From Nitrososphaerota archaeon (GTDB lineage: Archaea > Thermoproteota > Nitrososphaeria > Nitrososphaerales > Nitrosopumilaceae), in NCBI GenBank assembly GCA_028867755.1, contig JAGWFT010000002.1, positions 64,001 to 128,000 of the forward strand: a stretch of DNA of 64,000 nucleotides, written 5' to 3'. How positions within the stretch are numbered: the stretch's first letter is position 1; every line of letters starts with the position of its first letter. The position numbers and the translations under genes are program-made. A model generated the notes under the pieces. That model was not told where the DNA came from, searched no databases, and worked only from the letters and a program-made list of their open reading frames with translations. Shown here in pieces: positions 1 to 64,000 of this stretch.

Positions 1-1472
1 TCAACGTCAAGAAATGCAGAAGGCTCATCAAGTGCATACAAATCAACTTTTTGCAGTAAGCATGTGGCAATAGCTACTTTTTGAAGTTCACCTCCTGACA
101 AATTTTTAACTGATTTATTGTAGAGTTTTTTTATTTTCATAGGATGAGTAATTAATTCCTCTTCTGTAGTTCCATCAATTGCACCATTGTTTGCTTTTTC
201 TAATAGAGAAATAACATCAACATCATAATCGTTTGAAAGATATTGTGGCTTGTATGCTATCTTGATTTTCGTGTCTATCGTTCCAGAATCAGGTTTCTCA
301 ACACCTGCTATCATTTTCATCATAGTTGTTTTTCCCAATGCATTTGCACCAACTATTCCTAGCACTTCACTTTTTCGTACTCTTCCTACATCAATTGTTA
401 AAGAAAAATTAGAAAATTTCTTCTCTAACGTGGGATATTCTATAATATTTTCACTCATGACAAATTCATCTGTTGATGTTGATGCATCAAATCTAAATGC
501 CGAGTCTCTAAATCTTACATTCTCGTTGGGCAAATAACCGTCCAAAAACACATTTATCCCAACTTTTGTTGAAAGCAAATTTGCAACTACACCATATGCT
601 GCAGGCTCTCCATAGATAATCTCAATAAAATCACTTAGATAATCAAGCAAGGTGAGATCATGCTCAACTACCATAACGCTTTTTCCAATCTTTGCAAGAT
701 TCTGGATAACGCGCGCAACCCCCATTCTCTGAAAAACATCATTATAAGAAGATGGTTCATCAAAAAAGTAAAAATCAGACTCTCTTGAAGCTGTTACCGC
801 TACTGCAATTCTCTGCAACTCGCCTCCGCTCAAATCCGAGATCTTGGTATCTAGTGAGTTTTGCAAACCAAGTTCTTGTACCAATTCATTGATCTTATTT
901 CGCTCATCATATTTTTCAAGTAATTCTTTTGCAGTTCCATCAAAGACCTTGGAAAGATTATACACCTGCTGTGGTTTTATGGATGCCTTCAAATCTTTAT
1001 TTGCAATTTTCTCGAAATGTACTTTTAATTCTGTACCGTGATAATGTTTCAAAATCTCACTCCATTCTGGTGGAGATGAATAATTACCCAAATTTGGTTT
1101 AAGATTTCCAGATAAAATGCCAACCACTGTGCTTTTTCCTATACCATTTCTTCCAAGCAAACCCATCACCTGACCTTTCTTTAAGGAGGGAATTCGATAC
1201 AATCTGAACGAGTTTATTCCATATTGATGAATTTTATCCGATTTTAGCTCTTCTGCAAGATTGACAATTGTTATTGCATCAAAGGGACAAACTTTTACGC
1301 AAATTCCACATCCATTGCAAAGATTTTCATCTATCTGGGCCTTTCCGATCTCCTGATTCATTATTATGCAGTCTGCACCTGATTTGTTCACGGGACAATA
1401 CTTGATACATTCAAGTCCACATTTCTTTGGTTGACAGATTTCTTTGTCAAGGACCGCCACTCGATGAGTCAT
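1..1472 (-). CDS. rli: ABCE1/RLI ribosome recycling ATPase (runs off the window start)
   Basis: Manual translation from ATG at 1472 gives MTHRVAVLDKEICQPKKCGLECIKYCPVNKSGADC, a second FeS motif CNGCGICVKVCP, Walker A GRNGIGKST and signature LSGGELQR. Confidence 0.96.
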   Translation of the reverse strand, partial: MTHRVAVLDKEICQPKKCGLECIKYCPVNKSGADCIIMNQEIGKAQIDENLCNGCGICVKVCPFDAITIVNLAEELKSDKIHQYGINSFRLYRIPSLKKGQVMGLLGRNGIGKSTVVGILSGNLKPNLGNYSSPPEWSEILKHYHGTELKVHFEKIANKDLKASIKPQQVYNLSKVFDGTAKELLEKYDERNKINELVQELGLQNSLDTKISDLSGGELQRIAVAVTASRESDFYFFDEPSSYNDVFQRMGVARVIQNLAKIGKSVMVVEHDLTLLDYLSDFIEIIYGEPAAYGVVANLLSTKVGINVFLDGYLPNENVRFRDSAFRFDASTSTDEFVMSENIIEYPTLEKKFSNFSLTIDVGRVRKSEVLGIVGANALGKTTMMKMIAGVEKPDSGTIDTKIKIAYKPQYLSNDYDVDVISLLEKANNGAIDGTTEEELITHPMKIKKLYNKSVKNLSGGELQKVAIATCLLQKVDLYALDEPSAFLDV

Positions 1473-1548
1473 GGCTAATCACGACATCCTTAATTTATAT
1501 CTCTATCAAGCAAGATTAATACAGAACATTATTAATCACACTGATCAA

Positions 1549-1661
1549 GCCGGCCATAGCGTTGGGGTCCGACCCGGTCCCATTCCGAACCCGGAAGTCA
1601 AACCCAATGTCGCTACTGTGTTACTAAGGTGCGAGAGCCCTTGGGAAGCAGTAGTGCTGGC
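1549..1661 (+). rRNA. rrf: 5S rRNA (unlinked from 16S/23S); ends approximate
   Basis: Contains CCCGGTCCCATTCCGAACCCGGAAGTCAA, the conserved 5S loop C region. Terminal helix GCCGGC/GCTGGC, followed by a T-tract. Confidence 0.93.
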
Positions 1662-1668
1662 GCCTTTT

Positions 1669-1926
1669 CTATTCTAGAGCAACAGAATTGGGAGAGCCCT
1701 TCCATACTGTCTGCGTTGCAATATTTTTCTCAACCCCTCTTTTCTGAGCATCATCAGGAAAGCTTTCTACATACTCTGATATTAGAGCCCTTATCGTTTG
1801 TTCGATGTCTACCACTGAACCTATGTCAGTAAAGAGATATGGTATTTCACTACAATCTACTACGTATCCATTGGCGTTAGGAGTTATGGTAAAAGTCAGT
1901 TTAGGTAATTTTTGAATCCTTACCAT
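1669..1926 (-). CDS. HicB-like antitoxin-fold small protein
   Basis: Pattern GYVVDCSEIPYLFT-x-G-x(4)-IEQTIRALISEYVE resembles the HicB N-terminal RNase H-like fold. Confidence 0.5.
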   Translation of the reverse strand: MVRIQKLPKLTFTITPNANGYVVDCSEIPYLFTDIGSVVDIEQTIRALISEYVESFPDDAQKRGVEKNIATQTVWKGSPNSVALE

Positions 1927-1977
1927 ACATTCTATATTGCAACAAAGCCTAAAAAGATCTTCTTATTTGTTAGATCT

Positions 1978-2106
1978 ATGAATAACTGTGCAGTTTGCGG
2001 TGAGAAATTCACGGATGATATAAGATTCTTAAACCATATGATGGAAAAACACGGATTTAGGAATCCAAACGTAGGTACTCCAGATAGAAATAGCAGGGGA
2101 TACTAA
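1978..2106 (+). CDS. 42-aa single C2H2 zinc-finger protein
   Basis: MNNCAVCGEKFTDDIRFLNHMMEKH is C-x2-C-x12-H-x4-H with the conserved F and L. ATG at 1978. Confidence 0.7.
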   Translation: MNNCAVCGEKFTDDIRFLNHMMEKHGFRNPNVGTPDRNSRGY

Positions 2107-2136
2107 TTCCACCATGTCTTGTTCTTGCTTGAAAAG

Positions 2137-2523
2137 CTACCCTAGTGGTATCTTCTGACTATTTGAGAGAAGAGTTCTTACTCTCATAAAAAATGCCTTT
2201 GTAGTCTTACAATCATCTCCATATATCAAAGGCATATCTTTCAAAGGTGTTTTTCTAGATCTTCTCTTCAGGATGGCAAAAATCAGCGGTAAAATTCCTG
2301 CTCTCCCGCCATATGCTATTTTATCTGTTACAAACCAAAACATTCTAGTTGCATCATAATCTTTTGGAAAGATCTCTGACTTGATTTCTTTACCACTTTC
2401 AGTATTATGACCTACAATTAGGATATTTTTTCCCGCAAGAGACTTTACAATACTAGCGAACTTTGAACAATGATAACAACTATCATCGTAAATCAATAAT
2501 GGCAGAAGATCCCTAACATTCAT
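2137..2523 (-). CDS. DCC1-like thiol-disulfide oxidoreductase family protein (DUF393)
   Basis: N-terminal LIYDDSCYHC (DxxCxxC) motif. Confidence 0.75.
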   Translation of the reverse strand: MNVRDLLPLLIYDDSCYHCSKFASIVKSLAGKNILIVGHNTESGKEIKSEIFPKDYDATRMFWFVTDKIAYGGRAGILPLIFAILKRRSRKTPLKDMPLIYGDDCKTTKAFFMRVRTLLSNSQKIPLG

Positions 2524-2649
2524 GTCTTTAATTGGCTTGTTTCAGATTAAAATTTTGTGAAATAACTTTTTATTGGCTCCAAATGCGCTAAAATTCATGA
2601 GTTTGAGCTCACAGAATGATTATCTAGAAACTCAAATTTTAGAACGGAT

Positions 2650-4317
2650 ATGGGCCTAAATTACTATTATATTTTCAAAAGAGTACGAGAAGCCAGAAAA
2701 CTTGTCATTAAAGGTACAACAGCTGCTGGTTCTGGCCATCCGGGAGGATCATTCTCTATGGCTGAGATTATGGGTTGTATGTACTACAAATTTCTCCGTC
2801 ACGATCCAAAAAATCCCCTTTGGCAAGATAGGGATAGATTAGTTCTATCAAAAGGCCATGCATCTCCTGGGTTGTTTTCTAATTTGGCAATTGCAGGCTA
2901 TTTTGATAAATCCGAAATCGAAACTTTGCGAAAATTTGGAAGCAGATTGCAAGGCCATCCAGACTTCAAATGCCCGGGGGTTGAATTCTGTGGAGGCTCA
3001 CTTGGTCTAGGGTTATCGTTTTCAATTGGTATGGCTCTTGCAGCAAGAATAGATGGCAAAAATCATCATATTTACACTATAATTGGAGATGGTGAATCTG
3101 ATGAGGGACAAGTCTGGGAGGCAGCTATGGCAGGATCAAAATTTAGACTTGATAACCTGACTGTCTTCTTAGACAGGAATTTCATCCAACAAGATGATTA
3201 TACTGAACGAGTTATGCCTCTTGATGAAGAGTTAATCGGTGATGACATTTCAGAAATGTGGAAAAATGCAGCAAGGTGGAAAGTAGGCGATAAATGGAGA
3301 TCATTTGGATGGAATGTTCTAGAAATTGATGGACATCGCATAGAGCAGATTGTAAAGGCAATAAACTCTGCATTGCAAACTAGAGGTACGCCATCAATAA
3401 TTGTAGCACGTACTATTAAGGGAAAATCCGTTGAACACATGGAAGATAACCCAAAATGGCATGGAGTTGCACCAAACCCAAAAATCTCGCCGATTATAGA
3501 ACTTGAACTTGACTGCCAATCTCTTATCGCGCCATCTATTATTGCAGGGGATATGACTAATTTAGAAAATGAAGTAAAGAGGGCCACTCATGGTAGATCT
3601 GATTTTATACATCTTGACGTAATGGACGGTCAGTTTGTTCCAAACAAAACATTTGATCACGAAAAAATAAAACAACTAAGACCTATCACTCATACCCCAT
3701 TTGATACTCATCTCATGATAAATGAACCCGTAAAACATGTTAGAGACTATGCTACTGCTGGTAGTGACATTATTACAGTACATGCAGAAGTTTGTGATGC
3801 ATCAAGCTTTGGAGAAATTCATGATATTCTACGATCAAATGAGATAGGTCTTGGCTTGGCAATCAATCCTGAAACTGAACTGCCACCTTGGGCTGAAAAA
3901 TTCATTCCAGATTTAGACCAGCTAATAATAATGTCAGTTGTTCCTGGAAAATCAGGCCAGAAATACATTGAATCAACTCACGAAAAAACCCAAAGAATAT
4001 CAAAATTCCTTGCAGAAAGAAACTTTCAAGGCCTAATTGAAGCAGACGGAGGAGTAGATTTGTCCAATATCGAGTCGTGTTTCTTAGATGGTGCTAGGGT
4101 ATTTGTTGGAGGTAGTGCTATAATAGGTCAAAAAGACGTACGTCTGACCATAACAGAATTTAGAAAACGTTTGATGCATGCAAGAAGAAAACTCTTGATA
4201 AACAAAGCACATAGTCTTGGTGGATCTGAGCTTGTGACCCAATGGATAGATCTTCATGAAGTGGGAAAGAAGAAAACCGATCTTCTTCAGATTGCAAAGG
4301 AGGCTGGTTTTGTATGA
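2650..4317 (+). CDS. Transketolase N-terminal subunit fused to ribulose-phosphate 3-epimerase
   Basis: GHPGGS, LSKGHA and GDGE-x-EGQVWE TPP-binding motifs, followed by IAPSII, IHLDVMDGQFVPN, DTHLMI and EADGGV Rpe motifs. Confidence 0.93.
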   Translation: MGLNYYYIFKRVREARKLVIKGTTAAGSGHPGGSFSMAEIMGCMYYKFLRHDPKNPLWQDRDRLVLSKGHASPGLFSNLAIAGYFDKSEIETLRKFGSRLQGHPDFKCPGVEFCGGSLGLGLSFSIGMALAARIDGKNHHIYTIIGDGESDEGQVWEAAMAGSKFRLDNLTVFLDRNFIQQDDYTERVMPLDEELIGDDISEMWKNAARWKVGDKWRSFGWNVLEIDGHRIEQIVKAINSALQTRGTPSIIVARTIKGKSVEHMEDNPKWHGVAPNPKISPIIELELDCQSLIAPSIIAGDMTNLENEVKRATHGRSDFIHLDVMDGQFVPNKTFDHEKIKQLRPITHTPFDTHLMINEPVKHVRDYATAGSDIITVHAEVCDASSFGEIHDILRSNEIGLGLAINPETELPPWAEKFIPDLDQLIIMSVVPGKSGQKYIESTHEKTQRISKFLAERNFQGLIEADGGVDLSNIESCFLDGARVFVGGSAIIGQKDVRLTITEFRKRLMHARRKLLINKAHSLGGSELVTQWIDLHEVGKKKTDLLQIAKEAGFV

Positions 4318-5282
4318 CTGAATTTGCAGATATGAGAACAGTTTATGGAGACACTTTGATCAAAATAGGAGAAGAGAATCCAAATGTGGTTGTAGTAGGA
4401 GCTGACACTACTGATTCGCTTAAAACAAAACCATTTGGTAAAAAATTTCCAAATAGATTTTTTAATGTAGGAATTGCAGAGGGTAATCTAATAACCATAG
4501 CAGCAGGACTTGCCAACGAAGGCAAAACTCCTTTTGTTAGCACCTATGCTGCTTTCCTACCTGGCAGATGCGTCGACCAGATAAGAAATGTAATTGCGTA
4601 TCCTACTAGAAATGGGAAAAATGGACTAAATGTAAAGATGGTTGTTTCCCATGGTGGGCTAAGTGTAGGTGCTGATGGTGGGTCGCATCAACAAATTGAA
4701 GATATTGCAGTAATGCGAGCTATTCCTAACATCAAGGTTTTAATTCCAGCAGACACAATTGCCGTAGAGAAACTCATAAAACTAATTTCACAACTGTATG
4801 GGCCATTTTACATGAGAATGACACGATCAAAAACTCCAATCATACATTCACAAGAACAAGAATTTCAATTAGGTAAAGGAATAATATTACGAGATGGTTC
4901 TGATTGCACTATTGCAGCATGTGGAATCACAGTGAAAATGGCTCTTGATGCTGCTGATGCATTAAAACAGGAAGGAATTTCATGCAGAGTAATAGACATG
5001 TTCTCAATAAAGCCAATAGATTCTGATCTTTTAGAAAAATCTGCACGTGAGACAGGCGGTATTGTTACATGTGAAGAGCACAATATTATGGCAGGTTTTG
5101 GTTCTGCAGTGTCTGAGGTTGTTTCTGAGAAATACCCAGTGCCAATAAGACGAATAGGTGTAAGAGACCAATTTGGTGAATCTGCTAGAGATGGTGAAAT
5201 TTCACTACTGTTAGAAAAACATGGTATGACATCAATTCATATATCTAATGCTGTTAAGGATATCAGGAGTAAGAAACAATGA
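4314..5282 (+). CDS. Transketolase C-terminal subunit
   Basis: FFNVGIAEGN and SHGGLSVGADGGSHQQIED motifs; overlaps the upstream stop (ATGA). Confidence 0.94.
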   Translation: MTEFADMRTVYGDTLIKIGEENPNVVVVGADTTDSLKTKPFGKKFPNRFFNVGIAEGNLITIAAGLANEGKTPFVSTYAAFLPGRCVDQIRNVIAYPTRNGKNGLNVKMVVSHGGLSVGADGGSHQQIEDIAVMRAIPNIKVLIPADTIAVEKLIKLISQLYGPFYMRMTRSKTPIIHSQEQEFQLGKGIILRDGSDCTIAACGITVKMALDAADALKQEGISCRVIDMFSIKPIDSDLLEKSARETGGIVTCEEHNIMAGFGSAVSEVVSEKYPVPIRRIGVRDQFGESARDGEISLLLEKHGMTSIHISNAVKDIRSKKQ

Positions 5283-5944
5283 AAATATTCCTTGATACTG
5301 CAAATCTTGCTTCGATAAAAATGTACAATGACATGGGTCTTGTAGACGGAATTACAACCAATCCATCACTTTTGGCAAAAGAGGGTGGAGATCCACAAAA
5401 AACAATGGCAGAAATTGTTCAAATTGTGAAAGGGGATGTTAGTCTAGAAGTAGTTAGTACCGAAACTTCAGGAATGATAGAGGAAGGAAAACGACTTCAA
5501 AAATATGGTAATAATGTTGTGGTAAAATGTCCACTGACTGCAGAAGGACTCAAAGCATGCAAAAGTCTGACATCTGAAGGAATACCTGTTAATGTAACCC
5601 TTTGTTTTTCAGTAAATCAAGCACTATTGGCAGCAAAGGCAGGTGCAAAATACATCAGTCCATTCATTGGTAGATTAGATGATAATGGACAGGATGGAAT
5701 TCACTTGATTAAAGAAATTCATGAAGTGTTTCAAAATTATAAATTCAATACACAAATTCTAGTTGCAAGCGTAAGACATCCTATGCATGTAGTAGAGGCA
5801 GCAAAGATTGGAGCAGATGTAGTAACATTACCCCCTGATGTACTAGGAAAAATGTTAAAACATCCACTAACTGATATAGGACTCAAGAATTTCCTTGCAG
5901 ACTGGGAAAAACTCAAGAAAGAAAATCCGAGTATTAGAATTTAA
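5279..5944 (+). CDS. tal: Transaldolase (fructose-6-phosphate aldolase family)
   Basis: MKIFLDTAN, GITTNPSL, VVVKCP (Schiff-base Lys), NVTLCFS and YISPFIGRLDD. Confidence 0.95.
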   Translation: MKIFLDTANLASIKMYNDMGLVDGITTNPSLLAKEGGDPQKTMAEIVQIVKGDVSLEVVSTETSGMIEEGKRLQKYGNNVVVKCPLTAEGLKACKSLTSEGIPVNVTLCFSVNQALLAAKAGAKYISPFIGRLDDNGQDGIHLIKEIHEVFQNYKFNTQILVASVRHPMHVVEAAKIGADVVTLPPDVLGKMLKHPLTDIGLKNFLADWEKLKKENPSIRI

Positions 5945-5961
5945 CAAAGACTAAACAACTG

Positions 5962-6417
5962 TTAATGTTTTCCAATCCATTGATATCTGTATTCTTCATC
6001 AAATAACTCTGATTTGATGTCATTATTGTTTATCTTAGCGTCTAATTTGGCCTCAAAAAATCCCAGACTTCCTTTGTATGGAATTGGTATTCTTAGCTCT
6101 TTTGGGTTCTTCAATAGAAATCCATACTTGTGATCAAGAAGTTCTTTACTTGCAAAGTGTTTACTATGATCAGATTTTATTTCCTTAAGAGTTCTGTACA
6201 TCTTAACATCGTAGAGTTCTACCCTGCCTATTATCACTCCAGTTCTAAGATTTGATTCATCAATTCCTAGCCTTCTGCACGCCTCGGTTTTTACTCTAAG
6301 TGGGGCATGAACAAGAAATTCTCCTCTGAATCTAGTATTCCATGTTCTCAACTCAATCGTTTTCTTACCTTGAATTATAAGATCAGCATACGGTTGAGAG
6401 ACCGACAAGCATTTCAT
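5962..6417 (-). CDS. ASCH domain protein
   Basis: MKCLSVSQPYADLIIQGKKTIELR (GxKxxExR) is the ASCH signature. Confidence 0.9.
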   Translation of the reverse strand: MKCLSVSQPYADLIIQGKKTIELRTWNTRFRGEFLVHAPLRVKTEACRRLGIDESNLRTGVIIGRVELYDVKMYRTLKEIKSDHSKHFASKELLDHKYGFLLKNPKELRIPIPYKGSLGFFEAKLDAKINNNDIKSELFDEEYRYQWIGKH

Positions 6418-6418
6418 G

Positions 6419-7987
6419 TTAGTCTGTTCCTAACACGTTTAAGACTCGTTTTGGAATCTCATTTAATCTACTTACCGCAAGAGTTCGCTCGTAACCCAGC
6501 CTTCTCAAGTTATTTGCTATTGTAATCGAATACCCAGTATCAAGACCAACACCTATTGCGACCATCTTTGTGCCTAGCATCTTAAAATCCCTCATTACTG
6601 ATCTTACCGCGTCTGGGTCTGACGGCTCTCCATCAGTTAGTGTAAGAAAGATGTCGGGTTTTTTCGAACGTATAGTGGGAAGTAAAAGGTTGTAAACTTC
6701 AGCTAATGGAGTACTACCATTTGCCTTTATCTGTGCAAGACGCTTTGCAGATACGTTATTCCATTGCAAGTTTTCAGGTTTTATCAGCCAACATGTAACT
6801 TGTTTTTGTTCTGTGTTAAATGCATAAACAGAAAATTGCACTTTTAAAAAATTTAAAACTTCACAAAGAGCCAATGTTGCCTTTTTGTATTGAGTCTCCT
6901 GCTCAGCTATGCTAGAAGAATGATCAAGAAGTATGAATATTCTAGTCTTAATTGCTATTTTTTTATCTGTCATGAATGGTTTATGGCCTTCCATGTATGT
7001 TTCTTGATCAAATTCGTCACCAGTAACTACATGTTGTTCTTTCCAGCCTGATTTCCATTCCTTGAATTTGACTTTGAGATTATTAATCAAATCAGTATCA
7101 TAGATCTTGGTTTCATCTACATTTGTTAAAACTGGAACACTAATTCCTGCTACTTCTGTTGTTAGACCTTTATTTTGATTCTTTTTTGTCTCTTCAAGTA
7201 AAACTTTGAATTCATCAAATACTTGTTTTCCATCTGAAATTTTTGTTGGATCTAGTTCTCCAAAGTCGCTTTCTCGGTATTTTGCAATTTTGTTCAGTGT
7301 TTTCATAAATTCTTGTTCAGTCATGGCAATTCCTGAAGAAATTTTTGGCATAGAAATAGGAATGGTCAGAAGTGGATCAATCTCTAGAACCCTAATAATG
7401 TCTGAAACTTTCTTTTCAAGCCAATCTGTGCCATATTTTTTTTCTACTGCCTCGCATACAGACTCGCTGGCTATCTTGGCTGCTTTTTGGATCTTTTCAA
7501 ATGAGCTTGGGGGAATCTCTCCTTTTATGTCTCCAAGCAGAAAATATTGTGTAAATCCCTCAACAATTCTGTTATGGCCGTACAAAGAATTGAGTAGTGG
7601 CCTATACAACCACGCAAATCCATAACTGAATATTATTTCCTCATCCATTCCTTGCCAATATTTCCTGCCTATGGATTCTATCCTTCTTGTCTCCAGTGTA
7701 TTTAGTATAAATCCAAATGCATGATCGTTACTTAGAATCTTGCTAGAGTGCCTTATTCTCATCGATTCATACCAAAGGGCAGTTCTAAGTTGCCTATATT
7801 TTTGAAAATCTGTGCCTTGGTACCTGTCTAGTGGAAACATTGTAACCTTGTTTTCACGTAGTTTTGTTTGAATCTCTTTTTGGTCTTTAATGCTTAAAGT
7901 AACCTGCTCTTTTCCAGACCATCGTCGAACTAGAAACGTACCTATTTCAAGTAATGTATCATTTCTTAGTTGTAATGAATGCATCAA
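6419..7987 (-). CDS. vWA domain protein (CbbO/NorD-like partner of a MoxR ATPase)
   Basis: C-terminal MIDAS motif LLDHSSS...GSTP...LTDGEP; lies downstream of the AAA ATPase. Confidence 0.85.
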   Translation of the reverse strand: MMHSLQLRNDTLLEIGTFLVRRWSGKEQVTLSIKDQKEIQTKLRENKVTMFPLDRYQGTDFQKYRQLRTALWYESMRIRHSSKILSNDHAFGFILNTLETRRIESIGRKYWQGMDEEIIFSYGFAWLYRPLLNSLYGHNRIVEGFTQYFLLGDIKGEIPPSSFEKIQKAAKIASESVCEAVEKKYGTDWLEKKVSDIIRVLEIDPLLTIPISMPKISSGIAMTEQEFMKTLNKIAKYRESDFGELDPTKISDGKQVFDEFKVLLEETKKNQNKGLTTEVAGISVPVLTNVDETKIYDTDLINNLKVKFKEWKSGWKEQHVVTGDEFDQETYMEGHKPFMTDKKIAIKTRIFILLDHSSSIAEQETQYKKATLALCEVLNFLKVQFSVYAFNTEQKQVTCWLIKPENLQWNNVSAKRLAQIKANGSTPLAEVYNLLLPTIRSKKPDIFLTLTDGEPSDPDAVRSVMRDFKMLGTKMVAIGVGLDTGYSITIANNLRRLGYERTLAVSRLNEIPKRVLNVLGTD

Positions 7988-8781
7988 TTCCCAAACATCG
8001 ATGTTATGATATCGTTTACCTTTTGATATTCAACATTGCCCCACTGGGCATACACGTTTGCAAATACAATATCTGCAGCTTGCCTTGGCTTTATGCCAGA
8101 ATCAAGTATCTTACCAAATGCTATGGTCTCACGTAAGCTGGGAGAATAGTAAAGCTCTTCAACTGCAGCTGCTTGTCGCAAAGTACTTGCAAGTCTGATT
8201 CCTTGAATGATATCATTCTCGTGAGCACCAGTTACGTGTTTTTTTACTATTTGCAACTCTATCTCTTCTGGTGGATAATCTAGCCTGATCCTTACTGGAA
8301 ATCTGCTGAGTAATTGAGGTGGAAGCTCTTTGGTACCAACATGTGATAATGGGTTTATAGTTGCAACTACAAACCATCCTTTTGCAGCTTCAATTAGCTC
8401 ACCACCAGCTTCTTTGAGAACTATCTGCCTTCTGTCGTCTAATGCTTCGTCTAATCTAAGTAAAACATCTGCTTCGGCTGAGTTTATTTCATCAAGATAA
8501 AGCATGTCGCCTTCCTTCATGGATTTTACTAGTATCCCCTCCTCAAAACCTACTGTTCCGCTCTCTAGAGTTTTTGAGCCTACCAGATGACTTTCACGAG
8601 TTCTCAAACTGAAATTAATTGATTCGAGTTTCATTCCCTTTCTTGCAGCAAATTCTCTCACAAGAGTAGTTTTGCCAGTTCCCTTTGGACCTATTATGAT
8701 AGCAAACAAACCTGATGCATATGCTTTATCCAAAACTTCAAAGGAATTATTCCAATCTATGTATAATGATTCTGCTAGCAC
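7984..8781 (-). CDS. MoxR/CbbQ-family AAA+ ATPase
   Basis: Walker A GPKGTGKT, Walker B LYLDEIN, sensor ATINP, and LLSRF. Confidence 0.92.
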   Translation of the reverse strand: MLAESLYIDWNNSFEVLDKAYASGLFAIIIGPKGTGKTTLVREFAARKGMKLESINFSLRTRESHLVGSKTLESGTVGFEEGILVKSMKEGDMLYLDEINSAEADVLLRLDEALDDRRQIVLKEAGGELIEAAKGWFVVATINPLSHVGTKELPPQLLSRFPVRIRLDYPPEEIELQIVKKHVTGAHENDIIQGIRLASTLRQAAAVEELYYSPSLRETIAFGKILDSGIKPRQAADIVFANVYAQWGNVEYQKVNDIITSMFGN

Positions 8782-8834
8782 GTTAATTAGCGGTTTTTTC
8801 CTTAATTTAAGACTGTCTTAAATTATTGATATTC

Positions 8835-10295
8835 TTAACTATTTTCAAGTCTTGCATAAGACTCGTCTAGGACTTTATGAAGTGTCTTATGCCATGTGTC
8901 GTATCCATCAGGTGTCTTGGGGAAATTATAGTAATGCTCTGTCAATATCTTATTTTGTTGTGCAGTGAATCTTAATCCGTCTGCTAACTTTTTGTTCAAA
9001 GCACCTCTGATCATCATTCCGAGTTTTCCAACTGTTCCAAAGTCAGGGTGTTCGCCCTTGCTGATTGCTTCAACATCTAACTTTGACAAAAAGTGTTTCA
9101 TGCCGTAGTTTATCTGCTCATTTGTCAGCGTTTGGAGTAATCTTCGGAAAATCTCCAATCCTGCAGTTTTGTAACCGTAATCGTTGATAAAATCTATGTT
9201 ATATTTCCATAATTCTCGCTCGCTAACATCTCCTGCCTCGATTGCTTCAACAGCATTCTTTCCAATTATTGTTGCAGCAACTATTGCAGGACCAATACCT
9301 CCAGCATCTAGTGGTTTTGGCATCCATGCAGAATCTCCTACCAACATGTATCCATTTGCAACCAAACAATCATTCTGTCTTCTTACTGAGACCTGCCAAT
9401 TTCCAGTTGCATTCATTGAATCGCTTGAATCATCTGATAATTTTGGATCCTTCATTGCTTTGTTGATCTTAACATAATCGTTTATCAATTTGGTAACGTC
9501 ATCACTCTTTCCTAATCTCTGATTTCTTTTCAGTAGTTCTTTTTGCTGTACACCTAGTCCTATGTTCACTTTGTTTTGACCCTTGGGAAAGACCCAACCA
9601 TATCCTCCAGGAGCAATGTCTTGATCTAGATGTATGATGCAATAATCTGGGTCAAAATCTGTTTTGTCATCTCCAACATGCTCAAATTTCATTATGTGTC
9701 TTCCTGTAGACTCTAGATCATCGCGGTCAATTTTTTTCTCAATTTTTGAATCTATAGCAAGCCCATTTCTCAGCATGGAGGTAACGCCTGTAGCGTCAAT
9801 TACTATTTTTGCAGTCTTCTTGAATGGTTCATTAGTGATAAGGTTAGTTCCTTCTACACCAACAACAGTGCCGTTTTCATATATCAGACCTCTTAATGCA
9901 ACAGAAAATTGCATGTTGATTCCCATCTTCTTAGAGTCGCTTAGTTGACGTCGAGGTAGTTGTTGTCTATTTAACATGAATCCATCCCCATCAAAAGGAA
10001 TGGAAGTTTCTCTATCTGGCGAAAAGGCCATCACACCTTTAACTGGGTGTTCAATCTCTGGGCTTCCCCAACTAATCTTTATCCGCTCTGTCATATAGTC
10101 AACTGTGTTTTTGCCAACAGCATCTCCACAAATCCAACCGTTTATCGTTTTTTTACCTACAGTTGGTTCTTGATTTCTATCAATGACAAGAATCGATAAT
10201 TTTTGTTTTGAATAGAACGCTGCTGATTGTGCTGAGATCATTCCAGCCAAACCTCCTCCCGCTACTATAATATCATAATCAGTTTTCACAGCCAA
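8835..10295 (-). CDS. Geranylgeranyl reductase family (digeranylgeranylglycerophospholipid reductase-like)
   Basis: FAD-binding GGGLAG, IDATG, PGGYGWVFPKG and LVGDSA...PLDAGGI. Confidence 0.88.
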   Translation of the reverse strand: MAVKTDYDIIVAGGGLAGMISAQSAAFYSKQKLSILVIDRNQEPTVGKKTINGWICGDAVGKNTVDYMTERIKISWGSPEIEHPVKGVMAFSPDRETSIPFDGDGFMLNRQQLPRRQLSDSKKMGINMQFSVALRGLIYENGTVVGVEGTNLITNEPFKKTAKIVIDATGVTSMLRNGLAIDSKIEKKIDRDDLESTGRHIMKFEHVGDDKTDFDPDYCIIHLDQDIAPGGYGWVFPKGQNKVNIGLGVQQKELLKRNQRLGKSDDVTKLINDYVKINKAMKDPKLSDDSSDSMNATGNWQVSVRRQNDCLVANGYMLVGDSAWMPKPLDAGGIGPAIVAATIIGKNAVEAIEAGDVSERELWKYNIDFINDYGYKTAGLEIFRRLLQTLTNEQINYGMKHFLSKLDVEAISKGEHPDFGTVGKLGMMIRGALNKKLADGLRFTAQQNKILTEHYYNFPKTPDGYDTWHKTLHKVLDESYARLENS

Positions 10296-10338
10296 AAAAC
10301 AGGATCTACTCTATTTAAAAGAACCGTATCTTCATAGA

Positions 10339-10413
10339 TCAGGTTTTTGGGTCGGTTCGTCGCGGCTTCCTCACAGCTAATGCTCAGACTGGAGCGGCAA
10401 AATATTACCTCAT
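10339..10413 (-). ncRNA. Candidate box C/D sRNA
   Basis: The minus strand reads ATGAGGT...CTGA...GTGAGGA...CTGA in a GC-richer intergenic patch. The C boxes are imperfect and the spacers long. Confidence 0.3.
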
Positions 10414-10478
10414 TCCCTTTTGTCAATGTTCTTCGAATACTATTAAACTATGCTTCAAAAACAGATGAATTTTGTAAA

Positions 10479-10901
10479 TTAGGCCTTCAATAATTCGGTA
10501 TATGTTTTTGTTATATCTGATTTTTTGTAAATTGGAACTTTTATTCTAATTTTTATTGCATTATTTTGTTGTAAACTAATACTCTTTCCCACAAGCTCCT
10601 TTTTTCCTATTCTAAGAAATAAAGAAGAGTTCTCAAAGTACATCTCAATATTGTCTAGAACTTCGTCTAATTGTAATCTTGAAATTTTAGTAACTAATGT
10701 TTTTACAAACCCTTCTGCTCTTTTCTTTGTAAGTGTGACTCTAAAAAGCATGATTGGATTTCCATAATGACCTACGATTTCCTCTTGTGAAAACTCTTCT
10801 TTTTTTATCTGAAATAAATCAAATATGGGTTCAAAAATTTTCTCACTGTCTTCTGTAGCATGAAATATTATCTCGATACTAGCTTCGATCTGATTTGCCA
10901 T
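10479..10901 (-). CDS. RNA-binding protein of the DUF54/exosome-associated family
   Basis: HATED...GHYGNPI...FLRIGK pattern; located next to rps3ae. Confidence 0.8.
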   Translation of the reverse strand: MANQIEASIEIIFHATEDSEKIFEPIFDLFQIKKEEFSQEEIVGHYGNPIMLFRVTLTKKRAEGFVKTLVTKISRLQLDEVLDNIEMYFENSSLFLRIGKKELVGKSISLQQNNAIKIRIKVPIYKKSDITKTYTELLKA

Positions 10902-10931
10902 CACTATGAGTATTTTATATGACGATTAAAT

Positions 10932-11549
10932 CTATTTGGCTTGTAACAGGACTGTTTCTGCCTCTGCTGTTCTGATAAGTTTTGCCTTTTCAATTCCTAT
11001 GTGTCTTACATGAATTATTTTCTTAACTGCTGCCATTATGTCAGAATTTATCTTGCCAAATGCTGTGGCTTGGATAAATTGGTCTATTGTCATCTCTGGT
11101 ATGTGTTTTGCCATTATCTCCTTTGCAATTAATCTCAGAGCGTGCTTTCTTGAGGTGTTAAGCTTTTTCTGAGTTAGTGCGATGACTTTAATTCTGAAAA
11201 GATATCCATCCTTAGTTCTTACATCTCCAATAAAATTGATCAAAGAAGAACCTCGTCTTACAAGACTTCGAAGAAATTCCTTTGCATATTCATATCGTTT
11301 AAAGATCGAAATGGCAGTTTCTCCTTCAACTTTGCTTATCTGGAAGTAAAGCTTGAATTGGTGTTGAGAAGGATCGCCTTTTACAATATCAAATAAGGTA
11401 ACTTCAACAACTCTACCAACAGCGCTTTCATCATCAGTTATGGGAATATACGCAATTGGTACACTATTGAATGCTGCAGGGGCAAGAACAGTAACCCATT
11501 TTTTTTCTCTCCACTTGTCTTTAACCCTTGTAGTCTTTTGGCGAGCCAA
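10932..11549 (-). CDS. rps3ae: 30S ribosomal protein S3Ae (eS1)
   Basis: VKDKWREKKWVTVLAP and LRSLVRRGSS. Confidence 0.95.
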   Translation of the reverse strand: MARQKTTRVKDKWREKKWVTVLAPAAFNSVPIAYIPITDDESAVGRVVEVTLFDIVKGDPSQHQFKLYFQISKVEGETAISIFKRYEYAKEFLRSLVRRGSSLINFIGDVRTKDGYLFRIKVIALTQKKLNTSRKHALRLIAKEIMAKHIPEMTIDQFIQATAFGKINSDIMAAVKKIIHVRHIGIEKAKLIRTAEAETVLLQAK

Positions 11550-11593
11550 CTAAAACCAACCTTTTAAGCCAAAATATAAGTTGTACGACATTT

Positions 11594-12856
11594 TTAGATC
11601 GTGCTTGCACCAACGTATTTCTGTAAAACCTTTGGTATGGATATGTGTCCATCCTTTGTTTGAAAGTTTTCTAGTATTGCAACCATTGTTCTTGTAGTTG
11701 CAACAAGAGTGCTGTTTAGCGTGTGCAGATACTGTGGTTGTTCATTGGTTTTATCACGGAACCTTATCTTGAGTCTTCTTGCCTGAAAGTCAAGACAATT
11801 AGAACAAGAGATAATCTCTCTGTAATTATTCTGACCTGCCATCCATGCCTCAAGATCGTATGTTTTTGCAGAAACCTTTCCCATATCACCACTTGAAAGC
11901 AACATGACTCTATATGGTAACCCAATTTTTTGATAAAATTCTTCTACAGTTAATAGCATTTTTTCGTGTTCGCTCCAAGACTCTTCAGGTCTTGAAAAAA
12001 CAAATTGCTCTACTTTTTCAAACTGATGTACACGAAATATTCCCTTTTGGTCTCGACCATGGGCTCCAGCTTCCTTTCTAAAACATGGACTAACACCAGC
12101 ATATCTAAGAGGCAAAATTTTTCCTTCAATTATCTCGTCTGAATGCATTGAGGCAACAGCGTGTTCAGATGTTCCAATCAAGTAAAGATCTTCTCCCTCA
12201 ACCTTGTAAATCACATCTTCAAAATCATGTGCGATTATTGCTCCTTCCATAGAACTTTTGTTTATCATGTAGGGAGTTTGAATGGGCGTATAGTTCTTTT
12301 CGGATAGAAAATCTAATGCAAACTGAATTAATGATTGGTTTAGCCTGACGAGCTGATTTTTCAGATAGTAGAATCTCGCACCAGCAGTCTTTGCAGCTCT
12401 TTCCAGATCTACTAGGTCAAGACTTTGCGTCAAGTCTATGTGGTCTCTCACCTTGAAATCAAATGTGGGTATATTTCCCCATTTTTTTATTTCCTTATTT
12501 GCTGTCTCATCTTTTCCAGTAGGGACAGATTCATGAATCAAATTAGGTAATGTCAGAGAAAGTTTTTTGTAGGAATCTTCAGCTCTAATCTGAGTTTCTT
12601 CTAGTCTTTGCAGTTCATCTGAGACTGAACGCATTTGTTCCATAATGCTTGTCGAATCTTCGTTTGATTTTTTTTTCTTTGCAACCTCGATTGATATTTG
12701 ATTTCTTGTCTTTCTTAGCTCGTCTGTTTTTATTATTAGCTCTCTTCTCTCTTTGTCTAATTTTATGAGTTCATCTAGTGGAAAGTCAACATCTCTTGCT
12801 TCAAGCATATTTCTTATTTTGTCAGGATTGTCTCGTATGAGTTTTGGATCAAACAT
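11594..12856 (-). CDS. serS: Serine--tRNA ligase
   Basis: LIGTSEH, FRKEAGAHGRDQKGIFRVHQFEKVE and EIISCSNCLDFQARRL. Confidence 0.97.
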   Translation of the reverse strand: MFDPKLIRDNPDKIRNMLEARDVDFPLDELIKLDKERRELIIKTDELRKTRNQISIEVAKKKKSNEDSTSIMEQMRSVSDELQRLEETQIRAEDSYKKLSLTLPNLIHESVPTGKDETANKEIKKWGNIPTFDFKVRDHIDLTQSLDLVDLERAAKTAGARFYYLKNQLVRLNQSLIQFALDFLSEKNYTPIQTPYMINKSSMEGAIIAHDFEDVIYKVEGEDLYLIGTSEHAVASMHSDEIIEGKILPLRYAGVSPCFRKEAGAHGRDQKGIFRVHQFEKVEQFVFSRPEESWSEHEKMLLTVEEFYQKIGLPYRVMLLSSGDMGKVSAKTYDLEAWMAGQNNYREIISCSNCLDFQARRLKIRFRDKTNEQPQYLHTLNSTLVATTRTMVAILENFQTKDGHISIPKVLQKYVGASTI

Positions 12857-13098
12857 TAGCTAGTCACTCTGAGGATAACTTGGGTCTGTTCAAGAACTTC
12901 ATCAATAGTAGAGATCAATGTTCGTATATTTCCTTTACCTTCAAATGTGAAAATTAGTTTTCCCTTGTCATCTTCAATTTTAAAGGATAGGTCTTTTGGG
13001 AACTCTACGTTATCAGGTTCCAAAGCTTTGTGAATAGCTTCTGCCTTTTTTTCAGAGATATTATTTAGAAACACTTGTACTTTGCATTCTAGAGACAT
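12856..13098 (-). CDS. pcc1: KEOPS complex subunit Pcc1
   Basis: 80-aa protein with AIHKALEPDN...LRTLISTIDE-like pattern, in the usual archaeal position between recJ and serS. ATG at 13098. Confidence 0.8.
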   Translation of the reverse strand: MSLECKVQVFLNNISEKKAEAIHKALEPDNVEFPKDLSFKIEDDKGKLIFTFEGKGNIRTLISTIDEVLEQTQVILRVTS

Positions 13099-14479
13099 TT
13101 TCTTCCAAGTAATCCAGGAATTCATCTAATTTATCCTTAGTAATCCTGGCACCAGCGGCTGCATTGTGTCCGCCGCCTACTCCTGAAACCTTTGCAGCGC
13201 ATTCTCTCATGAGTAGCCCTAAATTCACTTCCGATTTGCATCCTGTAGATTTTCGCGAAGAGAATTTTATAGTGCCTTCCTCACCATTTGTCCTAAGTAT
13301 TATTATTTTCCCAGTATTTTTTTGTGAACCGCCCAGAAGTGAAGATACGGCTCCAGTCATATTTTCTGGTACCAATCCCTCGCCATTTACTAGCACGTAT
13401 GAGCCATTGTCTGTTACTCTCCATCTCTCGCTTGACAGTGTATTCATGTATGTTCTCAAAAATGTTCTATATTCCACCAAAATGCTCTCACCTTCTTGCA
13501 ACATCTTAGTTCTATCTCCCATGCAGATTGCGATACCAACTCCTGCTTTGCGTATTCTGCCACATGAGTTTAATACTGTAGAAAATTCTCTTGCATCGCG
13601 CAAAAAGCTTCGCTTGTCTTCTCCTGCCAGTGTGTAGGTATAACCAACAAGCTCGTCAATAATGTCACTTGCATTCTTGTTTGGAATGAACTTGGAAATA
13701 GTTTGTAAAAGAGTTCTTTTTTCATCTTCGGTAAGTTCTGCTGGAACTCTCCATCTCCCACCGTCTTTTAGCCTGATTCCTGATGAATTTAGCAACGAGA
13801 GACACGCATCACGGTTCCAAGTAAGGCCCTCTATGAAAGGCTGTGAGGTAAAGGCAAGAGCATCAGGAAGTGGTCTTGTTTCTCTTCCAACTAATAGTAT
13901 GTCAAGATCAATTTCTAGCTGGTGGTTCTTTTTTGCTGTTGCTGCAATCTCAACGTTAACTCCAGTAAAAGATTTTTTTTCACCTTGATCTTGACGATCC
14001 CCTAATGCAGCTACTACTGCAATCCATGCCAAATCTGTATTTTCTTTATGTAAAGCCTTTGAGACTAGATATGCCATGCTACCTGCCGATGCATCTACTC
14101 CTCCATCAAGGTCATACTTCCAAGCATTGATGACTCTATCATTATCAAGTTCTTCTTGAGGGATCTGATGATGATCAACAATCATCCAATTATCATCAAG
14201 TGCACTGTCCAAGTCTTTTGCAAATCCTCCTCCAAGATCAGTTATAATGTGAAATTGTCTTGAATCATTTTTGAGTCTGTCAATCAAATTTTTGCTGAAT
14301 TCATTAACTGTTTTAACAGTGCATTTTGCTCCTGATCTAATGAGTGATTTTGTTACAATACTTCCTGATGTAATTCCGTCGCAATCTAGATGAGTTATTA
14401 CAGAGATGTTCTTGCCAGACTTGATACAATCAGTAACTTTGTCATGAAAATGGGATAATGCTTGGTCTAACTTACTCAT
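13061..14479 (-). CDS. recJ: RecJ-like DHH phosphoesterase (GAN/Cdc45-like)
   Basis: THLDCDG, TDLGG, VDHH and GGGHNAAAG motifs; adjacent to rps15. Confidence 0.9.
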   Translation of the reverse strand: MSKLDQALSHFHDKVTDCIKSGKNISVITHLDCDGITSGSIVTKSLIRSGAKCTVKTVNEFSKNLIDRLKNDSRQFHIITDLGGGFAKDLDSALDDNWMIVDHHQIPQEELDNDRVINAWKYDLDGGVDASAGSMAYLVSKALHKENTDLAWIAVVAALGDRQDQGEKKSFTGVNVEIAATAKKNHQLEIDLDILLVGRETRPLPDALAFTSQPFIEGLTWNRDACLSLLNSSGIRLKDGGRWRVPAELTEDEKRTLLQTISKFIPNKNASDIIDELVGYTYTLAGEDKRSFLRDAREFSTVLNSCGRIRKAGVGIAICMGDRTKMLQEGESILVEYRTFLRTYMNTLSSERWRVTDNGSYVLVNGEGLVPENMTGAVSSLLGGSQKNTGKIIILRTNGEEGTIKFSSRKSTGCKSEVNLGLLMRECAAKVSGVGGGHNAAAGARITKDKLDEFLDYLEENVSRMQSTSVSK

Positions 14480-14928
14480 TACTCAAGTTGAGCAATGACT
14501 GCCTTATATTTCCAAGTTTTGGGAATACGGCCGATCTTCTTGTAATACGAAGATAGTCTGTGAACCTTGGCCTCTAACAACTCCAACGATCTAACATTTC
14601 TCTTATCTGATTTGTTAGCCTTTAGATGTTTTTGCAGACCCAATGCTTTTGTAACAAGGTTATTGAGGTCTTCTGGCATCTCCGGCTTGACTCCTTTTTG
14701 TTCCAAAATATGCACTAGTGATTTTTTAACAATTTGCTTGGTGAGTGGAATTGCATATTGATCTCGTAGCTTTACTCCAATCTCGCTTGGCTTGAGTCCT
14801 TCTTTTGAATATTTTACTATGAGCTCTTCTATCTCAGCTGGGGTCTGTTTTACCCAAGTCGGTGCACTGGGGGTGACAGGTCTTATAGAATGAGATTTTC
14901 CATGTCGGTGTGAATGAAGACGGCCCAC
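14479..14928 (-). CDS. rps15: 30S ribosomal protein S15 (uS15)
   Basis: MGRLHSHRHGKSHS and EAKVHRLSSYYK. Confidence 0.96.
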   Translation of the reverse strand: MGRLHSHRHGKSHSIRPVTPSAPTWVKQTPAEIEELIVKYSKEGLKPSEIGVKLRDQYAIPLTKQIVKKSLVHILEQKGVKPEMPEDLNNLVTKALGLQKHLKANKSDKRNVRSLELLEAKVHRLSSYYKKIGRIPKTWKYKAVIAQLE

Positions 14929-15034
14929 GGAGCGCTTGTTTTTTCAGCAAACATAAATGTTACTTGCAGATCGCAAGTCTTGATTTACATAAGAGTTAAA
15001 TACCAACAGAAGTCATTTTGAGATAGGTGCTAAA

Positions 15035-15346
15035 ATGAACAAACCAATAATTATTGGAGCCGCACTATTTGCCCTCTTCGTAGTGTCATCATTTGCTCCA
15101 TTCGCTGCGGCACAGTACGCAGGTGTGGGTGGCGGCGGTGGCATTACTCTAGAAGACCAGTTAAAGCTAGCACGTGCAAGAATAGCAGATGTACAAGCAA
15201 ACCCACATGCTGGGTCTGGTACACCATATCTTGACGCTAACGGTGTCATTGGTGCTACAATCATATCTGGTGCTATATTCGGCGGAATCTTCATTGCTTT
15301 CGTCGTAAGAGCAAAGCAAGTAGAAAAGGCAAGAAAACAACGCTAG
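15035..15346 (+). CDS. Conserved AOA membrane protein; candidate extra AMO subunit (AmoZ/AmoY-like)
   Basis: Signal-peptide-like N-terminus, helical segment TLEDQLKLAR...GSGTPYL and a C-terminal TM helix. It sits next to rps15, where I recall the amoY/Z genes lying in AOA; the Y versus Z assignment is uncertain. Confidence 0.5.
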   Translation: MNKPIIIGAALFALFVVSSFAPFAAAQYAGVGGGGGITLEDQLKLARARIADVQANPHAGSGTPYLDANGVIGATIISGAIFGGIFIAFVVRAKQVEKARKQR

Positions 15347-15442
15347 ATTTTCTCTTTTTCTTATTTTATTATTTATTCTTAGATCCCATTTTATCAAATA
15401 CTACAGAAATGTATATATCGTACCTAAATTGTTTTGAATAAT

Positions 15443-15712
15443 ATGATGAGCGCGATATTCATGCTCGTAGGTATGCTGTCTAACTTTGCAGGTCAAATAG
15501 GTCCAAACTATGACCCGCTATTCTATGATGTCATGACCTACATATTTGCAACTATGATGTTCGCAGTATTCCTACTCGGCGTCATTGCTTTCTGGCTCAG
15601 AGCACACGGAATGGGTTCAGGCGCTGTCAGAGAAAGATGGGTCTCTGAACTCGACAAGCACTTTGAGAGAGAAGGCATTGGTCTGATACCAGACAACGGA
15701 AAATACTGGTAG
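15443..15712 (+). CDS. Small single-TM AOA protein; candidate extra AMO subunit (AmoY/AmoZ-like); start uncertain
   Basis: One hydrophobic helix followed by GSGAVRERWVSELDKHF; in tandem with the previous gene, with a T-rich terminator after it. Confidence 0.5.
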   Translation: MMSAIFMLVGMLSNFAGQIGPNYDPLFYDVMTYIFATMMFAVFLLGVIAFWLRAHGMGSGAVRERWVSELDKHFEREGIGLIPDNGKYW

Positions 15713-15778
15713 AATTCCATCCTTTTTCCTTCTTTTTAATTACGACTAGTGCTATCGTTAAGATAATTGATTGGCCCT

Positions 15779-16294
15779 TTAACTCGGTGGAGTAAAGGTT
15801 GGTGCTCCCTGGCTGTTCTTTGAGACAAATTCTGCTCTATAATGCGCACCATCTTGTAAGAGTGTGTGGATGAAATCAGGTGACTCTACTCCATTGACAT
15901 AGATCTTGGACTGTTTATCGTCCATATCTCGCAAATCAAATCCCATTAACCATAAGAAATGGCCTACTTCGAACGGATATTCTTTTGTCCATGCAGCATG
16001 AATTACCCCGTCATCTGATAGAGTATAGATAGACCGTTGGCAATCTTTTGTAATTCCAATGTTGGCAGGTATGTCTTGTTTTGCTCCATCCACATAAATC
16101 TCCAAAGTGGCAGATAATTGATATTTTATGTCACGGCCGTTTATGCACTGGTAAAGAGGATCATCTGCTTTTACTATCTTTTGGATTACCAATGTATTGG
16201 TTAATGCTATCCCAATTCCTATGGCTGCTGTAATTGCAAGATACCTGAGGGTTTTCTTCCGTTTTGATGGATCCCCCATTCCAGGCCAGATCAT
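15779..16294 (-). CDS. Conserved thaumarchaeal membrane-anchored hypothetical protein
   Basis: N-terminal TM helix; LEIYVDGAKQDIPANIGI...IYTLSDDGVIH extracellular domain with two Cys. Confidence 0.7.
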   Translation of the reverse strand: MIWPGMGDPSKRKKTLRYLAITAAIGIGIALTNTLVIQKIVKADDPLYQCINGRDIKYQLSATLEIYVDGAKQDIPANIGITKDCQRSIYTLSDDGVIHAAWTKEYPFEVGHFLWLMGFDLRDMDDKQSKIYVNGVESPDFIHTLLQDGAHYRAEFVSKNSQGAPTFTPPS

Positions 16295-16380
16295 GAGCTT
16301 GCTTGTGGGTTAATCGAGTTATATACATTGACATCTAGCACATTAGGACTAGATTTTGTGAAAATATGTATAAAAGAAAT

Positions 16381-16722
16381 TTAGAGTGAAGACTCGCCGC
16401 GCTTTTTGGTTCCTACATCTATGGCGTCATCTACATTATAGATGAATATTTTGCCTTCTCCTGTCATACCAGTACTTGCATGAGATGTTATGGCATCAAC
16501 GACTTTGTCCACCATGTTATCATGTACTACAACATAGATGTTTACGTTCACATTAAAGGCAGATTGGAATCGTCCACCTCTCCCAGATGATACCATCTCT
16601 CTGGGTCTCTTTCCTCTACCTTTTGCTGTGAAATATGTGAAGCCACCGATGTCTAATTGTGTTAATGCAGTAAAGACTGGATCTAACTTGTCTTCTGGAA
16701 TTACAGCTTCTATTTTTTTCAT
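16381..16722 (-). CDS. glnB: PII nitrogen regulatory protein
   Basis: MKKIEAVI, KGRGK and TGMTGEGKIFI. ATG at 16722. Confidence 0.93.
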   Translation of the reverse strand: MKKIEAVIPEDKLDPVFTALTQLDIGGFTYFTAKGRGKRPREMVSSGRGGRFQSAFNVNVNIYVVVHDNMVDKVVDAITSHASTGMTGEGKIFIYNVDDAIDVGTKKRGESSL

Positions 16723-16794
16723 AGCTAGATTCATTGCAACTATGAAATGCTTTTATTAAAATTATTGCTTAGATGTATACTAAAGAAAGAATAA

Positions 16795-16836
16795 TATCAT
16801 AAAAAGACGATTTTGGGATAAAATACCTTTTATAGA
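16795..16836 (+). promoter_or_regulatory. 42-bp operator plus BRE/TATA, copy 1 (upstream of the Cas4-like gene, divergent from PII)
   Basis: TATCATAAAAAGACGATTTTGGGATAAAATACCTTTTATAGA; near-identical to 19382-19423 and also 64 nt from the ATG. Confidence 0.75.
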
Positions 16837-16858
16837 TCAAAAACCGCTTTTTCAAAGA

Positions 16859-17605
16859 ATGACCGAATCTAAAATCAAGAAGGTTCGAATAGTAGAGAAA
16901 GTTCAAGAAAAACTCAAGCAGGGAATCGATAACTATAGAGCAGCAGGTGACGCAGCACCAAAATTTGATGTCTATGATGTGATCGAAGAAGTGTTTGCAG
17001 CAATTAATCCAACAATAGCTGACGAAGGTAAAGTAACAGTGGATGAGGTCAGCGGTTGTCTGCGAGCTTCATATCTGGACAGAAAAGATCCATCTGAAAA
17101 AACTCACAAACAGATGCTGTCAAAAATTATGCAAAAGAGTGCATTGAGCATTATGGAAAAACCCGTAGAGGGACAGCTTGATGCAGGCTCCGGCGTAAAA
17201 CTAGTTGGCAGAGCAGAAAGAGTTGAAGATGATGTAGCAATGGTGTTCAAGGCAGTCGAGGAATTACCAGAGATGCCATATCCAGAACACTTCATACAGC
17301 TAAATTCCTATCTGCACATGTTTGGAAAACCAGAAGGTGTAATCGTCTACTTCGACAAAGAAGGAAATGAAATGGAATTCCAAGTTCCAAGAAGTGACCG
17401 ACTCATGGGTGAAACCAAACGTAGAGCTCGTATATTGAACACATTGTTGAAAAACAATATTGCTCCTGCAATAGAACCATCCGAAAGATGTCTTAGTTGC
17501 CCACATAACGAAAAGTGTTACTATACATCTGAGGACAAACAAAAATGGGGCTTTTGGGCTCGTGGCAAATGGCGCGAACTTAAACCAAAAGACAACATCC
17601 TATAA
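16859..17605 (+). CDS. Solo Cas4-like PD-(D/E)XK/FeS protein, catalytic motifs degenerate
   Basis: N-terminal Cys (SGCLR), QLNSY motif and C-terminal CLSCPHNEKC (four FeS ligands in total). No CRISPR array in the window. Confidence 0.75.
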   Translation: MTESKIKKVRIVEKVQEKLKQGIDNYRAAGDAAPKFDVYDVIEEVFAAINPTIADEGKVTVDEVSGCLRASYLDRKDPSEKTHKQMLSKIMQKSALSIMEKPVEGQLDAGSGVKLVGRAERVEDDVAMVFKAVEELPEMPYPEHFIQLNSYLHMFGKPEGVIVYFDKEGNEMEFQVPRSDRLMGETKRRARILNTLLKNNIAPAIEPSERCLSCPHNEKCYYTSEDKQKWGFWARGKWRELKPKDNIL

Positions 17606-17720
17606 CTACACTTTTTTATTCTAATTTTTATTTTATGGAATGCCAATAACTGAATTTGATCTCTTATCCCTCTCTCATAAGATCTAATAGTACAAAGCAG
17701 AAATTATGTAATTCTGTAAA

Positions 17721-17945
17721 TCACTTCAATGTGTCTGAATTTTCTACATTTCTTAGGTAAACTTTAGTCTTGAATGGTTTTTGTGCGTCCTTGTGATGAT
17801 ACAAGATCTTGATGCCGTGCTCAAAAGGTACAATCTGAATAGAATCAGTTGGCTGTAATGAATTATCAGTCTCTCTTAGATATTCAACTAATTCTCTTTG
17901 TGGCATTTTAAGAATTTCTTCTATTTTTTTTCTGCTAGATTTCAA
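17721..17945 (-). CDS. Hypothetical protein
   Basis: 74-aa ORF with protein-like composition that fills the intergenic space. Confidence 0.5.
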   Translation of the reverse strand: MKSSRKKIEEILKMPQRELVEYLRETDNSLQPTDSIQIVPFEHGIKILYHHKDAQKPFKTKVYLRNVENSDTLK

Positions 17946-18063
17946 TATGTTCCGAATTCAATTCTGATATATAATGTGTCTTGATTTTGGTACTCATTGA
18001 TGATACTGTTGATACGGTGTCATGTTTACTGTTAAATATGCTAAATGATTTGAGACCTTTGAT

Positions 18064-18540
18064 ATGGTTGATAGCAAAATAGATTGGTTTGAAAATTTTC
18101 TAGGACTTGGGTATCATCTTTATGATGTCAGGCCAGTTTTACTTGTTCTTTTAGATGAAAGAAAGGAAATTGCTAATACTTGGAATAAGATTCTGAAATA
18201 TTTTCCAGACGATGAAATTAAAACAAGATTCATAGAAAGAGGATCTACCTATGAATTTGTTCTTTATTGTGAATCTCGTATATTGCAGACTACATGGGTT
18301 TTCCTAAAATCTCTTAACATGTCTGAGCATTACAAGCAGTTCAAAGAAGACTATGATGGTGCAGCTGTACTAAAACTAGCATTGTACATCAAAAAAAAGA
18401 AAGGTGACAACGAACTAGAGATATTCAAGTATCAAAAAAGACTAACAAATGTAAAATTTCTTACTGAACCAGAAGCAGAACAGGATTTCATACTGACAAG
18501 AGCTACTCAGAAGCTTCATGACAAGCCACATGATAATTAA
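18064..18540 (+). CDS. Hypothetical protein
   Basis: 158-aa ATG-started ORF with no recognised motif. Confidence 0.65.
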   Translation: MVDSKIDWFENFLGLGYHLYDVRPVLLVLLDERKEIANTWNKILKYFPDDEIKTRFIERGSTYEFVLYCESRILQTTWVFLKSLNMSEHYKQFKEDYDGAAVLKLALYIKKKKGDNELEIFKYQKRLTNVKFLTEPEAEQDFILTRATQKLHDKPHDN

Positions 18541-18561
18541 AACCACGATAGATAGTGTATG

Positions 18562-19080
18562 CTACAAGTGTGATTTTATCAAATTTACCCATTCATCCCA
18601 ATCCAAGCTATAATACATCAGTGGCTGTCGTTGGGGATAATTTATCACGGCTCTTGTTATGGCAAATTCATACTTCTTTATCTTGTTTTTTTGGTCTTTG
18701 AATGTGATTCTAAGAAAGTTTACTTTTCTAGATGTGACGCTCTCAACATTTACTATGGAACTCAATGGAATCATCCAACTTTTAGAACTCTTTGATATGT
18801 CCTCGTCTAGATCTGCTTCAGAATAATGTGCAAGTTTTCCCACCCTTGCCTTGTCGTCACCAAAGTACTTCTCCCTCTCTTTAGGCGTGATATACAAATA
18901 ATGAGGGGCAAAAATTACATTCTTGTCTGTTAATGCAAGAACTCCTTCCTTACTTTTATGGAAAAAGCCTGCTAATCCAAGAGCTATTCCCCAAATCTTT
19001 GGAAGCGAAGCTATGATGTATTCTTCGTCTTCTAAATTAACTCTCATTGAAATAAGCAATACTGAAGATGGGTAAATCAA
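18562..19080 (-). CDS. Hypothetical protein, possibly a PH-like fold
   Basis: EGVLALTDKNVIF...IPLSSIVNVE pattern, typical of bacterial PH-like domains. Confidence 0.55.
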   Translation of the reverse strand: MIYPSSVLLISMRVNLEDEEYIIASLPKIWGIALGLAGFFHKSKEGVLALTDKNVIFAPHYLYITPKEREKYFGDDKARVGKLAHYSEADLDEDISKSSKSWMIPLSSIVNVESVTSRKVNFLRITFKDQKNKIKKYEFAITRAVINYPQRQPLMYYSLDWDEWVNLIKSHL

Positions 19081-19120
19081 TCTATCTTGCTATAGTGAAA
19101 TATTAAAAATAACGTGGATT

Positions 19121-19282
19121 TTATGGATGGCCTTCGCCTTCAAACGTCATTCCATAAGTTCCAGCATGTTTGCCTTCTTTGATTCTCTTGTATCGATACG
19201 CCCTTTCACCAAAGTAAATGGCAATCGTCATTCCAAGAGCAACTGCAGTTGCAATGAATATAGTTATGTCTGCTTCTGCCAT
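19121..19282 (-). CDS. 53-aa single-TM small protein (below the ORF-track cutoff)
   Basis: Manual translation MAEADITIFIATAVALGMTIAIYFGERAYRYKRIKEGKHAGTYGMTFEGEGHP; divergent from amt. Confidence 0.65.
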   Translation of the reverse strand: MAEADITIFIATAVALGMTIAIYFGERAYRYKRIKEGKHAGTYGMTFEGEGHP

Positions 19283-19381
19283 GGCAAAGATACTTGGTAG
19301 CTTGTATAATAATTTTCTTTAAGATTTTTTGAAATTTTATGATACCATAATTCGATCAAAAGTATCATATCTTCTGTATAG

Positions 19382-19423
19382 TATCATAAAAAAGAGTTTT
19401 TAGGATAAAATACCTTTTATAGA
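19382..19423 (+). promoter_or_regulatory. 42-bp operator plus BRE/TATA, copy 2 (amt promoter)
   Basis: TATCATAAAAAAGAGTTTTTAGGATAAAATACCTTTTATAGA: an 11-bp imperfect inverted repeat directly upstream of the TATA box TTTTATAG. Confidence 0.8.
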
Positions 19424-19445
19424 CGAGAACCATCTCTACGAAAAG

Positions 19446-20951
19446 ATGTCGGAAACAATCTCGAGAATGCCATTACAGATATTATCTAAGCACAAATGGC
19501 CGCTCGTTTTTGCCTTGGCAGCTTTGGTCGTCACAGTGTCAGGATTCACTGCAATGCAAGACGCACAAGCACAATTTGGTCCAATTGGCAATCTTGCCAA
19601 TCCGCAAAAGACAAATGAAATTCACTGTGGTCAAGCAATGACCCCACCAGGAAATGGAACCTTTGGTGGTAGTGAAGCACCATGTATCGATACAGGAGAT
19701 ACAACTTTCATGTACGCAGCAGCTGTGTTCGTCATGATAATGACACCAGGTGGTGTCGGTTTCTTGTATGGTGGTGCCACACGAAGAAAACAAGCACTAA
19801 CAGTCATCTTACAGAATTTCATGGTCTACTCAATTGTGAGTGTTCAGTGGGTCGTTTGGGGTTATGCAATAATGTTTGGTCCATCTGCAGATCCATATGG
19901 TTTCATCGGAAACTTGGATTGGTTTGGACTGAATAATGTCTTTCATAATGCACCAGCTGACGTTTACGCACCAACAATTCCACACTTGGCCTATGTTATG
20001 TTCCAGCTCATGTTCGCTGCTATCACTCCTGCACTTGCAATCGCAGGATATGCTGATAGAGTCAAAATGAGTGCATTTCTGATTCATGTAGTTCTATGGA
20101 CTACATTTGTCTATGACTTTGTTGGACATGCAAACTGGTCACTTGGAAGTCAGGGCACTTCAGTAGGTTGGTTAGCAAAAATAGGGACAGAAGACTTTGC
20201 AGGTGGTACAGTCATCCACATCACATCAGGTTTTGCTGGATTAGCTGCCGCAATGTTCCTTGGACGTAGAATAGGTTATGGAAAAGCTCCATTTGAACCT
20301 CATTCAATTCCGCTAATTATCCTAGGAGCTACAATTCTTTGGTTTGGTTGGTTCGGTTTCAACCCAGGAAGTGCAGGATTTGCAGGGTTCCTTGAAACTC
20401 AGGCTTTCCAAAACACGAACGTGGCAACGGCTGTTGCGGCAATTTGGTGGCTGTTTCTATCTTGGGCTCACACAGGAAAAGCAAGTGCAATTGGCGCTTG
20501 TAACGGTGCAGTAGCTGGACTTGTAGCAATTACGCCAGCGTCAGGTTTCATTGGAACTTGGGCATCAATAATCGTAGGCTTTGCATGTGCAACTGTCTGC
20601 TTCTATTGTGTCTTAATCAAGAACCGGGCAAGAATAGACGATGCGTTGGATACATGGGGTGTCCACGGAATGGGTGGTGTTACTGGTGCACTCTTAACAG
20701 GTGCGTTCAGTGAAACACGTATCAATCCATACGGTCACAACGGACTATTCTTTGGAAACCCAATGCAGTTTGTAATCAACTGTGAAGGAGCAGGCTTTGG
20801 AGCCGCATGGTCATTTGGTATCACTTACATAATATGGAGAATACAAGATGCAATTTGGCCTGGCGGTGTAAGAGTCACACCAAAAGAAGAAGAGATAGGC
20901 TTAGACTTGTCACAAGTCGGAGAAAGAGCATACTCGCAATTTGCGGAGTAG
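19446..20951 (+). CDS. amt: Ammonium transporter (Amt family)
   Basis: IDTGDT, FQLMFAAITPAL, DFAGGTVIH, WFGWFGFNPGS and LDTWGVHG (twin His present). Confidence 0.97.
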   Translation: MSETISRMPLQILSKHKWPLVFALAALVVTVSGFTAMQDAQAQFGPIGNLANPQKTNEIHCGQAMTPPGNGTFGGSEAPCIDTGDTTFMYAAAVFVMIMTPGGVGFLYGGATRRKQALTVILQNFMVYSIVSVQWVVWGYAIMFGPSADPYGFIGNLDWFGLNNVFHNAPADVYAPTIPHLAYVMFQLMFAAITPALAIAGYADRVKMSAFLIHVVLWTTFVYDFVGHANWSLGSQGTSVGWLAKIGTEDFAGGTVIHITSGFAGLAAAMFLGRRIGYGKAPFEPHSIPLIILGATILWFGWFGFNPGSAGFAGFLETQAFQNTNVATAVAAIWWLFLSWAHTGKASAIGACNGAVAGLVAITPASGFIGTWASIIVGFACATVCFYCVLIKNRARIDDALDTWGVHGMGGVTGALLTGAFSETRINPYGHNGLFFGNPMQFVINCEGAGFGAAWSFGITYIIWRIQDAIWPGGVRVTPKEEEIGLDLSQVGERAYSQFAE

Positions 20952-21057
20952 TGTTCAGAACCCCTTCATTTTTCTGTTTATTTTTCATAATCTAGAGTGA
21001 GATGAATCTATTTTGGTTTCAGAAACGGTAAAAAGGATGGGGGCTTAGACTCAAACA

Positions 21058-21270
21058 ATGGTCGACAAATGGTTAGCATTTTGTGCATCACAATTCCTAA
21101 GCGGAGGATTGGGATTCTATTGGGGATTTGCAGCAAGAGCTGATCCACATCATTATAATTTGATATTCATGTATGTCGGAGGTTTCTTTTTCTCACTTGG
21201 CGTATTTGCTATAACTCGATGGGGATTTGACAGGTGGAAGTCAAAACAGAAACCACGACGACGTAAATAA
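21058..21270 (+). CDS. Small two-TM membrane protein
   Basis: Two hydrophobic segments and a basic C-terminal tail. Confidence 0.6.
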   Translation: MVDKWLAFCASQFLSGGLGFYWGFAARADPHHYNLIFMYVGGFFFSLGVFAITRWGFDRWKSKQKPRRRK

Positions 21271-21359
21271 ATCCCAACTTTTTCATACCTTTTAAAATTA
21301 ATTTTTTATAAATTAGGTTTGTTTATATCAACCAGTCTTACGAATACCTTTGATCTTCT

Positions 21360-22052
21360 TTGTCCAAAGACAAATCATTTCATTTGACCAGAAAAAAACG
21401 CTATATGATCTTTGCAGTTATTACAGCAGTGGGAGTGGGAATTGCACTCTCTAATTCTTTGAGCAGCTTCAATTATGGGCATACAAAAGACTGGAATTTT
21501 GATTCTTACCAAAATAATACTTTGCCTGCAGATTTTGCAGCCTTTGAATCAAATTCTGAATCTGGATTGTGGGTGGTAAAAGCTGATGACTCGACATCAT
21601 CAAAACCTAATGTGTTAGCAACATTGCCTACCGTAAATAGTTCAGGTTATCATATGCAAATAATGCCTGATTCTCCTGCAGTATCTGATGCTGAAATCAG
21701 TGTAAAATTCAAGATAATGCCTGGTCACAAGGTAGAGCAAGCTGGACTGGTAATCCGATTTATTGACCCAAGTCACTATTTTGTTTTGATGGCAGATCCG
21801 GCAAACAATAGGCTCTCATTGTGTAAAGCTGATATTCAATTTGTAGTGTGTAACTATGAGATAAACACGCCAATTAGTACAGGTGAATGGCACACTTTGA
21901 AAGCTACTACCTCATCAGAGGGCATAGGAGGGTGGTTAGATGGTAGCGAACTGATCAAAGCCAATAATGAATACTATCAAACTGGACAGGTGGGACTGTG
22001 GACCAAGGATGATACTGAAGCTTCTTTTGATGACCTGAAAATCGACTACTAG
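21360..22052 (+). CDS. Membrane-anchored ConA-like lectin/DUF1080-like beta-sandwich protein
   Basis: N-terminal TM; AGLVIRFIDPSHY, GEWHTLK and GQVGLW...FDDLKI patterns. Confidence 0.7.
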   Translation: MSKDKSFHLTRKKRYMIFAVITAVGVGIALSNSLSSFNYGHTKDWNFDSYQNNTLPADFAAFESNSESGLWVVKADDSTSSKPNVLATLPTVNSSGYHMQIMPDSPAVSDAEISVKFKIMPGHKVEQAGLVIRFIDPSHYFVLMADPANNRLSLCKADIQFVVCNYEINTPISTGEWHTLKATTSSEGIGGWLDGSELIKANNEYYQTGQVGLWTKDDTEASFDDLKIDY

Positions 22053-22139
22053 CGATTTCGATAAAAACATCCCTGCTGAAATCCTAATGCTAGGCAAAGT
22101 TTTTGAAACTTTTATTAAATGACTAGGTGAAACTAAGAT

Positions 22140-22448
22140 ATGTTATTTGGAATTTTTGCAGTGCACAGTCCAGAATTGTGTCCATTGAACAACACCCGAA
22201 GCAAGAAAATTTTCTTGGAAATTGAAAACAAAATGAAAGCAAACATGAAGAAATTCAATATATCCAAAGTCGTTAACTTTTACATGTCAGTACTTGAGCA
22301 CGAATGGATAATTATCTTGGATGCAAAAAATGCACATGATATAGAACAGCTTTGTATTGCTGTTGGGATATCGTCTCTGAGTACTGTAAAAATTGTGCCT
22401 ATGAATGACTTTAAAGTAGTTGCAAAAAAATTCAAATCTAAAAACTGA
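22140..22448 (+). CDS. Small ferredoxin-like-fold protein (DUF3303/GYD-like)
   Basis: HSPELCP...EHEWIIILDA...TVKIVP pattern. Confidence 0.55.
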   Translation: MLFGIFAVHSPELCPLNNTRSKKIFLEIENKMKANMKKFNISKVVNFYMSVLEHEWIIILDAKNAHDIEQLCIAVGISSLSTVKIVPMNDFKVVAKKFKSKN

Positions 22449-22501
22449 TATCTTCTGCCTAAATAGGCAGGAATTAGTATGGCCAAAGTCTAAGGTTTAC
22501 T

Positions 22502-22792
22502 GTGAGCTCAAGCAAGGATAATCACGAAAAAGTTCGTTTGCGAAGTCAGCTAATTCTTGCATTGATTCCAAGTTTTATTTCACAGATGATTGCCTTCTAC
22601 AGAATTAGAAAAGTGCTTTACGGAATTATAATAGAGGTAGCAATTTTCTTCATTGCTCTTGTCATTAACTTGGTAATATCGTGGCCAATTGGGATGGTGT
22701 TTGCTTTGCCAATAACTGTTGGAATTCCTGTCTATTATATCAGAAAATGGACTATGGAATTTAATCGTGCAGATCAAGGTATGTTTGGATAA
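22502..22792 (+). CDS. Small membrane protein
   Basis: Three hydrophobic segments; GTG start. Confidence 0.55.
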   Translation: MSSSKDNHEKVRLRSQLILALIPSFISQMIAFYRIRKVLYGIIIEVAIFFIALVINLVISWPIGMVFALPITVGIPVYYIRKWTMEFNRADQGMFG

Positions 22793-22843
22793 AGTCACCG
22801 CTAGTTGTGGTTTAATAAAATGAAAAGAGAGGGGGTGATTTTT

Positions 22844-23410
22844 TTAAATCACTTGCCACGGTCTTGTTGCAAATGTAATCGCATAACCTACTCCAATCAC
22901 TATTGATTGATATACAATGTTTGTATATGGAATTGGTTTTACGATTGGGTCGCCTGTTACGACTATAGTTTGTCCTGGACCAAGACCTGGACCGATGCTT
23001 GCTACGTTAAGCTGCGTATGCATGTGATATACTGCTGGCTCTAAAGCCCTGATTGTGAGCTTGTATGGAACCACACCGTTTGCTGGAATCGTAATTACGT
23101 TTCCTGGTGGGTCTCTTGAGACAATCTCCCATCTGTTACCAGCGTTAGGAGAGTCACCATATACAGTGTACCAGCCTCTGAGATCTCTATTTACGAGACT
23201 CACAAACTTGCCAGAATCTGTCAGAGTATCGCCTGTTTGGACAGATTGTTTAGACCAAGTCTCATCGTCTATCCTTACGAAACGGCTCTGCAGCTGTGCT
23301 TGTACACCGTGAGCTTCTGCATGTTGGAACATTTGTGCAAATGATGGTCCAACTGCTCCAAGTGCTACTATCACACCTATTGCAGCTACAATAAACTTCT
23401 TATCGACCAT
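22844..23410 (-). CDS. amoB: Ammonia monooxygenase subunit B
   Basis: Signal peptide, then HGVQAQLQSRF and YHMHTQLNV (copper-binding His residues). Confidence 0.97.
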   Translation of the reverse strand: MVDKKFIVAAIGVIVALGAVGPSFAQMFQHAEAHGVQAQLQSRFVRIDDETWSKQSVQTGDTLTDSGKFVSLVNRDLRGWYTVYGDSPNAGNRWEIVSRDPPGNVITIPANGVVPYKLTIRALEPAVYHMHTQLNVASIGPGLGPGQTIVVTGDPIVKPIPYTNIVYQSIVIGVGYAITFATRPWQVI

Positions 23411-23496
23411 ATCGCTTAACTAATCCAACTGACAAACAACAATGATATATGTTTTGCCCTATCTGTAATCGATCAAAAATAAACGTGAGGTAAAGG

Positions 23497-23520
23497 ATGA
23501 TTAACATCGACGTTAATCAT
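23497..23520. promoter_or_regulatory. 24-bp near-perfect palindrome in the amoB/amoC divergent region
   Basis: ATGATTAAC-ATCGAC-GTTAATCAT. Confidence 0.55.
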
Positions 23521-23577
23521 GAATGTGACAGTCATTTAGCATTGAATTCATAACTTTAATTCTTGATTAAATTAAAT

Positions 23578-23621
23578 ATATTTTCTAATCATAGGCTAAA
23601 TATGAAATAATTAGAAAATAT
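23578..23621. repeat. 12-bp perfect inverted repeat with a 20-bp spacer upstream of amoC
   Basis: ATATTTTCTAAT (23578-23589) / ATTAGAAAATAT (23610-23621). Confidence 0.5.
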
Positions 23622-23673
23622 TATGTGGTTTTTACAACTCATACTTTAAATAAACACACAACTACTCTCACAC

Positions 23674-24237
23674 ATGGCACAAATGCCGGCACTGATTCCA
23701 AAAGAAGTTGAGATCCAGAGACTGAAGAAGATCTGGATGATCATCATCGCATTGGGATCGATCGCAGCATCCGTAGAGGTCGACAACTTTGTAGATGGAT
23801 CTCTACACCAGACATCAATCAGAGACAGTGCCTTCACACCAGCACACTGGTGGTTATACAGCCACTTTATTGCACTCCCATTAGGTTGGGCAGCAATTTC
23901 CATGTATGACAGGAAGGTACCAATCCTGAGAGGTCCAAACAACTCAATGAACACTGGTCTTAAGATGACTATTCTCGGTTATCTAGCAACAATGTTTACA
24001 ATCGGTGTTAATGAGATGTGGCACTTCTGGTATGTAGAGGAAATCTTTGCAGTTCCAAACCACTGGATGTTCAATATGGGTGTAGTCGTAGCATTCATGG
24101 GCGCACTTGCCTATGTAGTTAGAGTCTACGCACGTCTAGTCGAACTTGGCGCAGAAACACCAGGTGAGAATCCATATGTTGCAGAAATGTACAAGATGGC
24201 CTTAGAAGGCAAATTGTACAGCAGATCCATCCCATAA
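23674..24237 (+). CDS. amoC: Ammonia monooxygenase subunit C
   Basis: MAQMPALIPKEVEIQRL, DNFVDGSLHQ...TPAHWW and NEMWH...PNHW. Confidence 0.98.
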   Translation: MAQMPALIPKEVEIQRLKKIWMIIIALGSIAASVEVDNFVDGSLHQTSIRDSAFTPAHWWLYSHFIALPLGWAAISMYDRKVPILRGPNNSMNTGLKMTILGYLATMFTIGVNEMWHFWYVEEIFAVPNHWMFNMGVVVAFMGALAYVVRVYARLVELGAETPGENPYVAEMYKMALEGKLYSRSIP

Positions 24238-24254
24238 ACAAGCGCAAAAGCGCC

Positions 24255-24269
24255 TTTTTTCTTATTTTT
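24255..24269 (+). terminator. T-rich archaeal terminator after amoC
   Basis: TTTTTTCTTATTTTT shortly after the stop codon. Confidence 0.5.
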
Positions 24270-24343
24270 GAGATCTACTAATGCTAAATTAGTACTCTCA
24301 TTCAGGAAAAACTTAAAAGCAAATGCCTTTCTAATTAAGCCAA

Positions 24344-24706
24344 ATGACCTTACCAAAAGGATTCGGTTCAGGTGGCGGAGCCTCTAGTTCTGACGTTTCC
24401 AAGATGATTGGTAGACGTATAGAGAACTACATTGGTCCAATCACAGGCATATTCATTGGTCTGTGGCTAGGAACATGGGGAGGAGTTGCCGTCGCAGTTA
24501 CCTACTATCCGTGGGCATATCCACCGCCAAGCGCACACTATGCATTAACTGTGCTTACAATCATTGAGGCTATTGGATACATGTTATGTGTTAAAGTAGC
24601 AACTGAAGGCACAGACAAAGCAAAGACATACAATGGTCTTATTGCAGGCGTGATAGCCGCAATTGCTGTCGCAACAGTACTGACAGATTGCTTCTTCTTC
24701 GGATAG
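24344..24706 (+). CDS. amoX: Ammonia monooxygenase subunit X
   Basis: PKGFGSGGG...MIGRR with TM helices, located between amoC and amoA. Confidence 0.9.
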   Translation: MTLPKGFGSGGGASSSDVSKMIGRRIENYIGPITGIFIGLWLGTWGGVAVAVTYYPWAYPPPSAHYALTVLTIIEAIGYMLCVKVATEGTDKAKTYNGLIAGVIAAIAVATVLTDCFFFG

Positions 24707-24820
24707 AAGAACTATCCATTTTTCCTTTCTTTTATTAAATACAGGGCCTCAGTTGAGGCTTTGATCCTGATCTCGTACCTCATAAAATTTTATATACATC
24801 ACATATGTCATTAGTAGCTA

Positions 24821-25471
24821 ATGGTCTGGCTAAGACGATGTACTCACTACTTATTCATAGTAGTGGTGGCAGTAAACTCGACCTTGTTGACAATCAACGC
24901 GGGAGACTACATCTTCTACACTGACTGGATGTGGACATCATATGTGATATTCACTTTATCACAATCACTGATGCTCGCAGTCGGTGCAGCATATTACCTT
25001 ACGTTCACTGGAGTACCAGGAACGGCAACCTACTATGCGCTGATAATGACAGTGTATACATGGATTGCAAAAGGTGCGTGGTTCTCTCTAGGATATCCGT
25101 ACAGCTTTATCGTTGTACCAGTATGGATTCCATCGGCGATACTGATGGATCTGGCATATTGGGCAACCAAGAGAAACAAACACATGCTTATCTTGGTTGG
25201 AGGCGTGCTGTGTGGAATGTCCATGTCGATGTTCAACATGATCAATCTATTGACAATAGATGATCCACTAGAGACTGCCTTCAAATATCCAAGAACTACA
25301 TTGCCTCCATACATGACTCCTATAGAACCCCAAGTAGGGAAGTTCTATGATAGTCCGGTAGCGCTAGGTGCAGGTGCTGGTGCAGTTTTGACAGTTACAA
25401 TGACTGCATTAGGCTGCAAATTAACAACCTGGACCTACAGATGGATGGCAGCTTGGTCTAAGTGGGATTAA
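24821..25471 (+). CDS. amoA: Ammonia monooxygenase subunit A
   Basis: MVWLRRCTHYLFIVVVAVNSTLLTINAGDYIFYTDW...WMAAWSKWD. Confidence 0.99.
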   Translation: MVWLRRCTHYLFIVVVAVNSTLLTINAGDYIFYTDWMWTSYVIFTLSQSLMLAVGAAYYLTFTGVPGTATYYALIMTVYTWIAKGAWFSLGYPYSFIVVPVWIPSAILMDLAYWATKRNKHMLILVGGVLCGMSMSMFNMINLLTIDDPLETAFKYPRTTLPPYMTPIEPQVGKFYDSPVALGAGAGAVLTVTMTALGCKLTTWTYRWMAAWSKWD

Positions 25472-25606
25472 CCCCCTTTCCTTTTACTTTATTTTATTAG
25501 GATTATCGAGAGATTTACTCTCATTAATTTTGATTAAAAAAAGTTACACAATGTGTGATCTTTTCTTATCATGGTATTTTCTATAACATTTTGAAATTAG
25601 TCTATA

Positions 25607-26464
25607 TTGAAGCAAGAATATCGATTAATTTCATCAACACCAAAACCCTTTGTAAAGTGGGCTGGAGGAAAAAGACAACTTTTACCTGTCATTACAAATC
25701 ATATTCCAAAATTTGAGAGATATTTTGAACCATTCCTGGGTGGAGGTGCAGTATTTTTCAGTCTGGTTTCTCAAGACCGATATGTCAAATGGTCTGTATC
25801 TGATCTGAATTCTGATCTAGTCCTGTCTTATGTTACAATACGAGATAGAGTAAAGGAATTGATTTCTGCCTTGGAACTGCATTCTACAAATTATTTCAAG
25901 AACCCAAGTTCATACTATTACAAAATTCGTGAAAGCAACCCAAAAGGACAGATTGAGAAGGTGTCAAAACTCATCTTTCTCAATAAGACGTGCTTTAATG
26001 GGCTGTATCGAGTAAACAGTAAAGGAAAGTTCAATGTGCCTCTTGGCAAGTACGTAAATCCAAACATCGTGAATAAAGAAAATCTTCTAGCAGTAAGTGA
26101 AACTCTACAATCAAAAGAGATCTCAATTAAATGCCAGGATTTTGAAAGAGCACTCAAAAACGCAACCAGCGACGACTTTGTCTACTTGGATCCTCCATAC
26201 CAACCAGTAAGCGAGACTGCAAACTTTACAAGCTATACAGATGGGAGTTTTGGATACGATGACCAGGAAAGACTATGTGCCAAATTCAAGGCCCTTGACA
26301 GAAAAGGTGTCAAAGTGTTGCTATCAAACTCAAAATCTTCTGAAATACTTGAGCTCTTCGATGAGTTCTCAGACGGCATTATAGAGATAAACGCAAACCG
26401 ATTCATAAATTCAGTATCTAAGAAAAGAACAGGCCATACTGAGCTTCTCATTAAAAACTACTGA
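25607..26464 (+). CDS. Dam-family N6-adenine DNA methyltransferase
   Basis: KPFVKWAGGKRQL, YFEPFLGGGAV, FLNKTCFNGLYRVN and VYLDPPY. Confidence 0.93.
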   Translation: MKQEYRLISSTPKPFVKWAGGKRQLLPVITNHIPKFERYFEPFLGGGAVFFSLVSQDRYVKWSVSDLNSDLVLSYVTIRDRVKELISALELHSTNYFKNPSSYYYKIRESNPKGQIEKVSKLIFLNKTCFNGLYRVNSKGKFNVPLGKYVNPNIVNKENLLAVSETLQSKEISIKCQDFERALKNATSDDFVYLDPPYQPVSETANFTSYTDGSFGYDDQERLCAKFKALDRKGVKVLLSNSKSSEILELFDEFSDGIIEINANRFINSVSKKRTGHTELLIKNY

Positions 26465-26522
26465 TAACTCTAGCAATGTTTTTTCAGATAAGGTAAAATC
26501 AAAGATATTTTACAGGATCAAA

Positions 26523-27065
26523 GTGAGCAACACAAACAAAGGAGAGATCCTACGACTTGCAGAATCTACAAGCGTTGACCTTTTGGAGGAAAAAAAGTCC
26601 CTCCATGACATACTGCTAACCTGCAAAAATATTGCAAAATCATTGCATGTATCTGATGGGAATTCTTGGATAGATCTTGAACTCAATGGATACTTGGTCA
26701 AATACAAAACTAGGGACCAGCTTTGCGATAGCCTGCCAGACTATAGAAAGACAAGCTGGAAGTTCTATGACCTTTATGGAAATGCGGTATCTCTACCTTC
26801 TGACATATTAGACCTCTTTGGCAAGTCTACTGTGCATCATTCTATACAAGAGCTGGAAAATAGCAATCAGGTTGTCATTGGGAGCCAGCTGTTGGAAAAA
26901 TTTAACAAATTCATATCTGAACACGGAATGGACTATGCGTCAAAAAATATGAGGATACACGAGGCAAAAATTTCAAAAAATGAAATAAATCAGGTTCTAA
27001 GCGGTGCAAAAAATAAGGCACAAGAATTCCTTGATAATGTCATAGCTATACTTGAAATTAACTAA
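26523..27065 (+). CDS. AbiTii-like domain protein
   Basis: LHDILLTCKNIAKSL...WIDLELNGY matches the AbiTii N-terminal pattern (W-x3-EL-x-GY). Confidence 0.7.
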   Translation: MSNTNKGEILRLAESTSVDLLEEKKSLHDILLTCKNIAKSLHVSDGNSWIDLELNGYLVKYKTRDQLCDSLPDYRKTSWKFYDLYGNAVSLPSDILDLFGKSTVHHSIQELENSNQVVIGSQLLEKFNKFISEHGMDYASKNMRIHEAKISKNEINQVLSGAKNKAQEFLDNVIAILEIN

Positions 27066-27160
27066 CTTTTAATTTCGTGATTTTAGGCAACCTGTGAAAA
27101 GTTAATCTTCTAGTCTCACCTTATCTTACTGTTGCAAGGGGTTGCTAAGAAGAGGAAGAC

Positions 27161-28492
27161 ATGAGCTCGTTTAGCTCTATTGGTGGCTTGCTGTTAGGAA
27201 TTTTAGGTTTGTTAGCTGTTGCTTACGGGTTAGATCCGACGACACCTTATGCAAGTCAGGCCTTCTCGGTAGGTGTTGTGGGCGCAGGAGCTGGTGGTAT
27301 TATTGTTTGGGCAAGTAGTAGAAAACCAAGCAAAAGTATTCTCGTTCAACAATATGAAAACAAATCTTCAAAGGATGATTCTATTCAAGACTTGGTAAAA
27401 TACAAGAATCTTTATGAAGGATCTCCTGTCATGCAGCGGACTGTTAACACTGACGGAATAATAATTGAGTGCAACCAAATGTACGTAAAGAACTTTGGCA
27501 ATGAAAAAAGCGACATTATTGGAAAATCTCTCTTTGAACATGTAGCTGAAAACAATAGAGAGAATATGCAAAAAACATTTGAAAGCTGGAAGAAAAGCGG
27601 CAGAGTTGAAAACGAGGAGATCTGGCTTAAACGAAAAGATGGCAGTACATTTCCAGCCTTGCTCAGTGCTAATAACATACACGATAACAAAGGCAGATTG
27701 ATTGGAAGTAACACACTGATAAGAGATATCTCTCAAACTTACCACGCACACAAAATTGTGGAGGATAATGAAAGGCAAAAAATCCAACTCGATGAATTGA
27801 AGAAAATGAACGCACTAAAAGAAGAGTTTTACATGACCGTCTCAAAAGAATGTCAAATACCTCTAGAATTAGTAAAAAGGCACTGTGATATTCTAAAAGA
27901 CTCTGCAGCTGGAAAACTAGATGTCAAACAACTTGATGTAATAGATGAGATTTACAACAACGCTGGCAAACTAGAACAACTGATACAGGACATAATTGAT
28001 GTGCAAAAACTCAACAGCAATAAAATGGAATTTAAAAAGGAGTTGTTACAAGTTGATGAATTTATGCACAACATGGATGATGTTTTCTCCCCCATGATGA
28101 AGGAAAAAAATATTGAATTTGTCACCCATGCCTCTACAAAATATGCACTTACCAGCGACAAAGCGCGCCTAAAGCAAGTGTTTTACAATTTGGTACAAAA
28201 TGCAGTTGATTTTGTACCTAGTGAGAAGGGAAAGATTGAGATTGCTGCACGTGAAGAAGGAGATTCTGTTTTATTTTATGTTAAAGACAACGGAATAGGC
28301 ATATCTGAGAAGCGAAAGGAATCTGTTTTTAAGAAATTTTACCAGGTCAATCTCTCCTTTAAGAGAAAATATGGCGGAAGCGGATTTGGACTGGTAATTT
28401 GCAAGGGGATTGTAGAAAATCTTGGCGGAAAAATTTGGTTTGAAAGCAAGGAAGCAGAGGGAACCACGTTTTATTTCTCAATTCCAAAATAA
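27161..28492 (+). CDS. Membrane PAS-domain sensor histidine kinase-like protein lacking the H-box His
   Basis: Two N-terminal TM helices and a PAS domain (WLKRKDGSTFP). HATPase boxes are intact: NLVQNA, DNGIGI, GGSGFGL. The H-box reads VSKECQIPL. Confidence 0.88.
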   Translation: MSSFSSIGGLLLGILGLLAVAYGLDPTTPYASQAFSVGVVGAGAGGIIVWASSRKPSKSILVQQYENKSSKDDSIQDLVKYKNLYEGSPVMQRTVNTDGIIIECNQMYVKNFGNEKSDIIGKSLFEHVAENNRENMQKTFESWKKSGRVENEEIWLKRKDGSTFPALLSANNIHDNKGRLIGSNTLIRDISQTYHAHKIVEDNERQKIQLDELKKMNALKEEFYMTVSKECQIPLELVKRHCDILKDSAAGKLDVKQLDVIDEIYNNAGKLEQLIQDIIDVQKLNSNKMEFKKELLQVDEFMHNMDDVFSPMMKEKNIEFVTHASTKYALTSDKARLKQVFYNLVQNAVDFVPSEKGKIEIAAREEGDSVLFYVKDNGIGISEKRKESVFKKFYQVNLSFKRKYGGSGFGLVICKGIVENLGGKIWFESKEAEGTTFYFSIPK

Positions 28493-28516
28493 TGTTGAAT
28501 CTGCCAAAAAACATTA

Positions 28517-28590
28517 AGCTTCGAACGGGATTCGATCCCGCGACCTTTACCTTACCAAGGTAACGCTCTACCAGGCTGAGCTATCGAAGC
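28517..28590 (-). tRNA. tRNA-Thr(GGT)
   Basis: Cloverleaf GCTTCGA...TCGAAGC; anticodon arm TTACC-TTGGTAA-GGTAA. Confidence 0.95.
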
Positions 28591-28688
28591 ATGAGATGCT
28601 CGACCTTGTGAATCCTTATTAATCTTACTTGGTTTTTTATTTTTTTTCCATAAAACGTTTAATTTCTCCAAACTTGTGCTAATAAAAC

Positions 28689-28807
28689 GCAGGAGTAGCC
28701 GAGCCTGGCCAAAGAAGGCATGGCCTTTGGACGCGCGGGACTTAAGATCATAAAAATGGGTGATCCCGTCTCTTAGGGGTTCGTGGGTTCAAATCCCACC
28801 TCCTGCA
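28689..28807 (+). tRNA. tRNA-Leu(TAA) with two introns (28715-28732 in the D arm, about 23/24; 28747-28762 at 37/38)
   Basis: Acceptor GCAGGAG/CTCCTGC, anticodon stem CGGGA/TCCCG and a long variable arm. Removing both inserts restores a standard Leu tRNA, and a BHB motif can be drawn for intron 1. Confidence 0.9.
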
Positions 28808-28811
28808 CCTT

Positions 28812-29198
28812 TTATTTTTGGTGCTTTATTCCTCTAGCATTTAGAACTTCGTAGACTTCGGAAAGTGAAAATACAAACCCAACATGAACACAATCTTTTT
28901 CTTCGCACAGCATACAATAAAGTTCGCCATTTTGAACTGCAACTTCAGCAATTCTATTTTTGATATTGTCTTTTACTACTACTCTGTTATCGTCAGCTGA
29001 GATTTTTTCTAACTTGGGGGCATATCTTGCAAAGGTCTCGTCTTTTTGCATCAGATCTTCCATCATGAAAGTTATGTATCCTGCAAAGCTATTGACGCCT
29101 TTCATTGCAAGATCGTGTCTATTCTTCTTGTAAATATCGTGGAATCTATTGTAGACTTCTTCTGAAACTGTTATTGATTTGAAACCTGCTTTTGGCAA
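28812..29198 (-). CDS. Conserved hypothetical protein: N-terminal RHH-like segment, C-terminal CxxC-x4-C-x-H Zn motif
   Basis: FKSITVSEEVY...; LYCMLCEEKDCVHV. Confidence 0.65.
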   Translation of the reverse strand: MPKAGFKSITVSEEVYNRFHDIYKKNRHDLAMKGVNSFAGYITFMMEDLMQKDETFARYAPKLEKISADDNRVVVKDNIKNRIAEVAVQNGELYCMLCEEKDCVHVGFVFSLSEVYEVLNARGIKHQK

Positions 29199-29547
29199 AC
29201 TTTGTACCTATACCGTACTTTAAAGTACTGATATTTAATGTTTCTGAGCGCAAACAATGTGACCTGAGGTTAATTTCAAGTCAATCAAACCAGGACTGCA
29301 TTTCATTTTTTTTAATTACCGGTCTTGATTTTCAAATCTAATGCATATCAACATAAGATATTTTTGAAGCAAAACTGTTTTAATGAAAAAGAGCAAGTTC
29401 TTGATTAAACTTTTAAGTATTTAGTATCAATGATGCGCGGTTTTTATTTACTTTTTTTGCATTAATGTTATCAATAGTGCGCCTGTAATACAGCATACCA
29501 CCACCGCACTGGACCACTCAGACCATACCAAAGTACATGTCAACGGA

Positions 29548-29566
29548 TGACCTGAATTTCAGGTCA
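29548..29566. promoter_or_regulatory. Perfect 19-bp palindrome upstream of the HTH-B12-like regulator
   Basis: TGACCTGAA-T-TTCAGGTCA; an extra half-site TGACCTGA lies at 29260-29267. Confidence 0.5.
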
Positions 29567-29615
29567 CCCGCTGATTTTTAGTAATTCTATATACCAGATA
29601 ACCAGATTAGAGTCT

Positions 29616-30512
29616 GTGGCACGAGGATACGATACTGAAGAAATGAGAGAGAAACTAATTGATGCGCTAAGCAAATCAAAAACTGGCCTTACAGGTATAG
29701 AAATTGCAGAAAAACTGCGTGTTAATCGGGTAACCATGTCAAAATATCTGAAATTTTTTGCAGCCGAGAGTCTAATCCAGCAAAAAAGCATTGGCAGTGT
29801 GAATTTATGGTTTATAGAAAAAGGTGTAGACCAACTAAGCTTTCCAGCAGATCTCTTTCATGTGAAGAATAGATATTTGGAATATGTAATGTCTGCATCA
29901 AGCCATGAGGCACATAATCTTATAAGAACTTCATTACATTCGGGCGCAAATCCATCTAAACTTGTAAACGAGGTCATTGTATCTGCCATAGATGCCGTAG
30001 AAAATTCCTACAAAAATGGAAAGATAGGCAAGTCTGAGAAGAACCTTCTTGATGAAATAATATCATCATCGATATACCTGATCAAACTATCAGAAAAAGA
30101 AGTAAATTCAAAAAAGAACATTGTAATTATATCAACTGACTATCAAAACTCTCTTCTTGCGCAAGCTGCCTCGTCTGCATTCCAGACTGAAGAATGGAAA
30201 GTATCGCTTTTGGGAGATATGTCTTCTGCAATAGATGTATTATTTGACATAGATTTGCAGAGGTTTCTTAACAAAGTATGGGCAAAAAGAGAAGGAATAA
30301 TGGTTGTTGCAATATTCTCATCCACAGAAGGGGCAATCAAGTTCTTCTCTCAAGCAGTTGATGCAAGTAGGGAAAAATTTGGCAAAAATCTGTATCTTGC
30401 ACTATGTAGCAAAATTGCAAAAAAGCCAAAGGTTAATGCAGATTTTGTTTCAGATGACTTGGAAACATTACTGCAATGGTCTCAGACAGTTTTTGAAAGT
30501 TCTCAGAATTAA
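29616..30512 (+). CDS. wHTH regulator with a cobalamin-binding-like cap and Rossmann domain
   Basis: LTGIEIAEKLRVNRVTMSKYL HTH, a B12-binding_2-like helical cap, and NIVIIS...WKVSLLG. The canonical His ligand motif is not visible. Confidence 0.65.
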   Translation: MARGYDTEEMREKLIDALSKSKTGLTGIEIAEKLRVNRVTMSKYLKFFAAESLIQQKSIGSVNLWFIEKGVDQLSFPADLFHVKNRYLEYVMSASSHEAHNLIRTSLHSGANPSKLVNEVIVSAIDAVENSYKNGKIGKSEKNLLDEIISSSIYLIKLSEKEVNSKKNIVIISTDYQNSLLAQAASSAFQTEEWKVSLLGDMSSAIDVLFDIDLQRFLNKVWAKREGIMVVAIFSSTEGAIKFFSQAVDASREKFGKNLYLALCSKIAKKPKVNADFVSDDLETLLQWSQTVFESSQN

Positions 30513-30859
30513 TGAGATAGTATCTTTATTACCTTGAATGGAATCTCTGAGAAATTAATATTCTTCTCAGTTGATAATAACAGAACATTGTCTTTTACAG
30601 GAAAACTCATGATTATTACTTTCTCTCTATATGACATGGCAAACTGTACAGGCCCAAGTACCTTGTCAAACTCGCGTCTCATCTTTGCTCTGAGGACCAA
30701 TTCCATATACAACATTTCATCATCCCTTGAATCCTCAAGGGATTTGAATCCCTCCCTCATTCCACCTGCAAATAACCTCCCTTTTTCATTTATCATGCCG
30801 GCGAACCTTATTTTGGAATCCAATTCTATTACTTTCTTACATATTTTTTCATAGTCCAT
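30509..30859 (-). CDS. Thaumarchaeal roadblock/profilin-like protein (DUF6659-like)
   Basis: DSKIRFAGMINEKGRL...FDKVLGPVQF pattern. Confidence 0.65.
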   Translation of the reverse strand: MDYEKICKKVIELDSKIRFAGMINEKGRLFAGGMREGFKSLEDSRDDEMLYMELVLRAKMRREFDKVLGPVQFAMSYREKVIIMSFPVKDNVLLLSTEKNINFSEIPFKVIKILSH

Positions 30860-30985
30860 GGCATGTTATCCTGCTGCCAAAATTACATGTTGATAGATTG
30901 ATTCTTGGCAACAGAGATGGTATAGAATTCACAACTATTTATCGAGATCTCTTGTATGCATCTTTAAAATAGTTATAAAACAAAA

Positions 30986-31073
30986 TGGGCCGAATGGGAT
31001 TCGAACCCACGACCTTTCGATATCTGAATAATTTTATCAGTCGAACGCTCCAGCCAAGCTGAGCTATCGGCCC
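30986..31073 (-). tRNA. tRNA-Ile(GAT) with a 13-nt canonical intron (31022-31034)
   Basis: GGGCCGA/TCGGCCC acceptor and TTCGA/TCGAA anticodon stem; the intron's TCAG pairs with CTGA to form a BHB. Confidence 0.93.
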
Positions 31074-31099
31074 AAGAAATTTTCCGATTCAACTGTCAT

Positions 31100-31660
31100 T
31101 TAAGTCTGCTGGCTTTTCCACTTGATGGAACAACCCATCGATGGGTCAAAATCCTTCTCTATCTTTTTTCCTGAAAGTAGTTTCTCTACATTTAAAATCA
31201 TTGTCTTCTCTGTAGGGCTGTCTTCTGGTTTCATTGCATTGTCTATTCTACCATGGAAAACCAACTTTTGGTTATTGTCAAAGAGGAACGGGTCTGGAGT
31301 GCAGACTGCGCCGTATTTTTTTGCTATTTCTTGTGTCTCATCTACAAGATATGTGAATTTTATGCCTCGCTCTTTTGCAAACGTCTTCATGGCATCAAAA
31401 CTGTCATCTGGATAGTTTGTCGGGTCATTGCTGTTAATCCCAATCATTGCTAATTTTCCCTTGAATTTTTCAGCAACTTCATTCATTGCGGAAACCTTTG
31501 CTTGTACATATGGGCAGTGGTTGCACATGAAAACAACCAGCAATCCAGGGTGTTCCTTGAATTCTGATAGAGAGTGCTTTTTGTCATCTATTCCAAGCAG
31601 GTTAAACTCTGGCGCCTTGTCGCCTGTTTTTAAAACGATCTCAGATTTGAGTAAGACCAT
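31100..31660 (-). CDS. Thioredoxin-fold AhpC/TSA family protein
   Basis: GDKAPEFNL, FMCNHCPYV and YGAVCTPDPFLFD. The ATG at 31660 is preferred over the track start. Confidence 0.88.
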   Translation of the reverse strand: MVLLKSEIVLKTGDKAPEFNLLGIDDKKHSLSEFKEHPGLLVVFMCNHCPYVQAKVSAMNEVAEKFKGKLAMIGINSNDPTNYPDDSFDAMKTFAKERGIKFTYLVDETQEIAKKYGAVCTPDPFLFDNNQKLVFHGRIDNAMKPEDSPTEKTMILNVEKLLSGKKIEKDFDPSMGCSIKWKSQQT

Positions 31661-31746
31661 GATATCTTTCTGGTGTGCAATATCAATAAAATCTTTGTCA
31701 CACAAAGAGAACAATTAAAATCTGTGCGCTTTTCAATCCATGCAAT

Positions 31747-31818
31747 GGGCTGGTAGTTCAGCGGTAGAATACCCGCCTTGCACGCGGGGGGTCAGGGGTT
31801 CAAATCCCCTCCAGTCCA
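31747..31818 (+). tRNA. tRNA-Ala(TGC)
   Basis: GGGCTGG/CCAGTCC acceptor with the G3-U70 pair; CCCGC-CTTGCAC-GCGGG anticodon arm. Confidence 0.96.
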
Positions 31819-31955
31819 TTCCTACTGTCATATAGGACAGGTCACAGTCAGCTACCATTTTTCTCCACTCTGCCTTCAACTTTGACTCTTGATCCTTTGA
31901 TTAGAAATCTGATCGCTTTTTTAAGATTATATTCACGAATGTAATAAAATGATAT

Positions 31956-32276
31956 ATGACAGAAATCTTATGTCGTAATTGTCGTAGAATAATAGATGTC
32001 GAATTAATCCCGACTGAGTGTCCATGGTGTCATGATAAAATAATAATGAAACAAAATACAGATGGTAGATGGAACATTACAAATCTAACTGACCATATTT
32101 CGCCAACTGTGGCTTATTATCATAGTGGTATCAATCTCCATCATTCAGGTCTATGTAATAGCGGTATTTTGACAGAGAATCCTAGTTCTCATCCCATAAG
32201 TTTTTGCCCTAAATGCGAGCGACAAATAATCCAACCATCAAATCACTGTCCATATTGTGGATACGGCACGAGTTGA
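31956..32276 (+). CDS. Double zinc-ribbon protein
   Basis: CRNC...CPWC and CPKC...CPYC. Confidence 0.6.
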   Translation: MTEILCRNCRRIIDVELIPTECPWCHDKIIMKQNTDGRWNITNLTDHISPTVAYYHSGINLHHSGLCNSGILTENPSSHPISFCPKCERQIIQPSNHCPYCGYGTS

Positions 32277-32357
32277 TCATGTCCAGTTCTTTACAAGTTG
32301 AAAAATCAGAGAAAATTAACTCACATGTACCTAGGATTATACAGATCGCATTCTCAA

Positions 32358-32615
32358 CTATGAAACTCTGGTTGACCAGACATCAAACATGGACCACTTG
32401 TGGCAACTTGGGCATCTCATGTATCTTTTTTTCCCAAGTCTAATTACTGTAAACGATGCGGATCCGCCTGGTATCCACCTGTAATCAAATGTGTGTGAGC
32501 ATTTCGTACATGTAAGCCTAGAAAGATACCCGTATCCCTTGCTTGGAAGAACTCTGAAAATTACAAAAGAGGCAACTAAAATAACTGCAATAATCACAAA
32601 TACAATTTCTTTCAT
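32358..32615 (-). CDS. Membrane-anchored zinc-ribbon protein
   Basis: N-terminal TM; CTKC...CPSC. Confidence 0.7.
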   Translation of the reverse strand: MKEIVFVIIAVILVASFVIFRVLPSKGYGYLSRLTCTKCSHTFDYRWIPGGSASFTVIRLGKKRYMRCPSCHKWSMFDVWSTRVS

Positions 32616-32819
32616 TACACAGATCTAGTTTGACACTGAATAAAAGCATTGGATAACTTTGTTATTGCTCCGCATTTGACAAATCCCTAATCTATTCTAC
32701 CAATCAAACCACGAAAAACATGCAAAATACTGGAAAAACAAAGGGGCCAGTTTTTTCCTATTTATCCAAGATGGTGCCCATAGCATTCTTTATACTATGG
32801 AATATACCGGGCACATTTA

Positions 32820-32984
32820 ATGGCCTGGGATTTTGATTTTGAAATGTTACTTTATCTCGGTATGATTACCGTAGGGTTTTTCCTAGCTCCGATGGACTCT
32901 AACCCGCCATATTTTCTTGTTATAGGCATAGTTCTTGCTGCTGTAGGACTTGGCTTGGTCTATCGCAAAGTAAAGAAAAAGTGA
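32820..32984 (+). CDS. 54-aa two-TM small protein
   Basis: Manual translation MAWDFDFEMLLYLGMITVGFFLAPMDSNPPYFLVIGIVLAAVGLGLVYRKVKKK. Confidence 0.5.
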   Translation: MAWDFDFEMLLYLGMITVGFFLAPMDSNPPYFLVIGIVLAAVGLGLVYRKVKKK

Positions 32985-32988
32985 TATC

Positions 32989-33351
32989 TCAGGCCTTGAA
33001 CTTGGATCCTGTCTTGAGTTTGTCTATTAACTTGCTAAATATCTCGTTGTGACTTACGTCTGTAAAATTCACGGCACCCCCTTCCCTTATTACCTGTCGT
33101 TCAAACTTTTCTTTGATTGCAAAAGTTACAGATGAATAGTGAATTTTGCCCTTTATCTTTTCCTGTATGGTAGTCTCTGTATCAGGAAAAGTTGCAAAAT
33201 GAAATGCAACCCCGCCTGCCCAAAATATTGTGGGTATTCCTCCACCGGCTGATCGTGCAGTTGCGATCACCTGAGCAACCCAGTCATCAAACTTTAGCTC
33301 TAATACTTCATGTATGATTAATTCCTTCCATGGATCTACTGTTATCTCCAA
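32989..33351 (-). CDS. Conserved hypothetical protein
   Basis: 120-aa TTG-started ORF with globular composition. Confidence 0.65.
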   Translation of the reverse strand: MEITVDPWKELIIHEVLELKFDDWVAQVIATARSAGGGIPTIFWAGGVAFHFATFPDTETTIQEKIKGKIHYSSVTFAIKEKFERQVIREGGAVNFTDVSHNEIFSKLIDKLKTGSKFKA

Positions 33352-33464
33352 ACCTAGTTCAACTCTAGTCTAGTTTTATTTAAAGAAGAATATCTTATGA
33401 GAGGACGCTTCTGAAAGATGGATTTAAATAGTATGGCAGTTTTTGTTAGCTTGGTAATTAAGAA

Positions 33465-33569
33465 ATGCAAGATTGGAGTCAAGCAGGTGTATACATACCA
33501 TTGGCCGTTGGTTTAATCCCAGGATTCGTATACTGGTGTGTTATCACCGCAATGAAGAAACACAAGTAA
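33465..33569 (+). CDS. 34-aa single-TM peptide
   Basis: MQDWSQAGVYIPLAVGLIPGFVYWCVITAMKKHK; TATA-like TTTAAATA at 33423 and a T-rich terminator after the stop. Confidence 0.5.
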   Translation: MQDWSQAGVYIPLAVGLIPGFVYWCVITAMKKHK

Positions 33570-33699
33570 ACTAACCATCTTTTATTCTTCTTTTTGTAAT
33601 CTTCTATAGTCAGTATATTTTGGTAAAAGCTTCCAATCCACGTTGTATAGATTATGATATACCGTATATGATTAATTACTTGTGCAAAACGTATAGCAT

Positions 33700-34782
33700 A
33701 TGAAGTCCATAGTTCTTTCCAGTTTTCTCATTATGGTATTACTTTTAGCTGCTGCCATGTGGACGCCAGCAGAGGGTGCCGAGCAGAATCCATGCCAGCA
33801 AACTGCTGCCCATACAGGAGAAAGCTTACCTTCTGATACATCCCTACAAGTTGTAGTTTGCTCATCGTATAGTTACAAGGCTACTGATGGCACAACCACA
33901 GTCCTAGGTGAGATTCAAAATAACAACAACTCCCCTATAACCAATGTCAAAATAGGAATTACTTTTGAGGGTCTTAACAATAATGTACTAGAATACAAAA
34001 CAGGTACGACACTTCTCCAAGTAGTCGAGCCAAACTCAATTGCCCCATTTTCAATATCATCAACAAAGGCTGATCCTTCAATTACTCAAGTTGCAGTAAA
34101 TCTAGCTGGATTCACACCAGCGTCCAAAAAAGACCAACTGTTGACAGTCTCTCCAAGCTCACTTCAGGTGTCTGATAACTTGATCCTAACTGGAACAATA
34201 AAAAATGGCGGGCAATCTATCTCCACACATACTCGTCTCTATCTGATATCATATGATGCATTCCAAAGAACAGTGGCAATTGGCAATACTACTGTATCTG
34301 ATATTGGTGCAGGCAAAACAGTAGACTTTACCATGACATCAGAACCCAGCAGCCGTGAAAAAACATTCCAAGTGATTGCAGAATCTGATAACTATCAATC
34401 TGTATCTATACCTGTTACAAACATTGTTGCATCGCTACCGGTAATGATAAGCAATACAAATGTTACAAATCCATCAGGAAGCCCGTATTCTTCGATTCCA
34501 GTATATGCACCAGTTAAGATAAGCAGTGATCTAAGATATCTACTTGATAGTCCGCAGCCCTATGTTTACTATGTGCAAGTAAAGAAATTTGGAGGACAGG
34601 TTGATTTTATTGGTAATTCAACAGGAATATTTCTTGGGGGCAATGACCAAGAACATACAGGATCTGTGTCTTGGACTCCTGATACTGCAGGTTCATATTT
34701 TCTGGAAACATATGTGTGGGATTCTAATGGTGTGCCTATTTCATCTGCAGGAACTAAGATTAATGTCGTACTTGTGAAATAG
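33700..34782 (+). CDS. Secreted tandem Ig-like (FxLYD-like) domain protein
   Basis: Signal peptide; repeated VLGEIQN/LTGTIKN beta-sandwich units; C-terminal SWTPDTAGSYFLETYVWD. Confidence 0.7.
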   Translation: MKSIVLSSFLIMVLLLAAAMWTPAEGAEQNPCQQTAAHTGESLPSDTSLQVVVCSSYSYKATDGTTTVLGEIQNNNNSPITNVKIGITFEGLNNNVLEYKTGTTLLQVVEPNSIAPFSISSTKADPSITQVAVNLAGFTPASKKDQLLTVSPSSLQVSDNLILTGTIKNGGQSISTHTRLYLISYDAFQRTVAIGNTTVSDIGAGKTVDFTMTSEPSSREKTFQVIAESDNYQSVSIPVTNIVASLPVMISNTNVTNPSGSPYSSIPVYAPVKISSDLRYLLDSPQPYVYYVQVKKFGGQVDFIGNSTGIFLGGNDQEHTGSVSWTPDTAGSYFLETYVWDSNGVPISSAGTKINVVLVK

Positions 34783-34818
34783 TAATATCATATAATTGAT
34801 AATTGGTATTGTATCTGT

Positions 34819-35295
34819 ATGAAGAAATACAATTTGGTAGCTCTTGGTGGAACGTTTGATCTTTTGCACCGTGGGCACTTGGAGCTTTTAAGCAAAGGAT
34901 TCTCTGTATCATCCAAAGTGATAATTGGGTTAACAAGCGATGAACTTGCTAGAAAAAAGGGCAAGAACCTAATTCATGATTATGAAAAAAGATACAATGC
35001 TTTGGAAGATACCATAAAAAGAAATTTTCCAAATGTGGCATACCAGATAAGCAGACTGGAAAATGATTTTGGCCCGGCAGTTTTAGAAAAACAAGTCGAG
35101 GCTTTGGTCGTAAGCGAAGAAACAGCATTCAAGGGAAACGAACTGAATAGACTAAGAAGACAAAGAAATTCTCCAGATGTAGAAGTGATAGTGGTGCCAA
35201 TGACTCTTGCAAAGGATGGCAAGCGCATATCCACCTCACGAATAAAAAACTCTGAGATAGATTCTAACGGAAATATTCTTGGCGTTGACAAATAG
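34819..35295 (+). CDS. coaD: Phosphopantetheine adenylyltransferase (archaeal type)
   Basis: ALGGTFDLLHRGH, LVVSEET and RISTSRI. Confidence 0.92.
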   Translation: MKKYNLVALGGTFDLLHRGHLELLSKGFSVSSKVIIGLTSDELARKKGKNLIHDYEKRYNALEDTIKRNFPNVAYQISRLENDFGPAVLEKQVEALVVSEETAFKGNELNRLRRQRNSPDVEVIVVPMTLAKDGKRISTSRIKNSEIDSNGNILGVDK

Positions 35296-35348
35296 CTTTT
35301 CTATATTTGAGTGATTGCTCTAAAACTCAAAAATGACTTGGTAAGTTA

Positions 35349-35681
35349 TTGAAAGAAATAACCGATGTCATGCTAGGCAAGATGGCCTCAGACATTGCTG
35401 GTCTAAAAGACGGTCTTGATCCTGAAAATATTGCATTTTGGTACAAGAAGGTGATTGCAGAGGCAAAAGAGATGGCACCGCCATGGCTTGTAGATAAGAT
35501 AAACGTCAAACAAGACCCAATCTTGTATCTCAAGTTCAACTTGGATATATCAAAACGTGCAGTACGATATCTCATGATGGCAATAACAAACAATGCAGAC
35601 AATATGCCATATACTACAAGACTGTATTTTCTCAAAGTACAGGAAATTGTATCTCAAGAAATGGACAAATCGTTAGTATAG
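35349..35681 (+). CDS. Conserved hypothetical protein
   Basis: 110-aa TTG-started ORF. Confidence 0.65.
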   Translation: MKEITDVMLGKMASDIAGLKDGLDPENIAFWYKKVIAEAKEMAPPWLVDKINVKQDPILYLKFNLDISKRAVRYLMMAITNNADNMPYTTRLYFLKVQEIVSQEMDKSLV

Positions 35682-35963
35682 CTATTCTTTGGTTATCTCC
35701 ACAATGTTTTTGGTAACCTTGGTATCTACAAGACCACTTGTTTTTTCTATAACCGACTGGATAAAATCTGCAAAAGATTCGGCCTCTGTTTTGTCTCTAA
35801 AAAGTATACTGTGAGCTGATTTGTCCTTTAGTGATACGACAATTTCATTTTCTATGATCTCAAGTATTCCTGTTATGAATGTCTCATTGTTGTCTTTAAT
35901 GTAGATCAAGCTTGCAAGCTTTCGTGCTTCATACTCGTCTTCGCAGGTTACACTCTTTTTCAT
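35682..35963 (-). CDS. Conserved hypothetical protein
   Basis: 93-aa ORF directly downstream of trpS. Confidence 0.65.
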   Translation of the reverse strand: MKKSVTCEDEYEARKLASLIYIKDNNETFITGILEIIENEIVVSLKDKSAHSILFRDKTEAESFADFIQSVIEKTSGLVDTKVTKNIVEITKE

Positions 35964-35968
35964 TTTTG

Positions 35969-37084
35969 CTAGTCAAACAGGAACTTGTCTACTTGGTCTT
36001 TTGCTTTTTCTCTCTTCTTTTTGAAATCTGCAATGAAAGGTTTAGTGGCATCCTTGAGGTTGCATTTGCACTCTCCGCAAAGAAGCTCGCCGCCCTTGCA
36101 TTTTCTTGCCCTCTCGTCTGATTCTTTTTCCATGTCAAAAAAGTATCTTAGGTACCAAAATACCGGACATATGTTGAAATTAGCTCCAAGTTTTCGCTGT
36201 AGCTCAACAGTAGGCTGGCCTCCAGTAAATGTATTTGAGATCTTTTTGTCTATTGCCTCTTCGGTGTCTGTTGTAAATATTGCAGTCTCTGGAATCGAAG
36301 ATGACATCTTTCCTTGCATTCCAAGCCCCGGCAAGAACTTGGAGTGGATCTGAGTTGGCTTTGTGTATCCCATCTTTTCTGCAATGTCTCTTGTGACACG
36401 CCAGTATGGATCCTGGTCTATTGCTGCAGGTATGAGAACTGGAGTTGGCTTGCCCTCGATGACAGATGGAAGAAAACATGGTGCAGCCTGGATTGGCGGA
36501 AAACCTATCATTCCTATGTTTGTAGAGTTTTGAAATCCAAATACTGCCTTTACTGTTGAAAACGTTATGCGCTTTGCTATCTCAAGTGCTATTGGGTAAA
36601 TTCTCTTGATGTCCTTTGTATCGACTAGAATCTTTGTCTTTTTTGGATCAAAGCCCACTGCAATTATATCGTAAATGTTCTCTGTGGTATACCCAGATAC
36701 ATCCTTGAATGATTTCTCATCATTGTACAGAAACTTTTCATCGTCGGTAATTTGGAAGATCAAGTTTACATCAAATTTTTCTTGCAAGTATTTGGTAAAT
36801 ATCCATGGAAGCAAGTGCCCCATGTGAATTGAACCTGAAGGTCCTCTGCCTGTATACAGATAGAACTTGTTGCCTTTTTCATACTCTGTCAAAACTTTGT
36901 CAAAATCTCTATGGCTGAAAAAATATCCAAGCTTTAGCATCGGGTGAATCTCGCCTGTTATCTTTTTTACGCGTGCCTGAAGCTCATCTGAAATTTTCTC
37001 TGTGCCAAATTTCTGTATTAATTTGTCATAATCAATATCGCCTTCTACGCTCCAAGGTGTGACCGTAAAATCCTCAGACGACAT
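35969..37084 (-). CDS. trpS: Tryptophan--tRNA ligase (archaeal/eukaryotic type)
   Basis: YTGRGPSGSIHMGH, IDQDPYWR and KMSSS. Confidence 0.97.
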   Translation of the reverse strand: MSSEDFTVTPWSVEGDIDYDKLIQKFGTEKISDELQARVKKITGEIHPMLKLGYFFSHRDFDKVLTEYEKGNKFYLYTGRGPSGSIHMGHLLPWIFTKYLQEKFDVNLIFQITDDEKFLYNDEKSFKDVSGYTTENIYDIIAVGFDPKKTKILVDTKDIKRIYPIALEIAKRITFSTVKAVFGFQNSTNIGMIGFPPIQAAPCFLPSVIEGKPTPVLIPAAIDQDPYWRVTRDIAEKMGYTKPTQIHSKFLPGLGMQGKMSSSIPETAIFTTDTEEAIDKKISNTFTGGQPTVELQRKLGANFNICPVFWYLRYFFDMEKESDERARKCKGGELLCGECKCNLKDATKPFIADFKKKREKAKDQVDKFLFD

Positions 37085-37106
37085 TCATGTTTCAGTTAGG
37101 TTAAGG

Positions 37107-37120
37107 TTTAAAAAGTCTTT
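37107..37120 (+). repeat. attL core (also the trpS TATA box on the minus strand)
   Basis: TTTAAAAAGTCTTT, identical to 49249-49262. Confidence 0.8.
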
Positions 37121-37169
37121 ACGGGATGGAACATTAGGGTTTAAAATTACTGTATTCCATAACTATGAT

Positions 37170-38270
37170 ATGGATAGAAGTTTAACAAGATTTTTTGCAG
37201 GTATCAGAACAGAAACGACAAGAGAAATTTATGATAGGTATCTTAGGTATTTTCTAAACTTTGTAAAAATAAAAGAGGCTAACGGATTGTTGCAACTCAA
37301 AGACTCTTACCTTCAAACTATGGTAGAAGATTACATCATACATCTGAAAGGTAGGGGCTTACGCAAATCCTCGATTGACGGGCAAATTTCAGCATTAGAG
37401 TTATTCTTTGCTATGAATGACAAGATATTGAATTTCAAGAAAATTCGCAAGATGTCGCCTATTCAACTAAAGATACAGGGAAACGGCTCTTACACAACAG
37501 ATGACATTAAGCGTATGTTAGAGGCTACCACATCGTTAAGAAACAAGGCTATAATTCACTGCCTTGCGAGTTTGGGTTGTCGCCCTAATGCGTTCTGCGA
37601 TCCGCCGTTAAGATTGAGGCATCTAAAAGAGGTCAAGGATGGATATTATTCAGTTCTAATGTACGAAGGCAGTGTCGAGGAATACAGAGGATACCTTACA
37701 AAAGAGGCTTCGATTTTGGTGAAAATGTATATGAACGAGAGGTCAAGGCAAGGCGAAGTAATTACACCTGATAGTCCACTCTTTCGAAATCTGTATCGTG
37801 TGGTCTTGTCTAAAGCCAAGCCTATGACCATAAAAGGAATCAAGTCCATGATTTTAGAAATTCTCAAAAAGATGCGGGGCAAAGGCAAGAAGAGAGGAGA
37901 GAGGTATGATACTGCGATGATTGGAGGGTTTAGACATCGCTACATCGAGATATGTGCAAAAAACAGGCTAGATGTTAGGTTAGCGGAGAGATTGGTATCA
38001 CATACACCAAAGAGCGCACCGATGGACAAGCATTATGTAAATATCAATAACATACAGGATGAACTCTTTAACGAGTTTTTAAGAATTGAAAGAGATCTTA
38101 CTATCTCAAAAGAAGAGAAGGAACGACTTGGAAGAATTGAAGCGGAGAAGAAAGTTACAGAACTTGAAAATGATAAAGATAAACGTATCTCGGAATTAGA
38201 AGCACAGGCAACAGAGACAAGAGATATGATTAAGGGCATTTATGCTCTCTTGGGAAGAGACACGACTTAG
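37170..38270 (+). CDS. Tyrosine recombinase/integrase
   Basis: SAM-like N-terminus; LGCRPNA (R), GGFRH (HxxR position with H replaced by G), LVSH, KHY (Y); coiled-coil tail. In-frame ATG at 37170. Confidence 0.9.
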   Translation: MDRSLTRFFAGIRTETTREIYDRYLRYFLNFVKIKEANGLLQLKDSYLQTMVEDYIIHLKGRGLRKSSIDGQISALELFFAMNDKILNFKKIRKMSPIQLKIQGNGSYTTDDIKRMLEATTSLRNKAIIHCLASLGCRPNAFCDPPLRLRHLKEVKDGYYSVLMYEGSVEEYRGYLTKEASILVKMYMNERSRQGEVITPDSPLFRNLYRVVLSKAKPMTIKGIKSMILEILKKMRGKGKKRGERYDTAMIGGFRHRYIEICAKNRLDVRLAERLVSHTPKSAPMDKHYVNINNIQDELFNEFLRIERDLTISKEEKERLGRIEAEKKVTELENDKDKRISELEAQATETRDMIKGIYALLGRDTT

Positions 38271-39025
38271 TTGTTTTTTTTAAATTTATTATAAAGAAAT
38301 TTTGTTTGTTGATTTACATTCTTTACTGTTTTTTTGTCATAAGGTGAACCTATCAATGCATTTAGTTTTTTGTAAAGTTGTTTATCAAACCCATATTTTT
38401 CTGCAAACTTGAAATTAAGCCTTATCATGCCTTCGGCAAATCTCACTTCAGAACTATCCGTGACTTTTTTTGAAAAACCATCTATCATGTTTTTTTGATT
38501 TAATTTAGATAATTCATTTAGAAGATTAAAGATATATGGTGCTGAGATTTCTGCTTTCTGAGACGGTGTAAACTTTGGATTGTCGTAAACCTCGAATCTG
38601 AGTAATTTTTTGGCATCGTTTGCAATACTTGGGGTTTTAACAAAACCATCGTCATCAAGGCTAATTTTGAAATAATAACGTGGATGTTTTGACTCTGGAT
38701 TAATTTTCTTAAGTTTGTTGTGTTTGCGAGCATGTAGCAAAACATCACGCAAGCTTGAATCGGAAAGCCCCGTACCCTTTTTAATTTCTGAATGAGTTGA
38801 TTCCCCATGTATGGCTAGGTAATCTGAAACAAGACACCAGTTTAGAACTTCATCTTTTTGCATCAAAGGTCTAATGAATTCGCTCCATTTGTGAGATTTG
38901 ATGGCTTCTGCAATTTCTCCCAAAATTAATTCACTAACGATATGCAATAAAGATGTTTTAACTCTTATGAAAAATTCGTAACATAATGTCATGTTGTAAC
39001 AGCATGTGCATGTGATGTACAACAT
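38267..39025 (-). CDS. wHTH DNA-binding protein (start uncertain, probably shorter)
   Basis: LAIHGESTHSEIKKGTGLSDSSLRDVLLHARKHNKLKK...PRYY winged-helix pattern. Confidence 0.65.
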   Translation of the reverse strand: MLYITCTCCYNMTLCYEFFIRVKTSLLHIVSELILGEIAEAIKSHKWSEFIRPLMQKDEVLNWCLVSDYLAIHGESTHSEIKKGTGLSDSSLRDVLLHARKHNKLKKINPESKHPRYYFKISLDDDGFVKTPSIANDAKKLLRFEVYDNPKFTPSQKAEISAPYIFNLLNELSKLNQKNMIDGFSKKVTDSSEVRFAEGMIRLNFKFAEKYGFDKQLYKKLNALIGSPYDKKTVKNVNQQTKFLYNKFKKNN

Positions 39026-39073
39026 AGGTCTGAAATGTTATGGTGTTATTAATTTGAAAAATATCGATTAAAC

Positions 39074-39391
39074 ATGGCAACAACTAGTATTGTATTCTGT
39101 CCTTGTGGATGTGGACTTGAGATAGACAAAGTTCCACTAATTGAGATTCTATCACATGCTAGAAAAGCCTGTCAGAAAATATTAGGAGAATGGAAAATGC
39201 AAAATGAAACAAAAACAAGTTGGCAATACGGTGTAGCCTTCAACAAAATACAATCCTTCTTTCAAAGAAAGGCTACTTGTCCGTTAGCTGACTGCAAACA
39301 GTATGTTGAGGCACACACAATGATAGAGTGCGTTCAGCACTTGAAGAGTTACCTCAACTCAATTGAATTGGAAGGTGGGCAACCAAAATGA
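39074..39391 (+). CDS. Cys/His-rich, probably Zn-binding, hypothetical protein
   Basis: CPCGCG and CPLADC...H...C...H. Confidence 0.65.
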   Translation: MATTSIVFCPCGCGLEIDKVPLIEILSHARKACQKILGEWKMQNETKTSWQYGVAFNKIQSFFQRKATCPLADCKQYVEAHTMIECVQHLKSYLNSIELEGGQPK

Positions 39392-39900
39392 AAACTATTA
39401 GTGTTGTTGCTCTAATCTCAATTCTACCATTTATTTTTTTTACAAATAACGCAAACGCCTACGTTGAAAACATCCAACTACAAGACCAATCTGGAAATAT
39501 GGTTGCTGTTGGATTGGATAATCCAAGTATAACTGCAATTGAACAGGGTTGGGTTTATGGTTCTGTGCAGACAAGCAATACCCAAGTTGTTCAGAATACA
39601 GGTATGTCGGACTTTGTTTCGCAGATAAAGCCGACACCACTTGGTTCAGAAGTTGACTTTGCTGGAAAGTTGGACAGCACAGCCACTATCAGACTTGTAG
39701 ACAATTCTGGGCAAAGTTGGAGTCTGATCTTGGAACCACAAGTGGGGAAGAAGACTAGCCAAGATGCAAGCAGTGGTAGTATGCCAAGTGTTACAGATGT
39801 CCCATACTACGTCTATGGGATAGTGGGACTGATTGGTGTTGGAACAATCCTACTAATCAGAAGGAGGAAGAGGGAAATTGGTGAAATCAGCAGAGTCTAA
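39388..39900 (+). CDS. Surface protein with a signal peptide and C-terminal TM anchor
   Basis: N-terminal signal ending ANA; C-terminal YYVYGIVGLIGVGTILLI-RRRKR. Confidence 0.7.
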   Translation: MKTISVVALISILPFIFFTNNANAYVENIQLQDQSGNMVAVGLDNPSITAIEQGWVYGSVQTSNTQVVQNTGMSDFVSQIKPTPLGSEVDFAGKLDSTATIRLVDNSGQSWSLILEPQVGKKTSQDASSGSMPSVTDVPYYVYGIVGLIGVGTILLIRRRKREIGEISRV

Positions 39901-40891
39901 ATTTTTCACCGATCCTTTTCAACTGGCTAGCATCGGTATTGTAGCTGTTGGAGATACTGCCTGTAAACAGGCGGAGCAGTTCAGCAAGATACTGCACAAA
40001 CATGAAGCAATATACCAAGTCGGAGTAGTGGCATTAGTCAAAATCTCTACCGAAGTCTACGAAGATGCAAAACAAATAGCAAAACGTTTTCCAAAAAAAG
40101 AAAGACACAAGGTAGTTGGAATCTGTGCCAAGAACACCACACTGATTCGGGAGTTGGAAAAGTCTGAAGAGTTTGCAGAGAGCAAGCGAGGAGTCTGGCT
40201 ACCGAAACTAAAAGACGGCATAGACAGGATCGTAGAACTTCTTGAAACGCATCAGGTAAGCATAGTCGTTGTCTATCTTGGTAGCGGAGGTCATGCAACA
40301 CTGGGCAGGGAACTCATAACCATTCTCAAGGAAAGATATACGGGCGTTCACTTTGTCGTGGTTTTATGCAAACCATATCACGACAAGTTGTGTGAACCCA
40401 TCTACAAAAACAACCAAAAATTTGTCGTAAAAGGTGGAACTCTCAGTGTAATCTTTGAGAGTGAACTCGTAGAGAACTCGTTTGAAGCAAAAGACATTGA
40501 AAACAACACGAGTCTGTTTGCACTTCTCAACGAGAGAAAGACAGCCACTAACAAGTCTGCACCAGATATGCTGAGATTGATGGAGGCACACAAGCAATAT
40601 GTCATCAAGACCGCAGTGCGAAGCAATCCGATTTATCGCAAGCAGGGACTACTATGGGATACAACAAACAATCACAGAGATGTTACAACCGACACAATCG
40701 TGAGAGGAATCAAAGAAATCGGGATATGTCAAGACTGCCTGTATGTAATATCTGGAAGGACAACAGATGGGCAAATCAAGAATGGAATAATGCAAATCGG
40801 CAAAGGTGGCAAGGGCTTTGATCTAAACTACAGGTTACTGCCAACTGAAAAAAACGACACTCTGCTCATTGGGAAGTTTGAGCCATGCTGA
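39878..40891 (+). CDS. Highly divergent tubulin/FtsZ-superfamily GTPase-like protein
   Basis: T1-like IGIVAVGDTACK, T4-like VVVYLGSGGHATLG, VVVLCKPY, and T7-like NKSAPDMLRLM, in the correct order and spacing. Confidence 0.65.
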   Translation: MVKSAESKFFTDPFQLASIGIVAVGDTACKQAEQFSKILHKHEAIYQVGVVALVKISTEVYEDAKQIAKRFPKKERHKVVGICAKNTTLIRELEKSEEFAESKRGVWLPKLKDGIDRIVELLETHQVSIVVVYLGSGGHATLGRELITILKERYTGVHFVVVLCKPYHDKLCEPIYKNNQKFVVKGGTLSVIFESELVENSFEAKDIENNTSLFALLNERKTATNKSAPDMLRLMEAHKQYVIKTAVRSNPIYRKQGLLWDTTNNHRDVTTDTIVRGIKEIGICQDCLYVISGRTTDGQIKNGIMQIGKGGKGFDLNYRLLPTEKNDTLLIGKFEPC

Positions 40892-41002
40892 CCTATCATT
40901 TTTTATTTATTTCTGTGTATACTATTATTGGTAGATTAAATCAGACACATACCAAGAGATATTCATTATGCCAAATGGCTTGCTACCATTTCTGCACTGA
41001 TT

Positions 41003-42787
41003 TTGTTAGTGTATCTGCATTACTGGTTTGTTGCTGTAGTGATTGGTGGTAGTATTATGGGTTGGAAATTCTGGCAGACAAGAGAAGAATATGATAACTA
41101 TCTTGAAGGTGTCATAAGGCGAGTCGAAAACAAAGGCTTGCATAACTTCTTGCAGGTAGTAGCTGATCCCGTACATCCAAAAGGATTCAACATAATAGAT
41201 GAAACGTTAGGTCAACTAAATCAGAACATTCTCATAAATGGTTCTGCAAGAAGTGGAAAAACATGGCTTGGAATGTATCTTTGTTTAAAATTACCACATA
41301 GGAAAATCATTCTCTCTTTCAAAAAATTTCAGAGTAATAATAGAGACTTTGATATTGGTTACAAGTGGATAGACGTATCACAGTTTTTCCCAAACTTGTT
41401 CGCTGACGGGCAAAGTTTTTGTGAGGCATTTCGTTGCGCTTTCTTTAGCGATTTATCAAGTCGTGGACTTATGATCGATACGATCTTGTCTAAGGTCAAT
41501 GAAGTAATTGAGCAAGAGCCTAAGAACTTTGACGAATTCTTCAAGGCACTCGATAGAGTAGCAAAAAGTGGTCAGTGGGATGCCAACATTACAAACATTG
41601 TAAAATCAAAAGTCAAGAAATTACAGGTTGAGGGTGCAAAGCACGGCAGTATTAATTTTAGACAGGGAAACATAGTGTTAGATCTGGGAAATCTTCCAGA
41701 TGATGAGGTAAAGTCCTTTGTAGCCGAGTTATTTTTGAGACAGATAAACAGGATTGAAGAACAGGAACAAAACACAGAGAAGGTCTATGTTGTCATAGAC
41801 GAGGCTTGGCACATTCTAGCCAGCAAACAACAAAAGTCTATCATAGGAACGATGTTGCTTCAGGGTGCTTTCTATATTCAACTTATCATAATTACCCAAA
41901 ACTATACGCATCTTGATGAAGATTATCGGGGGCATTTCGGTTCTCATTTTTGCTTTAGAAATACAAACGATAAGGATTCAAAAGCGATTGAGGCTGGCTA
42001 TGGTGCGTTTGTCAGGGATGGGGTTAGACAATTACCAGATTTTTGCTATACTAATCTTAGATATCAACATGGAGAAAATATCTTACCATATTGGAAATTA
42101 AATTTTGAGAAATTGGAGAGGTTAATACAAGAAGCAAGACAGACTCATGTAGCAGAAGATAACCCACAGGCTGATTTTGTCAGTGATGGAAATAATGTTT
42201 GGAAGGATGGAGAAGAAAAGAAGAAGGATGAAACAAAAGAGAAGGAAAATTTGGAAGAGAGGGCTATTGACGTTCTCAAAAAAAGTGAGGTGGCTATGTA
42301 TGGATATGAACTTGGCAAGGCAGTTGGCGTTAAACCAAAAGATGTAACTACCAGAAGGAAAATTCTAAGAAAACTTTTAGAAGACAATAAAATAAAAGAA
42401 TGGATTTGTCAAATACGAAATGAAGAAGTTTCATACTACTACCTGATTAACGATGGTCGTGATGTATGCCATAATCTTATGACAAGAGAGACAAAGAAAA
42501 AGTTTGGAGACTGGAAGATTATTTTCGAGGCATCGCAGGGAACAGGAGGCGCAGATTTTGTAATACTACGAGAGAAAGATGGAAAGAAAATTGCCATCGA
42601 GTGTGAAACTAGTTTAAAGAAGGACGCCTCGGATCTGCGTGAAAGGATTGAAAAGAACCTTGCAGATGGAATTGACACAATAATTATGAGTCCTACAGAA
42701 GCGGTCAGAGAAAACTATTCTGCTTTGTTTGAGTGCAAATGCTGTCTTATTTCTGAATTGGAGATATTGAAGAATTGGAAAAAGTAA
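41003..42787 (+). CDS. Membrane-anchored HerA/VirD4/FtsK-like ATPase fused to wHTH and PD-(D/E)XK domains (start uncertain)
   Basis: N-terminal TM; Walker A GSARSGKT; Walker B VVIDEAW; IIITQN; then a wHTH (YGYELGKAVG...RKILRKLLEDNKI) and GGADFV...IAIECET. Confidence 0.8.
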   Translation: MLVYLHYWFVAVVIGGSIMGWKFWQTREEYDNYLEGVIRRVENKGLHNFLQVVADPVHPKGFNIIDETLGQLNQNILINGSARSGKTWLGMYLCLKLPHRKIILSFKKFQSNNRDFDIGYKWIDVSQFFPNLFADGQSFCEAFRCAFFSDLSSRGLMIDTILSKVNEVIEQEPKNFDEFFKALDRVAKSGQWDANITNIVKSKVKKLQVEGAKHGSINFRQGNIVLDLGNLPDDEVKSFVAELFLRQINRIEEQEQNTEKVYVVIDEAWHILASKQQKSIIGTMLLQGAFYIQLIIITQNYTHLDEDYRGHFGSHFCFRNTNDKDSKAIEAGYGAFVRDGVRQLPDFCYTNLRYQHGENILPYWKLNFEKLERLIQEARQTHVAEDNPQADFVSDGNNVWKDGEEKKKDETKEKENLEERAIDVLKKSEVAMYGYELGKAVGVKPKDVTTRRKILRKLLEDNKIKEWICQIRNEEVSYYYLINDGRDVCHNLMTRETKKKFGDWKIIFEASQGTGGADFVILREKDGKKIAIECETSLKKDASDLRERIEKNLADGIDTIIMSPTEAVRENYSALFECKCCLISELEILKNWKK

Positions 42788-43680
42788 AAATTCCTAGAGA
42801 CTGGTCTAGAGTCAGGGATGCCATAGTCAGCCGTATTCTGGGGTTTACTACAACATCAGCTAATGCAAAACCATATCGAGACAAAAAGGGAGACTTGGTT
42901 ATACCGATGGGTCACGACGGGGCTTGGCTGATTATATGCATGATGCTCTCAACTCTCATTTTTGCTGGCATCTTTCGTATATCTGGGATGAGTCTTGCAG
43001 AAACGCAGACAGAGTTTCCAAAGTATGATGCTGAGTGGATTTTTCTTATAATGGTCTTATTCCTTTTGCCAAGAATAGTTTTCAGAGGAATTTTAGGCTA
43101 TAGAGATATCCCTAAAGGTTGGACAAGAGAACAGGCTGAGGCTTTTTTTAATTTACAAGGAGCGAGGTCAAGGTGGAAAAGCCTTCTAGAAGAGGTGCTT
43201 GCATGGTTTCCTCTGATAACTTGTTTTAAAATAATTAACAATGTTGGCAAACAAGTTGGTGGTAAGGATTGGAAATTTGGCAGGTGGCTAGTAACTGTTT
43301 TTGCGTGGATGGTTGGATATTATGCATTTTTTAGACTGGTGTTTTGGGTTGAATCTTATGTAAAAGACGCAACGTTAAGCACGTTACTTCCAATAAGTGC
43401 GATAGTCTTTGCTATCATAGCACCTATAGTTTATGCAAGGAAAAAATATCTCACACATTTCAAGAATAACAAAAGATCTCTTGTTGAAGCCTATATGGAA
43501 ATAAAACATGGAAGGCGATGGAGAGTGTGGCTTTATGCATTTATTGGCGTTGGATTGTGCGGTGTTCCCTTGATGATGTATTTTGGGATTGACAAATTAT
43601 TATTTAGCGTGCCAGCCTATTTTGGATTACTTGTTTTCTGTGCATTGAAAGGCAGAGGAAAGTTAAGAAGAAAAAACTAG
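42775..43680 (+). CDS. Multi-pass membrane protein
   Basis: About six hydrophobic segments; overlaps the ATPase stop. Confidence 0.75.
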   Translation: MEKVKIPRDWSRVRDAIVSRILGFTTTSANAKPYRDKKGDLVIPMGHDGAWLIICMMLSTLIFAGIFRISGMSLAETQTEFPKYDAEWIFLIMVLFLLPRIVFRGILGYRDIPKGWTREQAEAFFNLQGARSRWKSLLEEVLAWFPLITCFKIINNVGKQVGGKDWKFGRWLVTVFAWMVGYYAFFRLVFWVESYVKDATLSTLLPISAIVFAIIAPIVYARKKYLTHFKNNKRSLVEAYMEIKHGRRWRVWLYAFIGVGLCGVPLMMYFGIDKLLFSVPAYFGLLVFCALKGRGKLRRKN

Positions 43681-43754
43681 TATCTTTTACTTGAAGTGTA
43701 GAACCCAGAGCGAGGCTTCTTAGATGTTGTGTTTCTAAATAATATTGTGATGAA

Positions 43755-44174
43755 ATGGAAAATGAAACACCACAGATTGAGGAGAGGTATAGGAGACTAT
43801 ACAGAAGTTATGAAACAGAAGACAAGAAAAGGTCTTACGACCTGTTTGTAAGACAGGACAAGAGCAGGACAACGGTATCAACCATACAGAGCGAGAAGAT
43901 CGCAGAAGGCGAGGAAAAATCAATCTCTGTATTTCTCCGAGAAGAGAACCACATAATCTCTATTGAGGTCTGGACGGGCTTTGTAGGTGATGTTCTCAAA
44001 AAGTACGAGCGTCAGTATACTGGACGAGTGGATTATGACATTGGAGCTCTCTTTATGAGCGAGATATACGACAACGCACTACGCATCAACAGCAGGACGC
44101 CATCGGTTGCAAAGGTCTCGGAAAAAATAATAGACTTTGCAAAAATGCACAGGGAGAAGCAGAAATCATTATGA
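43755..44174 (+). CDS. Hypothetical protein
   Basis: 139-aa charged ORF within the element operon. Confidence 0.65.
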   Translation: MENETPQIEERYRRLYRSYETEDKKRSYDLFVRQDKSRTTVSTIQSEKIAEGEEKSISVFLREENHIISIEVWTGFVGDVLKKYERQYTGRVDYDIGALFMSEIYDNALRINSRTPSVAKVSEKIIDFAKMHREKQKSL

Positions 44175-44175
44175 A

Positions 44176-44415
44176 ATGCGACAGAAAAATAGACAAATCA
44201 AGTATGCACTTGTGTTACTACAAGTTGGTCTTTTAGCAAGTGCATTTTTTCTTTTCTTTGGTCTAGTGGCGATGATGCTATATCTAATTGGTGAAATTAG
44301 CATCGCTGAGATTGTTGATTATTTGCTACTTTCTACTACGTGGGAGAGTGTGGGAATAACATTTTTTGAAGGTTTGATATGGATTGCGTTTAAGAAAAAT
44401 AGGTCGAAAAAATGA
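44176..44415 (+). CDS. 79-aa two-TM small protein (pilin-like size)
   Basis: MRQKNRQIKYALVLLQVGLLASAFFLFFGLVAMMLYLIG...GITFFEGLIWIAFKK; in-frame ATG at 44176. Confidence 0.55.
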   Translation: MRQKNRQIKYALVLLQVGLLASAFFLFFGLVAMMLYLIGEISIAEIVDYLLLSTTWESVGITFFEGLIWIAFKKNRSKK

Positions 44416-44726
44416 TAGACAATATATTGAATTTCCTACTTGGATTGATTGATGGTACTTATGATAATGATGAAGATGTGAATGAAAAACTAAAGGTGAT
44501 TGAACGAGAAAAATTAAAGAGTTTAAAAAGAAAATAGATCCACGATCCTGCAAGCATAAGATGCTTGTCTATTATCGGAGAAGGTATGGAAATGTAGTAT
44601 GGGAGTTCTGGCGTTGCCTTGATTGTAAAAAAATAGTTCGCAAGGCAATATGGAATGTAAAGAATTTCTTTGGTTAAATGGTAGGTGTGTGGGCTTACTC
44701 TTTATTCGACCCACACGGAGAGTAAC

Positions 44727-45005
44727 TTACTTTGTTTTGTCTGGTTCTTTTCTTAGAAGGTGCTGATATGGGCTAGGGCGGTACATTGTTACTACCCCAT
44801 GACGAATCATGTCGTCCATTATTTCGCTGTCCTTCAAAGGACGCTGGCAAAGTCTACAATAGACTCTGTACGTCCAATATGGTCTTCTATTTTCATAGAA
44901 GGTTCTTGGTTTGTTGTTTTCCATTTCCGTTACCTCGCCTAGTTTCTTAGGCAGTATTATTACTATAATCCTGCACTTTAAGTTATCTTCAAAAACAAAT
45001 GTCAT
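44727..45005 (-). CDS. Small hypothetical protein with a CxxC motif
   Basis: YRVYCRLCQRPL; the true start is probably the internal MENNK. Confidence 0.45.
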   Translation of the reverse strand: MTFVFEDNLKCRIIVIILPKKLGEVTEMENNKPRTFYENRRPYWTYRVYCRLCQRPLKDSEIMDDMIRHGVVTMYRPSPYQHLLRKEPDKTK

Positions 45006-45093
45006 TGTAATGAAAATGAGCGAAGCCTAAAGACGACCAGTTTTATCATAACCTTAAATCTCTCAAATTATCGAATAAAATAAGAGAATTCGT

Positions 45094-48069
45094 ATGGATC
45101 TAACAAAAGAAAATCTGCATGTTATCATCAGCGAATTTAGAGAATGGTTCAAGGGCAATGATGGTCAGAGGCATTTCAATAACATAGAGAAGGAAAAACA
45201 AGATGTAAAGGATCTCATGAAAAAACTAAAACCAATGGATAAGAACTCGCCAGAGTTCGTTGACTGGGTTCTATATGGGTTGCTACCTTATTTTAAAACA
45301 AAATTTGCAAAACGTGTTAGTACATTTCCCGTATTTCTAAACATAAAACTCTTCCTTAAAAATCGTAACGAGGAAGATTGGACAATATTGGCGAATATGA
45401 TATATGATCTTGCTCACAATTTTCAAGAAACGCCCAATAAGTTAGATATCTGGATTAAAGATTTTATTTCTGACAAAGCTCGTAGTAGAATGATTCAGTG
45501 TGGCACAATATCTCCGATAATATTTTGTATCAACGAATCGTTCCCAGTAGTGAATAACAGGGTCAGACATACCTACAATGAATTTGCAACTGTTTTTGGT
45601 TGGAATGATATCATGTCTCAGAAATTAGAACACTATTTGGACAATGTAAAAAAATGTCAGAAACTTATTGATGCATTAGGTGTTGAAGAACTTAGAAATC
45701 TTACCATTTTTGATGAATTCTGTTATTGGTATGATTATATTTACAAAGGAGAAAACGATGAGGAAGAAGAAACTGAATCTGATGTTGAGGTAAAGACAAG
45801 AGCTGAGGAAGTTAATCTTCCAATGTTTCTTGAGTCTGCACAATTAAGTAATCTAGCTAAATTTGAACCGCATTCGCTACGTAATCCAGAGAGAATCAAA
45901 ATCGACCAGATTATTTCTAATGCTTCTAACGGTAAATGGGTTCTACCAAATTTTCAAAGATATTTTGATTGGAAGAAGAACGATGTCAAGGAATTACTAA
46001 AATCAATATTCAACGATTATTATGTAGGAGCACTTCTTCTGTGGGATGTCGGAAAAGAACCAGAATTAGATCCTATGCCCATCATGGGTGTGGATATTAG
46101 AAAGGACGAACTCAAACCAAATTCTATCATTTTAGACGGGCAACAAAGGATTACATCGCTTTATTACGCACTGAGAGCGCCTAATTTTCCATTGCGGGGT
46201 AGTAGCGCACCTCTCTATTTTTACATTAACTTTTCTGAATTTTTTAATCAAAATGAGTCGAGTGACATTATAGAAATATTACCGAGAAAATTGGGCAGAG
46301 ATGAATCTTTTAAAAAAAGACTGTTTCCATTCTATGAATTAGAGAAGTATTCTGAATGGGTAGATGGTTTTGAAGATTTTATGTTGAAGGCTTCAACAGA
46401 CCAAGATAAGATAAGATCTATTAGGAGAATCATCGACAAAAAATTAAGGCATGTAATAGACGGTTTTGAAATTCCATATATCTCTCTTCCAGAAACAATG
46501 GAATTACCACAAGTAACCGATATTTTTGAAAAAATAAACACGATGGGAAAAGTCCTTAGCGTATTTGATCTTTTGATAGCTAGACTTAGCAAATACGAAA
46601 TAGAATTGAAAACACATTGGGAGGAATCCGTTAAGCGATTCCCTAAATTGCTTGAATATTACAAATCAATAGATAAGATACCCATTTACATCCTTCAGGC
46701 AATTTCCCTCTGCTATAATAAAACTAGTTCTTGTAAAAGAGAAGATATTCTAAATATATATCAAAATGTTTTTGAGCCTACAGATCTTTCCTTTGAGGAA
46801 ATTTGGAACGAGATGACAGAATACTTGAACAAGGGCATATTAAAAATTGAAAATCTGAGAGATGGGTTTGGTGTTAAAGACAGAAATGAGTTGCCGTTTG
46901 CTCCTATGATTCCTATACTGGCAGCCCTAACTAAGGAAATTGAATCGAGACATAACAAAGTCGACTGTTACAAAAAACTTGGCACATGGTACTGGACATC
47001 AGTCTTCTCTAATGCATACTCTGGTGCTGTTGATAGCCAGTTAACAGCAGATTTCAAGGAAATGAAAGATTGGTTCTCCGATGATACTAAGATTCCAAAA
47101 ACAGTAGATAGAGCTAGGAGAGAATTTGCCACGTTGAATCTTCGTGAAATACAATCTAAATCAAGTGCGATGTACAGAGGAGTCTTGTCACTTTTAGCGT
47201 TGGAAGGAGCTAATGACTTTAACACTAATCAAACCCTTGAGAATGCCCGAAATAACGATAAAGACCACCTGTTTCCCAAAGCTGAATTTCATTCTATGAG
47301 GAATGTAAATTCTATTTTAAACATAAGCTGGATGTCTGATGAGACCAACAGGAAGATTAAGAGATACAAGAAACCCTCCGCTTATGTCAAAGAGTTCATT
47401 AAGGAAAAATATGGCGGAAATGAAAAAGAATTTTTGAAAGTTTTGGAAAGTCATTTCATAAACAAAAATGCCTATGATTGTATGTTAAGAGATGACTTTC
47501 AGGGTTTCATTTCTGAACGCGAAAAAGTCGTTCTTGGTAAGATTAAGAATGCGATCGGTCTTGAAGGTACTGTACAAGACCACACTCTGATAACTCCAGA
47601 GCAACCATTTTCAAATCGTGTAGCTTTCTGGAATACGATAAAATCCTGTGATAGTTATATTTACTGGGTCGATAAATATTTCTCAAAGGAAGGACTCGAG
47701 CTACTCTCTCAATCATTGGATACAAACAAAACAAAAACTGTAAAGATAATCATTTCAGTTGAGAAAGCAGATGAAAAACTAAGAAGTCTCTTCAAAGACT
47801 TTAGAGAAGAGATGAAAAACAAGAATACTATCTGCGAGCTCAGGGTGATAACCGATTCTAAGTTGAAATCAAGTATACACGACAGATGGATATTGTCAAA
47901 GAACAGTTGTTTTAACATACCGTCGCCTGACACAGTAGCGAGAGGTCAGTACAGTGAAATAAAAGCCACAGAAAACAGACCTCCTTTCGATGATTGGTGG
48001 ACGAGAAGCCTCGATATAATCAACAATTGGAATGAAATTCAGAAAAGTAAAGAGATAATTTCAAAATAA
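45094..48069 (+). CDS. GmrSD-like type IV restriction protein: N-terminal domain, DUF262, HNH/DUF1524-like and PLD-like domains
   Basis: VLPNFQRYFDW and IILDGQQRITSL (DUF262); DKDHLFP...N...NRKI (HNH-like); YWVDKYF...IHDRWI (PLD-like). Confidence 0.8.
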   Translation: MDLTKENLHVIISEFREWFKGNDGQRHFNNIEKEKQDVKDLMKKLKPMDKNSPEFVDWVLYGLLPYFKTKFAKRVSTFPVFLNIKLFLKNRNEEDWTILANMIYDLAHNFQETPNKLDIWIKDFISDKARSRMIQCGTISPIIFCINESFPVVNNRVRHTYNEFATVFGWNDIMSQKLEHYLDNVKKCQKLIDALGVEELRNLTIFDEFCYWYDYIYKGENDEEEETESDVEVKTRAEEVNLPMFLESAQLSNLAKFEPHSLRNPERIKIDQIISNASNGKWVLPNFQRYFDWKKNDVKELLKSIFNDYYVGALLLWDVGKEPELDPMPIMGVDIRKDELKPNSIILDGQQRITSLYYALRAPNFPLRGSSAPLYFYINFSEFFNQNESSDIIEILPRKLGRDESFKKRLFPFYELEKYSEWVDGFEDFMLKASTDQDKIRSIRRIIDKKLRHVIDGFEIPYISLPETMELPQVTDIFEKINTMGKVLSVFDLLIARLSKYEIELKTHWEESVKRFPKLLEYYKSIDKIPIYILQAISLCYNKTSSCKREDILNIYQNVFEPTDLSFEEIWNEMTEYLNKGILKIENLRDGFGVKDRNELPFAPMIPILAALTKEIESRHNKVDCYKKLGTWYWTSVFSNAYSGAVDSQLTADFKEMKDWFSDDTKIPKTVDRARREFATLNLREIQSKSSAMYRGVLSLLALEGANDFNTNQTLENARNNDKDHLFPKAEFHSMRNVNSILNISWMSDETNRKIKRYKKPSAYVKEFIKEKYGGNEKEFLKVLESHFINKNAYDCMLRDDFQGFISEREKVVLGKIKNAIGLEGTVQDHTLITPEQPFSNRVAFWNTIKSCDSYIYWVDKYFSKEGLELLSQSLDTNKTKTVKIIISVEKADEKLRSLFKDFREEMKNKNTICELRVITDSKLKSSIHDRWILSKNSCFNIPSPDTVARGQYSEIKATENRPPFDDWWTRSLDIINNWNEIQKSKEIISK

Positions 48070-56352: not shown

Positions 56353-57321
56353 ATGATTCCACTTTCTGGTGATCTTGGTAACGCAAAAGGAATCGTTCGG
56401 GAGACACTAGGATCATTTGAAACGCGTAGAGGTACTTCTACTCTTAAACGTGGTTTTGCTCATATGCTAAAAAATGGTGTTGTGATGGATGTCACAACAG
56501 TAGAACAAGCTCAGATAGCAGAGGATGCAGGAGCTGTTGCAGTAATGGTCTTGGATAAACTTCCAGCTGATGTAAGAAAAGCTGGTGGTGTAGCTAGGAC
56601 AGCTAGTATTAGAGTCATTGAAGAGATAATGGACTCTGTAACAATCCCTGTCATGGCAAAATGCAGGATTGGGCATGTCTACGAGGCCAGAGTTTTAGGA
56701 GAAACAGATGTTGATATGATTGACGAGTCAGAAGTACTTACACCAGCAGATGAATTTCATCATATATGGAAATGGGATTTTACAACTCCATTTGTTAACG
56801 GTGCAAGAAATTTGGGCGAAGCACTAAGAAGAATTGAGGAAGGTGCAGCAATGATTAGAACAAAAGGCGAACCTGGGACTGGTAATGTGGCAGAAGCTGT
56901 AATTCACATAAAAAATGTCAATACTGAATTAAGACGAATCAAATCAATTTACGATGCTGGGGACGAACAAGATCTAGTCAGCGTTGCAAGAGATCTCAAA
57001 GTGTCATATTCACTTGTAGAAGAAACTGCAAGCCTTGGCAGACTGCCTGTTGTGAACTTTGCTGCAGGTGGAATATCAACTCCTGCAGATGCTGCATATC
57101 TGATGACTCTGGGATGCGATGGAGTCTTTGTCGGTTCTGGAATCTTCAAGTCTGATGATGCAAAGGAAAGAGCACAAGCTGTTGTTCTTGCTACAACATT
57201 CTGGGAAGATCCTGACAAAGTAAAGGAAGCTCAAAAGATGGTAGATGAGCGACAATCCATGTTGGGACTTGATACAAAGAATCTGGAACTTAGGATGCAG
57301 GAAAGAGGAAGCACAGCATGA
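56353..57321 (+). CDS. pdxS: Pyridoxal 5'-phosphate synthase lyase subunit
   Basis: [28 protein letters not shown] and [16 protein letters not shown]. Confidence 0.97.
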
Positions 57322-57935
57322 CCGGTGTAAACATTGGTATCCTTGCTGTTCAGGGAGATGTTGCAGAAAACTTGTCTGCTACAAGAATGGCGATGGATGA
57401 TCTTGGCGTTGAAGGAGTTGTAAGCGAAGTAAAAAATCCAGAACAAATCTCAGACCTTGACGGGCTTATCATTCCTGGCGGGGAGAGCACTGTAATTGGA
57501 ACACTTTCGTTGATTAATGGCTCCTTGAAAAAAATAAAAGAAAAGATTGCCTCTGGAATGCCTGTGCTGGGCACATGTGCTGGAATGATTCTCTTATCCA
57601 AGAAGGCAAAGGACAGAATTGTAGGAAACATGGAACAGCCCCTGCTTGATTATCTTGACATCACGATAGAACGAAATACGTTTGGAAGACAAAAGGACTC
57701 GTTTGAGGCAGACATACAGCTTGAGAAGATCGGGGTACATAAATTTCGTGGTATATTCATAAGAGCGCCATCAGTCATAGAGGCAGGCAAGAATGTAGAA
57801 GTGCTCTCAAAATTTAATGAAAAAATAATTGCAGTAAAACAAGGAAATATCATCGGTACCTCATTTCATCCAGAACTTACAGAAGACCTATCGCTACACA
57901 AGTATTTTGTTAGTCTGGTACAAAAGAAAAACTAG
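57318..57935 (+). CDS. pdxT: PLP synthase glutaminase subunit
   Basis: ILAVQGD, PGGEST, GTCAG and FHPE. Confidence 0.97.
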
Positions 57936-58004
57936 ATCTTTTTCAATTTAGCCTGTACTAGGGACAATTTATATTAAATTCAGACAATTAACAAGGTGTT
58001 TATC

Positions 58005-60287
58005 ATGAATATAGAGACAACTCCTGATCTTGTTTCCGGAGTCTACAAAAAACTAGAGGAAAATGTTTCAAAATATAAAAACATGGTAAACAGATCCTTA
58101 ACGCTAACAGAAAAGATTCTTGCTGGTCACCTGGAAGAGATCGAGTCTGCCAAGAATCTAGAACCTGGAAAATCCTACATCTTTCTCAAACCAGATCGTG
58201 TGGCACTGCAGGATGTTACTGGCCAGATGGTAATATTACAATTCATGCAATCAGGATTAAAAAGAGTTGCACTTCCAAGTACGGTGCACTGTGATCACCT
58301 CATCCAGGCAAGAGTGGGAAGCGAGGAAGATACTAGATTGGCTCTTGACGAAAATAGTGAGGTATACAAATTTCTTGAATCTGCATCACGAAAATTTGGT
58401 TTGGGATTTTGGAGACCAGGTGCGGGAATAATACATCAAGTAGTTTTAGAAAATTATGCATTTCCAGGTGGGCTGATGATAGGAACTGACTCTCACACTC
58501 CTAACGCAGGAGGACTTGGAATGATAGCAGTGGGAGTTGGAGGACTGGACGCAGCTGAAGTGATGGCTGGATTTCCATGGGAAGTTTTGTATCCAAAAAG
58601 AATTGGCGTTAATCTAAAAGGTGAACTCAATGGCTGGACTGCTCCTAAAGACATTATACTATACGTTGCATCAAAGCTTACTGTATCAGGCGGAACAAAT
58701 GCTATCATAGAATACTTTGGACCTGGTGCCAGGACCATAAGTTGTACAGGAAAAGCAACAATAACTAACATGGGTGCTGAGATTGGGGCTACATGCTCAT
58801 TGTTTCCATATGATGAAAAAATGGCAGCGTATCTTAGAGCAACAGGCCGAGAAAAAATTGCTGATATTGCAAATACTCACAAGGACTTGCTTTGTGCAGA
58901 TCCTGATGTTGAGCAGAACCCTGAGAAATATTTTGATAGAGTAATCGAGATTGACCTCTCAAAACTTGAGCCATATATCGTGGGTCCACATACACCAGAC
59001 CTTGCAAGACCAATCTCGCAACTTGCAGACGATGTCAAGAAAAATAACTATCTTGATACTATATCTGTTGCATTAATTGGAAGTTGTACTAATTCCTCTT
59101 ACGAAGACATGACAAGGGCGGCAAATGTTGCAGAACAAGCAAAGGCAAAAGGGATGAAGGTAAAGATACCTCTCTTGGTTACTCCTGGCTCTGAACAGAT
59201 ACGTGCTACAATAGAAAGAGATGGGCAGATGGCAACCCTGATAGAAGTTGGAGCAACTGTATTGGCAAATGCATGCGGGCCTTGTATTGGACAATGGCAA
59301 AGACCAGAACTAAAGGCAGGCGAACCTAACACTATCATCACATCCTTTAACAGGAATTTTCCGGGAAGAAACGATGGTAGAAGGGAGACGATGAACTTTA
59401 TTGGAAGCCCAGAAATGATTGTGGCCCTTGCTTTGGGAGGGCGGTTGTCATTTAATCCAATGAAAGACCAAGTTACCACACCAGATGGCAAAAAATTCAT
59501 GCTAGAGTCTCCAAAAAAAGCCTTGGAAATTCCGCCGCAAGGATTCCAAAGTGTAAAGGATGTCTATGTTCCACCTTCGGAAATTCCAGATCTTGTTGCA
59601 GTGGTAATTCCTGGAAATAGTGACAGACTGCAAAAGCTTGAACCATTTGCAAAATGGGACAGTAAAGACTTTATCGAATTACCAATTTTATTGAAAGCAA
59701 AAGGAAAATGTACAACAGATCACATATCTCCAGCCGGTCCATGGCTGAGATTTCGGGGTCATCTTGATAAAATCAGTGATAATATTTTCTTGGGTGCAGT
59801 CAATGCTTACACCAATGAAGTAGGAAAAGGAAAGAATGTTCTCACTGGCACTATTGATGCTTTTCCAGCCATTGCAAGACAGTACAAGAGCAAGGGACTA
59901 CGATGGATTGTAATTGGAGATAATAACTATGGTGAAGGCAGCAGCAGGGAACATGCAGCCATGTCTCCGAGATATCTAGGATGTGCTTCTGTAATAGCAA
60001 AAAGTTTTGCAAGAATTCATGAAACCAATTTGAAAAAACAAGGTGTACTTGCATTAACATTTGCCAATTCTTCTGATTATGACAAGATACAAGAAACTGA
60101 CAGAATAAGCATAGTTGAGATCTCAGATATGAAGCCAGAAAAACAGTTACGCGCTTACATAATTCATGAAGACGGCATAAAAGAGGAGATACTGTTGAAT
60201 CACTCTTACAACAATTTCCAGATAAAATGGTTCCAGGCAGGTTCTGCTCTTAACATATTACGCGAAAGCGAGAATTTATTACATTAG
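58005..60287 (+). CDS. acnA: Aconitate hydratase (AcnA/mitochondrial type)
   Basis: LQDVTGQ, HCDH, GTDSHTPN, GSCTN, NACGPCIG, TDHISPAG and GSSREHAA. Confidence 0.95.
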   Translation: MNIETTPDLVSGVYKKLEENVSKYKNMVNRSLTLTEKILAGHLEEIESAKNLEPGKSYIFLKPDRVALQDVTGQMVILQFMQSGLKRVALPSTVHCDHLIQARVGSEEDTRLALDENSEVYKFLESASRKFGLGFWRPGAGIIHQVVLENYAFPGGLMIGTDSHTPNAGGLGMIAVGVGGLDAAEVMAGFPWEVLYPKRIGVNLKGELNGWTAPKDIILYVASKLTVSGGTNAIIEYFGPGARTISCTGKATITNMGAEIGATCSLFPYDEKMAAYLRATGREKIADIANTHKDLLCADPDVEQNPEKYFDRVIEIDLSKLEPYIVGPHTPDLARPISQLADDVKKNNYLDTISVALIGSCTNSSYEDMTRAANVAEQAKAKGMKVKIPLLVTPGSEQIRATIERDGQMATLIEVGATVLANACGPCIGQWQRPELKAGEPNTIITSFNRNFPGRNDGRRETMNFIGSPEMIVALALGGRLSFNPMKDQVTTPDGKKFMLESPKKALEIPPQGFQSVKDVYVPPSEIPDLVAVVIPGNSDRLQKLEPFAKWDSKDFIELPILLKAKGKCTTDHISPAGPWLRFRGHLDKISDNIFLGAVNAYTNEVGKGKNVLTGTIDAFPAIARQYKSKGLRWIVIGDNNYGEGSSREHAAMSPRYLGCASVIAKSFARIHETNLKKQGVLALTFANSSDYDKIQETDRISIVEISDMKPEKQLRAYIIHEDGIKEEILLNHSYNNFQIKWFQAGSALNILRESENLLH

Positions 60288-60354
60288 AACAAATGGCTTG
60301 TCATAGGCAAAACTCAGCAACTTAAAATGTTTTGATAGTGATATTATACATGTA

Positions 60355-60588
60355 ATGAGCAACAAGTTTGACCCAAACGAGTTGTACAACAGAGTGGTTC
60401 ACTATTACATTGACAAAAAAAAGTATTCTAAAGAAAAGGCAAATCAGATAGCACAAAGAGTCGTTCAAAGGGAAAAAACAAGGCACACGTGTAAAAATGA
60501 AAACTGCGGTCATCTAATGGAAGATCATATCAGAACTAAAGAGACATGTATGGTCTTAGATTGTGATTGCAGACAGTTTGTCAGCTAG
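60355..60588 (+). CDS. Small Cys/His-rich hypothetical protein
   Basis: CKNENCGHLMEDH...CMVLDCDC. Confidence 0.65.
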   Translation: MSNKFDPNELYNRVVHYYIDKKKYSKEKANQIAQRVVQREKTRHTCKNENCGHLMEDHIRTKETCMVLDCDCRQFVS

Positions 60589-61579
60589 AAATTTTCAAGA
60601 TTATCTTTCCAAACTGGGAACTTTTTTCCATCTTCTGGTGAGCAGACTTGGCATCTTTGAGAGAAAATATGCTGTCAATTATTGGCTTTATCTTCCTTGA
60701 TTTCATGAATTTGTGTAATGAGATTAACTGAGACTTTGTGCCAAGATATGCACCAATTATGCTTGCTTCCTTGCTGTAAAAAGCTCTGATGTTTACGTTA
60801 GCTTCTCCTCCAGTGGTGGTGCCACAAGCAACCATCCTTCCACCAACCTTTAGCATCTCGATACTTATTGGCCATGTCTTTGCTCCAACATGATCAATTA
60901 CAGCATCCACGCCTTGGTTGTTGGTATGCTTGAGGGTCTCAGTTATGACATCTTTTCTACTTCTATCTATGACAAGATGTGCACCAAGTTTTTTTGCAAG
61001 CCTTGATTTGCTTTTATTTGATGCAACAGTTATGACTCTAAGACCCTTTGCTCTTGCAAGCAATATTGCTGCAGAGCCAACACCACTGTTTGCTCCCCAA
61101 ACAAGTATTGTGTCGCCTTTCCTACATCTTGATCTTTCAAGCATATTCCATGCAGTAAGATATGATACATTCAATGCTGATGCTTCTGCATCAGTAAACC
61201 AATCTGGTTTTTTTACAATATTTTTTTGTGGAACTAGAACCATCTCGGCATAACCGCCATGATACTTGCCAAAACCGCCTATGATAGAAAATGATATTCT
61301 TGGTATGTTGCTTTGTATTGCTGGATGCACTACCACCTTTTCACCCTTCTTGAATCTTCCAAACCCTTCTACAAGCGTACCACAAATATCGCAGCCTAGA
61401 ACGTGAGGAAATGATACTTGTTTTCCAGGAAGGCCATTTCTAACCCAGATGTCAAGGTGGTTTACTGCACAATAATCTACTCTAACTATTGCATGGCCCT
61501 TGGTTGGTTGCGGATTGTTAATCTCTTCGTACGACAACACGTCAGGCCCGCCATGTTTTCTAATTACTACTGCCTTCAA
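60581..61579 (-). CDS. MDR-family zinc-binding dehydrogenase/quinone oxidoreductase
   Basis: CAVNHLD, HVLGCDICG, WGANSGVG and GKIIL. Confidence 0.88.
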   Translation of the reverse strand: MKAVVIRKHGGPDVLSYEEINNPQPTKGHAIVRVDYCAVNHLDIWVRNGLPGKQVSFPHVLGCDICGTLVEGFGRFKKGEKVVVHPAIQSNIPRISFSIIGGFGKYHGGYAEMVLVPQKNIVKKPDWFTDAEASALNVSYLTAWNMLERSRCRKGDTILVWGANSGVGSAAILLARAKGLRVITVASNKSKSRLAKKLGAHLVIDRSRKDVITETLKHTNNQGVDAVIDHVGAKTWPISIEMLKVGGRMVACGTTTGGEANVNIRAFYSKEASIIGAYLGTKSQLISLHKFMKSRKIKPIIDSIFSLKDAKSAHQKMEKSSQFGKIILKISS

Positions 61580-61654
61580 TTATACCACATAACAAAAAAT
61601 CACTATTTAAAGAACATAGAATTTTTGAAACTGGCTCTTCACAAAAAGAGTCTG

Positions 61655-63973
61655 TTATGAAGTAAGGTTGTGCATGGCTTGCAAATCCTTTGCAAACTGT
61701 TGCAGTTCGCCAGGAATATTCATTTCAATTGAGTCCTTCAAAGACAAGTTAAGTTCCTTTTTCTTGTTCCATACATTGGAGTTAAACTCTGTAATTGTTT
61801 TTGTGAATCTTGTCCAGTCTTCACGATTTTCTGACTGTGGGAATTTTTCCTTATGGACTGTTTTGTCAGAATATAGAGTCTGCCAAAGGTAGTCTGTGAT
61901 AAATGGTGTTATGGGTGCAAGAAGAAGCAACAATGTGGAAAGAACCTTGTGCAACGTGAAGATTGCTGCATCTCTTTCTTCTTCGCTAAAACTACTGCTA
62001 TATGCGCGACCTTTTACCATCTCGATATAATGTGCAGCAAATAAATTCCATGTAAATTCGCGAATGCTAGTTGATGGGACAAAAAAGTTGTAATCATCAA
62101 ATCCTTTCTTACACTCTGCTACCATCTTATCCAATTCTGATAATATCCAGTTATCTGTTGGAGTGGTCTTGGCAGATTTGATAACTGGAAAGCCTGACAA
62201 GAATCTTGATATGTTCCACAGTTTGCTGAGAAATTTCTTCGTGGTTTCAATTTTTTGCTCAGAGCATCTAAAGTCATAACCGAGATTTATCTCGCTTGCA
62301 CTCCAGAATCGGAATGTGTCTGCACCAAATTTTTGAATCACTGGAAGTGGATCGATAACATTCCCTTTGCTTTTGCTCATCTTTGTACCATGTTCGTCAA
62401 CACCATAACCCATTATCCATGCCTCGTTCCATGGTGTTAATCCAGTAAGCTGCTCACATCTCAAGATTGTATAATAGAGCCAAGTCCTCACAATGTCTTT
62501 TGACTGTGGCCTGATTGTTGTGGGATAGGTTTTCTTGAAGAACTCGTCATCACGACTATACTTTGAGACGTATAGGGGTGAGACGCTTGAATCCATCCAT
62601 GTATCAAACGTTCTTTCCTCTCCTACAAACTCTGTTGCCCCACATTTTGTGCATTTTGAGATGGGGCTTGGATCTGTCCATGGCTTGTAATACTTGCCAG
62701 GTTCAGGCACGTGCGGCTCTGAGCATTTTTTACAGTACCATATTGGAATTTCTGTTCCATAAAATCTTCTTCTTGAGATAGGCCAGTCTATGGTTATGGA
62801 TTCTAGCCAATTCATGAGAATCTGTTTATGCATCGCAGGATGAAATACAATCTTAGATCCTAACTCTTTGATTTTCTCCACAGACTCTTTTTGCTTTAGA
62901 TAATATTCCTCCATTGGGATTATCTCGATTGGGGCCTTGCTTCTCTCAGAAATGGGAGTTCTGTGATTGATGTTTTCTATTTTTTCTACCAAGTTTTGAT
63001 TCTGAAGGTCTTCGATTATCTTTTCTCTTGCTTGTTTTACTTTGAGTCCTGCATATGGCCCTGCAACTTCTGTCATCCTGCCGTTCTTGCCAATAGCTAC
63101 GATCTCTTGCAGTTTAAGTTCCCTGAATAGTGCAACATCATTCTGATCACCATAGCTGCAAACCATTACAGCTCCAGAACCAAATTCTTTTTCTGCTGAA
63201 GGATGGGTTCTTACTTGAACTTCTCTATTTATGACAGGAATTATTGCATTCTTACCTATGACATCAGAATGTCTTTCATCTTCTGGGTTTACAATTATTG
63301 CTTGACATGCACACAAAAGCTCAGGCCTGGTACTAGCTATGGTAAGATTTTTGTCAGAATCTTTTATCTTAAATTTCATGTAAACTAGCTTTGTTGGAAT
63401 TTCTTCGTAGATTATTTCTGCGTCTGCAATAGTGGTTCCGGTAATCCAGTCATAGTTATTTGGTCTATTTGCGATGTACACTAGTCCCTTTTTCCACAAT
63501 TCTATGAATGTGGCCTGTGTAAGGGAGCGATATTGTTCTGAATCAGTTCTGTAATATTCTGAGAAATTACCGCTAAGCCCTAGGTTTTTCATTATCTGAA
63601 TCATCTCTGCCTCAAGGTCATCTAGTGCAGTAGCACACAATTTCAAAAACTCGGCCCTGTCTGTCTCATGCATCCTTATACCGTGTTTTTTCTCTGTGTA
63701 CATCTCCACAGGAAGACCATTTCTGTCAATTCCTATTGGAAAAAGAACATTCTTTCCTGTCATCCTTGCAGTCCTTGCAATCATGTCTATCTGTGCATAG
63801 TGAGCAGCTGCTCCTATGTGCCAAGGTCTTCCAGATGGGTATGGGGGAGGCGTATCAATTACAAAAACTTCGCCTTGTGGTTTGAACTCGTAGGTGTGAG
63901 AATCTTCCCATTGTTTTAAAATCTGTTTTTCAATCTCGGGATTCCATGCTGTTTCCTTTATCTTTGGTTCCAT
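61655..63973 (-). CDS. valS: Valine--tRNA ligase
   Basis: DTPPPYPSGRPWHIG, DWPISRRR, FDTWMDSS and KMSKS. Confidence 0.96.
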   Translation of the reverse strand: MEPKIKETAWNPEIEKQILKQWEDSHTYEFKPQGEVFVIDTPPPYPSGRPWHIGAAAHYAQIDMIARTARMTGKNVLFPIGIDRNGLPVEMYTEKKHGIRMHETDRAEFLKLCATALDDLEAEMIQIMKNLGLSGNFSEYYRTDSEQYRSLTQATFIELWKKGLVYIANRPNNYDWITGTTIADAEIIYEEIPTKLVYMKFKIKDSDKNLTIASTRPELLCACQAIIVNPEDERHSDVIGKNAIIPVINREVQVRTHPSAEKEFGSGAVMVCSYGDQNDVALFRELKLQEIVAIGKNGRMTEVAGPYAGLKVKQAREKIIEDLQNQNLVEKIENINHRTPISERSKAPIEIIPMEEYYLKQKESVEKIKELGSKIVFHPAMHKQILMNWLESITIDWPISRRRFYGTEIPIWYCKKCSEPHVPEPGKYYKPWTDPSPISKCTKCGATEFVGEERTFDTWMDSSVSPLYVSKYSRDDEFFKKTYPTTIRPQSKDIVRTWLYYTILRCEQLTGLTPWNEAWIMGYGVDEHGTKMSKSKGNVIDPLPVIQKFGADTFRFWSASEINLGYDFRCSEQKIETTKKFLSKLWNISRFLSGFPVIKSAKTTPTDNWILSELDKMVAECKKGFDDYNFFVPSTSIREFTWNLFAAHYIEMVKGRAYSSSFSEEERDAAIFTLHKVLSTLLLLLAPITPFITDYLWQTLYSDKTVHKEKFPQSENREDWTRFTKTITEFNSNVWNKKKELNLSLKDSIEMNIPGELQQFAKDLQAMHNLTS

Positions 63974-64000
63974 GTCACTATGATCTTGAGATCTGTGAAA

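What the first reader, a model, noticed from the sequence alone, without database searches (positions are those of the whole stretch)
41003..42787. Single polypeptide combining a TM anchor, HerA/VirD4-like ATPase, wHTH and PD-(D/E)XK nuclease
Seen: Walker A GSARSGKT and Walker B IDEAW, then a wHTH and ADFV-x(10)-IECET. The wHTH plus PD-(D/E)XK tail resembles Replic_Relax-type proteins. No HUH relaxase or replicase is recognisable elsewhere in the element. Inference: a fused nicking/processing and pumping enzyme, i.e. a relaxase and coupling protein in one chain. The frame is open but ATG-less back to 40940, so the start needs checking.
Basis: partly seen in the sequence, partly recalled or inferred. 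Interest (0 to 1): 0.72.

Follow-up and report, generated by a model that had tools for sequence, protein, structure and literature searches.

The report
Membrane DNA pump fused to nuclease
A 12-kb mobile element in an acid-soil ammonia-oxidising archaeon encodes one protein that joins a membrane anchor, a DNA-pumping motor, a DNA-recognition domain and a DNA-cutting domain; this fusion could show how small archaeal elements handle and move their DNA without a bacterial-type relaxase, but its function is inferred from architecture only.

Summary

The true start is probably the ATC at 40940 (615 aa). The 21 codons upstream of the TTG are conserved as coding sequence in four homologues that also lack ATG, GTG or TTG there. 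That first Ile codon aligns with the ATG of another homologue, so no indel is needed.

The gene is the hallmark of a family of small integrative elements of Nitrososphaeria. Here the element spans 37107-49263 and is flanked by a 14-bp repeat. A full-length homologue is ORF1 of Picrophilus plasmid pPO1.

Of 105 long family members, 96 keep the nuclease-like domain. No stand-alone version was found.

The "relaxase plus coupling protein" reading is plausible. The wHTH plus REase layout and the D...ExE motif mimic MOBC relaxases. It is unproven: PF13814 gives no hit and hhalign gives under 1%.

Best reading: a site-specific cut-and-pump enzyme for element DNA. Rivals are packaging, defence and segregation.

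The parts
40940..42787 (+). Full coding sequence as proposed here (615 aa, ATC start; the stop codon is included)
   Evidence: the ORF listing with table-11 starts gives 40940..42787, ATC. The 21 codons upstream of the TTG are conserved with synonymous changes in L001, L002, L004 and L005. The first Ile codon aligns with the ATG of L051.
40940..41080 (+). Basic N-terminal tail (IRHIPRDIHYAK) plus a hydrophobic anchor of about 30 residues with a conserved central H-Y-W
   Evidence: Shown by alignments A1 and A8. The model has a helix at aa 2-26 of the 594-aa form. 52 of 105 long homologues have a hydrophobic segment before Walker A.
41090..42157 (+). FtsK-HerA-superfamily ATPase domain (aa 30-385)
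41240..41263 (+). Walker A, GSARSGKT (aa 80-87)
   Evidence: G80 and K86 are invariant in 51 sequences.
41798..41803 (+). Walker B, D266-E267
   Evidence: D is kept in 50 of 51 sequences and E in 51 of 51.
41897..41899 (+). Sensor glutamine Q299 (TQN)
   Evidence: Kept in 51 of 51 sequences.
41927..41929 (+). R309, candidate arginine finger (DYRGHFG, just before a strand, as in FtsK)
   Evidence: R is kept in 36 of 51 sequences. The equivalence of position with FtsK is my inference.
42158..42232 (+). Acidic, low-confidence linker; it also acts as a recombination joint between the two halves
   Evidence: pLDDT is below 50 at aa 398-412. The two halves have discordant identities: against L051, 26% for the ATPase and 54% for the C-terminal part; against L002, 60% and 31%.
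42233..42445 (+). Winged helix-turn-helix (aa 411-481)
   Evidence: Supported.
42461..42775 (+). PD-(D/E)XK-like nuclease domain (aa 487-591) with H490, D518, E533-x-E535, Y572 and E585
   Evidence: Topology comes, and residue conservation. ESM Atlas structure matches have TM 0.66-0.77 to Mrr_cat, CoiA_nuc and REase clusters. Foldseek matches Bax1, NucS/EndoMS and FokI weakly, at E 1e-3 to 1e-2.
37107..37120 (.). attL core TTTAAAAAGTCTTT
   Evidence: The same 14-mer occurs at both ends. Relatives L049 and L050 have an empty site carrying one copy.
49250..49263 (.). attR core TTTAAAAAGTCTTT
48746..48797 (.). Conserved non-coding block 1: a hairpin with invariant C-rich internal loops and a covarying inner stem. 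It is a candidate cis site for the enzyme.
   Evidence: 94% identical in L002 and present in 7 related elements.
49107..49149 (.). Conserved non-coding block 2. It is a candidate cis site.
   Evidence: 98% identical in L002 and L008, whose ATPases are 38-49% identical to this one.
42775..43680 (+). Polytopic membrane protein (301 aa) directly downstream, overlapping the ATPase stop
   Evidence: ORF. Homologues sit in the same position in L005, L008 and L051. No family match.
44137..44415 (+). Small two-helix membrane protein (92 aa), conserved in the element family
   Evidence: Family F3 occurs in 5 elements.
39878..40891 (+). Tubulin/TubZ-like gene directly upstream
   Evidence: In the ESM Atlas feature search, all ten best named hits are Tubulin-clan clusters sharing 181-200 features. 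It is homologous to the upstream gene of L008 and L055 (hhalign 89%, E 2e-6).

Best explanation
The gene encodes the DNA-handling motor of a 12.2-kb integrative element.

The protein is held at the cytoplasmic face of the membrane by an N-terminal hydrophobic hairpin or helix. It probably forms a ring of FtsK-HerA-type ATPase domains that pumps DNA. On the same chain it carries a winged helix that recognises a site on the element and a PD-(D/E)XK-type nuclease that nicks or cuts there.

Cutting and pumping together would feed the excised element out of the cell, towards a recipient cell or a membrane carrier. The downstream polytopic and small membrane proteins would serve as the conduit. The two ultra-conserved non-coding blocks next to attR are the most likely recognition or cut site.

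Shown here: the domain architecture, the conserved catalytic-type residues, the mobile-element context, the conserved synteny and the conserved cis blocks. Inferred: ring formation, DNA specificity, nicking, direction of transport and intercellular transfer.

For: The nuclease-like domain is kept in 96 of 105 long family members and is never found alone.

The gene is a backbone gene, not cargo. Ten of 11 loci have a tyrosine integrase within about 4 kb, in the same order: integrase, ATPase, membrane proteins. A full-length homologue sits on the 7.6-kb plasmid pPO1, which has its own Orc1/Cdc6 replication gene. The distribution is patchy: full-length copies occur in about 9 of 30 genomes of the genus.

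Non-coding blocks are 94-98% identical in elements whose ATPases are only 38-55% identical. They are present in all 8 elements of the window's own family (Nitrosotalea-type, f1) that have enough flank.

The wHTH plus REase layout and the D...ExE motif parallel MOBC relaxases, which nick oriT without a covalent intermediate. Thaumarchaeal and Sulfolobus conjugative elements lack recognisable relaxases.
Against: There is no biochemical or genetic evidence of any kind. Similarity to Replic_Relax/MOBC is not significant, nor is similarity to any named nuclease family by sequence.

The membrane partners match no VirB6, CedA or pilin family.

The cis blocks are nearly invariant while the wHTH-nuclease half diverges to about 30% identity. 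That fits poorly with simple co-evolution of protein and site, so the blocks could serve the integrase, replication or an RNA instead.

Many of the closest solved structures are HerA-type partners of nucleases in defence systems.
Confidence: 0.42

Rival explanations
1. It is a terminase-like packaging enzyme of a capsid-less or membrane-enveloped virus-like particle. The wHTH finds a pac-like site, the nuclease cuts, and the membrane-anchored FtsK-HerA motor loads the DNA into a budding vesicle or virion built from the element's secreted and membrane proteins.
Against: No capsid or other viral hallmark gene was found. No relative appears among 2.9 million IMG/VR contigs or 50,697 phage records. 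A homologue sits on pPO1, a plasmid with six ORFs and no structural genes. The ATPase is much nearer to VirB4 and HerA than to the A32/B204 type.
Confidence: 0.15
2. It is a defence or exclusion enzyme carried by the element: a single-chain analogue of HerA-nuclease systems (DUF4297-HerA, TdpAB, DndFGH) that threads and degrades invading DNA at the membrane.
For: The top structural matches include DndH-C, TdpA and the HerA subunits of the SIR2-HerA and DUF4297-HerA systems. PADLOC mad8 scores 1e-8. The element carries other defence cargo, a GmrSD/HEC-05-like gene.
Against: The gene holds a fixed backbone position next to conserved membrane genes, whereas cargo such as GmrSD varies between elements. 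It is present on a minimal plasmid. The PADLOC hit covers only the generic ATPase core. A sequence-specific wHTH and a membrane anchor are not features of the known HerA defence systems (my knowledge).
Confidence: 0.15
3. It is a segregation and resolution device. A membrane-tethered FtsK-like pump, working with the adjacent tubulin/TubZ-like protein, positions or clears copies of the excised element at division, with the nuclease resolving multimers.
For: A tubulin-like gene lies directly upstream in 4 elements. FtsK and SpoIIIE share the layout of membrane anchor, motor and C-terminal wHTH (established knowledge). The pPO1 authors labelled the homologue FtsK-related.
Against: The tubulin-like gene is missing from at least 4 related elements, where a secreted protein takes its place. 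FtsK needs no nuclease. The elements are found integrated, where partition is unnecessary.
Confidence: 0.1

Closest known systems
VirB4 / CedB / HerA clade of the FtsK-HerA superfamily (VirB4 of Thermoanaerobacter, 4ag5/4ag6; DndH C-domain, 7es4; Sulfolobus HerA, 4d2i)
   Different: This protein has no HAS-barrel (HerA), no VirB4 N-terminal domain and no NurA partner. The CedB score is 41 bits against a cut-off of 700. It carries a direct N-terminal membrane anchor and a C-terminal wHTH-nuclease that none of these has.
Type IV coupling proteins (TrwB/VirD4)
   Different: TrwB is not the closest fold match, and the all-alpha domain was not demonstrated. Coupling proteins recruit a separate relaxase, whereas here a nuclease is on the same chain.
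MOBC relaxases (Replic_Relax, PF13814; TraX of pAD1)
   Same: Both have a wHTH directly followed by a PD-(D/E)XK-type domain. The motif order is the same: His-helix, (P)DF, E-x-E-[LT]-[ST]-x-K, then a hydrophobic strand ending in P-[SNT]. In MOBC proteins this active site nicks oriT.
   Different: There is no significant sequence or profile similarity (PF13814 no hit; hhalign below 1%). The His-to-Asp spacing differs by about 20 residues. MOBC proteins are free-standing bacterial proteins of about 260 aa, whereas this module is only ever found fused to the ATPase, and in archaea.
Streptomyces TraB / FtsK / SpoIIIE
   Same: All share the layout of membrane anchor, FtsK-HerA-superfamily motor and C-terminal wHTH that reads a short DNA motif. 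TraB alone moves a small integrative element (AICE) between cells as double-stranded DNA.
ORF1 of plasmid pPO1 (Picrophilus oshimae), 'FtsK-related protein', COG0433
   Same: It is a true full-length homologue: 27% identity over aa 73-591, E 4e-31. The His, Asp and E-x-E-T-G motifs are all kept.
   Different: It is plasmid-borne in Thermoplasmatota rather than integrated in Nitrososphaeria. It has a longer N-terminal region. It has never been characterised beyond a COG label.

Membership tests
[quoted passage not shown] | RecA-like fold with Walker A and Walker B (D-E) | tested here: met
[quoted passage not shown] | Conserved polar sensor (Gln) after strand 4, and an arginine finger | tested here: inconclusive
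   Q299 is kept in 51 of 51 sequences. R309 sits at the FtsK-like position but is kept in only 36 of 51. No multimer model was made.
HerA proper | N-terminal HAS-barrel domain and a NurA nuclease partner | tested here: not met
   Structural alignments start at HerA residue 122-157, after the HAS domain. The model has only a helix and a beta-hairpin before the motor. No NurA-like gene was detected among the neighbours scanned against Pfam/NCBIfam.
VirB4 / CedB | VirB4 N-terminal domain, and a score above the family cut-off | tested here: not met
   The match covers only the VirB4 C-terminal domain (4ag6 residues 214-588). CedB scores 41 bits against a cut-off of 700, and TraC 20 against 567.
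Type IV coupling protein (VirD4/TrwB) | N-terminal transmembrane anchor plus nucleotide-binding domain | tested here: met
Type IV coupling protein (VirD4/TrwB) | All-alpha domain inserted in the motor; partnership with a T4SS and a relaxase | tested here: inconclusive
   Four helices (aa 136-206) are inserted after Walker A. TrwB_AAD_bind hits only 3 of 51 members. No T4SS genes were recognised in the element.
PD-(D/E)XK nuclease superfamily | alpha-beta-beta-beta-alpha-beta core with Asp at the start of strand 2 and (D/E)-x-K in strand 3 | tested here: met
   The topology is H487-499, E505-509, E519-522, E529-534, H543-554, E558-563. D518 is invariant. Motif III is E-x-E in 48 sequences and D-x-K in 3; BamHI is a known E-x-E case (my knowledge). 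Atlas structure matches to Mrr_cat and CoiA_nuc have TM 0.66-0.77. The solved-structure matches are weak.
PD-(D/E)XK nuclease superfamily | Metal-dependent DNA cleavage | not testable with these tools
   This needs biochemistry.
MOBC relaxases / Replic_Relax (PF13814) | Match to the family model | tested here: not met
   PF13814 gives no match in the whole genome at E 0.01 or better. NCBIfam MobC_subf scores E 0.04 over 20 residues. hhalign probability is 0.1-0.3%. The MOBC alignment had only 4 close sequences, so power was low.
MOBC relaxases / Replic_Relax (PF13814) | N-terminal wHTH followed by a REase-like catalytic domain | tested here: met
   The wHTH spans aa 411-481 and the REase-like domain aa 487-591. 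The layout of TraX is as described in PMC12857230. The motifs look alike in A5.
MOBC relaxases / Replic_Relax (PF13814) | Site-specific nicking at an oriT and requirement for transfer | not testable with these tools
   This needs nicking and mating assays.

The most novel reading that the evidence does not exclude
This family is the missing DNA-processing enzyme of archaeal conjugation-like transfer. A single chain acts both as a MOBC-style, non-covalent nickase and as the membrane-docked motor. A 12-kb element would then need only this protein plus two or three small membrane proteins to move between cells. Its translation would be throttled by a conserved AUA/AUC start codon.
Probability: 0.25. 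Interest if true: 0.85.

Novelty: new variant of a known kind. Interest (0 to 1): 0.62.

Why it matters
Archaeal conjugative plasmids and thaumarchaeal ICEs have no recognisable relaxase, and it is unknown how their DNA is selected, opened and fed to the membrane.

HerA-like ATPases are among the commonest genes of archaeal "dark-matter" islands, yet they carry only a generic label. This work shows that one large branch has a fixed fusion of anchor, motor, wHTH and nuclease. That branch has about 100 clusters at 50% identity and members in Nitrososphaeria, Thermoplasmatota and Thermoproteota.

The branch also travels with two ultra-conserved non-coding blocks. This gives a concrete enzyme-and-site pair to test: a soluble construct, four point mutants and two oligonucleotide substrates.

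If the protein nicks and pumps, it would define a minimal DNA-transfer machine in ecologically important ammonia oxidisers. The apparent AUA/AUC initiation is a second, smaller point of interest for gene calling in these genomes. Public gene calls start the protein at internal codons and so lose the membrane anchor.

Tried and rejected
1. Indel or assembly error at 40890-41000: rejected. The same start-less layout occurs in L001, L002, L004 and L005.

2. A +1 frameshift from the short ATG ORF at 40885: considered. That ATG lies 3n+1 bases upstream of the Ile codon in all five sequences (my count). There is no conserved slippery site, the leader peptide is not conserved, and the Ile codon aligns with an ATG in L051. 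It is kept only as a minor alternative.

3. The TTG at 41003 as the true start: unlikely. It would halve the hydrophobic anchor and drop a conserved tail.

4. A nuclease-domain profile against PDB sequences and NCBIfam found nothing significant.

5. VIA-align on the C-terminal model returned only winged helices, so the nuclease part went untested there.

6. hhalign against MOBC proteins gave no signal.

7. The IMG/VR and phage collections gave no relatives.

8. Rfam found nothing in 48000-49350.

9. Neighbouring membrane proteins matched no VirB6, CedA or pilin family.

10. Co-variation of the motor with the downstream membrane protein does not hold across pairs.

12. The search for related loci with the 51-sequence alignment failed for lack of a conserved stretch.
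Full report
THE GENE AND ITS MOTIFS

Window 41003-42787 (+) is a 594-codon frame from a TTG. It contains Walker A GSARSGKT (aa 80-87), Walker B VVIDEAW (D266, E267) and, near the end, GGADFV, 11 residues, then IECET.

Homologues are plentiful. A word-based search found 21 relatives at 39-65% identity, named at best "hypothetical" or "ATP-binding" from Thaumarchaeota and Nitrosotalea MAGs. An exhaustive HMMER scan of 1.8 billion cluster representatives found 125 clusters at E 1e-3 or better. Most of these are 580-660 aa and align end to end.

In a 51-sequence alignment reaching down to 19% identity, the invariant residues are G80, K86, E267, Q299, H490 and D518. E533, E535 and Y572 are kept in 48 of 51. 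The features are therefore real and under selection.

START CODON

The frame is open from 40940, directly after a TAA, and has no ATG, GTG or TTG before 41003. Four homologues (L001, L002, L004, L005) show the same arrangement.

Their 21-27 upstream codons encode the same peptide, I-R-H-x-P-R/K-D-V/I-H-Y/F-A-K/R-W/Y. Differences are mostly synonymous third-position changes, plus one K-to-R change that alters all three bases. This is coding sequence.

The first codon is ATC or ATA in all five sequences. In the window and in L002 it follows an in-frame stop directly. Two more distant homologues also begin with Ile. In L051 the aligned first residue is an ATG-encoded Met.

With table-11 initiators the gene is 40940-42787, 615 aa. 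I conclude that initiation at AUC/AUA is the most likely reading.

A +1 frameshift from the short ATG ORF at 40885 is a weak alternative. That ATG is 3n+1 bases upstream in all five sequences by my count, but there is no conserved shift site.

The longer N-terminus also makes topological sense. It gives a basic tail followed by a hydrophobic stretch of about 30 residues with a conserved central H-Y-W. This could be a hairpin that leaves the ATPase in the cytoplasm. The TTG start would cut the stretch in half. That reading of the topology is inference.

DOMAINS

AlphaFold2 with the 51-sequence alignment gave a model with mean pLDDT 90:
- helix, aa 2-26
- a beta-hairpin leading into a RecA-like domain, aa 30-385
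- a disordered acidic linker, aa 398-412
- a three-helix winged helix with a beta wing, aa 411-481
- an alpha-beta-beta-beta-alpha-beta-alpha-beta-alpha domain, aa 487-591

The ATPase matches these solved structures by VIA-align:

|---|---|---|
| DndH C-domain (7es4) | 24.5 | 3.1 / 292 |
| VirB4 C-domain (4ag6) | 24.2 | 3.0 / 301 |
| HerA (4d2i) | 23.0 | |
| TrwB (1gki) | 20.6 | |
| STIV2 B204 | 16.5 | |
| FtsK | 15.6 | |

Foldseek agrees. Sequence models give only the generic core. Pfam AAA_10 scores 3.6e-8. NCBIfam CedB scores 7e-11 but only 41 bits against a cut-off of 700.

The alignments begin after the HAS barrel of HerA and after the N-terminal domain of VirB4. The protein has the bare motor, not the accessory domains of either family.

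The last domain has the classical PD-(D/E)XK topology. D518 lies at the start of strand 2 and E533-x-E535 in strand 3. Three homologues read D-x-K there.

Support for the nuclease fold comes from three sources:
- ESM Atlas structure matches with TM 0.66-0.77 over about 105 residues to Mrr_cat, CoiA_nuc and other restriction-endonuclease clusters
- Atlas feature matches to AHJR-like, PDDEXK_3, PDDEXK_11 and a cluster that is 12% Replic_Relax (these are leads only)
- weak Foldseek matches to Bax1, NucS/EndoMS and FokI, which are also wHTH-plus-nuclease proteins (E 1e-3 to 1e-2)

No sequence profile links the domain to a named nuclease family.

THE ELEMENT

Relatives without the insertion (L049, L050) join window position 37124 directly to 49249. 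The insertion is flanked by the 14-mer TTTAAAAAGTCTTT at 37107 and 49250, between trpS and pheS. The element is therefore 12.2 kb.

One genome of the same genus has exactly the size of Ca. Nitrosotalea okcheonensis CS, 1,972,585 bp. Public relatives are named Nitrosotalea. The host is a Nitrosotalea.

Gene order in the element is:
- tyrosine integrase
- a reverse-strand wHTH-like gene
- a small Cys-rich ORF
- a secreted protein with a C-terminal anchor
- a tubulin/TubZ-like protein
- the ATPase
- a 301-aa polytopic membrane protein
- a 139-aa protein
- a 92-aa two-helix membrane protein
- a GmrSD/HEC-05-like defence gene
- 1.2 kb of non-coding DNA

Across 11 loci the ATPase keeps this position. 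Ten of them have an integrase within about 4 kb, and the small membrane proteins recur.

The gene upstream is tubulin-like in four elements (hhalign 89% between the two groups). In at least four others it is an unrelated secreted protein.

Full-length copies occur in about 9 of 30 genomes sampled in the genus and in 2 genomes of another family. One copy (G163) is broken by stop codons. This is the patchy pattern of a mobile element.

A full-length homologue is ORF1 of the 7.6-kb Picrophilus plasmid pPO1: 27% identity, E 4e-31, with His, Asp and E-x-E-T-G kept. Its authors labelled it "FtsK-related, COG0433". pPO1 has its own Orc1/Cdc6 gene, so the ATPase is not the replication initiator there.

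Other members come from Nitrososphaera and Ignisphaera and are annotated as DUF87 proteins.

Of 105 family members of at least 500 aa, 96 match a profile of the nuclease-like domain, and 52 show a hydrophobic segment before Walker A. Many of the rest are probably called from internal starts, as the public call for this gene is.

No free-standing version of the wHTH-nuclease module was found, either with the sequence or with a profile.

The two halves recombine at the linker. Against L051 the motor is 26% identical and the C-terminal half 54%. Against L002 the figures are 60% and 31%.

A CANDIDATE CIS SITE

The non-coding stretch 48744-49150, just inside attR, recurs in all eight related elements of the window's own family (Nitrosotalea-type, f1) with enough flank; the two loci from the other family (f3), L052 and L053, gave no match.

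Two blocks are almost invariant: 48746-48797 is 94% identical in L002, and 49107-49149 is 98% identical in L002 and L008. The ATPases of those elements are only 38-49% identical to this one.

Block 1 is a hairpin. Its outer stem and C-rich internal loops are invariant and its inner stem covaries (GTCC/GGAC, GTCAC/GTGAC). Rfam has no match.

An earlier follow-up in this scan (e1-5723079) read this stretch as a folded single-stranded DNA signal. I confirmed only its conservation and its co-occurrence with the gene.

MECHANISM

The best-supported reading is a cut-and-pump enzyme for the element's own DNA. It would be membrane-docked, select DNA through the wHTH, open it with the nuclease and move it with the motor. 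The adjacent membrane proteins would form the conduit.

This reading fits four observations:
- the gene holds a backbone position in the element
- a homologue sits on a minimal plasmid
- the four parts are always found fused
- the cis blocks are conserved

The architecture matches a MOBC relaxase (wHTH plus REase-like domain; nicks oriT; no covalent intermediate; PMC12857230) joined to a coupling-type ATPase. The MOBC proteins I aligned even share the order His-helix, PDF, E-x-E-L-T-x-K, VTPS.

Membership is not shown. PF13814 finds nothing, and hhalign gives below 1%, although against only four close MOBC sequences.

One point counts against the simple picture. The cis blocks are nearly invariant while the wHTH-nuclease half diverges strongly.

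Three rivals remain:
- Terminase-like loading of a vesicle or virion. No viral hallmark genes were found and there are no relatives in viral collections.
- A defence enzyme analogous to HerA-nuclease systems. These are structurally close, but the backbone position and the plasmid homologue argue against it.
- FtsK/TubZ-type segregation. The tubulin-like gene is not universal.

COMPARISON AND NOVELTY

HerA-like ATPases in archaeal integrated elements are known only as labels. arCOG00280 is noted as a "possible viral DNA pumping ATPase", and arCOG06224 is called "HerA helicase" in a thaumarchaeal element. Relaxases are reported missing from thaumarchaeal ICEs and Sulfolobus plasmids.

I found no paper in the held library describing this four-part fusion.

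It is a new variant within known kinds: the FtsK-HerA motors and the PD-(D/E)XK nucleases. It is a testable candidate for the missing DNA-processing step.

CAVEATS

Everything functional is inference.

L001 carries the public accession JBOGQT010000070.1. It has the same coordinates as G229:C70, a genome that the genome search flags as unpublished. The other flagged genomes (G363, G281, G325, G132, G406) were not used for any claim.

Noticed in passing
window 40885-41002: The ATPase gene appears to start at a conserved ATC/ATA codon. A short ATG ORF (40885-41052) overlaps it in the +1-shifted frame, and its ATG lies 3n+1 bases upstream of the Ile codon in all five homologues checked. A purine-rich GGT(A)G/AGGTG/GGCG motif lies 5 nt upstream of the Ile codon.
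   Followed up: partly
window 39878-40891: The 337-aa gene directly upstream looks like a divergent tubulin/TubZ (GSGGHAT motif; Atlas feature hits all fall in the Tubulin clan). Pfam and NCBIfam do not detect it. Homologues sit upstream of the ATPase in L051 (74% identical), L008 and L055.
   Followed up: partly
window 48746-48797 and 49107-49149: Two non-coding blocks are 94-98% identical across elements whose proteins are only 30-55% identical. Block 1 is a hairpin with invariant C-rich internal loops and a covarying inner stem. Rfam has no match.
   Followed up: partly
window 49225-49270: A stretch of about 45 bases spanning attR and the pheS promoter recurs at 87-98% identity at many other places in Nitrosotalea genomes: up to 9 matches in one genome, and also on contigs C24 and C66 of this genome. 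It may be a shared promoter or a favoured att site.
   Followed up: no
window 48207-48770: This non-coding part of the element matches several loci in other Nitrosotalea genomes at 82-90% identity, including one genome the size of N. okcheonensis CS, and also contig C70 of this genome. It could be a small repeat, a MITE or an RNA gene. It has no long ORF.
   Followed up: no
window 45094-48069: A 991-aa cargo gene has a GmrSD N-terminal (DUF262) domain and matches PADLOC HEC-05 and PDC-M55C. It is probably a type IV restriction-like defence gene and is not shared with the related elements.
   Followed up: partly
window 39388-39900: A 170-aa protein has a signal peptide and a C-terminal anchor resembling the Loki-CTERM sorting signal (E 0.002, just under the cut-off). 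It is conserved in four elements (family F4).
   Followed up: no
window 37059-38270: The listed integrase ORF starts at a GTG (37059) that lies left of attL (37107) and overlaps trpS. Homologue alignments begin at about residue 30-38, so the real start is probably the ATG near 37170, inside the element.
   Followed up: partly
L017 (G163:C30:4615-6425): One genome of the same genus carries a copy of the ATPase gene that is split and interrupted by TAG and TAA stops. It is a decaying copy.
   Followed up: no
L048 (G133:C1, between trpS and pheS): At the same trpS-pheS site, a genome the size of N. okcheonensis CS has an extra 870 bases or so where other relatives have an empty site. This may be a remnant of another insertion.
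   Followed up: no
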